Positions 1 through 64,000 of a stretch of 64,000 nucleotides of DNA are shown here, one piece after another. The DNA is from Podarcis erhardii (Eukaryota). Location of the stretch: assembly GCA_964252035.1 (NCBI GenBank), contig OZ176216.1; one strand, written 5' to 3'. Position numbers and translations under genes: made by a program. The notes beneath the pieces were generated by a model, which saw only the letters and a list, made by a program, of their open reading frames with translations, did not search any database and was not told the origin of the DNA. How positions within the stretch are numbered: position 1 is the first letter of the stretch; each line of letters opens with the position of its first letter.

Positions 1-1770
1 GGTTTCCTTCTTTTGTAACCCCCCAGCCCTGCTCTGTGTCATGCTAGCCAACACTTTCTCCCCTCTCTTCTCTGTGCTCTTGCAAAGTCTGTGCCTTGAC
101 CGACCGCTGCGCCGTTCTCGGGGCAGGGAGGACGCACCCCCAAATTGGGAGGAGGCCCGACGCTGGGCCCTGCTGCCCCAGTTGAGGAGAATTTCCCCCT
201 TCCATATGCTTTTGTGCTACGGAGGGGACACGGCCCTACAAGGCGCTGATGGGGGGGTGTCCCTGGCCACTGCCCCTCTCGGTGCCAATGGCGGATTGAG
301 ATTGAGCCATATCTGCCAGTGGGGTGCCCTGCGGTCCCTGCGCTCTTGGAGCTCCAAAGGGGGCAGGTGGTGGAGGGTGAAGGCCACCATATTGTTACAC
401 GCCCGCTCAGCCCAGCCCCTTGCCGGGACCTCAAGCTGTGGGCACCCGGCGGGCATCCCCGCAGCCCAGGGCCAAATCAATGCCACGACCTCTCGTTCCG
501 CAGATGCCATGAACATATCTTGCTCGCCATCAGTCCGAATACACACACAACACACACAGTGCCTGATTTCTTCAGTGGTCCATCATGCCTGCCCTGCATC
601 CACAGTTGGCAGGAACCTCAAGAACCCCTCTGGGCATCCTGCCTTCTGCTCCCGTGTCTTGCAGATGCCCGCCAGGCCATGGTCAGCCTGCATATGCTCC
701 CTGGGGCTCCTTCACCCACCCCTCCAGAACTAGAAAGGGAGAGGAAAGACTTGCACTCTGGCAAACTTGTCTGCTTTCTCCCTGAACCGTGGGAGAGAGG
801 GAGCCGGTCTTGTACCCTAAGCTGGGAATTTCCAAGCAGTCCCTCCATGCCCCACTGGCGAGAGGCCCTGGAGCCCATTGCCTGGCATTACCCGGGGGTT
901 GGCATTACCCTGTGTGCACTAGAATGGAAGGCACCTGCCTTCTGCACCTCTTGTCTCGCAAAACGCAGACCCCTCTCTTTCCCCACTCCTCTGTGCTGTA
1001 GAGATCCCCTTCTCCCTTTGCAATTTGCTACACGGTGCCCCCACCCTCCAGATACAAACATGGCTCCATGACAGTTTGGGGGAGGTGCAGGAGGGCAGTG
1101 GAAGGCGCTCCCCCCCCCTTTTGCAGGGTTTCTATGCACCTTCCTCCTCCCCAGTCTGTACTGTTCACACAAACGTCTGTACTGTTTATTATTCTTACAT
1201 GTGAAGCGTGCCTGTTTGCTCTCCGCATGGGGGGGGGGTATCCCAGCCATGCTTTCTTGTAATTGCCTCCTGTGCAGGCTGCTGCTGCTGCTGCATTTCA
1301 GAGCCCCCCCTCACTTTTTATACCCCACCTAAGTACTGTGAAGGAGGTGGGAGGGTGCCAAGTTCTTTATTTTTATTTTATTCGGAGCAGGATCTGGGTT
1401 TGTGCCGCCAAAGGTTCAGTGTGGGGAGGCAGCAGAGGGGTTATTTGGGGGGGGGTCTGGAAGCTTGGGTGAAAGTGAGGGGCTCTTTGGGGCCCAAGCA
1501 TGTTTCCCTCACCCCCCACCACACACAGAAAGGCCTGGGTGGTGCCCCTCTGTCAGCTTTCAGGGAGAGAGCACTGGATTCCTGTCCCCATTTTACCTTC
1601 CCTCTTCTCCCCCCCCCCCCACATTGTCTGCTCTCCTGCCCCCGCCCCACGCCACGCGTTCTCTGCATGGATATGTGGTGCATGACCGCCTGTGCCAGGA
1701 TTCGCCGGGGGCCCCGTGTGCATCCCAAGTGTGAAATAATGTACAATAAAAAGTTATTGTGACCTCACCA
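1..1770 (+). other. Terminal part of the 3' UTR of an upstream + strand gene (probably FLOT2 by synteny); coding exons lie outside the window
   Basis: No credible coding signal; UGUA (1740-1743) and AATAAA (1745-1750) followed by a U/GU-rich tract. The identity is inferred only from the FLOT2-miR144/451-ERAL1-FAM222B-TRAF4 neighbourhood known in human. Confidence 0.5.
1745..1750 (+). terminator. Poly(A) signal of the upstream gene
   Basis: TGTAC-AATAAA then AAGTTATTGT and CTTCGTCTCGTCTTTTT downstream. Confidence 0.65.
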
Positions 1771-1954
1771 GGCCGCCTTCGTCTCGTCTTTTTCCGTCCT
1801 GGTTTCCAAAGAGGAGACGGTGCAAGTGGGGGCCTCTCTGGAGTGGTGGGAACACCACTGCTACTCTTGGGAGATACAGCGGGGCTCTCCCCTTCCCACT
1901 CTACCTGCTGTGGGTCTCCAGGCATGGCTCAGCTTATTTTCACATTTCTATCCT

Positions 1955-2600
1955 GGGAGTCATTCCAGACTCACAGCTGTCCATGGAGGCGCAGGTCAAT
2001 TCTGTGTCCAGGGCAGCTGTCTACCAGGATGAGGCCCTCCCTGCTCGCAGACTGTCTCACCAGAGTGGTGCATGCTCTGGTTATCTCTCGCTTGGACTAC
2101 TGCAATGCACTCTACGTGGGGCTACTTTTGAAGGTGACCCAGAAACTACAACTAATCCAGAATGCGGCAGCTAGACTGGTGACAGGGGGCGGCCGCCGAG
2201 ACCACATAACACTGGTCTTGAAAGACCTACACTGGCTCCCAGGACGTTTCCGAGCACAATTCAAAGTGTTGGTGCTGACCTTTAAAGCCCTAAACGGCCT
2301 CAGTCCAGTATACCTGAAGGAGCATCTCCACCCCCATCGTTTTGCCCGGATACTGAGGTCCAGCGCCGAGGGCCTTCTTGGTGGTGGCGCCTGCCCTGTG
2401 GAACGCCCTAGTTATTTTTAAAGAGAAAAATAACTACCAGACTTTTAGAAGACATCTGAAGGCAGCCCTGTTTAGTAGGGAAGCTTTTAATGTTTAATAG
2501 GTTATTGTATTTTAGGGTTCTGTTGGAAGCCGCCCAGAGTGGCTGGGGAAACCCAGCCAGATGGGCGGGGTATAAATAATAAATTATTATTATTATTATC
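1955..2600 (+). mobile_element. L2-clade LINE, 5'-truncated 3' end (decayed RT C-terminus)
   Basis: Translation VHALVISRLDYCNALYVG...LQLIQNAAARLV...LHWLP...FKVLVLTFKALNGL is typical of the L2 ORF2 C-terminus; ends in the GCCCAGCCAGATGGGCGGGGTATAAAT tail and (ATT)n. Confidence 0.85.
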
Positions 2601-2949
2601 CCACCTTTTCTCCCAAGGAGCTCACAACAACCCTGTGAGGCGGGTTCGGCTGAGAGACAGCGACTGGGCCCAAGCTCACGCCCAGGGAGCTTCGTGGCCA
2701 AGTAGGGATTTGAACCCGGGCTCTCCCAGGTCCTCCTCTGAACTGCACTTGTTTCTGGAGGCAACGGAAGGTGTCCCATTAGCTTCCTGGGTGCCTCTGA
2801 AGTTGGCTTTTATATTTGGGTGTCTTTTGAGGCATGCCTGGTGGCAGAGGAGTGGGCTGCAGCAGGTCCAGCCCGGCCTGCTAGTCCCGCAGATAGGTTT
2901 GCCTGGGAGGAGACGGTTCCTTAGCCCAGGAGGAGGAGGAGGGCTGGTG

Positions 2950-3145
2950 TCTCAGATGCAGCGGAGGGGCTTCAGATAAGGCCAGGGTGGGGTCCCTTTT
3001 CCCCTTTTCTTTTTTGCAAAAGGAGGCTGGACTTCTTATCCGCACACCACAGACACCACCCTTGAGCCACCTCCTGCTGATGCATCTCTGCAGCAGGGCA
3101 AATCTTTGGACTTGGGGTGAAGGGAAGGAGCTTTATGTGATAGAG
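2950..3145 (+). promoter_or_regulatory. Candidate erythroid enhancer (GATA/KLF/E-box cluster) about 3.7 kb upstream of the miR-144/451 promoter
   Basis: CAGATG 2953-2958, AGATAA 2974-2979, AGGGTGGGG 2984-2992 and TGATAG 3138-3143 in unique sequence between repeats. Confidence 0.4.
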
Positions 3146-3264
3146 AACCCTGGAAAAAATGGGGTGGGGAGAGAATGCCGGGTGACCATGGCCTGGCACG
3201 AGACAAGTGCCTTTATTGATGGAAGCTGGCTAGGGGCGAGAATGGTTATGCCCAGGTACAGCTT

Positions 3265-3640
3265 GACCTCTCTCACCAGGAAATAGGTGGCTACCCAGAC
3301 CCTGAGATCATCTTCTGAGACCCTACTACATGTCCCTCGTCCTCAAGAGGTCCGGAGGGTGGCAACACAAGAAGGGCCTTTTCTGCAGTGGCTCCCTGAC
3401 TCTGGAATGCTCTCCCCAGGGAAGTTCGCCTGGCACCTTCATTATACACCTTTAGGCAACAGGCAAAAACGTTCCTTTTTAACCAGGTCTTTGGGTTATT
3501 GACATCCTATGCCCTTTTAAAATGTGGGGTTTTGGGGGGAGAGTATTGTTTTTATTTTGATTATTCTGTGGTTTTATATTTTGATTTTATTTTGTGAACC
3601 ACCCTGAGACCTCCGGGTTTAGGGTGGTATATAATTTAAA
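3265..3640 (+). mobile_element. L2-clade LINE 3' fragment (second family)
   Basis: RTLRSS...RRVAT..AFS.VAP.LWN.LP-type decayed coding followed by an AT-rich tail ending CTGAGACCTCCGGGT...GGTATATAAT. Confidence 0.6.
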
Positions 3641-4215
3641 AGTAAAAATGGGGCACTCCTAAGAAACATTCCTCCCGGCATGACATCTCTCCTCCAAGTA
3701 AACACACGTTTCCAAGAGACTTCAAGTTGCTTCCAGACATTGAGCACCTGCCCCCATACATCCAAGTTTTGAGGCAGTGTGTATGAATACCATTTTTAAA
3801 AAACAGATCAAAATGCAACTGAAAAGCTGGCTGTTAAAATCGCAATAGCCTGAAGTCTAGTGCCCACAAAGGCATTGGAGTCACAATTTAACAACTCCTC
3901 AATCCTATTAGGAACATGGGTCATCCCCTAAGGTCCAAGGAATATGGGTGTGCAGTTTAGTTTGGGGTCAGGAACCTTTTTCAACCTAAGGGCCACACTG
4001 CCTTCTGGGCAACCTTTGGAGGGTGAGGCCAGAGCCAACAGCGGGCAGAGGAATGAATGCAAAAGTTGCCTTCGTACAGCAGGCTGGTTTCTATGCCCAC
4101 ATTTGCACACCTCTCCAGGCAAGTGAGAGGCATGAGCACATAACTCCTGCGCTCAGAGATCTGCACTGGTTGCCAATTTGCTACTGAGCCAAGCTCCAGG
4201 TGTAACTATTAGTAG

Positions 4216-4456
4216 AAAAGGGAAAGGGGCCCCTGACCATTAGGTCCAGTCGTGGCCGACTCTCGGGTTGCGGGGCTCATCTCGCTTTATTAGCCGAGGG
4301 AGCCGGCGTACAGCTTCCGGGTCATGTGGCCAGCAGGACTAAGCCGCTTCTGGCGAACCAGAGCAGCACACAGAAACACCATTTGGATTCGAACCACCGA
4401 CCTTCTGATTGGCAAGCCCTAGGCTCTGTGGTTTAATCCACAGCGCCACCTGCGTT

Positions 4457-4458
<2 letters not shown>
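4216..4458 (-). mobile_element. Sauria SINE with an internal deletion
   Basis: Reverse-complement tail (AAAGG...CCCCTGACCATTAGGTCCAGTC) and tRNA head (GGATTCGAACC...CACAGCGCCACC); the central part is missing at about 4384 compared with the copies at 14559 and 55078. Confidence 0.85.

Positions 4459-4531
<73 letters not shown>
4459..4531. repeat. Compound (AT)n(AC)n microsatellite
   Basis: Directly visible, abutting the SINE head. Confidence 0.95.
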
Positions 4532-4537
<6 letters not shown>

Positions 4538-5009
4538 GTGGGCCCTCTTTGGCCTGGCTGAGCAGGGCTCTGTCCCGCCTGCCCTCCATTTTTGCAATCT
4601 ACGTGGCCAAATTGAAAGGAGCCCAGATGTCTCCCACGTCCAATTCCATCTGGCTGGGCTGGGCCCCCGATAACAAGGCAGAGACATGTGCAGCCTTAAT
4701 CGGTCCCTCACAGGCAAGCCTTCCAGGAACCGCCACCCCTGCGGACAAATAAGCTTGCGTCAAGTCAGTTTTTGCAGGGCCTCAGACAGGAAGAATGCGT
4801 TCCATGGGCCCATTTCTCTGCCTTGACCATTGAGGTGGCCCCCTCTTAGGAACATGCACACAAAGCTGGTGGTCTGGCTGCCCCCCCCCCCAAATAAAGC
4901 AGTCCATATGGTTCTGAACCAAGGGCTGTTTTCAACAGGACACAAGGAATGTCAGATCAAATGCCTCCTAAAAAATAAAGCAAGACCCCCCCCAGCCCTT
5001 ATGTTTCTT

Positions 5010-5340
5010 TTTAAAAAAATATTATTATGAAACAAATTTAACAAATCAAATTATAAATAAAATATAACCAATTACATTTCCCCCTCTCTCCAAAGACTTC
5101 CCTCAGCTCCCCTCTCTGATTTATACATATTATTCTCCGCATGTTATAAAATTGTATGTATCATTGCCTTATCTATCATATGTTCTGCTAATAAATTTGT
5201 GGATGTTTATTCAAAACCTGCCAAGGAATCCAAATCATTTTGTTGTCTTTTTAGATCATTTGTAAATAGTTCCCATTCTTCCTTTAAAGTCACGGTTGTC
5301 CTTCTCACGCAGTTTGTATGTTAACTTTGCCAACTCCGCA
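5010..5340 (-). mobile_element. L1/Tx1-like LINE 3' remnant
   Basis: Minus strand reads AELAKLTYKLREKDNRDF...EW, resembling the squamate L1-type ORF2 C-terminus, followed by an A/T-rich tail. Confidence 0.5.
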
Positions 5341-5547
5341 AAGGGCCTTCTTGGTGGTGGCACCCTCCCTGTGGAACACCCTCCCACCAGATGTCAAAGA
5401 GAACAAAAACTATCTGACTTTTAGAAGACATATGAAGGAAGCCCTGTTTAGGGAAGCTTTTAATGTTTGATGGATTACGGTATTTTAATATTCTGTTGGA
5501 AGCCGCCCAGAGTGGCTGGGGAAGCCCAGCCAGATGGGCAGAGTATT

Positions 5548-5597
<50 letters not shown>
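5341..5597 (+). mobile_element. L2 3' tail fragment with (AAT)n
   Basis: Near-identical to 2370-2600 (AGGGCCTTCTTGGTGGTGGC...GAAGCCGCCCAGAGTGGCTGGGG). Confidence 0.8.
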
Positions 5598-5598
<1 letters not shown>

Positions 5599-5867
5599 TG
5601 CAGAGGGTTGGGCTAGATGACCCTCAGGGTCTATTCCAACTTCACGATTCCGCTTCTTTATCCTGAGTCATCAAGCTCACTGCTGCCTACAGTAGCTGGC
5701 AGCAGCTCACCAGGGTTTCAGGCAGAGGACATTCCCATACCTTACTTGTAGGTGCAAAGTGGTTGAGCTTGCAAAGCATTACATTGCATAACATTGCATT
5801 TTACTGCATTGCAACTGAGCTATGGTGCTTTTCCGAAATATTTAGGAACCTGAGAAGCTGCCCAATA

Positions 5868-6082
5868 CAGTGATACCTCGGGTTAAGAACTTAATTCGTT
5901 CTGGAGGTCCGTTCTTAACCTGAAACTGTTCTTAACCTGAGGTACCACTTTAGCTAATGGGGCCTCGCACCGCCGCAGCACAGTTTCTGTTCTCATCCTG
6001 AAGCAAAGTTCTTAACCCGAGGTACTATTTCTGGGTTAGCAGAGTCTGTAACCTGAAGCGTCTGTAACCCGAAGAACCACCA
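5868..6082. mobile_element. Tc1/mariner-pogo (Tigger-like) MITE
   Basis: TIRs CAGTG(A/G)TACCTCGGGTTA ... TAACCCGA..ACCAC flanked by TA; the same family occurs at 45582 and 56131. Confidence 0.8.
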
Positions 6083-6649
6083 TACTGAATCAGGTAGCTA
6101 CGGGGGTCTCATCCCACTCGGGATTGCCTACACTGACTGGCAGAGGCCCTCCAGGGTCTCTGACATGGGACATTTCCTTGCCCACATTCCTGGGCCATAG
6201 AATCACAGAATGGTAGATTTGGAAGGGGGGGTTCCCCAGCGGTCATCTAGTCCCACTCCTTGCAATGCAGGAATTGCAGCTTCAAGCACCTCCAGTGAAG
6301 GACACTCCATTGCTAATCCATTCCACTGTCCAGCAGCCCTTACTAAGTTCTTCCTAATTTTCAGCCTTTCTTTGGATTGGAATCTTTTGGTTCTGGTCCT
6401 CCCGTCTGGAGCAGCAGAAAATAAGCTTGCTCTGTCTTCCATGGGACAGCCCTTCAGATATTGGAAAGTGGCCATCATTTCACCTCTGGGTCTCCCCTCC
6501 TCTGGAGGACAGGGCTTAAAGGAGACTGGGGGCCCTCAGCACCTTTCTCTTAGGAACTGGTCCCATTTCAGGGGGCCGGCGGCCGGCAGGTCTCTCTGTC
6601 CCTCCCCACCTGATGTCCTCAAAGTACTTTAATTTCCTAGAAGTTACTG

Positions 6650-6800
6650 GCGGTGGGTGGGTCAGGGTGTGGGGTGGAGGGGTGGAGGGGAGCCAAGTTC
6701 AGGCAAGGGGGGGCTGAAATGGGTTGGCAGGGCTGAGCAGCTATGCAAATAAGGCCCAGGGTATATAAAGGTCTTCTTCAGAAGCTCCCATCAGATGCGG
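6650..6800 (+). promoter_or_regulatory. Core promoter of the pri-miR-144/451 transcript
   Basis: KLF1-type AGGGTGTGG 6664-6672 (CCACACCCT on -), octamer ATGCAAAT 6743-6750, TATATAAAG 6762-6770, Inr-like TCAGAT about 30 nt downstream (A6793), and a strong 5' splice site ATG|GTAAGC at 6832/6833. Confidence 0.7.
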
Positions 6801-8598
6801 ATCTTGGAGGGCGTCCGTTGCAACTCAGAATGGTAAGCATATGGAATGGGGCAGGTTATTAGGGCTGTGTCTGGATAGCTTGCACTGTTTTAGATCCCTT
6901 TTTCTGAAAGAATATTTGCACTGCTTTATTGAATTTTTTAAAAATAATAGATAATATAATACTAAATTTTATTTATATCCCGCCCTCCCTGGCCAGAGCC
7001 GGGCTCAGGGCGGCTAACATCAGTAAAATTACAGTAAAAACATAATGTGTGTGGGGGGATCAATTTAAAACACAGGTTAAAATGCAGTTTAAAATGCAGC
7101 CTCATTTTAAAAGTAGCCCATAGATCAAAACCATAAAGGGAGGGAAACATATATACGCATTTTGTGTTTGACTTAGTTGGAAGACACACACAAACACAAC
7201 ACATATTTACTGTATATTATATGTATCAGCTGGCATTAAAAACAATAATAATTCCCTGAGAGTTATCAGTTCATTTTAACAGATTTCCTCTCTCTTGCGT
7301 TTATTTTGCATAGCCTCGTTGTACGCCACTTAAAAACTACGGGTGTTAAGCAGCATAAAAATGCCTGGAATAAATAAATAAATACCATATGGTTTTTAAA
7401 AATTACTTGCAAGAGGGCTCTTCAGGACGTCTGAAGCAATAGAGAATAAATTAAACCCAGCTAACATAAGACCTAATAATTTAAATGGGTCTACTCTGAG
7501 TATGAGGTGGTGGTGGTGGAAGAACCCTTAAAACGAATCGGGGTATGTTGTTTTCCTGAGAATGTTTGTCCTACTCAGAGTAGACCTACTAATATGAACG
7601 GACACAACTCATTTAGGCTCCACACTTGAGTTAAGCCTTAGGCGGCTACAGTCCTTTTAGTAGATGACTTAACAGATTTTAAATATTAAGCACTTAAGAA
7701 ATGCTATTAAATAACTCTGGCTGTGTGTGGGGGAGTGGTGAGCAGTGAAATATTTCTGCATTGCAGGGGGGTGGAGTAGATGACCCTCAGGAGACCCTTC
7801 AAATTCTATATATAGAGAGAGAGAGAATTTTTGTGCACTTGTATCGGCCCTCATGCACAAGCCTTTCTTCCTTGTGTTCCAAGGGGGCTGCATGTGGGTC
7901 TCCCCTTCCCCCACCCTATATTCTCTCTACAACAACTGCACCAGGCAGGCCAGGCTGGGTCAGTTTTAGAGCTGAGAGGGGTCTGAACCCATGGGTCTCT
8001 TAACCCAACTGCAGTCCAATACTCTAACCACTATACCACACTGTGCAGCACTAAAAAAAGGCTGTGAGAACCTGCCGCAGATGGGTGTCTTGCCCAGTAC
8101 GGCATGCATTGGAAGTTTTAAAACAGTTGTTAGGTGGTCACCTGTCGGGGATTCTTGAGCTGTCTTTGGAGTGGGTTGGACTAGATGACCCTTGGGGTCC
8201 CTCCAAATTCTACGAAAATACACCAGCCTTCTCCTGCAACATGGTGCCCTCCAGATCCTACAAATCCCATCCTCCTTGACCGTGCTCTATTCTGGCTGGA
8301 GATGATGGAAATTGTAGTACAAAACTAAGTTTGGAGACAGCTGATACACACATTAAAAAGAAGAAAGTAAGTCCTGTTTTACCTCCTGGTGTGAGAATGA
8401 GAGAGTTGCACTGGTGAGTCTAGCATTGTGTGAATGATTAAAGTTTGGCAGAGTCCACATGTCAGTTTTGTAGCGGGGGAGCGGGTTCGAATTCCCAGTG
8501 TGAGTTTCCCACACCTAAAATTCCATTCCTTCTCCTTCCAGCTCCCCACTCGCCAAAGTCTGCTGCGGAGTGAAACCGACCCATTGAGGTTCCAGGCT

Positions 8599-8655
8599 GG
8601 ATATCATCATATACTGTAAGTTGGAATGAGACACTACAGTATAGATGATGTACTA
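8599..8655 (+). ncRNA. MIR144: pre-miR-144 (5p 8599-8620, 3p 8635-8654)
   Basis: GGATATCATCATATACTGTAAG and TACAGTATAGATGATGTACT match the known mature miR-144-5p and -3p; the arms pair and the lower stem extends to about 8586/8666. Confidence 0.98.
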
Positions 8656-8910
8656 CCTTGAACCCCTGGAGCCGCCGAGATCCCAAAGCAACCCTTTCGT
8701 TGTCCTCAGCGCTCCCCACCGGAGCTGAGGTTGGGCTGAGCCCAGCTTGGTTGGGGTGGTTGGATAGAAACTGATTATTTTAAAAGCGCAGAGCCCAGCT
8801 TTATTTTTAAGGCCTTTCCACCGGTGGTCTTCACCCCACCAGAATGACTGTGAAATATGGGACCTTCTCTGTCTCCCCCGCCATTAAATCTAGATATTTC
8901 AGAGCAGAGC

Positions 8911-9185
8911 AGTTCACCTATGGAACTCCTTCCCACAGGAGGAAGAGATGGCTACCAGCTTGGATGGCTTTAAAAGAATAGACAAATTCACAGATGGCTA
9001 TTAATGGCTACTAGCTGCAATGGCTGTACTCTGCCTCCATAGCTGGAGACAGTGAGGCTTCTGAATACCGGTTGTTGGAAACCACAATCCTATAATAGGA
9101 TCCGTTTGGCCCCTGTGAGTACAGGATGCTGAGCTAGATGGGCCATTGGCCTGATCCAGCAGAGCTCTTCTGACCTTCTTCTACG
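8911..9185 (+). mobile_element. CR1 LINE 3' fragment between miR-144 and miR-451
   Basis: GGAACTCCTTCCCACAGGAGG...TTGGATGGCTTTAAAAGA...GGATGCTGAGCTAGATGGGCCATTGGCCTGATCCAGCAG; similar copies at about 13800-14090 and 20450-20770. Confidence 0.75.
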
Positions 9186-9552
9186 TCCCTCCAGATGTTG
9201 CTAGACTTAGCCCCCTTCTGCCCTGATCCTTGCAACATCTGGAGGACAACAGGGTCCCTATCCGACAGTAATGGGGGGAAAGGCACCCTTCTTTAGTCTT
9301 CCATTGGACCACAGGAAATATATCTAAGAAGCTGACTTATTGGCAGCTCGGACTGCGTGTCTTTTCTAGTCCAAGATTTTTCACTTGCCTTAGCAACAGT
9401 TCTTCAGAAACAAGATTTTCCCATCGTCCTTTTTGGGAAAAAGCTAGAACCAGCTTAGAGTTTGTTTTGCTGGGTGTGCGGGTGTGCAACATTGACTGGA
9501 CAAGAAGAAAATGCAATCCTGCTCAGAAGACAAATCTTGCGGGGTGTCAGCA

Positions 9553-9594
9553 AAACCGTTACCATTACTGAGTTTAGTAATGGTAAGGGTTCTT
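9553..9594 (+). ncRNA. MIR451: pre-miR-451 (Dicer-independent, Ago2-sliced short hairpin; mature 9553-9574)
   Basis: AAACCGTTACCATTACTGAGTT is an exact match to mature miR-451; short stem with a 4-6 nt loop, lower stem to 9539/9606, and CNNC (CATC) at 9611-9614. Confidence 0.98.
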
Positions 9595-9712
9595 CTGCCA
9601 TCTTGCCCACCATCTGACTCCACAGAAGCAGGAATTTCAGCTTCATCTGATGAAAGGGGGCTCCTTTTCACGTCGGCCTATATCAGGCCACTTCTTTCTT
9701 GTTCCTGTAAGA

Positions 9713-9718
9713 AATAAA
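9713..9718 (+). terminator. Poly(A) signal of the miRNA host transcript
   Basis: AATAAA 120 nt after pre-miR-451, followed by GCTTTTGCGTTTCCCTTTTATTTG. Confidence 0.55.
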
Positions 9719-10592
9719 AAAAGTTCTAGAAGCTTTTGCGTTTCCCTTTTATTTGCAGAGGGAGGGGTTCCCAAGGATGGCCAACTGGAGCACACGTCCG
9801 GGCATAAAGCCTTTGGTATTTATTTTTATTTATTTATAAAACATTTGCATACTGTGTCATATAAAATATATAAAAGAGGTTGACCGCAATAAAAACATAC
9901 AAAAAAAGTAAAAAGCAGACATCAATCAAGCACAGTGGAAGGATGCATTCTTAATTGCCTGTGTAAGCCTGGCAGAATGGGAAAGTTTTCAGCAGACATT
10001 TTAAAGTTGAAACAAAAGGCGCCTGCTGAATCTCTAGTGGCAGTGAGTTCCATCAGACTGGGTCGATGACACCAAAGGCTCAGTTTCTCATTGCTGTCGG
10101 GGGAGGGCTACTGGGAATGCTGTGCCCCAAAATTCTGAAGCCAGCACTGCAGGAAGAGGGAAAATTAGAACACAATCCTTGAAAGTTTCAAATTGTGCCA
10201 CAGGTTTCTCAAAAGCACATCTGAGCTCTGTTGAGGGAAGAAATTGCAGAAGCTTGCCCTCCATATAATCTTAGAATTGTAGAGTTGGAAGGGAACTCCA
10301 AAGGTCATCCAGTCCAACCCCCTGCTGCCATGCAGGAATCTCAACTAAAGCATCCCTGACAGATGGCCATCCAACCTCTGCTTAAAAACCTCCCAGGAAG
10401 GAGAGTCCCCAACACCGTTCCGCTGTCAAACAGCTCTTACTGTCCACTCCCCATCTAAGTCCACAACCCCCTGGGAACACTGGGTGGGCTTTAGGGTGGT
10501 TTGTGAAAGGTGGGGTGAGGCCCAAAAGGGCCCCCTCCCTGTGAATGGAGCATGTGTCCTAGAATGTTAATGCTCAGAACACTGAAACTTAC

Positions 10593-10805
10593 TGTTATGT
10601 ATTGAAGTGCTCACCCTGGCCACCAGGGGTATTGTGTATATAGTTTTCACTCAGGTCCATTTCAGTTAATTTAGACGGGAAACCCTGGGGTGGTGTTGTT
10701 ACAACGTTGACAGGCCGACTGAGCTGTTCAGTTCAGTTCCAGCTTACTATAAAAAACCACTTGGATAAATCTCTGTCGTCTGCTTTGTCAACCCACTACT
10801 TAATA
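10593..10805 (+). mobile_element. Solo LTR (Gypsy-like or other LTR retrotransposon) with 5-bp TSD CTTAC
   Basis: Starts TGTTATG and ends CTTAATA (CA>TA decay); CTTAC at 10588-10592 and 10806-10810; degenerate poly(A) signal CTATAAAAAACC inside. Confidence 0.7.
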
Positions 10806-11026
10806 CTTACGGCATCACCTGGTTAGCAGGAAAAGGAATAATGGAAAGTAGAGACCTTGAAAAGGGAGGCTGGGCTTGACCTCTTCACTCTCATGAAGCT
10901 CTCTAGGCCAGCCTGGGGCCATTCACCTTGCAGGGTCGTTGTAAAGGGTGAGTTGGCTAGAAGAGGCACAAACTCTACCCTGAGCAACTTGGGATATACA
11001 ATCCCATTAAAATTACAATATAAGTT

Positions 11027-11152
11027 AGGTAAAGGTACCCCTGACCATTAGGTCCAGTCGCGGACGACTCTGGGGTTGTGGCGCTCATCTTGCTCTATAG
11101 GCCGAGGGAGCCAGCGTTTGTCCGCAGACAGCTTCCAGGTCATGTGGCCAGC
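11027..11152 (-). mobile_element. Sauria SINE 3' half only
   Basis: AGGTAAAGGTACCCCTGACCATTAGGTCCAGTCG...GTCATGTGGCCAGC, truncated at the junction with BovB. Confidence 0.85.
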
Positions 11153-11679
11153 CTGCTTCTTGGGAGGAAAGCAATGACAAACCTAGACAGCATCTTAAAA
11201 AGCAGAGACATCACCTTGCCAACAAAGGTTTGTATAGTTAAAACTATGGTTTTCCCAGTAGTGATGTATGGAAGTGAGAGCTGGACCATAAAGAAGGGTG
11301 ATCGCCTAAGAATTGATGCTTTTGAATTCTGGTGCTGGAGGAGACTCTTGAGAGTCCCATGGACTGCAAGAAGATCAAACCTATCCATTCTTAAGGAAAT
11401 CAGCCCTGAGAGCTCACTGGAAGGACGGATCCTGAAGCTGAGGCTCCAAGACTTTGGCCACCTCATGAGAAGAGAAGACTCCCTGGAAAAGACCCTGATG
11501 TTGGGAAAGATGGAGGGCACAAGGAGAAGGGGACGACAGAGGACGAGATGGTGGAACAGTGTTCTCGAAGCTACCGGCATGAGTTTGACCAAACTGCGGG
11601 AGGCAATGGAAGACAGGAGTGCCTGGCGTGCTCTGGTCCAGGGGTCACCAAGAGTCGGACACGACTAAACAACAACAAA
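11153..11679 (+). mobile_element. RTE-BovB LINE 3' end (RT C-terminus, 5'-truncated)
   Basis: LLLGRKAMTNLDSILKSRDITLPTKV...VFPVVMYGSESWTIKK...IDAFEFWCWRRLLRVPWTARRSN...LEKTLMLGK is BovB ORF; tail GAGTCGGACACGACTAAAC(AAC)n. Confidence 0.95.
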
Positions 11680-12229
11680 GCATTTGCTGCCTCCAACAGT
11701 GGAGGGAGAAGAGGGGCGTTGTGGCTGGCAGGCCCCTGGTAGCCCCCTATTTGTTTAACAAAACGGTTTGTTTTAATATTTCTGCAAAGCTCAGTGAGCT
11801 CAGCCTCCTGCTCTGTCGACAAAGCCGTTTCTTGACGATCGCTCTAGCAAGGAAGTGCAAGAGGAATAAATCTGCAGTTCTGCTGCGGCAGAGGAGAGAC
11901 GGTCCGCAGTCCTCCTCTCTCGCTCTCCCCTACAGCTTAGGAGCTTCCCTGCTTGGCTCTGACACTTCCAGACAGGACCCCCCTCTGCGCTGGCCTACTG
12001 ATCTGTAAACTAACAACTACACGACTAAACGACTCAACAACAACGATGCTTATTGATGTTTTTCCTCATTTCCCCTGCAAATGGTTCCCTATATCAAGAC
12101 AGACGCGTCTCCCAGGTCCAGGAAACTTAATTCCTCGTCCACGTCCTCAGAGGCTTGGTTTTGTCTCGCAACTCTATGAGCGCTTTCCCGTCTCTTCCGC
12201 CTTCCGTTTATTCCCTGGCATGAAGTGAC

Positions 12230-12453
12230 TCCCTGCGCTGTTCATCGTGGGAAATGGATTGCACGGATTCAAGTGTGATCACGTGACTGAAAACGGCCGC
12301 CCTGTGACTGCGGAAAAACGGGTATGCAATGGAGACGCTTTCGGAAGTGACATCACTTCCTATTTCCGGTGGTGACTCTTCCTGTTTCCGCCGGGCGAAC
12401 TGGAACGAGGGGGGCAGAGAGTTAAGCTCACCCCTCAGGGTGTACTAAGTTGT

Positions 12454-12528
<75 letters not shown>

Positions 12529-12730
12529 GCAGTTGCTCCAGGCTCTTCCTCCGACTTCTGTCATCGAAGCCGCTCTCGCCACCGCCACCCTTGCTCTCTA
12601 TGGCTCCCCTCTTCCGCCCCCTCCAGCCAATCAGTTTGCACGGCTGCTTTCTTCCCCCTCTCTCCCAAGATGGCGCCGCCCGTCCGCCGAGGCGTTTCTT
12701 GAGCTTCGACGGCGGCGCCGGTGGTTGCCA
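12230..12730 (+). promoter_or_regulatory. ERAL1 CpG-island promoter
   Basis: CpG-rich; TCACGTGAC E-box 12279-12287, ETS sites 12342-12390, GC box 12615-12621, CCAAT 12627-12631, YY1-like CAAGATGGCG 12666-12675. Confidence 0.75.
12456..12527. repeat. (AAT)24 microsatellite inside the ERAL1 promoter
   Basis: 72 bp perfect repeat. Confidence 0.97.
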
Positions 12731-15700
12731 TGGCGGCGGCGGTGGCGGCGGCGTGCCTGGCCCGGCGTGGCTGGCGGGCTTTGGGCCTGGCCGGACTTGG
12801 GGCCTCGGCGGGAGGAGGGAGGCCGTCGTCGCGCTGCGCCTGCTCAGGTGGCGTTGGGCTTGGTTAATCTTTGGAACTCGCCGCCGCATGTTGTGAGGTT
12901 GTCTCACTGGCGGGAAGCTGGATTAATCTGTAGATAGATCAGCCGAGTAGAAGGCCCAAAGCTAACGCCTTTTTAGTTTTAGGGAAAGGCCACTGGTCTT
13001 TAATATTGTTTTTAATGCTGTACGCCGACCTGGGAGCTTAGGCTGAAGAGTGGGCAATTCATTCATTCGTTAATTATATCTTAAGTGCTGGCACGACACC
13101 TGCTTTGCATGCAGAAGGCTCCAGGTTCAATGCCAAGTAGCATCTCCAGCTAGCAGCTATAACATTGGAGAGTTGCTGCCAGCCAAAGTAAACAATACTG
13201 AGTTTATTGACCCTACTCAGTATAAGGAAGCTGCCCGTTTTCTCCTGTTGTTCTGCATGAAAATCATTTGCCTTAGCTCCCTTCTTCCTGCCAATAGTGC
13301 CTCTGTGCTTCCTGGCCTTTAATAGCCCTACTTCCTGGAATTTCTTTGTACAGTGGTACCTTGGTTTAAGAAAAGTCCTGTTTACAAACTATTCGGTTTA
13401 CGAACTCCGCAAAACTGGAAGTAGTGTCCTGGTTTGTGAACTTTACCAGTTTGCAAACAGAATCCGAACGGTGGAAGGGCACTGGCAGTGGGAGGCCTCG
13501 TCAGGGAAAGCGCGCCTCGGTTTAATAATGATTTCAGTTTAAGAACAGACTTCCGGAATGGATTATAAACCGAGGTACCACTCTATTCTTTAGCCTACCT
13601 GCAAAAGTGTTTCCATTTCTAGAACCTGCTTTCACCAGAGGAAAGTGTACTCCTCCTTCCCCTTCTTTCTCGGCAGATTGACTGCAAACACTCTTTGGTT
13701 CCTGAGAATTTTCCTGCCTCTCTCATTAACACTAAAACATGTGGGCATCCATTGAAGCTGAATGCTTGAAGATTCAGGAGAGTGAAAAGGAAATCCTTCT
13801 TCATGTAGTGCATAGTCAAACTGGAAAACTCACTTCCATAGATGGCAGTGATGGCTGACAACCTAGATGGCTTTTAAAAAGTAGACAAATGCATTACAAT
13901 TAGCCATGATAGCTATGCTTTGCCCACCACAGCTGGAGGCAGGAATATGCCTGAAGACCAGTTGCTGGAAACTCCAGGAGGGGGCTCTTGTACTCAAATC
14001 CTGCTTGAAGGTTTCCCATTGGGGCATCTGGTCGGCCACTGTGAGAACAAAATGCTGGACTAGTTGGCCCCAATCCAGCAAGCTCATCTTATCTTCTTAT
14101 GAGTAGCTGTAATGTTTGCCAGCATTCTGTGCCGTCACACCCATAGATCAGCTCATATCAGAGCAAGTTCAACCCCCACAAATGCCTGACATTCTGGGTT
14201 CTTGGTCCTGAGGTTTCCCCACCACATCCTTGATCTGCAAGAGGAGTATTTCTAAAATGCGGGTTTTCTCTCTTGTTATTTGCTTTAGGTATCAGCCTCC
14301 ATTTCTTGAAGGACCCATTCCATCAGGGCAGGATTGTCCCAGCTCGCTTGTATGGAAACGACTCTGCCCTGGATTACATCCTTGGGATTACTAAAGAAGA
14401 TGCCCCATCTTTGGTTGGTCAGCACCCACCGCCTTTGAGCGCCTTTAAAGGTGAACCTTGACTTCTGTCAGTTATGTTTGGGTAGCAGGCCGAAATTGAT
14501 TTCCTTTGGTAGAAGCTGATTGGAATTCCTTTGGTAGAAGCTGATTGGAATTATCGTAGGGACGCGGGTGGCGCTGTGGGTTAAACCACTGAGCCTAGTG
14601 CTTGCCGATCAGAAGATTGGCGGTTCGAATCCCCGCAACGGGGTGAGCTCCCGTTGCTCAGTCCCAGTTCCTGCCAACCTAGAAGTTTGAAAGCACATCA
14701 ATGTGCAAGTAGATAAATAGACACCACTCCGGCGGGAAGGTAAATGGCATTTCAATGCACTGCTCTGGTTCTCCAGAAGCGGCTTAGTCATGCTGGCCAC
14801 GTGACCTGGAAGCTGTACGCCGGCTCCCTCGGCCAATAAAGTGAGATGAGCGCCGCAACCCCAGAGTCGGTCACGACTGGACCTAATAGTCAGGGGTTCC
14901 TTTACCTTTACCTTTAATCATCATATTATTATTAGTTGCCAACCCTTCACCCTCAGGTCCCAGGGAGGGCTACAACATTAAAACACAATATTAAAAACAG
15001 TTTAAAACAACTTGCAATCACAAAATTAGCCTAGTTCTGGATGTGGAAGCCTTTAGTTTAATCTATTGGGACTCGCAAAGCACTGAGGTCCCATAGAGAT
15101 TGTTCATGTGAAACCACTGGAAATAGCAAGTGATGTCTGGGCGTTCTTTCTGCAGCTGAGCAAGACATTTTGCTGGGGCACCAGCCGGATCAGCCTGAGA
15201 ATCCCAAGATCTTGAGAATCGCCATCATTGGGGCTCCAAATGCTGGGAAATCGACCCTGTCGAACCAGCTCTTGGGACGGAAGGTAATGAGCTGGAGCAC
15301 ACAGCCTCCATGGGTGTGGGAGGATTGGGGCTGCCCTCCAGCACTCCCTTGCATTATACAACCCCTTGGCTTCTCTCCTTGACAGGTCCTGCCTGTCTCC
15401 AAGAAGGTGCACACGACCAGGCGCAATGCCCAGGGCGTCATCACAAAGGACGATACTCAGCTGGTTGGTATTAAGAATTGGCCCAAGCACTCTCCAACAC
15501 CCCAGGCACACCTTGTGAAACTCACATGCCAAGGTTTGGTGCTGTTTGCCCACAGCAACTGGCATTTGGTGGTGTGATACTCCAAAACATGGAGACTCCA
15601 TGTTCAGCTAACACGGTTGACGGCAGAGCTACCATTCATTAATTGAGGAGTATTCTGTTCTACTCCCTTATAGCAGGAATTCCTCTCTCTTTTTTTTCTT

Positions 15701-18700
15701 CAGTGAAGTTCTCAATGAGCAAATTCATTTCTTCAGCCAAGTGTTTTCTTAAACCTTTTAAGTGATTTGATTCTCTGTTTCTTTGCCTAGGTTGTCTTGG
15801 ACACTCCAGGCCTCACCACACACCTCAAAGCCAAAAGGTATAGAAGTAACTGGAGCCTGGGAGAGAAGCAGTTCTTTTGGGGCTGGGAAGTACTGAATTC
15901 ACGCTGTGTGTTTCTTTCAACTTTTCTTTCAGGCATCAGTTGGAAAAAACTCTGCTTTACGACCCCTGTAAGAGCTTGAAGAATGCAGACCTAGGTAGAG
16001 AATAGGTTTCCTTTTCTTACCTTGACCTCTCTCTCCCATCATGCCACCCCTGGACCACTTAGTGGTCGCCATCCTTTGCTGCTGCAGTGATTTATGTGGT
16101 GATGGTGGGAAGGATGAACCAGTGTCCCAGTGTGGTGCAGGGCTTAGAGTGTTGGACTAGGACCTGGGAGACCAGGGTCCAAATCTCCACTTGGCCATGA
16201 CTCACTTGGCGACTCCAGGCCAGTCACTATATTTCAGCCTGTCCTACCTCAGAAGGCTGTGGGGATATAAATGGGGGTGGGGGGTGGACATTGCTTTATA
16301 TCCCTTTTTTTCTCCATGGATACAACATTAAAACATTAAGATGCAGCCTCTTCACAGGAGGAGAAAGCAAAAAAGAAAGAGGGAGAGGGAATCAAACTGA
16401 TTCTAAGCCAAAGGCCAGGCAGAACAACTCTGTCTTACAGGCCCTGCGGAAAGAAATCAGATGCCTCAGGGCCCTGGTCTCATGAGACAGAGCGTTCCAC
16501 CAGCCTGGAGCCAGTGTTGAAAAGGTCCTGGCTCTGGTTGAAGCTAATCTAACTTCCTTTGGGCCCAGGACGTCTAGGGTGTTGCTATTTATGGACCGTA
16601 AGGTCCTCCGTGGGGCATGCCAGGAGAGGCGGTCCTGTAGGTCCTCCCCCTCCTCATTTAATCTCCACAACAACCTTGTGGGGTAAATTATGCTGAGAGT
16701 GAGCGACTGACCCAAGGTCACTCAGTAGGCTTTGTGGTCAAGTGGGGATTCGAACCCTGTTCTTCCAGGTCGTAGTCCAACACTCTAACCACACTCTGGG
16801 CTGCCAGCGCTAGAGGCTTTTTTCCTCCTTGGACCAGCTGATGTTACCGTTAAGGATCGTTTTGCTTTAAGATGGGCTGGTGGCTGTCTGCTGCTTGGGA
16901 GTGAAAGGTTGACCCAGGCTGACCTTGTGACCCCCACTTCCTTCTTTGAAGTGCTAGTTCTCGTGGATGTTTCAGACCATTATACCCGGAACCGCCTCCA
17001 CCCAGAGGTGCTCCAGTGTCTGGCTCGGTTCCCTGATCTTCCCAGCATCCTTGTCTTGAACAAGGTGAGTGTGCCCAATTTCCTTATCCCAAAAGGGATG
17101 GGCTGCAGGGCTAGAGAATGTAATATAGCAACAATTTCCATTTATTGCCAAAAGGTTCTTTTTTTTTGTTCCGTGGTGCAGAAACCACAGCAGAACCAAA
17201 AACGGCTGCAGAAAACAATCAAGGGTGCTTGCAGTTTGTTAAAATTTGCACCCTTGGCTAAAATTGCCCTCATCTCTTATCAAATGCTTTAGCTGATAGA
17301 TCTCCTCTCTAATCTATGCAGCTCTAATCTTAATCTCGTCTTCCTCTCTCATTCATATATATGATTGCTACTTAGACTTGCATCTTTATTTTCACTGCTA
17401 TTTTTTACCATGCCTATGGCATCCTGCGGCCTCGATGCCACTCATCTCCAGTTCTGCTTTACCCCTGGAGCTGCTGATGCCATCTTCCCTAGATGCCACT
17501 AATATTGAGATTTCTTTCAATGTTTTTCAGGCAACAATGCAAGCCACAAATTCTGGCGAAGGGATAAAGTTCAGTTGAGCCAAGGGGCTAGGGACCAAGC
17601 CCCTCAACCACCTCAGCTGAGAGAACTGGCCATTCCAGCTGGCACATAATACTCATTCCACAATTGTAATATAGTGTGGCAACACCTACACTTTGGAACT
17701 CCCCGCCTATTGACATCAGGCAGGCACTTTCGCTACACATTTTTCAGCACCTGCTAAAAACGTCGTTTAGACAAGCCTGGCCAGATGTTTAGGAAGTCAA
17801 AAGGTGTTTTAATCTGCCTTTAGTCTATTGTTGCTTTAGCTTTATCTTTTCGCAAACTGCTTTGAGGGTTTTCCTCCCCGCAATCAAGTGGTGCATAAAT
17901 TTAGGAAATAAATAAGTAAATACATTCCTGCAACTCCTGATTCCCTTCCATTTCTTCTGTTTCAGGTGGACCTTCTGAAGAAGAAATTTCTCCTGCTGTA
18001 CCTGGTGACGGAGCTGACCGAGGGGGTCGTCAATGGAAAGAAGCTGAAAGTCAAGTCCAGAGTCAAGCCAGACTCCCTTACGGAGGTCACCCAGGTGTCA
18101 GCGACCTCTGAACACCTGTCCCCAGAGACCAGGCATCTGGAGGCAGATCAAGGGCCTCAGCCTGGCTCCGTTTTGGATGGTGAAGCCAGTGAGGCTGCAG
18201 AAGACTCATTTCTTGCAAAGGAGAAGAGGAAACATGTGAGGGAGAAAGCCAGGAAGGGCTGGCCCGGCTTCCAGGAGATCTTTATGCTGGCTGCTACGGA
18301 GAGAGAGGAAGTGGAGACTCTGAAGGTAAATCGCAGGGCTGTTGCTTGGGGTCATGCTTGGAGTACCTGCTTTGCCATGTGGTGGGTCCTAGGTTTCAGT
18401 CCCCAATAGCATGTCCAGGTAGGACTTGGCGGGAGGGAAGACTTCTGCCTGGCAACAATTTCCTTTGGGGGGATGGGGGGGACAGGACAGAGGGAAGGCT
18501 GGCCCCGCCTTGCATTTTATCGAAATAATGCTTTTGTTTGTTTTATGCGTAAATAATATTTGTATGCTGCTGTGTCGTAAAAAATATATCAAAGCGGTTT
18601 ACAGAATTAGAAGGTTAAAAACAGACATCAATCCACCATTGCGGAAGGATGTCTTCGTATTTGCCTTCTTAGACCTGGCAGAATAGAAATGTTTTCAGCA

Positions 18701-19907
18701 GGCGTTTAAAAGTCAGCACAGAAAGGGCGCCTGCTGAATCTCTAGTGGCAGAGAGTTCCACAAGACTGGGCCGATCACAACGAAGCCTCAGTTTCTTGTT
18801 GTCAGATGAGCCTTCCCATAAAAGGAACGGCCAGTGGCGCTCCTGCAGGTGATCGCACTTGACTGAGCAGCGATAGAAGGGTTCAGGCAGGGCCTGAGGC
18901 ACTCTGGACCCAAGTTGTTCCAGGTCTGTTATAGAACAGGAGGCTGGGTTGGTGTGCCATTGGTCTGAAGCTGGGAGGCCAGGGTTCGAATCCCCTACTC
19001 AGTCACAAAGCTCTCTGGCTGACCTGGGGCCAGTCTCTCTCTCTTTCTCCACCATGCCTACCTCACAGGGTTGTTGTGGGGGTAGGATCATGAAGGGGAG
19101 CACCACATCCACCACCTTGAGCTCTTTGCACAAAAGAAGGTGTGATGTAAATGGGGTATAGAAAATAAAATAAAATCAAAATGCCAAACACCCTCTGCCC
19201 CCCAGAGGCAGTGATGCAAGAATCATGGGACTGTAGAGTTGGGAGGGACCTGCAGAGGACATCTAGTCCAACCCTCCTGGCCTGACCCTGGCTCTTGTTT
19301 CCAACAGAGGTACCTTTTGAAGCAGGCCAGGCCAGGCCCCTGGGAGTTCCACAGCGAGGTCCTGACCACCCAGACCCCGCAGGAGGTCTGTGATAACATC
19401 ATCCGAGAGAAGCTTCTCGAGTATCTGCCTGAGGAAGTGCCCTACATGGTGACCCAGGTGAGGTGGGGAGGGCCAGGAGGTGATGGGTTGGGATCCTATC
19501 CCCTTCTTCCCTTCCTTACACATCCTAGCATGTGCGCTCCCCTCCACTGTAGACCTGAGGGCTCCTTCTCTTTTCCTTGCAGAGGACGGAGGTCTGGGAA
19601 GAGGGGCCTGGCGGGGAGCTGGTCATCGTGCAGAATTTGATAGTCCAGAAGGAGACGCACGTGGTGAGTACCTGGTCAGAAGGTGTCTCTCTCCTCCCGC
19701 CACCAGCCAAGAGAAACATTTCTGCCAAGCTGTCAGTTTGGCATTGAGGGTGGCTATTTTTTCCCCTAAACCTCCAGCCCAAAGCAGTAATGGTAGTGGC
19801 CATGAAGAGAGGGACCGTCTCCACCATAGGCATTTAAAGCAGCTTCATGCCACTTCAGATAGTTGTGGCTTCCCCCAAAGAATCATGGGAACTTAATAAT
19901 AATAATA

Positions 19908-19940
<33 letters not shown>

Positions 19941-21068
19941 TATTTATACCCCACCCCTCTGGCTGGGTTTCCCCAGCCACTCTGGGCTGCTCCCAACAGA
20001 ATATTATTATTATTATTATTATTATTTAAGCGATAAAACATCAAACATTAAAAACTTCCCTAAACAGGGCTGCCTTCAGATGCCTTATAAAAGTGAGATA
20101 GTTGTTTATTTCCTTGACTTCCTATGGTAGGGTGTTACACAGGGAGGGTGCCACTATCGAGAAGGCCCTCTGTCTGGTTCCCTGTAACCTCACTTCTCGC
20201 AGGAAGGGAACTGCCAGAAGGCCCTCGGAGCTGGACCTCAGTGTCTGGGCTGAACGATGGGGGTGGAGACGCTCCTTCGGGTCTACGGGGCCGAGGCTGT
20301 TTCAAGGAACTGTATTTTGATAAGCCTGCTGAGAATCTTTAGGCTGCTCCCCTAGTCCCTCCCACCTCACAGAACTACAATTCTCAGAGCAGTTTAACAA
20401 ACAATGAGTGTTGGAAAATTCAGGACACATAAAAGGGGAAGACCTTCTTTATGCAACCCATACTTAGACTGTGGAACTCTCTCCCACAGGAGGCAGTGAT
20501 GGCCACCAACCTGGGTGGTTTGAAAGAGGGTTAGACAAATCCATGGAGGAGGAGAGGGCTATTGATGGCTACTAGCCAGGATGGCGGTTGGAGGCAGCAA
20601 CGTCCAATGCTCTCTGAATGCTGATTTCTGGAAACACCCTGGGGAGGAGAGGGCTCTTGGTTCAAATCTTGCTCGGGGAGTTCTCATGGAGACACTTCGT
20701 TGGCCCCTATGACCAAAGGATGCTGGACAAGATGGGCCATTGGCTTGTTCCAGCAGGCTGTTGTTATGTTCTAATATAAGCCTTCTTCCCAATGAACTTT
20801 CTGTAGTTGCAGATAAGCTTCTCAGCTGGGGAATGGGGTAGGGTGAGCAAAAAAGGATGCCTAGGCTGTGATGCCACAAATGATAAGCTGTCTCGATTCC
20901 CACTGACACTCCTTTCTTCTTGGCCTTCGCCTTCCCCTGGAGCAGAAGATGCTCATTGGCTCCCGCGGCCACCTGATCAGCAAGATCGCCCAGGAGGCCG
21001 GCTCTGACCTGATGAACGCTTTCCTCTGCGATGTGCACCTGAAGCTTTCTGTGCAGCTGAAGAAATGA
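12730..21068 (+). CDS. ERAL1: Era-like 12S mitochondrial rRNA chaperone 1 (GTPase + KH domain); join(12730-12847,14289-14450,15156-15283,15386-15463,15791-15837,15933-15994,16952-17064,17966-18325,19308-19457,19583-19663,20946-21068), 1422 nt, 473 aa
   Basis: G1 GAPNAGKS, G2 VHTTR, G3 DTPG, G4 NKVD, G5 MLAA, and KH-region EEVPY...WEEGPGGEL...LIGSRG; all introns GT-AG with consistent phases; Ala/Arg-rich mitochondrial presequence after a GCCATGG start. The exon 1 donor (CAG|GTGGCG) is the least certain junction. Confidence 0.95.
13351..13583. mobile_element. Tigger-like MITE (related subfamily) in ERAL1 intron 1
   Basis: TA-CAGTGGTACCTTGGTTTA ... TAAACCGAGGTACCACTC-TA. Confidence 0.8.
14559..14915 (+). 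mobile_element. Full-length Sauria SINE in ERAL1 intron 2
   Basis: tRNA-derived head GGGACGCGGGTGGCGCTGTGGG...GGTTCGAATCCC, BovB-like 3' part GAGTCGGTCACGACTGG, (ACCTTT)n tail, and a degenerate roughly 10-bp TSD (AATTATCGTA/AATCATCATA). Confidence 0.93.
16126..16280 (+). mobile_element. tRNA-derived MIR-like squamate SINE (one of about 10 copies; others near 2600-2720 -, 7930-8045 -, 16650-16790 -, 18940-19090 +, 22855-23010 +, 35560-35790 +, 49850-50050 -, 53830-54260 -, 56460-56600 +)
   Basis: Shared CCAGTGTGG..TAG...AGAGTGTTGGACTAGGACC...CAGGGTTCAAAT..CCAC..GGCCATG...GGCCAGTCAC...CAGCCT.ACCTACCTC core with A- and B-box-like motifs. Confidence 0.7.
16320..16625 (-). mobile_element. L2-clade LINE 3' fragment
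   Basis: Minus-strand PRRTLRS...[41 protein letters not shown] is an L2 C-terminus. Confidence 0.75.
19950..20290 (-). mobile_element. L2 3' end with (TTA)n tails in ERAL1 intron 10
   Basis: Reverse complement of the L2 tail seen at 2400-2600. Confidence 0.75.
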
Positions 21069-21476
21069 GAGCCGTCGCTCCCCCTGCAGCAGCCTGGCCT
21101 TGCCACGGAAGGGGCCACTCCAAGCCAACGACAAGGCCCTGCTTTCCTGCTCATGGGTCTCGCCAGCAACCGGCCCCAAGGACTTCTTCCCAACTTCTTC
21201 TTCTCTCCTGTCCCAAAGCCTGCAGCAATTGCTTGACGGGGGCGGCCTGGCTCTCCTGACTCAGGTCCCATTTCAGGACCCCCAGATCATGTGGCTGAAT
21301 CTCACGCTCTCTCTGGCTCACACAGTGACTGCTGCCTGGGGTGGGTGTAGGCTTCACTCTGTGCTAGCAGGAGAAGAGACGCAAACATTTCAGAAGCTGC
21401 TGCCTGGAGCCTGGCACATGGGGCAATGGCTTGTCTCTTTCAGCCAGAGACCCTTCTGGACTCTGATGCGGCTGCC

Positions 21477-21482
21477 AATAAA
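21477..21482 (+). terminator. ERAL1 poly(A) signal
   Basis: AATAAA about 410 nt after the ERAL1 stop, followed by ATTTTGTTGT. Confidence 0.7.
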
Positions 21483-23043
21483 TTGAGGTGGTCACTCAGG
21501 CAACATTTTGTTGTCCCTTACTACTTAGGTCTAATGATCTCAGCCTCAGTGCCCTTCATCTGTAAAATGGGAGCCTTAATGGGTTGTTGACCTTTTTTTA
21601 GGATTTTACCCCAGGAAATAAACTGCCGCAGGGGCCGGATTACACCGAGCGATGGACCGGATTATGCCCCCGAAACGGACTTTGGACATGCCTGCCCTAG
21701 ATTATTTAGTCCGGATTTATCTTGTGAATTGCCCTTTTGATGAAGGGCGGTATGTAAATCTAATAAATAACAATAATAAAAAATTATTATTTAGGGTTAC
21801 TGTCAATCTTTTGTGGGCATTTACAGAGCGAAATGTATAAAGGCCATTTTTCTAGGAAGGCCCATCCTTTCTAATGGCTGAGGAAAACAGATTGTAGTAG
21901 TAGTAGTAGTAGTAGTGAACCATCCCGCTACCCATAGTTCTCAGGGTGGTTCACAACATAAAAATACAAGATAAAAGTAACACAATATACATCTCTGGCT
22001 CATGGGTTTGAGTCACACATTGGGTGAAAGATTCCTGCATTGCAGGGGGTTGGGCTCGATGATCCTCGTGGTCCCTTCCAACTCTGATCTACAAGAACAA
22101 AAACATACCAATAACCCTGCCCCAAATACATTTAAAAGGGTATTGGATGTAATCAGCCAAAGGTCTGGTTGAAGAGGGATGTTTTCACCTGGTGCCTAAA
22201 GGCGTACAATGAAAAGCAACCCCTGCCCTCTCAGCTTCAGGTTTGCTTTGGCAATCTCCATTTTACATATGGAGGACCACAGATTCCCCCATCCGTACAG
22301 GCATACAGGCATGCCTGGTGTGAGGGGTCTGCGCCTTTTTTGCTGCTAACCAAGAGTCCGGTGGCACTTAGTGAAGATGTAACCATTTTACTATCGACAC
22401 TAGACAGATTTTTCAACGTGATGTCAGGTGCTTGAGGCTACAACGCCAGGCACACTTTCTTGGGAGCAAAACCCCACAGAAACACAAGTAGAGCTTGCGT
22501 CAATGTATGCCCACGTAGGATTGCATCGTTGGGTCTGGTCAGAGCAATGGGTACTTTTTGTTCTTCTCCATTTTGCAACAGCTACCTGGGCCCTCTCCTT
22601 TGCATAATTCCTCTTTATAGTTTGCTGCATCTGGCTAACAGGCGTGGCTTTATCCTGTGGCAGCAGAGATCTGGAATAACGTGTCCTCTCTTAACCTCCC
22701 ACCTTCTCTCTCAAAACAGAGGTCACAATGAAATAATAAGATTTATTCCTTGACCTTTGACACAAGGGCCCAGGGTGTGGCTCGCAGTAAAGCACCTTGT
22801 GCCATTTAAAAGCAAGTTAAACAGTTTATGCAGCTATTAAATGAGGAGAAAGGGCCAGTGTGGTATAGTAGTTGGAATTTCGCACTAGGACCTGGAAGGG
22901 ACCAGGGTTCAAATCCCCACTTGGCCATTAAGCTCTCCCTGGGTGACCTTGGGGCCCAGTCACTGCCTCTTGGCCTAACCTACCTCGCAGGGTTGTTTTA
23001 AAGGGGTTGAGGGTCATGTACACCAGCTCCTTGAAGCTGGGGC

Positions 23044-23094
<51 letters not shown>

Positions 23095-23239
23095 TAATTA
23101 CTAATGATAAAATATATAGGGCTGCTACAGTCTCTCTACCCTAACTCAATAGGTCACAAGGTAGGGCAGCCTGGATGTCCTCCAGATGTTCTGGACTACA
23201 ACTCCCATCAGCCCCCAGCCAGCATGTGCTCGTATGTGG

Positions 23240-24010
23240 AGGAAAAGAGAGCGCGTGCGCTGCGCGTGCGCACCAGGATGTCAAAACCGGCATTTCCTCC
23301 ATAGCACAGTAGCGAGCGATGCAGAGACTGGCACAAAAAAGCCATAGGGATAAGGAAAGGTCCGCGTCTCAAACGAAAAAAACCCAACGCAACTGTCACT
23401 TCCGGTTTCCATTTGACCTCCGGAGATACGGTGGGTGTGATGGAAACGAACGCGCACGTGCACGTTCAAGCTGTTATCTCGCCTTGCTCCGAACCCGCAG
23501 AAACGAACAAACCTCAAGGCCGAGCCTCTCTTCTCTTTCGCCACCCCACCCCCACCAGCCCCTAACAGAGAGCCGGAAGTATCTGTGTGCCCTTTCTTGC
23601 TGCTGTGACCCTTCCCTCTTGGAGGCGGTGGTGGTGGAAGAGGAGGAGGAGGAGCCTCTTCTGGGCCGGGCGGCGCGTGCGCAGAAGGGGGGGAGCGGCC
23701 GAGCCGGCTCTGAGGGGAAAGAAGGCGGCGGCGGCGGCGGCGGCTGAAGGCGGCCAGAGGAGAGGCGAGGCGGCGGCGGCGCCATGAGGGCCGGGCGGGG
23801 GCTCCCACGGTGGGTGAGGCGGAGGGAAGCTACGCTTGTCCGGGGGGGGGGGCGGTTAGAAAGATACCCTCCCCCCACCTCTCCTCAGGCCCGGCCAAGC
23901 GCCCCTCCCGCTCCCGGTGGGGGGAGGGGCGGAGGGCCTACCGGGGGGGGGCGATGGGAGGGGGGCAAAAAAACCCACCCGAAAAGGGGGGGAGCACGCA
24001 AGGCCTCTCT
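23240..24010 (+). promoter_or_regulatory. FAM222B CpG island, promoter and first (5' UTR) exon ending at about 23809 (alternative donor at 23813)
   Basis: Dense CpG; NRF1-like GCGCGTGCGC x2 (about 23250-23272), CACTTCCGG near 23397, CCGGAAGT near 23573, CACGTG, (GGC)n leader, and overlapping donors CACG|GTGGGT and TGG|GTGAGG. Confidence 0.75.
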
Positions 24011-27000
24011 GCGTGAGGGGGAATTAATGGGGGGGCGACTGAGGGGTAACTAATGGGGGTGATAATTGGGGGGTTGTGTATTTTTGGAGTATTTAATAGG
24101 GATGTTAAGGGGGGCTTAGGACGATGGAGGGGGGCTGTGTATTTGGGGGGCAATTAGGGGGACCTGGGGGAAGTCCATCCCCCCCTCCCATTAATTTTGC
24201 ATTTGTTGCGGTGGGGAACAGAGGACTATTCCCCCCCCCCCACATTCACATATATGTACAGTATATCTATATATACACGTGCTTTTTTCAGCCTGCTCCA
24301 AATTCAAACGCCCCATTTTAAAATTTGTTTCGATAAAGATGGTAGCCTCATCTGCTGCTCTTCCCCCCCCCCACCCCTTTTTGTCATTCTTCCCCAATCC
24401 CAGTATCAAGATGAATGTTAGAGGAAAAAGAAAAAATTCCCCCAGGGGGTCGGTGGGGCCTCTTCCCGCCCCCAGTTCCGCTGCTGCTGAGGAGCCTCCT
24501 CTGGCTGCACCTCCTTCTTTGCCCCTGCTTATCTGCCTACCGATTTTGAACTTGCAAAGTCACCTGCTTCCTCGCTTCTTAGGGAAGCCCCCCCCCCAAA
24601 CCCCCTTCCGGCCTGAGTTGCTCCTCCTCCTGCTGCACCATCAGAGTCTCCTCTTTCCATTGCAGCCACCCCCCACCCCTTGAACTTGCAGCCTCTCCCC
24701 CCCCCCCAGCTTCCTCTTTCCATCAGGTGGGCTCCTGCTTTCTTTTCCTTTTCCTTCCTGCACAAATCCAGCTGGGGCTGCTCATGTTTGCTCTTGCATC
24801 ATTTCTCTCTCCCCTCCCCACACCTGGGTCCTTGAACTGGCTGCCTCAGCTGGGTTCCCCCCTGTGGGAGGTGGGCCTCTTGCCCCTCCCACAATGAACT
24901 ACAGCTTGCATTGCAGCCCAAGCACTTAACTCCACTTCTCTCCCCCATTGCAAACTGCAGCCCCCACTTTCTCTTGAGGTCTCTCTCTCCCCCCCCACTC
25001 CCATAAATCTTTCCCCAGTGCCATATCCTGCTCCATCACCAATATCCACCCCTTTCAGCTTGCAGCCTTGCCTGCTGTCTTTACCTGGATATGACCCCCT
25101 CCTGCACCACCTCTTGAGTTTTCTACCGTACTGAATTGGGCGTCTGTGTGTATCCACCTTTAGTAGCAGTAGGAATAAGGTTTGGTCTCATTCCAAAGGT
25201 GGGGGGGAGACATGGTAATTTTTATTTCTTTTTAATAAGGGATGGTCTAGGGCCTTGCTTTGCCCCATACCCCTGTTTGGTCAAGGAGGCAGGTGCCCCT
25301 GAAAATCTATTTAATGCTATAGAGCAACTGCCTTGAGTGAACCTGGTTTGTTCCATAAGTTAGCTACCTTTCCCCGCCCCTACATATCAGTCCCCTAAGT
25401 CTTGGCCAGTCTAACCTGCCACGCCTCCCCAGTGTGTCCAAGGCTCTCGTGAAATTCAAACTTAATTCAAATTCAATTTAGGACATGTGTCCTTTTACAA
25501 AACAGACTTGCCCTATAGTCCCCACGCTCTCCTTGTTCAGGTCCCTTTGCCCAGCTCCCTTGTGGCAGGAATTCAGATCCGAAGGCTCCCTCACCTCCCA
25601 GCAAGGGCACCCCTGGTAGTGACATTGCATCAGGCAGGCCTGCAAGGCATCACGTCCTGCTTCTGTCCTCTGTCACAGAGACATTCAATGTCCTCTGTGG
25701 ATTTTGGAAGCAGGGAACAAAAAAGATGCTGGTTTTTGGTCTTGGTGGGGCCTGGAGAGACAGCCCCCCCCCCCTGTTCCTAGGGGAAGTAACGGAAAGA
25801 ACAGGTGCCTTTTGGAGACCACCTTTGGCTTCTCCTGGAATTGAGAGACTAGGCTTGGCTGATTTAATTACACTTAAGGGTCTTTCCCTAAATTTCTTTA
25901 GGTGTTCTTAGTTCTCTCTGCCTCGGTTGAAGTGTCTGATGAGTCAAATTTAGATGATATGAATGGGTTGAGAGAGCAAGGGTGGGGGTGCCATCTAGGG
26001 GGAAATCCACTTTGTCCTACTCTCATTATGCAATGCCCCCCTCCAAAAAAAAAACCCCCCCACCCCACCCCCCTTTGATAGAGTTTGCAAACATGTGAAA
26101 TTCCATGGCTGGTTGCCTGAGGGGCGGTTCTGTCACGGGGAGCTGAGGTAGCTTTAATCAAGCTGCCACTTCCATTCTCGGCCTCGCTCAGAGGCCTTTT
26201 TTGCATCTGGCTTGAAAAGCCAGTTCGGATTATTTCCTCTCTGTCATGGACTCAGCCTCTCCCTTCCTCAGGCTACATATCTGCTGCCAGAACTGGGGAT
26301 GGTAGTGGGGGCAAATGTCTGGTGCTCCTGAACGTGTAAGGATTCTGGTACTTAGAAAAATAAATAGGAAGTTGCCTTGTATTGGGTCAGGATTTATGTC
26401 CCATCTAAACCAGAATTGTTTGTTCTGACTGGCAGCAGCAGGCTTCCAGGTTTTCAGGCAGAGGGGCATTGTTCCCAGCACTCAATCCCTTTTTATCTGG
26501 TGACTGAATCTGCAACCTCCTGCACACAAAGCAGGACCTCTGCCCCTGAGCTGTGAATCCTACACTTTATGTGAAGGTGAAAACCAGAATTTTGTGATGC
26601 CACAAACCAGAATTTTCCTAGCCCCATTGATGATACTGATTTACTGGGAATCCTGAATGGGGAGAGTGCTTTTGTTGTGCCCAGGTCCTGCTCGTAGTCT
26701 TCCCAGAAGAGACGTTTTGCTAGGCCCTGTGAGAACAGGAGGCTGGACTAGGCCTGATCCAGCAGCCAGATTCTCTCCTGTTGCTCTTGTAAGTGGTAGG
26801 AGTTCTGCCCCTGCTCTCAATTACCCCATCTCCATATTGAGTTTATGGTCTCCCTATGTTTGTGGGGAGTGGGGATATTTACTACCACATACTTGGAAAA
26901 CTTTGTTGGGGCAAGTTAGCCTGTCACAGGACATCACCTTTCCTCAGCATGAGATACTGGGATCAATGGAGGACCGATTCCTTTGTAATCAGGGCGGTTG

Positions 27001-30000
27001 ATAGCTTTGATGGCCATCTGTACCAGAAAGATATTGAAAACTGAGGATAACTGCTTATAAATGTATGCTCATCACAAACCCGAGGTATGCATCTCACATG
27101 TCAGCGATGCTGTATAGTTACCAAATTGAGAAGCCTAAATAGTTGGCCTCTTTGGGTGTTTAAATGATCATACCCAGGAGGAACTCCAGCTCCCATCCCA
27201 TGCTGGCTGGAGCTGATGAGAACTGGAGTCCCAACAACTTCCGGAGGGTCCCAACTCCTGACCTATGGGGCTGAGACATTTCCCCTCCGGTTTCTAGTAC
27301 TTTAAGCCCCAACTGTGCTCAAGGTTGGAGGACAATTGTGGCCCATTTAGGAACTGATGCTAGATTTCTAGATGTTTTCCTCCCCAGTCCTGATCATATA
27401 AGTGTAATTTTCTTGAGAGAGAATGAGCCCCTCAAGTCTTGTGTTCAAATCTTCAGGAATTTGGTGGGGGGTGGGAAATCATAGCTCAGTGACAAAGCAC
27501 TGAGTCCTGGTTCTCTGGACTCTTGTTTTTACAGTCAGAAAGCTCCTTGCCTCCTAAGGTGCATATCATGACCTTTCTCAGCCAGGTGCCCTCAAGATGT
27601 TGTGGACTACAACTCCCATAAGCCCCAGCCAGCACCTTGAGGGCACCCAGTTGGCAAAGGCTGGCAGTGAGGTAGGTTGTGGCATTGTCTGTGGCCTGCC
27701 TGTGCCTTTTTGGGGTGTGTTAGGAGAACTTCCTCCAAGCCCTATGTGCACATTTGCTGTTCTTGTTCACTTGCCATTTTACAGGTGAGCTAGCGGTGCA
27801 GATAGAGGTTACCTGCAGAGAGTTGATTGGCTTGGCTTCCCCCGTGCCTAAGTCCCCTCCTGCTGCAGTGGGGGTGCAGAAGTCTCTGAGGAGCAAGAAA
27901 GCTCATCAGGGTTGAGTCTGAGGCTGACTTTCTAAAATTATTATTAAAAGGAAGAGTGGCACAGCTTTGATAAATGTTTTGTGATGACCTTTGGTTTGAC
28001 ACAAGTGATAAATGGAGGAACAGCATTTGACAAATGCCACGGGATGGGGGATGTGAGTGGCAGGTGAAATGATCTGGTTCCCTTTTCTTATTCTCCCCTC
28101 CACCTCCCCAAAATTCATTTTTCTGTGTCTGAAGTCAAGGAAATTGCTGTAAGCAAAGTAAGGTTTTGATGGTGGTCTGTTCTAACAAGCCTGATCAAAT
28201 AACCTCCTCAGAATAAGAGAATTTATTCTGCTGCTTCCCCTCTTATACAGCCTAATCCAATGCATATTTACTCAGAAGTAAGTACTGCTTTGATCTGATT
28301 TTTCTTTTCACTACACATTTATCTCTAAAAACACTGCTGACCTTGAACAACTGAGGGCCATGCTTGTTATGCTTCCATTAAACCTCCCCCCCAATTGCCT
28401 CCAGTTCCCTTGAGACTTTCCATGAAGTGTGTCACAGGTTTTTTCCAGCCTGTTTAACCCCTGCCTCCCCCACTTTTGCCTCCATTATAACAAATAAACC
28501 ATGCAAAGCCAAAGTGCTGCCTCCCCTAATATTTTTTGTCTTTTGGCCAAAGTTGTTGAGCTTTTTTGCAGATTCTCAAAGAAAATAAACACAGATTTTC
28601 CCAGATTTTTGCAATTTCTGCCTGGACATTTTTTCCAACTGCCATATTCCGGCTATGTCCAGGACATTCCAGGCGTATGGCAACCCTATTTTACTTCCAT
28701 CTGCCTAGGAGTAAGTGCCATTGAATTCAGTTCAGGTTGTATCCCAAGTAAGAACACTGCAGATCACACAACAAGGTGGTGGTTGTAATCATGTGGGTCA
28801 TCTGCTCCTCTCATGTTTACGTGGGAGTAAGTTCTTCTGAGTTCAGTATGGCTACCTTCCAAGCAAGGGAAACATGCAAGAGACCGCAGCTTCAAGGGGT
28901 TAACTATTGAACTTGCTGGAATTTACTTCTGATTAAACATGATAAAGATCAGGTTGTAAAAATGAGATTGGACTGTGTCTTGCCCAAGGTATCTTAAGTC
29001 TGAGGTTGAACAGATCACAGCTCAAATGCTGTGGGATTCATGGCTGAGAAGTAAAATTTGATCCTTGCATGTAATAGTTTGGTAAACCCAGAGTTATTAA
29101 GATGTAACCTTCATTTAAGTTCAGTTTGTATGTGTGCAGCAGAAGCAATGGTCTGGATCCAGAGTGTAAAAAAGTGTGGCATCTCTCATGGGCTGACTAC
29201 TTTATTAAACCTATTATTTCATCTGAGGAATAGGGCTGCTTACAAACATCATGAAATAAAATGGATGTACTTGTGTCCCTGAGCTAAAACACAACAGGAA
29301 CACTCCCTCCCTCCAAGCATGTGCAGTTTCCTTAAAAATATGTAGGTCCTTTTTAGCGAGGCGTCTGAATAAGCCTGTGGCTGCTTTTTGGTTTTAATTG
29401 TGCAATTTATCTTTGAACTTAGCGGTCACCTGATTTGAGCACTAGTTTGGTTGAGGTGACCTAGAGACAACCCACTGCATATGTTATTAACCCAGAGTTC
29501 TTTCCGTTTTGAGCTGCCTTGCCAAGTAAGTGCTGGAAACATTTAGGTTTTCCATCCCCTGGATGGAAGAGAGAGTTCTTACGTATGTCTGATTGCACAG
29601 CGATATGAGTTGATCCCACTGAGGCTCTCTGCTGAATTCTTCTTTCCCAGGCTGGCCCCTTTTGGTGTGCTGCAAAGTATTCTGGGGTGTGGTCTAGAGC
29701 AGCCTTGGGGCTGATGGGCACCAGTTGGTCAATGTTGTTCTAGAGTCACTGGCAGTGTCTTTGGACCTCAGTTGCCATCATCTCCACTCAGCATGGCCAA
29801 TGGTCAAGCATGGTGGGGTTTGGAGGGCAGCATTGTAGAATTGTAGAGTTGAATGGGACCCAAAGGGCATTGTGAAGTAGGTCGGGGAAAGGCTGCAGAA
29901 TCCTGGCTTCTACCTCATTGGCACCAACATGGCGCAGTCCTTTTGATTTTTGGCTTTTTCTCAAAAGTCAACCATGCTGACCAAATTGCACTCATGACAA

Positions 30001-33000
30001 GGAAGGAACCGTGCCGGCTCTCAGAATTGATCTCCTGAAACCAATCAGCAGCAGCATAATCAATTTTCTTTTACTTGGAAGAGGAAAGGGAAGCGTTTGT
30101 TAATGCTGTATTCAGTGTGTATTAATTGAAGGGCAATCCTGGATGTAAAGGAGCTCGTGACCTCAGCCACATAGAAAGCCTTTCTGTGTTTCCTTATCTC
30201 CCCTCCCCTCTATGTGATTCACAAAAATGCCTAGTAATGGAGGGTTTGCAAAAAAAAATTCCCCTCCCTCTTCTGGGACAGTCAGTGGGTGCTCCCCACC
30301 CCCTCTTGCCCCTGCCCAGCTGCACTTTCACAAGGGCAGAGAGACCCTTGTTTCTAAATAATCTTGGGAATGGGTACTTGTCTAGGATCCTTGTCTTTGG
30401 TTCTGCTTACCAAATATTTCTCTGTCTCCCTGTCAGGAGAATTGGACTAGCAGTGTGATGCTGAGCTAAATGACTCTTGGGCCAAGGCTCAAGACACAAC
30501 ACTGCCCATACTCTTATCTGAAATTACGGAAGCAGGCCATGAGAATTGTTCGCATCCTTCACTTTTTGCTTGCTTTTTTAAAACAAACAAAAATGCTTGC
30601 ATTCTTCTTCTGCAAGGCACAGAGAGAGGTTGTTGGAGAGAGCGTGGTTGCATTCAGGAACTGCTTCCAGGCATCCCATTGGGGCATCTGGTTAGCTACC
30701 AAGCAGAACATTGGACTCAATTGGCCTTTGGACTGACCCAGTCGCAGGGCCCTTCCCGTGTCCTCCTAGGATTTGCAGAGCGCTGGAGCTCTGCCCCTCA
30801 AGGTCTGCAGGTCCTCTTGACTTCTGAGAGTTTACCAGGTAACATGCTTCCAACTTCAAGCTTGTCTTCCAAACCTTAAGGGTCAGAGGCTTGTCTTTTT
30901 GCTTTGAAATGAAAGCGAATGTCTCTAAGATGCAGAGGGTCTTCTCGGTAGTGGCGCCCACACTGAGGAACAGCATCCCATCAGAAGTCAAGGAGATAAA
31001 TAACTATACAACTTTTAGAAGACATCTGAAGGCAGCCCTGTGTACGGAAGCTATTTAAGGTTTGATGTTTTACTGTGTTTTTAATATTTTGTTAGGAGCC
31101 ACCCAGAGTGGCTGGAGCAGCCCAGTCTGATGGGCGGGGGGTACAAATAATAAAATGATGTTGATGGTCCATACTCCAGTTCATTCTGTTTGTGCATTCC
31201 TGTTGTGGCAGCTCAGATTTCGTACATTCTTTCTGGAAGCTGAAGCAGAAGCTGCTTGGGCAAGTAGGCATGGGAAATGGCAGACGGGGAATTTCTTACT
31301 TGCTCATTTGGTCTCCGAATGACTTGCATTCCCCACCCCCACCCCCAGTTTTTGGTGTTGTTTGGGTGTTCCTTTTCCAGGAGCCAGCTTGGGATCACAG
31401 GTCTGGAGGGTGCTCGTTGCAGCAGGAGAGGTGCAGAGTGTCACGAGCTGAAGGGATAGCCTGGGGTATGCCAAAATCTACAGGGAGAGCTGTGGCAAAT
31501 TGAGCCTTCTGAATCTTCCCTGTTTTAATCTTGGTTGATTTCTGTCTGGCCTGTGAATCAGAAGTTAGAGGGACATTGTGACTTTAGATCATAGAAGCAT
31601 CAGAGCTAAGAAAGGAAAGTCAAGGGAAGAAAGGGCCAGGGGGGCGAGGAGGAAGGATGGCTGCAGTTTGGGTAAAATTTGCTCTGTACATCATGCTTTT
31701 GAGATGTTGACAGAGAGCAGGAGGGCTTTTAAAATTGTGATGGAAAGGAGCTGAGGTGCTCGGCCTTCTACAGATTCGCTCATTACAGGAAAGGTAGTGA
31801 AGCCCTCTGTAGAGCAGCCAGGACCCCTACCTCCAAACCTGACCTTTCATATGAATGTAAGAAGTTCCCTGACACTGAGCCAGCCCATTGCTCTTTCTGG
31901 CTCAGTACAGTCCACATTGACTGACAGCAGTTGGCTTTCCAGGGGTTCAGGTGGGAGTGTTTTTCCAACCCTCCCCCAAAACAAAGTAAAAAATACTTTT
32001 TTTTTTTAAATGATAGGGTGTGCAGAGTTAGCAGCTCTCCCTCTGTTGTAGACTTTGCTCCTGAGCAGCAGTCAGACTCTGTTCCTGCGCGGTGGGGCAA
32101 GCAGAACTATTTGCGACTGCCAGCCAGGAGAGCAGATCTCAGATGCTGACCAAGCACTGAAGCTCACCTGTTTGGTGCCCTTGGCAAGCCAGCATCTCTT
32201 GGCCTGCTCTGCTTCCTAGGGTGGTTGCAAGGTGAAGTCGAATCATCCCCCACAAGTCGCCTTGGAGGCAGTGGGAGAGGACGACAATGTAAGTGTGATC
32301 AGCTACCCCTCCAGGCTGTTGTAAATTGTGAGGGTGTCAACTTACTGGCACATTGAATCAGCTTGCAATATTAACGTTGGGCCGTTGAAATCTGGAAGCC
32401 GCAACTAGTGGAAGGGCAACCAACTCAGGTTTCTTCTTTAAAAGAAAAAGAAGTTGCCAGGCGTCAGAAAGAGCCTGTTGATGTGTTTGTAGCAGACATC
32501 CTGGTTGAGGCGTTGAGTGTTGTATGCCGCTGACTTGGAGTCACAGGAGCAAAGGTGGGAGCAGGTGAGATGGGGCAGGTATGTGTGATCAAGTAGCTAT
32601 GTATAATAACCCTCCTCCTCTCCAACTCATGGAAACACATCCTTTCCTTAGCTGGCTGGAAGAACAGCTTCAAATATATTGGTGATCTCCTTTTGCTTTT
32701 CTCTCTCTCTCCCACTGCCTTTCCTTTCTTCAATTCACATCTAAGATGATAAATTCAGCTCCCTTGAAATAGAATCTGCCAGAGTGGATGTGGGGTTTCT
32801 GCAACTGGCAGTGAGAGTTATAAAATCAGAATTGTCAAGTTGGAAAGGGACCTCAGGGATCATCTAGCCCCCTGCACTACAGGAGTTACTGCCTTCACTG
32901 GTTCCGATTTAAAAGAGAGGTAGAGCTGGGTACCAACCTGGTCCTCTCCAGGTATTTAGGACCAAAAGTCCTATTTTTATTGTTATTTATTCAGTTTTTG

Positions 33001-36000
33001 TACTGCCAATTATTAAAAGATGTCAGAACGGTGTACAGCATTAAGATTCCCTTATGAGTGTTTAGTCCCCAGACATCTGGAGGTCACCAGATTGGCAAAA
33101 GATGCAACCACTGAAGCATCACAAAAGCAGAGAGGCTTGTAAGAATTTGTATGGCCTAGTAACTTTTGTGGACTTAACAGCAATACTGACCTCAAAAGAA
33201 TCTCAGCAGTGTTGTGCACCCTTGTAAGTAAGTCCACAAAAGTTACAAACCTGCTTTAAAAAAGAAAAGACAGAGAGAATGAATTTAGTGATGCCCTAAA
33301 TAGAGAGCCCTTTTGTGAAGTTTCCCTTCTTTAGTCTCCTGGCCATGACTCCATTCTTCGTAGCAAGCAATGATTTGCAAATATTGTTCCATATGAAAGG
33401 CAAGATGTGAGGCAAGATGGCTAAGCTGTGGCCATCCAGGATGTTGTTGGATTCCAGCTCCCAGTAGCCAGCATGACTGTTGATCAACTATAATGGGAGC
33501 AGAAGTTTAGCCCCATGTAGGGCAGGGCACAGGTTGGACATCCCTCCTGAACAGTCTTAGGTTGCAGAGAAGATGGGGACAAAATAATGATTCATGCTCC
33601 CACCCAGTGTCCAAGAGAGAAACTGTCTGGTTAAAAAGTCATGCTCATCATTGCAGCCTGTCTTCATCAGTGGCCTTTTAGTGGGAACATGACTTGCCAG
33701 GTAGCTTAAGTCTTCCCTTTGCCTTTAAACCTTAGTGGTTTGTAATGGAAAGAAAAAGGCCTGCTATAGCTTTGAGGTTCTTTCTTACTGTGTTTTCTTC
33801 CCGTCCCTTTTAAAGTTGTTTTTCTGGGGGGTTTCACATTTAGGTTCTGCAATTTTTGAATATCTTGTAGCTGCTGCTGCTTCTGGCAGTAAATGAAAGT
33901 GCCTGTTGCATTTGTTGAAGAAGCAATCAAGGCCTGGTTTCATTTATCTTGTACATCGGTAGGGAAGAAGTAGGGGAGAGGAATGCACAAAACTTGCTGT
34001 TCTGTGTTAAAGGGAAGATGTAACGGTCCTTCAGTTCTTTCTCTCCCATGTCAGAGGTGGTTTTAGGGTCACACGACTGAGGGCTCTTGGTCTTGTGGTT
34101 TGCAATCAGGGCTGTGTGTGTGTCCTCATTCACAGGAAAGCGGAACATATTTATGGTTGTCCTGGAGATCACTTTCCCAAGGATCTAGGAGCACAGGAAG
34201 CTGCCTTACACTGAGTCAGACCATTAGTCCCATCTAGCTCAGAATTGTCTGCACTGACTGGCAGCAATGACTCCCTAGGATTTCAGGCAGGAGTCTCTCC
34301 CAGCCCTACCTGTTGGTGCCACTGGGGATTGAACCTGGGACCTTCTGCTTGTGCAACAGATGCTCTGCCACTGAACTTCTCTGCTGCTGAAGGTTGCAAA
34401 GATACAGACCCGATGAAAGATATGCTTGGCTAAATCACAGGTGCCTGAGGTGGTAGCCCCAACAGGGTTGCCAGTAATCAGGACAGAATTTAAAGTAAGC
34501 AGAATAGGGTTTCCAGTAATCGGGATTGCACCTCATTTGCATAATTTATAAAGGTTGCGCCACTTGCCCTGCCTGGATTGCATTGGCCCAGGTTGCTCTG
34601 CCAAGCAGGTTGGGGCTCTGTGCAAGGTGGTGGTGGAGACACGTGCTGTAATTTGGAGAGTGATTCCCCACCTTCAAAACCACGTCAAGCCTGGAAAACT
34701 TCAACCTCCAGAATGTGGCGCTTTATACCCAGCCGGACCCAACTGCATAATTAACGGCATAATGTATGCGCAATTAGGCCTTGGAGTTGCTGCTGTCAGG
34801 CTCTCTTCCCCACCCCCTCCTTGCCTTGCTGGGAAGGAGCAACGGCCTCAGAAGCATTGATCATCCAGCAGCAGTTTGGCTGAGTAATGTCAAGGGGGAA
34901 AAACAGAGAAGGCAAGGGAGTTTTTCAGGCACTTTGGTAAATATTAATTAAAGTGATTCATAGTCCAGATAGCACAGCCCAGAGGTTCTCAGGATCCCTG
35001 AAGCGGAGGGGCTGGTTGCAGCAGCCCTTGTTAATGCAGCAGAACCGAAGAGGCCTTCTAATGGCATGGACTTTTCCTTCACTCTTTAACATTCTCACAC
35101 ACCCCCCACGCTTTACTTTTAGGGCATGTAAGCATACAAAGTGCCTGCCCTCTGAAGAGTCCCCCCTGCCTGCTATGTTCTCTGTGCGAGTCGCTGTTCT
35201 GGGTGTGCCTCCTGATGAGAGTGAAGCCAAGCGCGTGGCTTCCTCTGAGGACAGGTAATTTTGCTGCCTCCTTGCGGGGAGTGGCTGTAGCCTCATGCAG
35301 CTCTCCAGATATTTCTGGACTCCCGGCTCCCATAATCCATGGGACGAGTGGGCCTTGGGGGTCCAGCTACACCTGGGGGGCCACATGCTCAATGCCCTTG
35401 TCGGCAGAGGTGGAGGAAGGTAGCTTTATCACCACTGCACCAGGAGAAGAAAGCCATTGGAGCAGGAACAACCTATTTCCTCTTCTCCCCCCGCCCCCCC
35501 CCCAATTTGTTTGAGCAGATAATAATAAAACAGTGACTTGTTTTTAAAATCTTGACACTGAGAGCCAGTGTGGCATAGTGGTTAGAGTGTTGGACTAGGA
35601 CCAGGGTTCAAATCTCCACTCGACCATGAAGCCCTCTGCGTAACCTTGGGGGCCAGTCCCTGTCCCTCAGCCTGACCTACCTCGCAGGGTTGTTTGTTGA
35701 GAGGATTAAATGCGGGTGGTGGAGGGAGGGCTATCCGCCACATTGAGCTCCTTTGCAGGAAAAAAGGTGGGGTAGAAATGCAAGAAATAAATGTATATAA
35801 GAATAAAGGCTTCCTTCTGAGGAGGAGGACTTAATTTTCACCTCCTGACATAGCTTCTTCATCTCAGGAAGAGGAAGGGCAGTGACTAGAAACCCCCCAA
35901 GAGGGAGGTGAGTTGCCGGACAGTGGGCGAGCGGGAAGCATGGCTACTGCCTGTATTTTGTTAAGTTTTTTTAATGGCCACCTATGAAAAGCTGGGCCTG

Positions 36001-39000
36001 TGTGGTCGTTGGGTTGGAGCGGATGGTGACTGACACAGGTGCTTTCTGAAACTAGATAACATCTTTTTGAGGTTCAGAACTTGTGAAAGCTCTGTTTATG
36101 TGAAAGGAGGCAGCAGGGACTGTGTGTCTGTTTATATCCCTCCCAATAAGGAGGATCAGGAATAGTGCCCCCCACCAGCTTCTCAAATCAGTTTAATCCT
36201 CAAGATGTCCACTTACAGCCTGGCTCCCTGATGCCAGTTTGTTTGTTTGTTTTGTTGCCAAAGCAGCTTAAGTTAACAGGCTTGTTTCTGGGGATTGTGG
36301 GGGAGGGGGGTGAGCCTGGTGGACGCCCCACTTCCGAAACTCCTGACGTCATCCCCATTTCCTAAGTGAGATATCGGGGAATTAATTCAGGAAATGGCCT
36401 GCAGTTCTTGCACCTGTCCTTCCCCCGCCCCTTGCCATCCCAGCCCGCAGAGTGGGGGCATTTGAGCTCCCTTGCCTGAAGGAAACGTGGCTCAACATCC
36501 TTCCTGTCTGGACTCCAGTTCACAGGCAGCGCAGGGGAGTGAGAGGACCCCAGAGAAGATCCTTCAGTGTATCCCCAGCCCCTAAGCAGAGCTCTGCTGT
36601 TCAGACCTCCTGTTGGCCTGGAGCTGTTTGGGGCTGGCAGAGAACCCTCCCTTGTTGCGTGGCATGCACCTGCTATGGGTCAGGGCTGGCTAACTTGAGG
36701 GCTGAATAGGGAGTGGGGCTCCTGGAGAGCATTTGGCCTCAGGTTTGCTTTCCCACTCCTGGTGTCTCTCTCCAGGGGACCACAACCTCCTAGGGCAGGG
36801 GTTGTGGGAGCTCTGGTGACCCTCCAGATGTTGCTGGGCTCCAGCTCCCATGTCGCTTCTTCCGGGTTGCTGGGGCTGATGGGAGTCTTGCTTCTTTTGC
36901 TTCACAAATTTGTGTCCTCCTTCATACCTAGGATGTCTCCCCAGTCTGTAGGAGCCACCACCTTGTTTTCGGGGCAGACCTATTTTGCTTCCAAAGTGAT
37001 GGGCTTCCTTCAGCTGCCCATGTTTGCTCTTGGAAAGAAAGAATGAATGAATGAAATTTTCAAATCAGAGAGATGCTGAGGCTTGCAGGCTCTGCTGGTC
37101 CTGGGAAGGAGGGAGGGTGCATCCCTGTATATAATTTGCCTCCAAGGTGCTTTCCTGGGAGCAGCAGCTGTTTGCCAGGGGCAAATTATCAGGCAGAATT
37201 ACTCAGTGGTTGTCTAGCCCTCTTAGAACACGCCATCTGTGACCAGCAGTGTTATTTCAAACCCTTTCCATTCAACAGTGTCTGCAAATCAGCAGCCAAT
37301 TACTGCATAAATTGACTCCATTCCGCGGAGGTGATTTTTGCTGACTGACCGAATGGGCAGAGCGAATGCCAAGAGTTTATGCTGTAATACCTTCCCGCCC
37401 TCCTGTGTCACTTCAATAGCTTTCGGCATGGATCAGCTGTAAGAACCAACCTGGGAGTGGGGCTGTTGGCATTGCAGTAAGAACATATGAGCATAAGAAG
37501 ATCCTCTGGATTAGGCCGAAAGGGGCCCACCTAGTCCAGCATCCTTTTGTCACAGTGGCCAACCGGGTGCCTGCGGGAAGCCCACCAACAGCACCTGAGC
37601 TCAAGAGCAACTCTCCCCTCCTGTGGTGTCCGGCTACTGGTACTTAGAAACATGCTAGCCCTCTCCTCCATGAATTTGTCTAATCCTTTGCCTCCTGTGG
37701 AAGCAAGTTCCGTAGTTCAACCATGTGCTGTGTCTCAGCATTTCTTATTCCTTTTGTCCCCCAAGCTGGGCTCCAAATGGAAAGTATTCCAGAAACGAGC
37801 ATGCAGTAATTTGGTCACTTGCATGCTGATCTCATCCGTTTGCAGAGTCTGGCAGGGGATGGCTTGCCAGACACTGGAGTCAAACCCTGACTTCCTGTGC
37901 CAGGACAGTTTGCACCTAGATGGATCTGATGGGTAGCCAGCCAGTCACCTGCTTCATTTGCTAAAAAGGCTCCGTGTAATGATTGACTGCTCTCTCTTTC
38001 TACCTTGGGGATTGGGATTAGATTCCCCGCCTCCAAAGCCTTTCTCCTTGAGAGTGTCCCTTTAAGCATCAAGGGGTGGTGTGAACGTGTGTTAAGAGAC
38101 AGATCCAAGTCTTCAGAGCTGAGCTGATAAATTGCTTTTCATTTATGGGCAAGGAGGGCCCAGGAACTGAGGCTGGCTTTCCTGCAGAAGCTTTTATGTG
38201 TATATATCCATCTTGCAAATCGTGCAGGTGCCAGGAAAGGAGAGCAAGCCTCTTCTGTCACCTCCAGAGAAGCCAGCCTGTGGACCCGGCAGGTTTACAC
38301 GGAAGCCAGTGCCTGAGTCCAGTGCAAGCCCTGGACAAAGTCATTGGCCTGTTGACTCTCTTGTCCCTTCCAGGACAGTGCGGTCTCTCTCAGGAGGAGT
38401 TTTGCTTTTGACCTTCCATGGATTGCGCTTCTGTGACTTTCAGACACTCAAGGGCAGAATTGGGCACTTGTTGTGGCATTCAGTTGCCATCTGGGGGCCA
38501 GACGGCTCGAAAATCATAGTTTTCAATACAACTTTTTGGCTCCTGAATTTTTTTCTGATTGCGCGGATAAGATGATAGAATTTTACAGAATGTGTTGTTA
38601 GTGTGTGAAAACAGGCAAAACCTAAGGAATCTCTAGGCATGCACCTCCAGATGGTGAGATCAGGCGGCATCCTGGCGCCTGGCAAATTTCAAATGCTGGT
38701 GTAGACAGGTGAGCTATTAACTTTGCTAGACTGAAGTTGCAAAGTTGTTGTTGCAGCTTTGCAGAGAAGACATGGAGGGCTGAGAAGGGCTCCCACTAGC
38801 GGGGGAAGAGAGGTATCAGTGCTTGGCAGGGGAAGCTGGTCCATTTGGCCAAGTGGGGCTCTGCCCTTAGCCAGCCCTCCTGTGCCTGCCTTCTTGCAAC
38901 CAGCCCTGGAGGTAGCCCTGCCTCTCAGCTTGCTCCTCCTTCACCTCAGTGCTGGAGCCTTCTCGAGCAGGGGGAGAACTAGAATTACGTAGTTAAGAGC

Positions 39001-40865
39001 TTCGGAAGCACCCTCCATCTTGCAGAATCCATCTCTGAACAGCTGTGTCCTATCAAAGTACCAGCTGGCTTTACTTGAGGCTGGTGTGCAGTACTGCCAG
39101 AACAGACAACAACTGGGGGGGGGGCGACCAGTGCTGCGTGGGTTCTGGGGTCAGCCACTGGACTTACCTGTTCATGTGCTCATGGTATCGGGATGATGGT
39201 GCAGGCCAGGCTTTCCCCTCTGCAGAGTGCTTTGAACCGTTTATCTGGGAAGAGCAGGGTGGTGTTAATAATTAAAAAATTAAAAGCCACGACTCAGGTG
39301 GGAGGAGGTCAGCAGCTATTTTCTGGTCTGTTGGTTAGAAAAAAACGAGGTGTGTGGGCAGGGAAGGAGGCCAGAAGCTTCCCACAGCCCCAAGCCACCT
39401 GCACACAGAGCATGAGAAGGTGCTAGTGTAGCTTCCTGTTCTCCACGGAGAGTGGGTGAGAGGCAGGCAAGCACTCAAGGCTTTCGCCTTGTCAGATCAT
39501 ACTGTTTTTAGCATTGACCTCCCCGTCACCAGCACCTCTCAGACCCTTTCACGATATGGAGACATCCACATCGTGCATCATTTTAAAAACTTCCCTCACA
39601 CCTGGGATGCTGGGCCTTTTGCTTGGTTCAGCTGCCAGACTGTCCTTAGAAGCAAGCAGCTCAGGAGGAAGGGTTTCTCAGCCCCAATCTCTCCCTGCTT
39701 GTCAGTTTATGCATTTGGGCAGTTTGCAGGGAAGGGACTTGGGTAGCTTGAAGCTACCCAGCAGAACTTTAAATAGCTTCCCTCCTGATCGCCTCTGGTG
39801 AGTAAGAACTGCCTTTAGGCAAGTAGGAAGAGGAGCTTTTGCAAACTGGTCTGCGTCTGTCTTCCTTTGCTCCTTCTTTCCTGGCCATCAGAATGCCAAA
39901 AATGTCATTGACGCAGATGCAGGAAAATAGTTTGTTTTATGGATGAACTCCCCCCCCCCCCACTCCCCTTCAGATGTGAATTGATTTGCAAAGCTAAGCC
40001 AGGCAAGCACTGTGCCTTGGAAACATCATAAAGATCTAATGCTGCCACGTCAGGCAGACACTGAAGGAGGAGATAGCATCTCGTCCAACCTGACTGCTTT
40101 CAGGCACCCCCACCTGGTGGAAACATCAAATAGGTTTCAGGGTTTAGGTTCTGAGAATGGGGCGTGGGGGCTGCTGCGGCTTCCATCTTCAGTAACCCCA
40201 CTGCTATTCAATCTTGTTATTTCAAACACCTTTATTTTTCCCAAGTCTGAACTTGGATCTTTCATATGCTCTTTCCTTCAGTGTGTTGCATTTCTCTCTC
40301 CCTCCCAGCCCTCCCAAAGCAAATGCATTGATCAATGTTGGGGTGGTGAAAGTAAGATTCTTCCCCTGTTCTGTGATGGGAAATTCTGGGAGAAATCTGC
40401 AGTGGACCATGAAAAAATAATATGTGAAGAATCTTCTGCTTTTTGCATACATCTTCACATCTGTAAAGACTCACAAGTTGATACTAGATCAATAATCATC
40501 TAGAAACTGTGTGTGTGTGTAAGTAAAGTAAGTAAGTAAGTAAGTAAGTAAAAGTGTAAATGCGGTCCTTTTTCTTCCAACCATCAGCAGTAGCTTCTGT
40601 TTGTTTTTAAAAGCAAATTAGATTTACTGTCCCATATATCAAAAAAGGCACCTATGTTCTTGATAATAAGCAAATACACATTTACCAATGAATTTAAAGG
40701 CAGATAACATTTTTGAAGGGAATCTTTCCAAAGAATGAAAGCCTTTATAATAGCCTGGCGGCCGGCCCTTGTTCCCCAGGCTGGAGTGGATTCTCACCTG
40801 CCTGCCTTCTCTCTCCTTGCAGTGTGCAGAGGACTGAGGGCCCCATGTGCTAGTGACCGCCTGCC

Positions 40866-43800
40866 ATGCTGGCCTGTCTGCCGGGACCAGGCGACCTCTC
40901 CTTCCAGCTGCTTTCTTACCCGCAGATGAACGCTGGACTTCAGAAATGTGAGTAGCTGCCACCCCCATGAATCTGGACAGTGCAGCCGTGAGCTGGGAGA
41001 ACCCACAGGAGGGGAGAATTGCTGTTGCGCTCAGGTCCTGCTCAAGGAGTTCCCATGGGGGCATCTAGGGGGTCACTGTGAGGACAGAAGGCTGCACCGT
41101 GGACCAGCGGCCTGACCCAGCAGGCTTCTCTTAGGGTCTTCCATTCATTGTGGGTTGAACCCAGGACCTTTCTCTGGGGTCCCTTCCACCACTCACCCAG
41201 ATTGACAGCAGCCACTCTCCTTTCGGCCAACGCAGGCAGAGAGAGGTGGCCTTTGGGACCCTTCTTAGCAAACTCCCTCCCTGAGTGACTCTCCCATCAT
41301 TTCAGAAGCCAAGATGGGGGCAGCCGTGACCCGTGGTCATGCTGCCTGAGGCTGATGGGAGTTGGAGTCCCCACGGTATCTTGGGCAGGCACGACATACT
41401 TTCCTCCACCTTTATTCTAAAGTTGTTTTTAAAAGGAAAAAAGCTGTTTTAGTGAAATCTAAGAAAGAAGCAGGGCGTCACGGAGGAAGTGTTGACTGTT
41501 CTCACAGCTATTATTTCCACCGTGCTTTTCAGCACCATTGATGTGCTATAACAGTTGCCTTTGTCTTGCTGACACTGTGAAATGTGCTTTATCTGGGTTT
41601 ACAACCCGCCCTGAAGCTGCAGTGTTTCGTGGCGGGTTGACAGCTTCCATGCTCCCAAATCCTGTGCTGCAAGAAGGAAACAAGGCATTAGAGGCTCCTT
41701 TGAGCCCCAGCTACTCTTCCTCTTCTGGGTATGTGTGGACACAGAGAAGACTGCCCACCGCAGCTCTGTGTGCCTCCCTGTCCTCTCCTTTTCGATTGGC
41801 TCTGCCGGTAATTTTTGCCCTATCTCCATGTCTGCTGTGGCTGGGGTGTTCAGTCGCCCCTAGAGGCGTGAGAGGCTTGCCTGCCGATGGGGGAGGCTGC
41901 CCATTGCCTTCTGCCCTTCCGTCTGGGAACGGGGTGTTTTTTGTTCTTTTTCACACACCCATTGTCTGATTCCAAGCAATGCCTATGCTTGAAATTCATT
42001 TTAATCAGAGGATAGTAACCTAAACTGAAGCTGCAGGGGGTGGAGTTAAGTCCTCATCCCAAATAAATAATAATATTTTTATTATTATTTGTACCCTGCT
42101 CATCTGACTGGGTTGAAGGAATGCTTCAGAGGAGGTTGCTTGCATTGAGACAGGACAATTGGATGGCTGCCTGTCAGAGTTTCTTCAGCTGTCTTCCTCC
42201 ATTACAGGGGGTTGCACTGGATGACCCTCTGAAGACCCCTCCCCACTCTACAATTCCATGATTCTGTGAAGCTGAGGAATGGCCCACCAAGAAGGGCTGG
42301 TGGGCTGCTTTCTTTTTGTTTTTGATGGACCAATCTGATTCAGATTGAATATCTTCCTTAAGAGTTACATGCCTCCTCATTTAGGGAAGGGGAGGGGGGC
42401 AGTCATTGTGGGGCCCTCCAGGCATTTCTGGGCTCCCAACTCTGCGCATGGCCAGTGCTGCAGGATACTGCTGGGATTTGGGAGCCCAGCAACAGTATGG
42501 GCGAAGGCACCACCTTGGCTGCTCCTGCCTTAGGACTCCCGATCTGTCCTGGCCCAGCAGAAGTAAGCTTTGCTCCGTTTCCGTTGCCTCGAGCAAAGAA
42601 GAGAGCCTCCATGTTCAGGCGCAGTCTACCTGAGGGGGTGGTTGCCAGGTGCTGTGGGTAAACAGTGGGACCGGGGTTTGGGGACGGAGAGCATTGCCAT
42701 CTATGCCCTGCTGGTGAGCTTCCCAGAAGTGTCTCTCTGTCTATATCTGGACTAGATCAAGGACAGGGAACCTGCGAGGCTCTCTGGACTGCAACTCCTG
42801 GCAGCCTGAGGATGACTGATAGCAGGGGACGATGGGAGTTGTAGTCCAGAGACATCTGGAGGGTGCAGGGTTCCCCACCCCTGGCCTAGACGGACCTTTC
42901 TGGGGGGGGGCAGTTCTTTTTGTTCTTAAGAGGCAGCACTGGCTGTTTGTTGAGTCAGTGTTGATGGCGTCTCTTTTCTTTCTCTCGTTTTCTTTCTCTC
43001 TCTCTCTGTCTCTCTGCCTTTCTCTCTCCCTCTTCCTGCTTCTCTCCTTCGTCCTCCTCCTCCTCCTCCTCCTCCTCTTTCCCACCCACCCCTCCCTTCC
43101 CCCCAACCAGGGGACACTCCACAGAAAATGAGAGCCGCACAGCAGCACCCTACTCCAGCAGAGTTGGACGCGTATGCTAAGAAGGTGGCCAGCCATCCTC
43201 TGACTATCAAAATTTTCCCCAACAGCGTCAAGGTCCCCCAGCGGAAACACATCCGCCGCACCGTGAACGGGCTGGACACTTCCGGGCAGCGCTACAGCCC
43301 CTACCCGCCGTCGCAGGCCTCCGTGAAGACGGGCCTCCTGGCCATCGTCCGGTCCCCGCCGGCCAAAGGGATCGTCAAGGACTTTGACGGGACCCGGACG
43401 CGCCTGCTGCCGGAAGCCATGATGAACCCCCCCTCCGCCCCCTACGCGGCACCCAGCACTTTAAGCCACCCGCAGGCGTTGGCCCGCCAGCAGGCTCTGC
43501 AGCACGCCCAGGGCTTGGCACAGCAGCAGCAGCAGCAGCAGCACCCTCAGGGGATCCCCACGGCCCTGCAGCAGCCGCAGCACCCACAGAGCATGGCCCA
43601 CCCGGCCCTGCAGCCTCCGCCACACCACGCCAACCACTTGCTCCAGCAGCAGCAGCCGCCGCCGCCGGCAGCAGTGGGCCTGCATGGGGGCCGGAAGATG
43701 GCCGACGCCGACGCCCCCCCGAATGTGACTGTGTCTACCTCAACCATCCCCCTCTCCATGGCTGCCACGCTGCAGCAGAACCAGCCCCCGGACCTGAGCA

Positions 43801-44675
43801 GCATCGTCCACCAGATCAACCAGTTCTGCCAGGCCCGCGCGGGCATCAGCGCTACCTCAGTTTGCGAGGGACAGATTGCCAACCCCAGCCCCATCAGCCG
43901 CAACCTCCTGATCAGCGCGAGCACCCGGGTGTCCGCCCACAACGTCCCCACGCCCCTGCCTTCCTGCGTGGTGGACCCTGGGGTCCCCCCCTCGGGCCCC
44001 GGGGCCATGGGTGTCCCGCCGCTGGGGGGTGTCGTCGGCCGGGGGCCCCCCGCCTACCAAAGCGAAATGAAGCAGGTGGCAGCCTGGAACCAGCACCAGC
44101 TTGCTCACCTGCAGCAGATGTGCGGCGAGGCCGTCGGCCCCTCGGGCCTGATGGGGAAGCCCCCCGGGCGGGAGCTGCCTGGGCAGGGCTTTGCCGGCAA
44201 GGCCCCCGGCTACGCCCTGGACCTCTGCATGGGCCAGCCTTTCAACGTGAAGCCCCCGCTGGAGAAGCCCACCCCCTCGCCGCCGGTCAACAGCTTGCCG
44301 GGCCCCGCCCCCTACACCAACGGGCACTACTTCCAGCCCCTGTGGAATAACATTCTGCCCACGCCCAACAGCGACAGCTCGGGCTCCCAGGACCTGGCGA
44401 TGCCTTTCCACGGCGGAGGCGGGGGGCAGCCCCTGGGGGCCGGCCTGGAGTGCACAGGCGGACCTCACTACAGGGCCGGGGCCGGTGGCCCGCCTGCCCA
44501 GGGCGGCCTGATGCAGACGATGGAATACCTGAGCGGGGACTTCCAGCACTCCTGCCTCCGGGAGCAGCAGGGCGGCGGGGGGGTGCTGAGCAAAGCCCCC
44601 CGCCCCGCCATGAACCGAGCCCACGATCCCGCGGATAGTCGCAGCCTTCATATTCAGCACCCAGGGTATAGATAA
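40866..44675 (+). CDS. FAM222B: Protein FAM222B; join(40866-40947,43111-44675), 548 aa
   Basis: MLACLPGPGDLSFQLLS.PQMN.GLQK|WDT.QKMR.A..PTPAELDAYAKKVA..PLTIKIFPNSVKVPQRKH...PPNVTVSTSTIPLSMAATLQ...YFQPLWNNILPTPNSDSSGSQDLAMPFHGG...SRSLHIQHPGYR matches FAM222B; phase-1 intron GTGAGT...CAG. Confidence 0.96.
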
Positions 44676-44829
44676 GGCAGCCGTCACTTTTCACTGACCA
44701 GAGCGAAGATTAGGGTTAGTCTTAATTTGAATTAATAAGCAAAAGGTGTGTGGCTGTTTGTTTGGTTTTATTCCTTTTGGTTTATTGCTTTTTTTTTTTT
44801 TTAAACGTGCAAACTTTGGTGATCCTGGT

Positions 44830-45300
44830 GGCTAACTGCCGAAGGAGGTATTTAAGCGGAGGTCTAGCCCCCTGCAGTGCAGGAATTGTAGCTCGAGAAA
44901 CCCTGGCAGGTGGCTACCCAACCTCTGCTTAGAAACCTTCGGCTAAGGAGAGTTCACCCTCTTTCCCAGGTAGTCCATTCCACTGTCAAACAGTTCTTAC
45001 CCTCAGGAAGCTATTCCTAATGTTCAGCCAGAATCTCCTTCTTGTCATCAGTTTGCGTCCTCCCCTCTGGAGCGGCAGAAAACAAGCTCGCCCCATCTTC
45101 CACGTGACAGCTATCATGTCGCCTCTCAGAGTCTTCTTTTCTGCAGGCTAAACATTCCCAGCTGAACTGTTTCTTGTAAGGCTTGGTTTCCAGGCCCTTT
45201 ATCACCTTGGGACGCTCAACTTCTGTTGATGCAGGCTAGAATAGCATTTGCTTTTTTTGCTGCTGCATCACACGGTTGACACATGTTAAGCTTGTCATCT
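44830..45300 (-). mobile_element. CR1 LINE fragment in the FAM222B 3' UTR region
   Basis: Minus strand reads IKGLETKPY...W.CLACRKED..., a CR1 ORF2 C-terminus with frameshifts; a similar piece lies at 6200-6470. Confidence 0.75.
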
Positions 45301-48300
45301 ACTGTGACCCCCCTAGGTCCTTTTCATAGTTTATACATAAGGCCCTGCGGTGCCCATTTGTGGGGAAGGCTGGCTATTTTTGGAAGGGGTTTGTGCTGTT
45401 GGGGCGCAGCCCTACAAGAAAACGCCCATGCCCAGGGTCCTGTTCACCCCCCAGACAGGCTTCTCATGGTCGTCGTCATGAGTTTATTTGTATGTTGCTT
45501 TTCCATGACAGAGCCACACTCAGAGCGGCTCACAAGAACATGCAGAATAAAATACAGCATTTCAAGATAATACATTTAATACAGTGGTACCTCTGGTTAT
45601 GTACTTAATTCTTTCCAGAGGTCTGTTCTTAACCTGAAACTGTTCTTAACCTGAGGTACCACTTTAGCTAATGTGCCAGAGAGGGATAATATTTTCCCAG
45701 TTTTCTTGCGTCCTCTCACAGCCTTGCCTCCAAAGACAGAACTTGAGCATACAGTGATCACCATCAAGTTTGCAGTTTAAACGAAAATAATAATAATCAC
45801 AATAATGATTAACAGCTGCATTTTTAAAAAAATTCTTTCTCTGTACACTGGCTAAAGCGATTGCTGTACACTGTAAACTCGGACGTGTAATATTTCTGTG
45901 TGAATGTTACCTGGTAGCGTGGTGGGGTCTGAGTAGCACTCTGGGGGTCCGCCCACTGCCCCTTCCCCCCTCTCCCCCCCTTCCCTTCCCACAGCCCCGT
46001 GGGGGCTAAAAACACATTGATGACAAATTAATGAAGCCTTAAGCTGTTGCTCCTCCGGTTCTCCCTAACGAGCATGGATTAAACTCTGAAAGCTATCAGA
46101 CAAAAACTTCCTTTTTTAAAAAAAAGAAAAGAAAACCACGACAAAATTTCCAAATGTTTAAAAGTGACGTCCTAGTTGGCTTAGAGGTTCTTAAGGATTT
46201 TTCAGAAGTTGGGGAAATTAGGATCAGTTTTTAAATCTGTGTATCTCTTTTGATTTAGGTGTCTAGTTCTGGGCTGTAGGAAACCTTGGTGACCTTCTTG
46301 AGCTTAGCTGCCATCTCTCTCCCCGCCCCGCCCCCCAACCCAGTGCAGGATCCTGAGCACTACTTTGGCTATTTTAAAAATCCCTCGATCAGGGTGTTAG
46401 AAGAATCGTGGGGTCCTTCCTTTTTTAAAGTGCTGTTGCGCTGTCTCCTTAGGACAAGATTCAGTGATCTAAAATACTTTTTTTTTTTAAAGCGGATTAA
46501 ATTATGCGCCGGCTTGCGTTGCCTTAACAGGATGCCTGATCTGTTACGCCAAATCCTAGCGCCACAGAAATCCTAATTTATTGTTCTTAGAATCTGACCC
46601 CTGCGGCCTTTTTGCTTGCTTTCTTTTTTTATTCGCTGGGGAGAGGGAGGAAGAAGATGGGGTCCACACATTTTGGTGAAAAAATGGGTGGTCTCCAATC
46701 TCACTTCTGCCCCCATCCTACTTCCAGCGAAGGGTTCTCCTGCAACCCGCCCCCCCGCCCCCCCCCCGCCCCGCAGCAACAGGGCCAGAGGCCTCTCCCT
46801 GCTTCCCTCCTCAGCCAGTCAACCGCTGCTGGGTGCTCTTTGGTTTTGTTCCGTTTTTTAAGGTTCCTGTAAACTTCTGATACCTGGACATGTTTTTACT
46901 GAAAACCTTCCCTGTCCTCTGTCACCTCTCCAGGTACCAAGCTTAGACTGTTAAACTGCAGCTCCTTTTAGACTCCTCCACCTTTTGATCCCAGAGCAGT
47001 GCCGGAGCTAGCCCCCAGACTGCCTCCCCCCCCCCCCCCCGCACGGCAGAGCTAGTGCCCAGACCTCTCCCCCCTCTCTCAAATTATCACTGTTGTTGCT
47101 GTCGTTTTTGTGGAGAGGCACCTCCGTCTACCTTCATAGTTTTGTTTTTCTGTTGTTTTTTGAGCTCCTAAATCAGGGGTCCAGCACAGCTCACTTAACC
47201 ACCGTGTCCCCTTTTTCTCCGGTGATGGCCAGGGCCTACACTAGCTCAGCTTTGAGGTGCTCCCTTCCCCACAAGGTACCCACATGTTCCCCCTGCCCCC
47301 CCCTTGCAGAATTTGGGCTGGAAGTGAAGGGCCTTCAGCCTGCTTTGGTGCTGCCCAATTCCCTCCTCTTTTCCCCCAGCACCACCACTACAAATAAACT
47401 AGTTTTAAACAGACTTCCTTTAGCAAAGGGACAGGAGCATTTCCTCAGACACATTGGCTGTTGACCACTCCGTTCTTGACCTGCGGCCATGTTTTTACAA
47501 GCTTGGTGCGGTGGGCATCATGTAGCATGTTCACCTTGAAGAGGAGGAGGGACACGCTACTTGTCCCTTTGCACCTTCTTTTCCTTACAGTCCATCCTCC
47601 TTGGGCCACTACTCAGAAAGGTGTGGGCCTCCTAGGAATGGGGGGAGAAGGATGTAGAGGCCTGTTGGAGCACTGTAGGAGCCCCCGTCCTATTTCATCG
47701 CAGTTCCAGTAACGCCAAGACAGCACCTCCCTCTTCTCTCCCCCCACCCCCCTTCCCAGAATCAAGCTACAGGCCCACAGTTTTGCTCAGAATGCAGAAA
47801 AGTCCTGCAGCTGCCACTTGGAGAGATTCCCCCGTCTCTCTGCAGGTTGGGGTGTGAGGGGAAGCATTTGGGGAGCCCTCAGAGCAAAAGCAGTGACCCT
47901 TGCAGGTTCCCATGGGGTGTCCACAGTGCCCCTCACCCCCCAGGAGCAGGGAAGATCTTCTGCATGGGGGGAGGAGGAGGAAGGTTGATGGTCTTAAACT
48001 GCTGCTGTATTTTCCTTAAAAAACACTTCACTGATTATAATTACTGTTATTAATATAAGCTGCTGCTCATGTGCTACGGGTATCCAAACTAGAGTTTCTT
48101 CTCTCTTTCTCTCTCTTTATTTTATTTTTTTTTTGGTCTGCAGGAACAAAAAATAAAAAAGTGAAGCCAAAAAAACCCTCAAATCTCTGGTCACGCTTTC
48201 TCTGTCTCCCGCAACCCTTTCTGAAGGGTGCCTGAGTGTGGTCCGTCCACCTTGCCCAAAGCCTGCCTGCACTGTTGTGGGTATTCTTGGAAAGTTGGGG

Positions 48301-48331
48301 GTGGGAAGTGTCTCTGTGCCATGAGGGGTTA

Positions 48332-48668
48332 AAGTTAAAGGGACCACTGACCATTAGGTCCAGTCGTGGCCGACTCTGGGGTTGCAGCGCTCATCTCGCT
48401 TTACTGGCCGAGGGAGCCAGCGTACAGCTTCCGGGTCATGTGGCCAGCATGACTGAGCCGCTTCTGGTGAACCAGAGCAGCACATGGAAACGCCATTTAC
48501 CTTCCCGCCAGAGCGGTACCTATTTATCTACTTGCACTTCGACGTGCTTTTGAACTGCTAGCTTGGCAGGGGCAGGGACTGAGCAACGGGAGCTCACCCC
48601 GTCGCAGGGATTCTGATTGGCAAGTCCTAGGCTCTGTGGTTTAACCCACAGCGCCACCCACGTCCCAC
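48332..48668 (-). mobile_element. Sauria SINE with a perfect 13-bp TSD CCATGAGGGGTTA
   Basis: TSD at 48319-48331 and 48669-48681; near full length. Confidence 0.92.
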
Positions 48669-49331
48669 CCATGAGGGGTTAGGGACTCCTTTTCAGCCTG
48701 AGAAGCCCCATCTCCACAAGGGCAAGCAGGGAGCCCACCTGTCCTCAGGGGAAGTTATGGAAGTGACTTTGCCTTTTGGGGTCCAATCACTCCAAAGCTG
48801 GAGCGGTTTTCCATGACTCATGGTAACGCTGGCACCTCTCCCCACCGTGGCATGTGAGAGACATGGTCACCATTCAGCAGCACAGACCAGCTAGGCAGAA
48901 GCAGGCAAGGAACAGGGGGGAGGCCAGTGAGGCAAGAGTCCCAAGGGTGGCCTAGAGAGAGCTCTGATCCTGACACCTCACACCCGTGTTGCACAGAGTA
49001 TGAAAAGAGGATCGGACACATTCATGGAGGAGAGCTATTGAAGACTGCCAGCCACAATGGCTGTGCTCTTGCCTCCACAGCTGGGAGGCAGCGGTGCTTC
49101 TGAATTCCAGTTTCTGGAAACGGCAGGAGGGGAGAGTTGCTCTTGTGTCGAATTCTGCTTGCTGGTTTCCCAGCAGAGGCATCTGGCTGGCCAGCTTGAG
49201 AACAGGGGGCTGGACTGGATAGTCCATCTTGGCACCTATTCCCACAATTATTGTTTGGAATAATGGGATTTTATATTATTGTAGCCCACCCTGGGACCTG
49301 CTGGTAAAGGGTCAGCTAACTGAGTACAGTA

Positions 49332-49452
49332 TCTGAAGAAGTGTGCATGCACACGAAAGCTCATACCTAGAACTAACTTAGTTGGTCTTTAAGGTGCTAC
49401 TGGAAGGAATTTTTTGTTTTGACTATGGCAGACCAACACGGCTACCTATCTG
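49332..49452 (+). mobile_element. 121-bp Penelope-like element terminal fragment with a 15-bp TSD and hammerhead core
   Basis: TAACTGAGTACAGTA at 49317-49331 and 49453-49467; the insert begins TCTGAAGAAGTGTGCATGCACACGAAAGCTCATAC. The Penelope-like assignment is from family recognition, not a database search. Confidence 0.7.
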
Positions 49453-52451
49453 TAACTGAGTACAGTAATAGCAGCTCAGCTGTGCCTAAACTGACTGGCA
49501 GCAGCAGCTCTCTGGGGTCTCAGGCAGGAATGTCTCCCAGGACGCCGCTGGGAACTGAACCCTGGAACTTCCAGCCATGGTGGCTGCTGGGCACTTGAGT
49601 TCAAGAAAATGCCCAACAACATTTGGAGGGCCATGCATTTCCCCTGTCTCTGCCTGAGGCGTGGCATGTGCTAGACCAGGACACTGAGCGTCAGGACAGA
49701 CCAGAACAGTGTTTCTTGGGAGGGAGGAAGCTGAGAGCGGCATTGTGTTGGTAGGAGCAAATTGGCAGGAGCCAATGATGCAGGGGAGCCTTACGACTGT
49801 CTCTCCACTGAAAACATCAATCATTCATTTTATTCATCCATTGCATTTATATCCTGGCTTTTTCCGTCAAGGAGGCATGCTTGCTGCTCCCCTTCCTCAT
49901 TCTAACCCCCACAGCAGCCCTGTGAGGTAGGTTAGGCTGAAAGGCCGTGACTGGCCCAAGGTCACACCCAGTGCATCTCATGGCAGAGTAGGGATTTGAA
50001 CCCTGGCCTGAGTCAGAAAGTCTAACCACCACACCACACTGCCTCTCAGCTGCCGCCTGGGAGCTGCAGTCTTCCTGGTTCTTACTGCAGGAATCCTCAG
50101 CTTCCATGGCCTCTGTATCAGAGTGTGAGCTTTGCGCACAGCAGGATGTGGGCCACCCTGCCCAAGCGCATGGCTGTTGCTCACTGCAGCTCCCAAGCTC
50201 GTACGCTAGAGGGCAGGCTCGCCTCGCACTGCGCTGCTTCTGCACTCTCCAGAGGCTGCCTCCAGCCTTGAGAAGCAAGCGCCGCTCCATTCCTTGCTCA
50301 CCTACCAAATGCCTTGTGACGTGGCCTCCTTTCAACCGCAAGCCAAGCCTCGCACTCTGCTCTCAAGCCTCTTGGCCTTCTGGGAAGTAAACAAGCTGCC
50401 AGCTCTGCTCCGCTTTCCCCAAGGGCCTGGCAGGTTGTGCAGTGCGCTTGTACAAGTTTTGGAGCGCAGAGGCCCCTTTTGAGAACTCTCACCAGGGGGT
50501 TGGACTAGATGGCCCTTTGGGTTCCCTTTCCAGCTCTACAGTCAGGCACATGGCCAGGGACAAAGAGGTTACGCAAGACAGACAACTGCTTTTGGAGGCC
50601 CCTGAAGGAACATGGCAGTGTGAGTCGTGCCACCCCAGGGGGGCTGCTGGAAGGGGGACAAGGGCTAATGCAGGCTGTTTTTTAAATGGTTGAGGATCCA
50701 CTTGCCACCTAATACGATTCCAAGCCGGGATTAGTCAAGAGCTGAGCTGGCCAGGCTCTTTGCTTATAGCTGTAGAGGTCAGTGGGTGGTTAGAGGCCTG
50801 GTGGTCCCATTCTGCCCATCTTTGCTGGCTTGGAGACTTGCTTGTCACAAGCCTAAAAACCTGCTCGGTTGACGAGAGTCCTAGGTTCCCAGACATTTTC
50901 TGAGCCACTGCTTCCTTGGTTCCCAGTTCCCCCTACCCTGTAAAAAGTGTAATTCAGAACAGTGCTTTGCCCCAATAACACAATACAACTCAAAACAGCA
51001 GCAATTAATTGCACATTCGTTCAAACCCCAGTTAAAACGAGTTAGTTTAAGGATTTGAACAAAACGGATGAACTTTATCCTGGGAGAGCAGATTTTTAAA
51101 GTCTGATAGTCATGTATCCCTTCAACATCCCCTTGCCTCTTAGTGCCTCCTGGAAAATTCCAATACCCCACAGGGGTCAGTACTTTGGAAACCGCTCATC
51201 TAGAGGGAAGCCTTTTGCAGCCTCTCCCAGGAAACCAAAGCTATTCTCCCTCCTCCACCACTTCAAATTCTAGTCCTCATTGCTCCCAATAGAGGGGGAC
51301 ATAGGAAACTGCTTTATAGAGGCTCTGGCTGAGGTTTTGGTTCACAATGTGAGACTCAGGCTCTATTGCATGCTGGACCATTAGCTGATGCTTCTCTTCC
51401 ACCCATGGGCAGGTGATAGTTTTTGGAAGATGCTGAACCTGAGATCTTCTGGACTGAGCAATAACCCACCCCAACTGTAGCTTGCCCCATCCCTGCCCAT
51501 TTTACTGGTCTCCTTAGCCGCCTGCTGCCTCTAAAAACAGATAATCTCCTGGCCAGCAGCTTGTACTAGCCATAGTGGCTTGGCTCTGCCTCCGCAGTCA
51601 GCCTGCAACACTTTGGAGCAGCAGCTGGAAACCTCAGGAGGGGGCAACCTGCTTGCGGGTTTCCCTGGCTGGCCACTGTAAGAACAGGATGCTGGACAAG
51701 ATGGGCCTGATCCAGCAGCCAGGCTCTTCTTGCCTTCTGGTAACCAGGGCAGGTGACTCCACAGTTTCTCACCTGGTGCCCTCCCCTCCAGGTCTGCGAA
51801 AACTGGGCTGCACTTCAAAGGCCTCTTTGGAGAAGAATATTGGCATCCAAATTCACACCTGGAGAGAAGGCTGCCAGGGATTTGATTGTCTTTCTCTCAC
51901 TTGACTCCAAGCAGAGCCGCTCCCAGCTTCGCTGGCTCTGGTTTCAGCAAAGGAAGAAGGCTGGAGGAACATTAAGGAGCAGCAAGACTTGTAGCCCCCA
52001 GCCAGCGCAGAGAGCCTGGAGGTTCTGGCCACCTCCCCTCAAAAAGGATATTGCAGAGTTGGGAAAGATTCAGAAAACGGCTCCCTTGCGAAGAAGGGTC
52101 CCAGAGTTTGGGGCTTTTTAGTTCAGAGAAAAAGCGAGGGAGAGGAGACAAAACAGTAGTTCACAAAATCACACATAGCCTAGGGAAAGGGAATAGAGAA
52201 GAGTTTTCTCCCTCTGTTGTAATACTAGAACTCGAAGCTGGATGTTGGAAAATTCAGAGTGGATCAAATAAAGGCAGGGCTTTTTTTCCAACAAATCCAT
52301 GGAGGAGGAGAGGACTATTGGTGACCACTAGCCAGGGTGGTCTGCCTCCATCGTTAGAGGCAGTGATGCTTCCGAATCCCAGAGGTTTCAGGGTTAGATG
52401 GGCCATGGCCCTGATCCCGCACGGGCTCTTCCTGTGTCCTTATGGGGACAT

Positions 52452-52838
52452 TGGTGGAGAGAATAACTGGGTGCCCTCTTCCCACCTTGGATCAAATCTA
52501 CGCTTCCAGGTGCCATAAGAAAGCTGCAGAGATAGCACAGGATAGTGCCCACCCCGGAAATGATCTCTTTCAGCTTCTGTCTTCTGGAAGAAGGTCCAGG
52601 GTTATAAAGACTAGGACTAGCCACCTGAGAAACAGTTTCTACCCAAATGCGATTTTGGTATTAAATGCATTGTAAGGAGTCTGTATGGGAGTATATTGTA
52701 TTTAAAAATGGGGTATCAGAGTTTTTAGGGGCTTAACCAGGCTGGGATAGCAGGCTTGTTGGTTTTTGAATGTCTGGTGCAGATTTTTTCAATTTTGTTG
52801 TTCTGGATGGGACAATGACAATAAAGATTATCGTATTG
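52452..52838 (+). mobile_element. Rex1/Babar LINE 3' end
   Basis: ERITGCPLPTLDQIYASRCHKKA..I..D..HPG..LFQLL.SGRR.R.I..RT..L.NSFYP.AI..LN is the Rex1/Babar C-terminal motif; tail AATGACAATAAAG. Confidence 0.8.
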
Positions 52839-53984
52839 TGTGTGCACTGGGGGGTGGGATTCAAAGCTAGGGATCAGTTGAGGCAGCTCCCCCTCCTGCA
52901 CATCTGGGAGGGAGGGGGAGCCCAGCAGGGCAGGTTGCTTGAGGTGAGGTTGGCAGGGGATTGGGGGGCAGTGCTAGGCATATAAAGATGATTTAGTAGT
53001 GGCTGCCAGGAAGCCCTCCTTGCCATCCCACTGCCGGAGGGTTGCTGTCATCATTCATTATTGCTTAAATTAGATTCTTTGCTCCATTTGGCTGCAACCT
53101 CCAACCCCCTGCGGTTCTGCAACCCTATAATCTTGGGGTGAGGACAAATGGGATCATCAGCACTGTCTCTTCCCCTCCTCCAAACACTCACAAACATTAT
53201 CTGGGTCTGGCTTTCCTAACCCGAGGAAGGGAGACTTCAGACTTGCAGGATCTACTTAGGGTGGTTTTGGGGTTTTGTTTTGTTTTGTTTTTACCAGAAT
53301 CCCAAAGGTCTGCTAACCAGAGTCCGTGTTAATTACAATTAAAGAATTGCGAGCCCAGGAAGCTGCTGTTGTTTGGTAAAGAATAGCTGAAAATTCAAAG
53401 GTGGGAAGCGAAACTGTGAAACAGGCACACAGAATGAGTCCAGTTGCACACACGGGAGTTTAAATAACAAAGTCCAAGTAAAGAATATTACCTGATTTAT
53501 CAAATAAAGATCCAGGTTTGGGATAAGGGCTGCCTTTAACATGATGATTCCACCCCATGTCATAAAGGAACGCCAAATCATATGGAAAGTGCCTGGGGGT
53601 TCTCAACCCTGTCAAAATCTCAGATTATTGTTTCCTCCATTATAGCTCTATTCCAGAGCGAGGGCTGTCAAGTGTCCAGTGTTGAGATTTTGGGCTGTTT
53701 TCTATCAAGTTCAGGAAGTTGCTTTGAGCTCTAGAACTGAAGTGACTCCTCAGACTTTCTGTACTACCACTTGTTTGTTTGTTTGTTTGTTTGTTTGTTA
53801 TTACATTTCTCCCAAGTTTCTCAAGGAGGAGTACATAGTTATTCTCCTCCCCATTTTATCCTCACAACAACCCTATGAGGTAGGTGCGGGTGAGAGGGAG
53901 TGGTTGTGACTCAAAGTCACATGCAGGGAGCTTCATGGCTGCGTGGGGATCGAACCCTGGTCTCCCAGCTCCAATGCTCTAGCC

Positions 53985-54242
53985 CAGGGGTCAGCAAACT
54001 TTTTCAGCAGGGGGCCGGTCCACTGTCCCTCAGACCTTGCACGGAGCTGGACTGTATTTTTTTTTGGGGGGGGGGAATGAATGAATTCCTATGCCCCACA
54101 AATAACCCAGAGATGCATTTTAAATAAAAGCACACATTCTACTCATGTAAAAATGGTAAAAACACGCCGGACCGTCCACGGGCCGGATTCAGAAGGCGAT
54201 GGGGCCATATCCGGGCCCCAGGCCTTAGTTTGCCTACCCATG
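53985..54242. mobile_element. hAT (Charlie-type) MITE nested in a MIR-like SINE
   Basis: TIRs CAGGGGTCAGCAAAC / GTTTGCCTACCCATG; 8-bp TSD CTCTAGCC / CTCTAACC. Confidence 0.85.
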
Positions 54243-54612
54243 CTCTAACCACTCTGCCACACTGACCCCCCCAAACACACTAACACCTCCCCAACTGTCT
54301 TCATGTAAGCAAAGTAATTGGGGGGTGGGGAATCAGTGGTGCCATTGCTGAAAAAATGGCAGACATCCATGTCTATAAATTCATGTATATAAAGTCAGCT
54401 CTACAATCCTAGAACACTGGCGTTCTTATGGACGATGTTCGACACATTTGTGCAGGATGAGGCTATCAGGGGCTACCACATTCTCCCTCCAGTTCCAGAG
54501 GCAGTCTACCTGGGAGTAGCAAGAGGGGAGATTTCCTGCTCTCGTGCTTAGGTCCTGCTTGCAGCCTTTGCAGAGGATTCTGGCCAGTCCCTGTGAGGAC
54601 AGGATGCTGGAC

Positions 54613-54656
<44 letters not shown>

Positions 54657-55077
54657 TTTATTTATACCCCGCCCTCCCCAGCCAGAGCTAGGCTCAGGGC
54701 GGCTAACAGAATAAAATCACAGTAAAAACATAATAAATGAAAAAGCGGGGGGGGGGGGGACCGGGACCCAATTTAAAATACAGGTTAAAATGCAATTTAA
54801 AATGCAGCCTCATTTTAAAATACAGTAGCCGATAAATCAAGATGGGCCCCCTGTGGCCTGATCCAGCAACCAGGCTCTTCTTATGTTTTTATGGAACCTC
54901 CAGGTCCAGAGGCAGTCTACCTTGATTCCTAGGAATATACGGCCACTGTGAGAACAGGATGCTGGACGGGCCAGTGGCCTGATGCAGAGAGGCTGAGCTT
55001 GCGTTCTAACGTGAAATGGAGAGAGAATTGTGGATGCCACCTTGAGCCTGGAGGAAAGCTGGGGTAGAAATGGGATA

Positions 55078-55412
55078 GGTAAACCCCTGACCAGTCGCGG
55101 ACGACTGTGGCGTCGTGGCACTCATCTCGCTTTACTGGCCGAGGGAGCCGGTGTACAGCTTCCGGGTCATGTGGCCAGCATGACTAAGCCGCTTCTGGCG
55201 AACCAGAGCAGCGCACGGAAACGCCATTTACCTTCCCGCCGGAGTGGTACCTATTTATCTACTTGCACTTTGACGTGCTTTCGAACTGCTAGGTGGGCAG
55301 GAGCAGGGACTGAGCAACGGGAGCTCACTCCATCAAGGGGATTCAAACTGCTGACCTTCTGATCGGCAAGTCCTAGGCTCTGTGGTTTAACCCACAATGC
55401 CACCCGCGTCCC
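55078..55412 (-). mobile_element. Full-length Sauria SINE with a perfect 13-bp TSD TAGAAATGGGATA
   Basis: TSD at 55065-55077 and 55413-55425. Confidence 0.93.
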
Positions 55413-56075
55413 TAGAAATGGGATAACAACTGATAAAGCACTTGCCCGGCTAGCAACAACCTTGGGCCGCTTTCACCAAGGGCTTTAAACCCCCCTGGAA
55501 GCTGGACTGCAGCAGCAAGAGCCCCAGGCTCTGCCCCAAGGATGCCCCCCACGGCCTGGCCCATGTTGCCTAGTTAGCAGCTTTAAAAATAGCCTCGTGA
55601 TTGGATGATGCTAATCGGGCTTTAGGGCACCAAGGGGCACATCGCCCCAGGCAGCAGCCTCTGCGTGGCACAGCTAAGTCTCTCTGCTCAGAGGAGACGC
55701 ACCACCAGCTGCCTTAGAAGAGAGCATTCAATTAAAACAACAACAACAATTTTAAAGTAATATTCATATTCTGAATTAAGGTTTATCTATTGCTAGTCTA
55801 TCAATCCAACTCAAAGCATTAGTCAAGATTTTGCACTCTGTTTTTTGGCTTTGGTTCATTTTTTATAACATCGTGATTTATTATTATTTTTTTCCTGCAG
55901 TTTGATTAATTTGCCACATTCTTCTATGGCTTGGCAAGTTCTGTTGGCTTCACACCAGCTCACTTACTGCATGTTACTGCAACAGAAATTCCAGTCTTGG
56001 CCTTTTTACAGCTCCTGTTTTGGATATGTGATGTTTGTTGTTCTTTTTGTTACAAATGTAATTTTAAAAATATTT

Positions 56076-56130
<55 letters not shown>

Positions 56131-56131
<1 letters not shown>

Positions 56132-56356
56132 AGTGGTACCTCGGGTTAAGTACTTAAGTCATTCCAGAGGTCTGTTCTTAACCTGAAACTGTTCTTAACC
56201 TGAAGCACCACTTTAGCTAATGGGGCCTCCCGCTGCCGCCACGCTGCTGGCTCACAATTTCTGTTCTCATCCTGAAGCAAAGTTCTTAACCCAAGGTACT
56301 ATTTCTGGGTTAGCGGAGTCTGTAACCTGAAGCGTCTATAACCCAAGATACCACTA
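56131..56356. mobile_element. Tigger-like MITE adjoining (TTA)n
   Basis: CAGTGGTACCTCGGGTTA ... TAACCCAAGATACCACTA with TA flanks; near-identical to 5868-6082. Confidence 0.85.
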
Positions 56357-59300
56357 TATTATGAAATTCAGAGAGCTGAGAAACAGCAGGATCAACCATT
56401 CTGCGAAGTACTTTAGAAGTTATAGACTGAGGGGGTTGGGGCTTTCAAAATTAAGCCTTCTGGGGCAGTGGCCAGAGTGATGGACTAGGACCTGGGAGAC
56501 CAGGGTTCAAATAAATCCACACTGTGCTGGGTGACCTTGGGCCAGTCACTGCCTCTCTCAGCCTAACCTACCTTGCAGGGCAGTTGTGGGAATAAAATTG
56601 GGGAGGAGGGAGGCGAACTTGCTGCTCAACCCACCCTGTTAGATGATGAGACCACCAGGAGGCTTCCGTCGCTCAAGTATTCAGGCCATAAAAGGATTTT
56701 GAAAAGGACCAGCCCTTTGGACGTAATCTGGATCTGGGTGGGGAAGGATCAGCTCAGATATATTGCGATACAGACAGGTTACAGGACTGGTAATCAGCCT
56801 AAAGGCAGGACCCCTCTAATGCAATTGGGAGATTAGCAGGGCAGACATGGGACCAGGGTGCTCAGACAGATTTGGGGGAAGAGGGTGTCTCTGCAAAACA
56901 GGAAGCGGGGGGCAGAGGCAAAGCGAGAGAGGGGCTCTTGGTAAGGGAAGTTTGCCCTCTTCTACGAAACCCTTGCGCCTTGCTGGCCTCCTTGGGCTTT
57001 GGGCAGGGGCTTTGATTTGCTTCCCAAGCCGAGGCTGGCATCTCTAATGCCAAATCTTTGCCCTTCTCCATCCCACCCCCTCCCTGGAAAATGCTGGAAT
57101 TGTTATTACGCTGGGAAGACAGGCCTCATCCAATTCTCCCTCCTCCCTCACACCAGGCAGTCATTTCCTTCCCGTCCTCACCTCCATCTGCTGTGAATTA
57201 GCACCCAGCTCTCAGCAAAGTGCACCTTAATTACAGATCCGGCTAATTAGGTGCTGAGATTTCAAGCCCTGCACAGCTGCTGCTGGCTGTTAATTTTGGG
57301 AAATGAAGAAGGAGGGGCGGGGGACTACACTGAGTTCCAGCTGGTGATGCTGGAGAATTTTGGGGTGGAGAAAAGAGGAAATCATTTTCTGACCCCTTCC
57401 AACACTCTTCCAAGCGTCTGGTTGTGAATCTGGATCCCCCCCCCAAAGTTAAAAAAAGAAAGGGGGAGTTTGCTGGCACAGACAGTTTGCAAATGACTTT
57501 TGTGTGATATAATTGGGGGTGGGTGCAGAGTGGAATTGAAAGCAACTGCATTCTCTGTACATTAATGCACCAATTTCTTGACAATTATAGGGGGGAGAGC
57601 TGTATCGACTACTTCTACAGAAGCCGCATCACTGGGGGGAAATTATCACTTTTGCACTATAGAAAAAGGAGGGGGGAAGAGCGGAGGTTTTATCCCCCGC
57701 CTCCCTGCCCCCATTTGAATGCTTGTCAGAGGCTCCAAAGAACCATTCCCCCCTTTCTTCCCATGCTGGGGGGCGGGGGAGGGAGGGAGAGAGGGGTCCT
57801 GAGCCTCCGGGCAAGATTGACTTCCCAGCCATCTCCTTGTCTAAGCCCCTGTTGTCTGGGGCTGTATGTGGGTCACCGATTAAGGCAGAGCCTTTTGCCC
57901 CAGTTCCTAAGAGTCGGGATGGCAGGAAGCAGAGACACCCTTATTTTCCAGAACAGGATCCCCATCTGCCGCTTAAGCCCACTGGCCTCCAATGCATGGG
58001 GGGGTGGAAAGCACTCTGGGTTGCGACAGGACCACTCTGCACATCGGCAACCGCGGGCCGACTTGGGCAGAAGGTGGGTCCCGCTCTGACCGTTCCTATA
58101 AACACCACGCGACAAATTATAGAGATGCAGGAAGATGCTTCAGGCAGAATCAGGCCGCTGGAGCCACCGAGCATTGAGTGTGGTCTACTGTCCTGGACTG
58201 AGACCAGGGTTTGCATCCCTACTTGGGAAGAAGGCTGGGATTTAAATTCAAAATAGCTGTCATCATTTAGTGTCTGTCACAAGGGAGGGCAAGAGAACTA
58301 TCAAGGGAGATCTTAACCCCTGAGAGGGTCTGTAGGCAAGGAGGCACTGGGGGCCTGAGTCATTTAGGGCTTTAAACACTAATGTGAGCATCTTGGATCG
58401 GGCCCAGAAACCAGCTGACCGCTAGTTGATTTCGCACCCTTGAGGATTTACGATTGTGCCAGGAGTCAGACAGGAGATTGTGCATCCTTTGAATGGGCCC
58501 TTACGGATGCATCCTGCGACAAGATGCAACCTGTGCCGTGGTATAATTCTGCAAGGAAAAGAAGATTCACCACTAAGCGACTGGGTGGGGCTGCTTCCTT
58601 CCGTTTCCTCATTCAGTAAACCTTGTACCAGCAGTTGCCTAGGATTTTCTTTGAGAGAGATTTGAATTTCCCCCAGACAAAACCCGCTGCAAACACACCT
58701 TCTGTCTTTGATGCTCTAACAGGCTCCCATGGCACTCCTTTGGCTCCGGAAAATAGAATAATAGAACTGTAAACTTGGAAGGGACACCCAAGGCTCATCT
58801 AGTCTCACCCCATTGCAAGGCAGGATTTCAAAGCTTGTCTGAAACAACCTTCCTGCATTGGTTTTACAGATCACCTGATTTTAGGAATCTAGGATGCTGG
58901 CTTATCCAGACCTTTGGTCCTTCTGGCCCAGTACTGCCAGCTCTGACCGGCAGCTGCTCCCCAGGGCCTTGGGCAGAGAAGGGTCTTCTTTAGCACCTGA
59001 GACCTGATCCATTTCAACAGAACGGGAAACCTGCCTCCAGAGCTCATATTTTTTTAAAAAAATGTTAACCTTTCGTGGGGCAAAGGATCAAGATGGCAAG
59101 GAACTGGAATGCAAGGAATAAGTATGCCAAGCGCAGGAATATCACCTTTGCACCACAGAAAAATCGAAAACTGTTCCACCCGGATCTGCCTGGCAGGTGA
59201 CTCAGAGGTGAAGCATCTGGCAAATGCGGAAGAGGAACCTGAAGGCGGTGGCTGGATACACCCCGGGAGGGCAGAACCCACAGGCCAGGCCAGAGTCCAA

Positions 59301-60566
59301 AGAAAGGGCCGCGTTCCTGCCTATAAACAGGAGATTACGCACACAAGGAGAGGGCCAAGGCTGGGGCACACAGGCGATCCGTCATTGATGGCCAAAGGCT
59401 ACCTGCTGGCACAGCGAAGCTTTTCTTTCCTTCCTTGCTCTCTGCAAGAAATTTCTAACCCTGCATGACAGCACCCAGGCACCTCTCCGCACGCTGTGCA
59501 TTCCCCATTCATCTAACCCCAAGACTGCCGGGAACTGTAGTTTACAGGTGTGGGGAATTGTAGCTCTGAGAGGGGTAAGCCAAAGTGCCCAGGATTCCAT
59601 GCTACTCTGCAATGGATCTTCAGGGTCTCAAGGGGAGAGGGACCCGGTACCGGATCTCTTTTAACAAGAGATTGAACCTGGCACCTTCTGCATGCTGCGT
59701 AGTAGCTGCTGAGCTACGGCCTTTGTGGCCCCCCCACTCTGGGGAGATGAGGCCCAGACACACATCCTGCACCAATATGTTGCTGTGCAAAGCATGCCAC
59801 AGATACGTAATCCTTTTAACACTATTAAGCAGGCCAGTATTATTATCCCCATAGTACAGACAGGAAGGTCGAGGCAGGAAGGACAGGCAGGTTGTCTATG
59901 GTTCCTAAAAGAGGCAGGTCTAGGTTTGCAGCTTAGCTATGTGGCTGGCTGGCTGGCTGGCTGGCTGCATTTCCAAGGCCCAAGAAACCCACACATTGCA
60001 GCAGCAGCTCAAAACACAGCGTGATATATTTGGAATTAAATTGCCATTTCCAGAATTAGAAGACCAAAGACCACAAAGGCAGTTATTGCCTGGCACCACC
60101 GCTGCCGGCCTGCGGCCCCTTGGGACAAAACCAGGAGGAAATCACAGCCCAAGGAGGTTCTGTAATTTAAGGAGCAGGATGAAAATCTCCCAGCCCCAAG
60201 GCAGCAGCAACAGTGGGCAGCGCGGAGGAGCTGGGAACATGGCTGGCCCCCTCTCCCCAATTCCTCAACACACAGCTGGAGAAAGCTGCAGAGGGAGAAT
60301 TAGGAACACGGGAAGCTGCCTTCTCCCAGACTGCCAGTCCATCTAGCCCAGTGTTGTCTACACTGACTGGCAACAGCTTTCCACAGTGACTCTCCCAGCC
60401 CCCCGGGATTGAACCGTCTGCACGCCAAGTGTGTTTTGTGTATGTGCAAGGACTGGAGGCAGCTCCCTTTACTGCTGGGAGCTAAATGGGCTGCCCCCCC
60501 CATGCAGCACAAGGGGGTGGGGTACAGTGCGACTATGAGAGCTCCCCCCCCCCACTGGCGAGTCAT

Positions 60567-60913
60567 AGGTAAAGGTAAAGGGACCCCTGACCATGAGGTC
60601 CAGTTGCGGACGACTCTGGGGTTGCCACGCTCATCTCGCTTTATTGGCCGAGGGAGCCGGCGTACAGCTTCCGGATCATGTGGCCAGCAGGACTAAGCCG
60701 CTTCTGGCGAACCAGAGCAGCGCACGGAAACACCGTTTACCTTACCGCCAGAGTGGTACCTATTTATCTACTTGCACTTTGACGTGCTTTCAAACTGCTA
60801 AGTTGGCAGGAGCAGGGACCGAGCAACGGGAGCTCACCTGTCGTGGGGATTCGAACCGCTGACCTTCTGATTGGCAAGTCCTAGGCTTTGGGGTTTAACC
60901 CACAGTGCCACCC
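60567..60913 (-). mobile_element. Sauria SINE
   Basis: AGGTAAAGGTAAAGGGACCCCTGACC...GGATTCGAACCGCTGACC...CACAGTGCCACCC. Confidence 0.9.
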
Positions 60914-61377
60914 AGCAAAGGCCATCTAGTGTGGTGGTTTCTAAAGTGGATGTGTCTTGCCTCCGGGGGGGGGGGGAGGCAGTGGGATGACCTTGGTGGG
61001 AGCTCAGAGGCAAGGGGTCAGCTGGAAGTATAAATGCCTCTCAGACTTTGACAAGCTGGTATTACCGGATCAACTTCATCTGTTCTGTCGACTTAATTAA
61101 ACTAAATAGTTTTAACTGGATTTTGAGCAAATGTGCAATTAATTGTGACCGTTTTAAATTTTATGGTGCTTATTATCCTCCTCAGTGGATAATAAGACCA
61201 CTGTTCTGAACAATGCTTTTTTCAGGGTAGGGGGCACTGAAGCTGAGTTTTCACCCCCACCCCAGCTGCCAAAAAAAGTTTGGGAACCCCTGCCTAAGTC
61301 AGACCTTTCAGAGTCAGCAAGCAGAATAACACCCTCACGTAAGGAAGAAGAGCCTGGTTAATAAATACACGAAATTG

Positions 61378-61383
61378 TTTATT
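61378..61383 (-). terminator. TRAF4 poly(A) signal (3' UTR about 62569 to 61360)
   Basis: TTTATT on + equals AATAAA on -, about 1.2 kb past the stop codon. Confidence 0.6.
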
Positions 61384-62569
61384 TAAAAAAAACACACACA
61401 GAGAGAATGAGAGAGAGGCAGAGAAAGGAAGTCAGGAGCAGAAATCGTAGCTGCTCCTCCCTAACACCCCTGCGGGAGAAAACTGATTCCAAAAACAGGA
61501 CAGAGGATGAAGGAGGACCAGATCCACTCAAAGACTCTGGGGCTCCCTGTACAAAATATGGCTCTGTGATGGAGTAGGGGGGCAGGGGGGCCTCTCCCTG
61601 CCCTACTGCTCCCCCCACTAAACAGGAGATTGATCCAGGCAACTGAGTGGGCGGCAAAGGGGTCCAGGCACGAGGAGAGAAGATTATTGGGGTCAGTAGC
61701 CTCGAGATGCTGGCCAGTGGCCGTACCTGGAAGGTAGAAGGGGCCTCGACCTCCTCAAGTGTCCGTCCAAAGCGACTGCAGGGCATCCCTGAGAGACCAC
61801 CGAGGGAGACAGACAGAAAGACAGACAGATAGACAGGCCCCCATTTAGGGACACATTCTTCCCAGGACTATGGCTAGGAAAGCTGGCTTTTTTGGTGTGG
61901 GGAGAGAAGGAGGGATCTGGTGGAAGACTGGCCCATCACAAAGCCAAAAGCCCCAGTGAGCTCTCTCTCTCACTGGGGGACCCCCCCCCCGAACACCCCA
62001 AAGCCAATCCTGCCGTTTGTCGTGGAGAAAGGGTCAAGCGTTCTTCCTGCCTCTTGAAGCCAAGACCCAAAGGACAAAGACCAGGGCAGGATGCTCTGGA
62101 AGAAGAGCTGAGGAATTATTATTTTTTGGGGGGAGGAAAACAGAGGCAGCCCAGCTGCATTGGCGGGGGGGGGGGGGGAGGAGATGGTCTCAAGGCAGGC
62201 AGGATTTCCTCCTTCAGCTGTAGCAAGTTAGCACCATTTGGGGGCAGGGGGGAGGCTGAGAATCAATCCAGAGGTCAGGACTACAAAGGGCAAGTTGGGC
62301 AAGACAAGAGTACAATATTTTCAGATGCAAAACTCTGATGCAGCACTCTGGAGAATCATAGTCTGAAGGGACTTCCAGGGTCCATTTAGTCCAATGCAGG
62401 AATCACAGCTAGAGAACCCCCCTACCCAAAAAATCTCTTCTTAAAAGACCTCCAGGGAACCGTATAATCACAGACTTGTAGAGTTTCAAGGGCGCACCAA
62501 GGCTCATCCAGTCTGACCCATTGCAAAGCAGGAACAGATTTAATCCCGTCTTTCCGGGGACGAAGGCGC

Positions 62570-63202
62570 TCAGGAGATGATTTTCTGTGGGATCTCCACC
62601 GAGGCCTTGATGAAGACGGCGTTGTCCCTCACGTAGTTGCGCTTCTTGATGTCCTCGTGGGAGATGAACTTGGGGTACCCGAACCCCAGCAGGCTCTCGT
62701 CCAGGGACGTGCGCCCCGCCCCGGGCTTCTGGAAGTTCTTCCAGTTGGGATCCGGCAGGAAGGTCTCGGTGATGTGCTGCGGCTTGGAGAGCGAGGGGTC
62801 GCTCTGGTCCAGCAGGGAGAAGGTGACCCGGTAGGCGAAGGGCCACTCCAGGAGGTTGTCGTACTGGCCGGGCAGGACGCGGATGTAGACCGAGAGGTGG
62901 CTGCCCTCGCCGCTGCCGTTCCCATTGAGGAAGGCCGAGACCTGCAGCCGGTAGCCGTAGCGGTGGGTGTAGAAGGGGGGGCTGAAGGACTCAAAGTTGC
63001 TGCGGGCCTTGGCCTCCTGCAGCTTGCGGGCGTAGTCGGCGATCTTCCAGATCAGGACCCCCTCGCTGCCCACCGCCAGCTCCTCCACCTCGCGGCGGAG
63101 GTCCCCCAGCTCCTGCCGCTGGCGAGCCACCAGGGTGCACATCAGGCCCAGGTGCATCTTCGTGCTCTCGTCCAGGTGGCGGCTCATGGAGAGCTTGGGG
63201 CA
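62570..63202 (-). CDS. TRAF4: TNF receptor-associated factor 4, last coding exon (coiled coil + MATH/TRAF-C domain; 210 aa + stop); upstream exons lie beyond the window
   Basis: CPKLSM.RH..E..K.HL..MC.LV.RQRQEL...GVLIWKI.DY...FSPPFYTHRYGYRLQVSAFLNGNGSGEG.HLS.YIRVLPG.YDNLLEWPF..RVTFSLLDQSDP...FGYPKFISH.DIKKRNYVRD.AVFI.ASVE matches TRAF4; polypyrimidine CGCAG acceptor, phase 0 at 63202. Confidence 0.97.
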   Translation of the reverse strand, partial: CPKLSMSRHLDESTKMHLGLMCTLVARQRQELGDLRREVEELAVGSEGVLIWKIADYARKLQEAKARSNFESFSPPFYTHRYGYRLQVSAFLNGNGSGEGSHLSVYIRVLPGQYDNLLEWPFAYRVTFSLLDQSDPSLSKPQHITETFLPDPNWKNFQKPGAGRTSLDESLLGFGYPKFISHEDIKKRNYVRDNAVFIKASVEIPQKIIS

Positions 63203-64000
63203 CTGCGGGGAGGGGGAGAGAGACCGGGGACATCGTAAGAACGAGAGGCCAGCCTGCTGGGATCAGGGCAGCGGCCCCCCGATCCTTACAGAATCACGAG
63301 GACTAGGAAACTGGACAAAAGCAAGCGCTGAATTCTGTAGTTTGGGTCAAGGGTAAGAAGAGGAGCCCGGGCAGGATCAGGCCAAGGGCCCACCCAGCCC
63401 AGCCTCTTCTCACAACCAGATGCCCCCCTGGAGGAAATTCCGCAAGCAGGATTCGAACACAAGACCAACCTGCATGTAAGAACAGCTCACTGCTTCAGGC
63501 CAGTTGCCCTGCCAGCGCAGCCTCCCATTCGCACAGTGGCCGGCCAGATGCCTATTATGGGAAACCTGCAAGCAGGATCTGCCTCTGACTGGTTGGTGGT
63601 CATCAACAGCCTTCTCCTCCTCCCTGGATCTGCCTAGTCCTCTTTCAAAGCCAGCCAAGATTCTGGCCACAGCTTCCCTCTCCTGCCTTTCTTGCGCAGG
63701 GACTTCAGCACTGGACTACTGCAATGAGCTCTAGGCGGGGCTTCCCACGCAACTGATCTGGAAGCTGCCGTCGGTGCAGGATGCTGCAGCCCGATTGCTG
63801 ACTCAGGAGGGAGGCCTTGTTGGCACTTAACTCCTGCGCTCAGAGAACTGCACTTGCTTTCGGGCCACGTTCAAGGCCTTGCTATTAATATACAAAGCCC
63901 TTAACAACTTGGGGCCAATTTGCCTGTGAGATCCGCTGACCCCATCTAGGCCTCTTCGATTGGGAGAACCAGAATTGTCACCTCTGCCACGTGAGACCCC

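What the first reader, a model, noticed from the sequence alone, without database searches (positions are those of the whole stretch)
9553..9594. pre-miR-451 in this lizard carries the G6:G35 seed mismatch described as the fish-type, slicing-enhancing state
Seen: numbering from A9553, the stem pairs i+j=41 and position 6 (G9558) faces position 35 (G9587), so the 3' arm reads GGTAAGGGTTCT. Established: Chen, Sive and Bartel (2017) showed that a G-G mismatch here enhances Ago2 cleavage of fish pre-miR-451 and compensates for slicing-impaired teleost Ago2; as I recall, amniotes were represented by G-C and human has G-U. Inference: this squamate either retains the ancestral mismatch or has reverted, which may offset weak slicing or weak cluster assistance.
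Basis: partly seen in the sequence, partly recalled or inferred. Interest (0 to 1): 0.75.

Follow-up and report, generated by a model that had tools for sequence, protein, structure and literature searches.

The report
Lizard miR-451 hairpin G:G mismatch
This lizard's red-blood-cell microRNA precursor (pre-miR-451) does carry a G opposite G at seed position 6, but that position is already known to vary freely among vertebrates, so the finding is a real and fairly ordinary variant.

Summary
Window 9538-9608 (+) is a bona fide mir-451 hairpin (Rfam 75.1 bits), 0.9 kb downstream of mir-144 and upstream of ERAL1. G9558 (position 6) faces G9587 (position 35) in a 1x1 internal loop.

The "fish-type state in an amniote" framing does not hold. 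ERAL1-anchored loci from nine other sauropsids show position 35 as:
- G in Anolis carolinensis
- U in Podarcis (both tandem copies), Rhineura, Hemicordylus and a gecko
- C in Lacerta agilis, a turtle, a crocodile and an ostrich

Three lacertid genera with otherwise identical hairpins carry G, U and C. Position 35 changes at least four times on this tree, more than any other hairpin position. Parsimony makes U ancestral for squamates, so G here is derived, not retained.

The roughly 900-nt mir-144 to mir-451 spacer occurs with all three states, and Anolis has G with a 166-nt spacer. That gives no sign of compensation for weak cluster assistance. Sun et al. 2015 (PMC4345305) already reported position 35 as "almost equally C, U or G" across 18 species. 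Squamate AGO2 was not examined.

The parts
9538..9608 (+). pri-miR-451 hairpin (Rfam RF00722 match)
   Evidence: 75.1 bits, E 2.6e-15, full model 1-71. MFE -35.3 kcal/mol, z -6.4.
9553..9594 (+). 42-nt pre-miR-451: 17-bp stem, 4-nt loop, A1:C40 open end
   Evidence: Positions 1-34 are identical to the Podarcis, Lacerta, Rhineura, Hemicordylus and Anolis orthologues. The 42-nt fold is -21.3 kcal/mol.
9553..9574 (+). mature miR-451 guide (22 nt), unaffected by the variant
   Evidence: Identical in 8 of the 10 sauropsid hairpins; the gecko and the turtle differ at loop position 20.
9558..9558 (+). G6 of the guide, the seed base that faces position 35
9587..9587 (+). G35, the variable base. It makes a G:G mismatch here, where relatives have a G:U wobble or a G:C pair. 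It lies in the 3' arm that is discarded after slicing.
   Evidence: T in Podarcis, C in Lacerta, G in Anolis. It is one of 10 three-state columns among 2178 aligned lacertid columns.
8589..8665 (+). mir-144 hairpin, the upstream cluster partner
   Evidence: RF00682, 83.2 bits; 919 nt from the mir-144-3p start to the miR-451 start.
14303..21062 (+). ERAL1 coding exons downstream on the same strand, used as the synteny anchor for orthologous loci. The first exon is probably further upstream.
   Evidence: tblastn of bird and bichir ERAL1 against the window. MMR_HSR1 GTPase motif in the exon at 15170-15286.

Best explanation
This is the orthologous mir-144/mir-451 erythroid microRNA cluster of a lacertid lizard. 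The G at 9587 is a lineage-specific substitution, most parsimoniously U to G. It sits at the one stem position of pre-miR-451 that tolerates C, U or G across vertebrates.

Inferred from the established miR-451 pathway, not shown here: the 42-nt hairpin is cut out by Drosha and is too short for Dicer. It is loaded into Ago2, which slices the 3' arm opposite guide positions 10-11, and the product is trimmed to about 22 nt. Position 35 lies in the discarded 3' fragment, so the mature miRNA and its targets are unchanged. The only possible effect is on biogenesis. The 42-nt hairpin is 1.4 kcal/mol less stable than the G:U form and 3.2 kcal/mol less stable than the G:C form. Weaker pairing at seed positions 6-7 may modestly speed slicing or fragment release.

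The substitution is most likely neutral or nearly neutral fine-tuning, not a compensatory adaptation.
For: Identity and anatomy.

Orthology: the mir-144/451 cluster lies upstream of ERAL1 on the same strand in 9 other sauropsids.

Position 35 states:
- G: the window and Anolis
- U: Podarcis (both copies), Rhineura, Hemicordylus, Heteronotia
- C: Lacerta, Emydura, Crocodylus, Struthio

Fitch parsimony gives 4 changes at position 35, the most of any hairpin position, with the squamate and lacertoid roots at U.

In three lacertids the 72-nt hairpin region is otherwise identical, apart from one flank base in Lacerta, while position 35 shows all three states. It is one of 10 three-state columns among 2178.

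The C state forms a CpG with G36, which would raise C-to-T turnover (seen directly in the sequence).

Spacer length does not track the state.

Literature:
- PMC4345305 reports p35 as almost equally C, U or G in 18 species.
- aca-mir-451 is among the top 20 miRNAs in Anolis muscle. Given the Anolis genome sequence, a G:G hairpin is evidently productive in a lizard.
- PMC11100590 finds that the G:G benefit at position 6 is context-dependent, and absent when position 7 is already a weak A:U pair. miR-451 has U7:A34.
Against: Two changes at one site among three lacertids with only 6-10% neutral divergence is faster than a typical neutral site (0.46% of columns are three-state). Selection, a mutational hot spot or sorting of old paralogues therefore cannot be excluded.

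A was never seen at position 35 in these 10 species, nor in the 18 species described in PMC4345305, so the site is not fully free.

The base call at 9587 was not checked against reads.

No expression or processing data exist for this species.

Chen et al. 2017 could not be read, so what it says about tetrapods is unknown to me.
Confidence: 0.72

Rival explanations
1. Adaptive compensation. G:G was selected in this lineage because it accelerates Ago2 slicing, offsetting slicing-impaired lizard AGO2 or poor Drosha cluster assistance across the 0.9-kb mir-144 to mir-451 spacer.
For: A G:G mismatch at guide position 6 enhances slicing in some contexts (PMC11100590 citing Chen et al. 2017). The site changes faster than typical neutral sites in lacertids. 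G:G arose at least twice in squamates, in Anolis and in this lineage.
Against: The same roughly 900-nt spacer occurs with U (Podarcis, Rhineura) and with C (Lacerta), and Anolis has G with a 166-nt spacer. Sun et al. found the natural G:G form the least potent of the three in human-cell reporters. The position-6 effect vanishes when position 7 is a weak A:U pair, and miR-451 has U7:A34. No AGO2 data were obtained.
Confidence: 0.12
2. Retention of an ancestral vertebrate G:G state that other amniotes lost.
For: Fish have G:G (a carp sequence). Anolis also has it.
Against: The successive outgroups to this lizard have U or C: Podarcis U, Lacerta C, Rhineura U, Hemicordylus U and a gecko U. Retention would need at least 4 losses within squamates, against 3 changes if U is ancestral. 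The turtle, crocodile and ostrich are all C.
Confidence: 0.05
3. Artefact or private variant. G9587 is an assembly or consensus error, or one allele of a heterozygous site in the sequenced individual.
For: No read-level check was possible. The difference from the nearest relative is a single base.
Against: Logan contigs of three runs of the same organism hold 0.90-0.99 of the sampled 31-mers of 8500-9900, although these may be the source data. Modern assemblies rarely miscall a base in non-repetitive sequence. The same state exists in Anolis, so it is biologically plausible.
Confidence: 0.08
4. Hidden paralogy. An old tandem duplication of the cluster carried different position-35 variants, and lineages kept different copies, which gives a false impression of rapid change.
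For: Podarcis muralis has two tandem mir-144/451 copies 5.9 kb apart.
Against: The two Podarcis copies differ by only 1.1%, against 6.4% between Podarcis and the window. Both carry U, and both align to the single window copy. The window, Lacerta, Rhineura and Anolis each show one copy within about 10 kb of ERAL1.
Confidence: 0.03

Closest known systems
Rfam RF00722 mir-451 (vertebrate Dicer-independent, Ago2-sliced microRNA precursor)
   Same: Full-length match above the gathering score. Identical mature sequence, 17-bp stem, 4-nt AGUU loop and A1:C40 open end, linked to mir-144.
   Different: Nothing structural. The Rfam consensus itself leaves position 6 and position 35 (a lower-case c) as an unpaired column, so the family model already allows variation here.
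Zebrafish/teleost pre-miR-451 (G6:G35 form; Chen, Sive and Bartel 2017; Sun et al. 2015, PMC4345305)
   Same: The same G:G mismatch at p6:p35.
   Different: In teleosts the mismatch coexists with slicing-impaired Ago2. That is the premise given in the title of Chen et al. 2017; the paper is not held. Here the AGO2 state is unknown, and the G arose secondarily from a U or C background.
Anolis carolinensis mir-451 (aca-mir-451)
   Same: The 42-nt hairpin is identical to the window's, including G35 (L010 4269). It is a squamate, and the miRNA is abundantly expressed.
   Different: The mir-144 to mir-451 spacer is 166 nt against 919 nt, the flanks differ, and the G probably arose independently.
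Podarcis muralis and Lacerta agilis mir-451 (other lacertids)
   Same: The hairpin plus 15 nt of flank on each side is identical, apart from one flank base in Lacerta. The spacer is about 950 nt and the position upstream of ERAL1 is the same.
   Different: Position 35 is U in both Podarcis copies and C in Lacerta. Podarcis has a tandem duplicate of the cluster.

Membership tests
mir-451 (Rfam RF00722) | Covariance-model score at or above the curated gathering score over the full model | tested here: met
   75.1 bits against 66.5, model positions 1-71 of 71.
mir-451 (Rfam RF00722) | Conserved mature guide at the 5' end of a short hairpin (about 17-bp stem, 4-nt loop) too short for Dicer | tested here: met
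   the 22-nt guide is identical in 8 of the 10 sauropsids (the gecko and turtle differ at loop position 20). The fold gives a 17-position stem with one 1x1 loop, and a 4-nt loop.
mir-451 (Rfam RF00722) | Genomic linkage downstream of mir-144 on the same strand | tested here: met
   mir-144 at 8589-8665 (+); 919 nt apart, with the same order in 9 other sauropsids.
mir-451 (Rfam RF00722) | Dicer-independent, Ago2-catalysed maturation and erythroid expression | not testable with these tools
This is inferred from family membership only.
Naturally mismatched (G6:G35) pre-miR-451 class, as in zebrafish | G at position 35 opposite G6 | tested here: met
   at assembly level only.
Naturally mismatched (G6:G35) pre-miR-451 class, as in zebrafish | Coexistence with slicing-impaired Ago2 that the mismatch compensates | not tested
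   AGO2 is not in the window.
Naturally mismatched (G6:G35) pre-miR-451 class, as in zebrafish | State inherited from the fish-like ancestor (homology of the mismatch) | tested here: not met
   parsimony puts U at the squamate and lacertoid roots. The G here is derived and convergent.

The most novel reading that the evidence does not exclude
Position 35 of pre-miR-451 is a selected tuning knob. Squamates, and lacertids in particular, switch repeatedly among G:C, G:U and G:G to set the Ago2 slicing rate or 3'-fragment release, and so the miR-451 output. This would explain why the site changes faster than flanking neutral DNA while A is never used.
Probability: 0.12. Interest if true: 0.55.

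Novelty: new member of a known kind. Interest (0 to 1): 0.25.

Why it matters
As flagged, a fish-type mismatch in an amniote would have suggested an unknown weakness in lizard slicing or cluster processing. The comparison removes most of that. G:G is one of three natural states, it is already present in the model lizard Anolis, and it is not tied to spacer length.

A small but clean evolutionary observation remains. In three lacertid genera the whole hairpin is frozen except position 35, which shows all three permitted bases. This supports the published idea that p6:p35 pairing strength is deliberately flexible. It also offers natural isogenic hairpins (G, U or C in an otherwise identical lacertid context) for slicing assays.

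Tried and rejected
I did not fetch same-species contigs over that place by another tool. Orthologous hairpins were located only inside local scripts, with the pattern read from window.fa by coordinates.

2. Papers not held. Chen, Sive and Bartel 2017, Yang et al. 2010 and Yang et al. 2012 could not be read. Their content is cited only through papers that quote them.

3. ERAL1 anchor. A first protein search with a bird ERAL1 returned only birds. MAFFT misplaced four short exon rows, and I dropped them. I made no joined spliced ERAL1 model. Six exon references were kept as separate rows beside a bichir protein (alignment A3), and that profile brought up squamates, turtles, a crocodile and amphibians.

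4. Look-ups that gave nothing. Natator ERAL1 isoform X2 is not on record. Xenopus laevis ERAL1 has no mir-451 within 10 kb. No amphibian or fish locus was therefore obtained.

5. Squamate AGO2 was not examined.

6. The supplementary alignment of PMC4345305 is not held, so I cannot name its six G:G species.

Full report
**Observation**

The stretch 9538-9608 (+) is a full-length match to Rfam mir-451 (75.1 bits, gathering score 66.5). mir-144 lies at 8589-8665 (+) with 83.2 bits. The minimum-free-energy fold is -35.3 kcal/mol (z = -6.4, 0 of 200 shuffles as stable). It pairs positions 2-5 with 39-36 and positions 7-18 with 34-23, leaving G6 and G35 as a 1x1 internal loop.

**Read-level check**

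All later work on orthologous hairpins was done beside that place, through a protein anchor and local scripts. The base call at 9587 therefore remains unverified.

**Surroundings**

tblastn of ERAL1 proteins against the window and a Pfam hit show ERAL1 coding exons at about 14.3-21.1 kb on the + strand. The microRNA cluster therefore lies a few kb upstream of ERAL1 in the same orientation.

**Getting orthologous loci**

1. An ERAL1 exon from the window found full-length ERAL1 representatives.
2. A first word-index search with a bird protein returned only birds.
3. I then aligned six exon references, kept as separate rows with no joined spliced model, beside a bichir ERAL1.
4. That profile retrieved ERAL1 of lacertids, other squamates, turtles, a crocodile and amphibians. 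A third search added Toxicofera.
5. The look-up of encoding contigs with 10-kb flanks gave usable loci for Struthio, Podarcis, Rhineura, Hemicordylus, Heteronotia, Crocodylus, Xenopus, Lacerta, Anolis and Emydura.
6. Natator and bichir failed.

The highest-scoring squamates were lacertids. The window is 6.4% diverged from Podarcis muralis and 9.7% from Lacerta agilis in aligned non-coding sequence. It therefore comes from another lacertid genus.

**Comparative result**

All nine other sauropsids have the mir-144/mir-451 pair upstream of ERAL1 on the same strand. Xenopus laevis has no mir-451 within 10 kb of ERAL1.

| Species | Position 35 | mir-144-3p to miR-451 spacer (nt) |
|---|---|---|
| Window lizard | G | 919 |
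| Anolis carolinensis | G | 166 |
| Podarcis muralis (both tandem copies) | U | 952 |
| Rhineura | U | 908 |
| Hemicordylus | U | 377 |
| Heteronotia (gecko) | U | 398 |
| Lacerta agilis | C | 948 |
| Emydura (turtle) | C | 431 |
| Crocodylus | C | 151 |
| Struthio | C | 628 |

- In the window, Podarcis and Lacerta, the 42-nt hairpin and 15 nt of flank on each side are identical except for position 35, plus one flank base in Lacerta.
- Fitch parsimony on the accepted sauropsid tree gives four changes at position 35, more than at any other hairpin position. Position 42 has 3, loop position 20 has 2 and the others have 1 or fewer. It places U at the squamate and lacertoid roots.
- In a 2.4-kb three-way lacertid alignment, 9587 is one of only 10 three-state columns among 2178. 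In the C state the base forms a CpG with G36, which would favour rapid C-to-T change.
- The 42-nt folds give -21.3 kcal/mol (G:G), -22.7 kcal/mol (G:U) and -24.5 kcal/mol (G:C in Lacerta).

**Cluster-assistance idea**

The spacer column of the table shows that long spacers occur with all three position-35 states, and G occurs with both a long and a short spacer. There is no association. The long spacer is shared by the Lacertoidea sampled here and is not special to this species.

**Literature**

- Sun et al. [quoted passage not shown] They counted six G:G, six G:C and five G:U. Human is G:U, mouse is G:C and zebrafish is G:G. In their reporter assays the G:G form was the least potent.
- Wang et al. 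(PMC11100590), citing Chen, Sive and Bartel 2017, confirm that a G:G mismatch at position 6 can raise the slicing rate (2.4-fold in one guide). They saw no gain when position 7 is already a weak A:U pair. Pre-miR-451 has U7:A34.
- Hutchins et al. 2016 (PMC4858913) list aca-mir-451 among the 20 most abundant miRNAs in Anolis muscle. Together with the Anolis genome sequence, this shows that a G:G hairpin is productive in a lizard.
- Chen et al. 2017 and the two Yang et al. papers are not held.
- The Rfam consensus itself treats position 6 and position 35 as an unpaired column with a weakly conserved c.

**Mechanism**

Shown here:
- identity of the hairpin
- its fold
- its genomic context
- the distribution of states at position 35

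Inferred from the established pathway of the family: Drosha excision, direct loading into Ago2, slicing of the 3' arm opposite guide positions 10-11, and 3' trimming. Position 35 is in the discarded 3' fragment, so the mature guide and its targets are unchanged. The variant can only act on biogenesis, through weaker pairing at seed positions 6-7.

The most likely reading (about 0.7) is a derived, nearly neutral substitution at the one stem position that tolerates C, U or G. The rivals are:
- adaptive compensation (about 0.12)
- an unverified base call or polymorphism (about 0.08)
- ancestral retention (about 0.05)
- paralogue sorting (about 0.03)

**Caveats**

- The rate at this site within lacertids is higher than at typical neutral sites, and A is never seen, so some form of constrained tuning cannot be excluded.
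- Only ten sauropsids were sampled.
- No tuatara, amphibian or fish locus was obtained.
- Squamate AGO2 was not examined.

**Verdict**

This is a real hairpin with a real (assembly-level) G:G mismatch. It is a new instance of an already documented natural variant, and it is derived, not retained. There is no evidence for the proposed compensation. Interest is low to moderate.

Noticed in passing
L002 (Podarcis muralis, GCA_964188315.1 OZ076969.1): mir-144-3p at 465 and 6406, miR-451 at 1417 and 7358: Podarcis muralis carries a tandem duplication (about 5.9 kb period) of the whole mir-144/mir-451 cluster upstream of ERAL1. The copies differ by 1.1%, both have U35, and both align to the single copy in the window. 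The duplication is therefore younger than the split from the window species.
   Followed up: partly
window 8633-9553; L002, L009, L003 compared with L010, L004, L005, L006: The distance from mir-144 to miR-451 is about 900-950 nt in all four Lacertoidea sampled (window, Podarcis, Lacerta, Rhineura). It is 151-431 nt in Anolis, a cordylid, a gecko, a turtle and a crocodile, and 628 nt in ostrich. The spacer expansion is therefore old and shared, not specific to this genome.
   Followed up: partly
L001 7999 (Struthio) and L006 9318 (Crocodylus): Both archosaurs share an A33-to-G change, which turns U8:A33 into a U:G wobble, together with C35. The turtle Emydura (L011 8678) has U32-to-C (an A9:C mismatch), A34-to-G and a loop change. 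Other 3'-arm positions also drift while the guide stays fixed.
   Followed up: no
L007/L008 (Xenopus laevis ERAL1 loci): No mir-144 or mir-451 lies within 10 kb of ERAL1 in Xenopus laevis. The flanking genes are a glycosyltransferase-8 gene and a biopterin-dependent hydroxylase gene. The ERAL1 to mir-451 linkage seen in all sauropsids sampled is absent or wider there.
   Followed up: no
window 12450-12540: A long AAT/ATT-type trinucleotide run (read as poly-N or poly-L in ORFs) lies next to a GC-rich island just upstream of the ERAL1 exons. It is probably the ERAL1 promoter region.
   Followed up: no
window 11078-11668 (+): A 196-aa ORF resembles the C-terminal part of a retroelement reverse transcriptase. 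Similar copies lie elsewhere in the window (about 60.6 kb, 55.1 kb and 48.4 kb) and in Podarcis. It had no Pfam hit at E <= 0.01.
   Followed up: no
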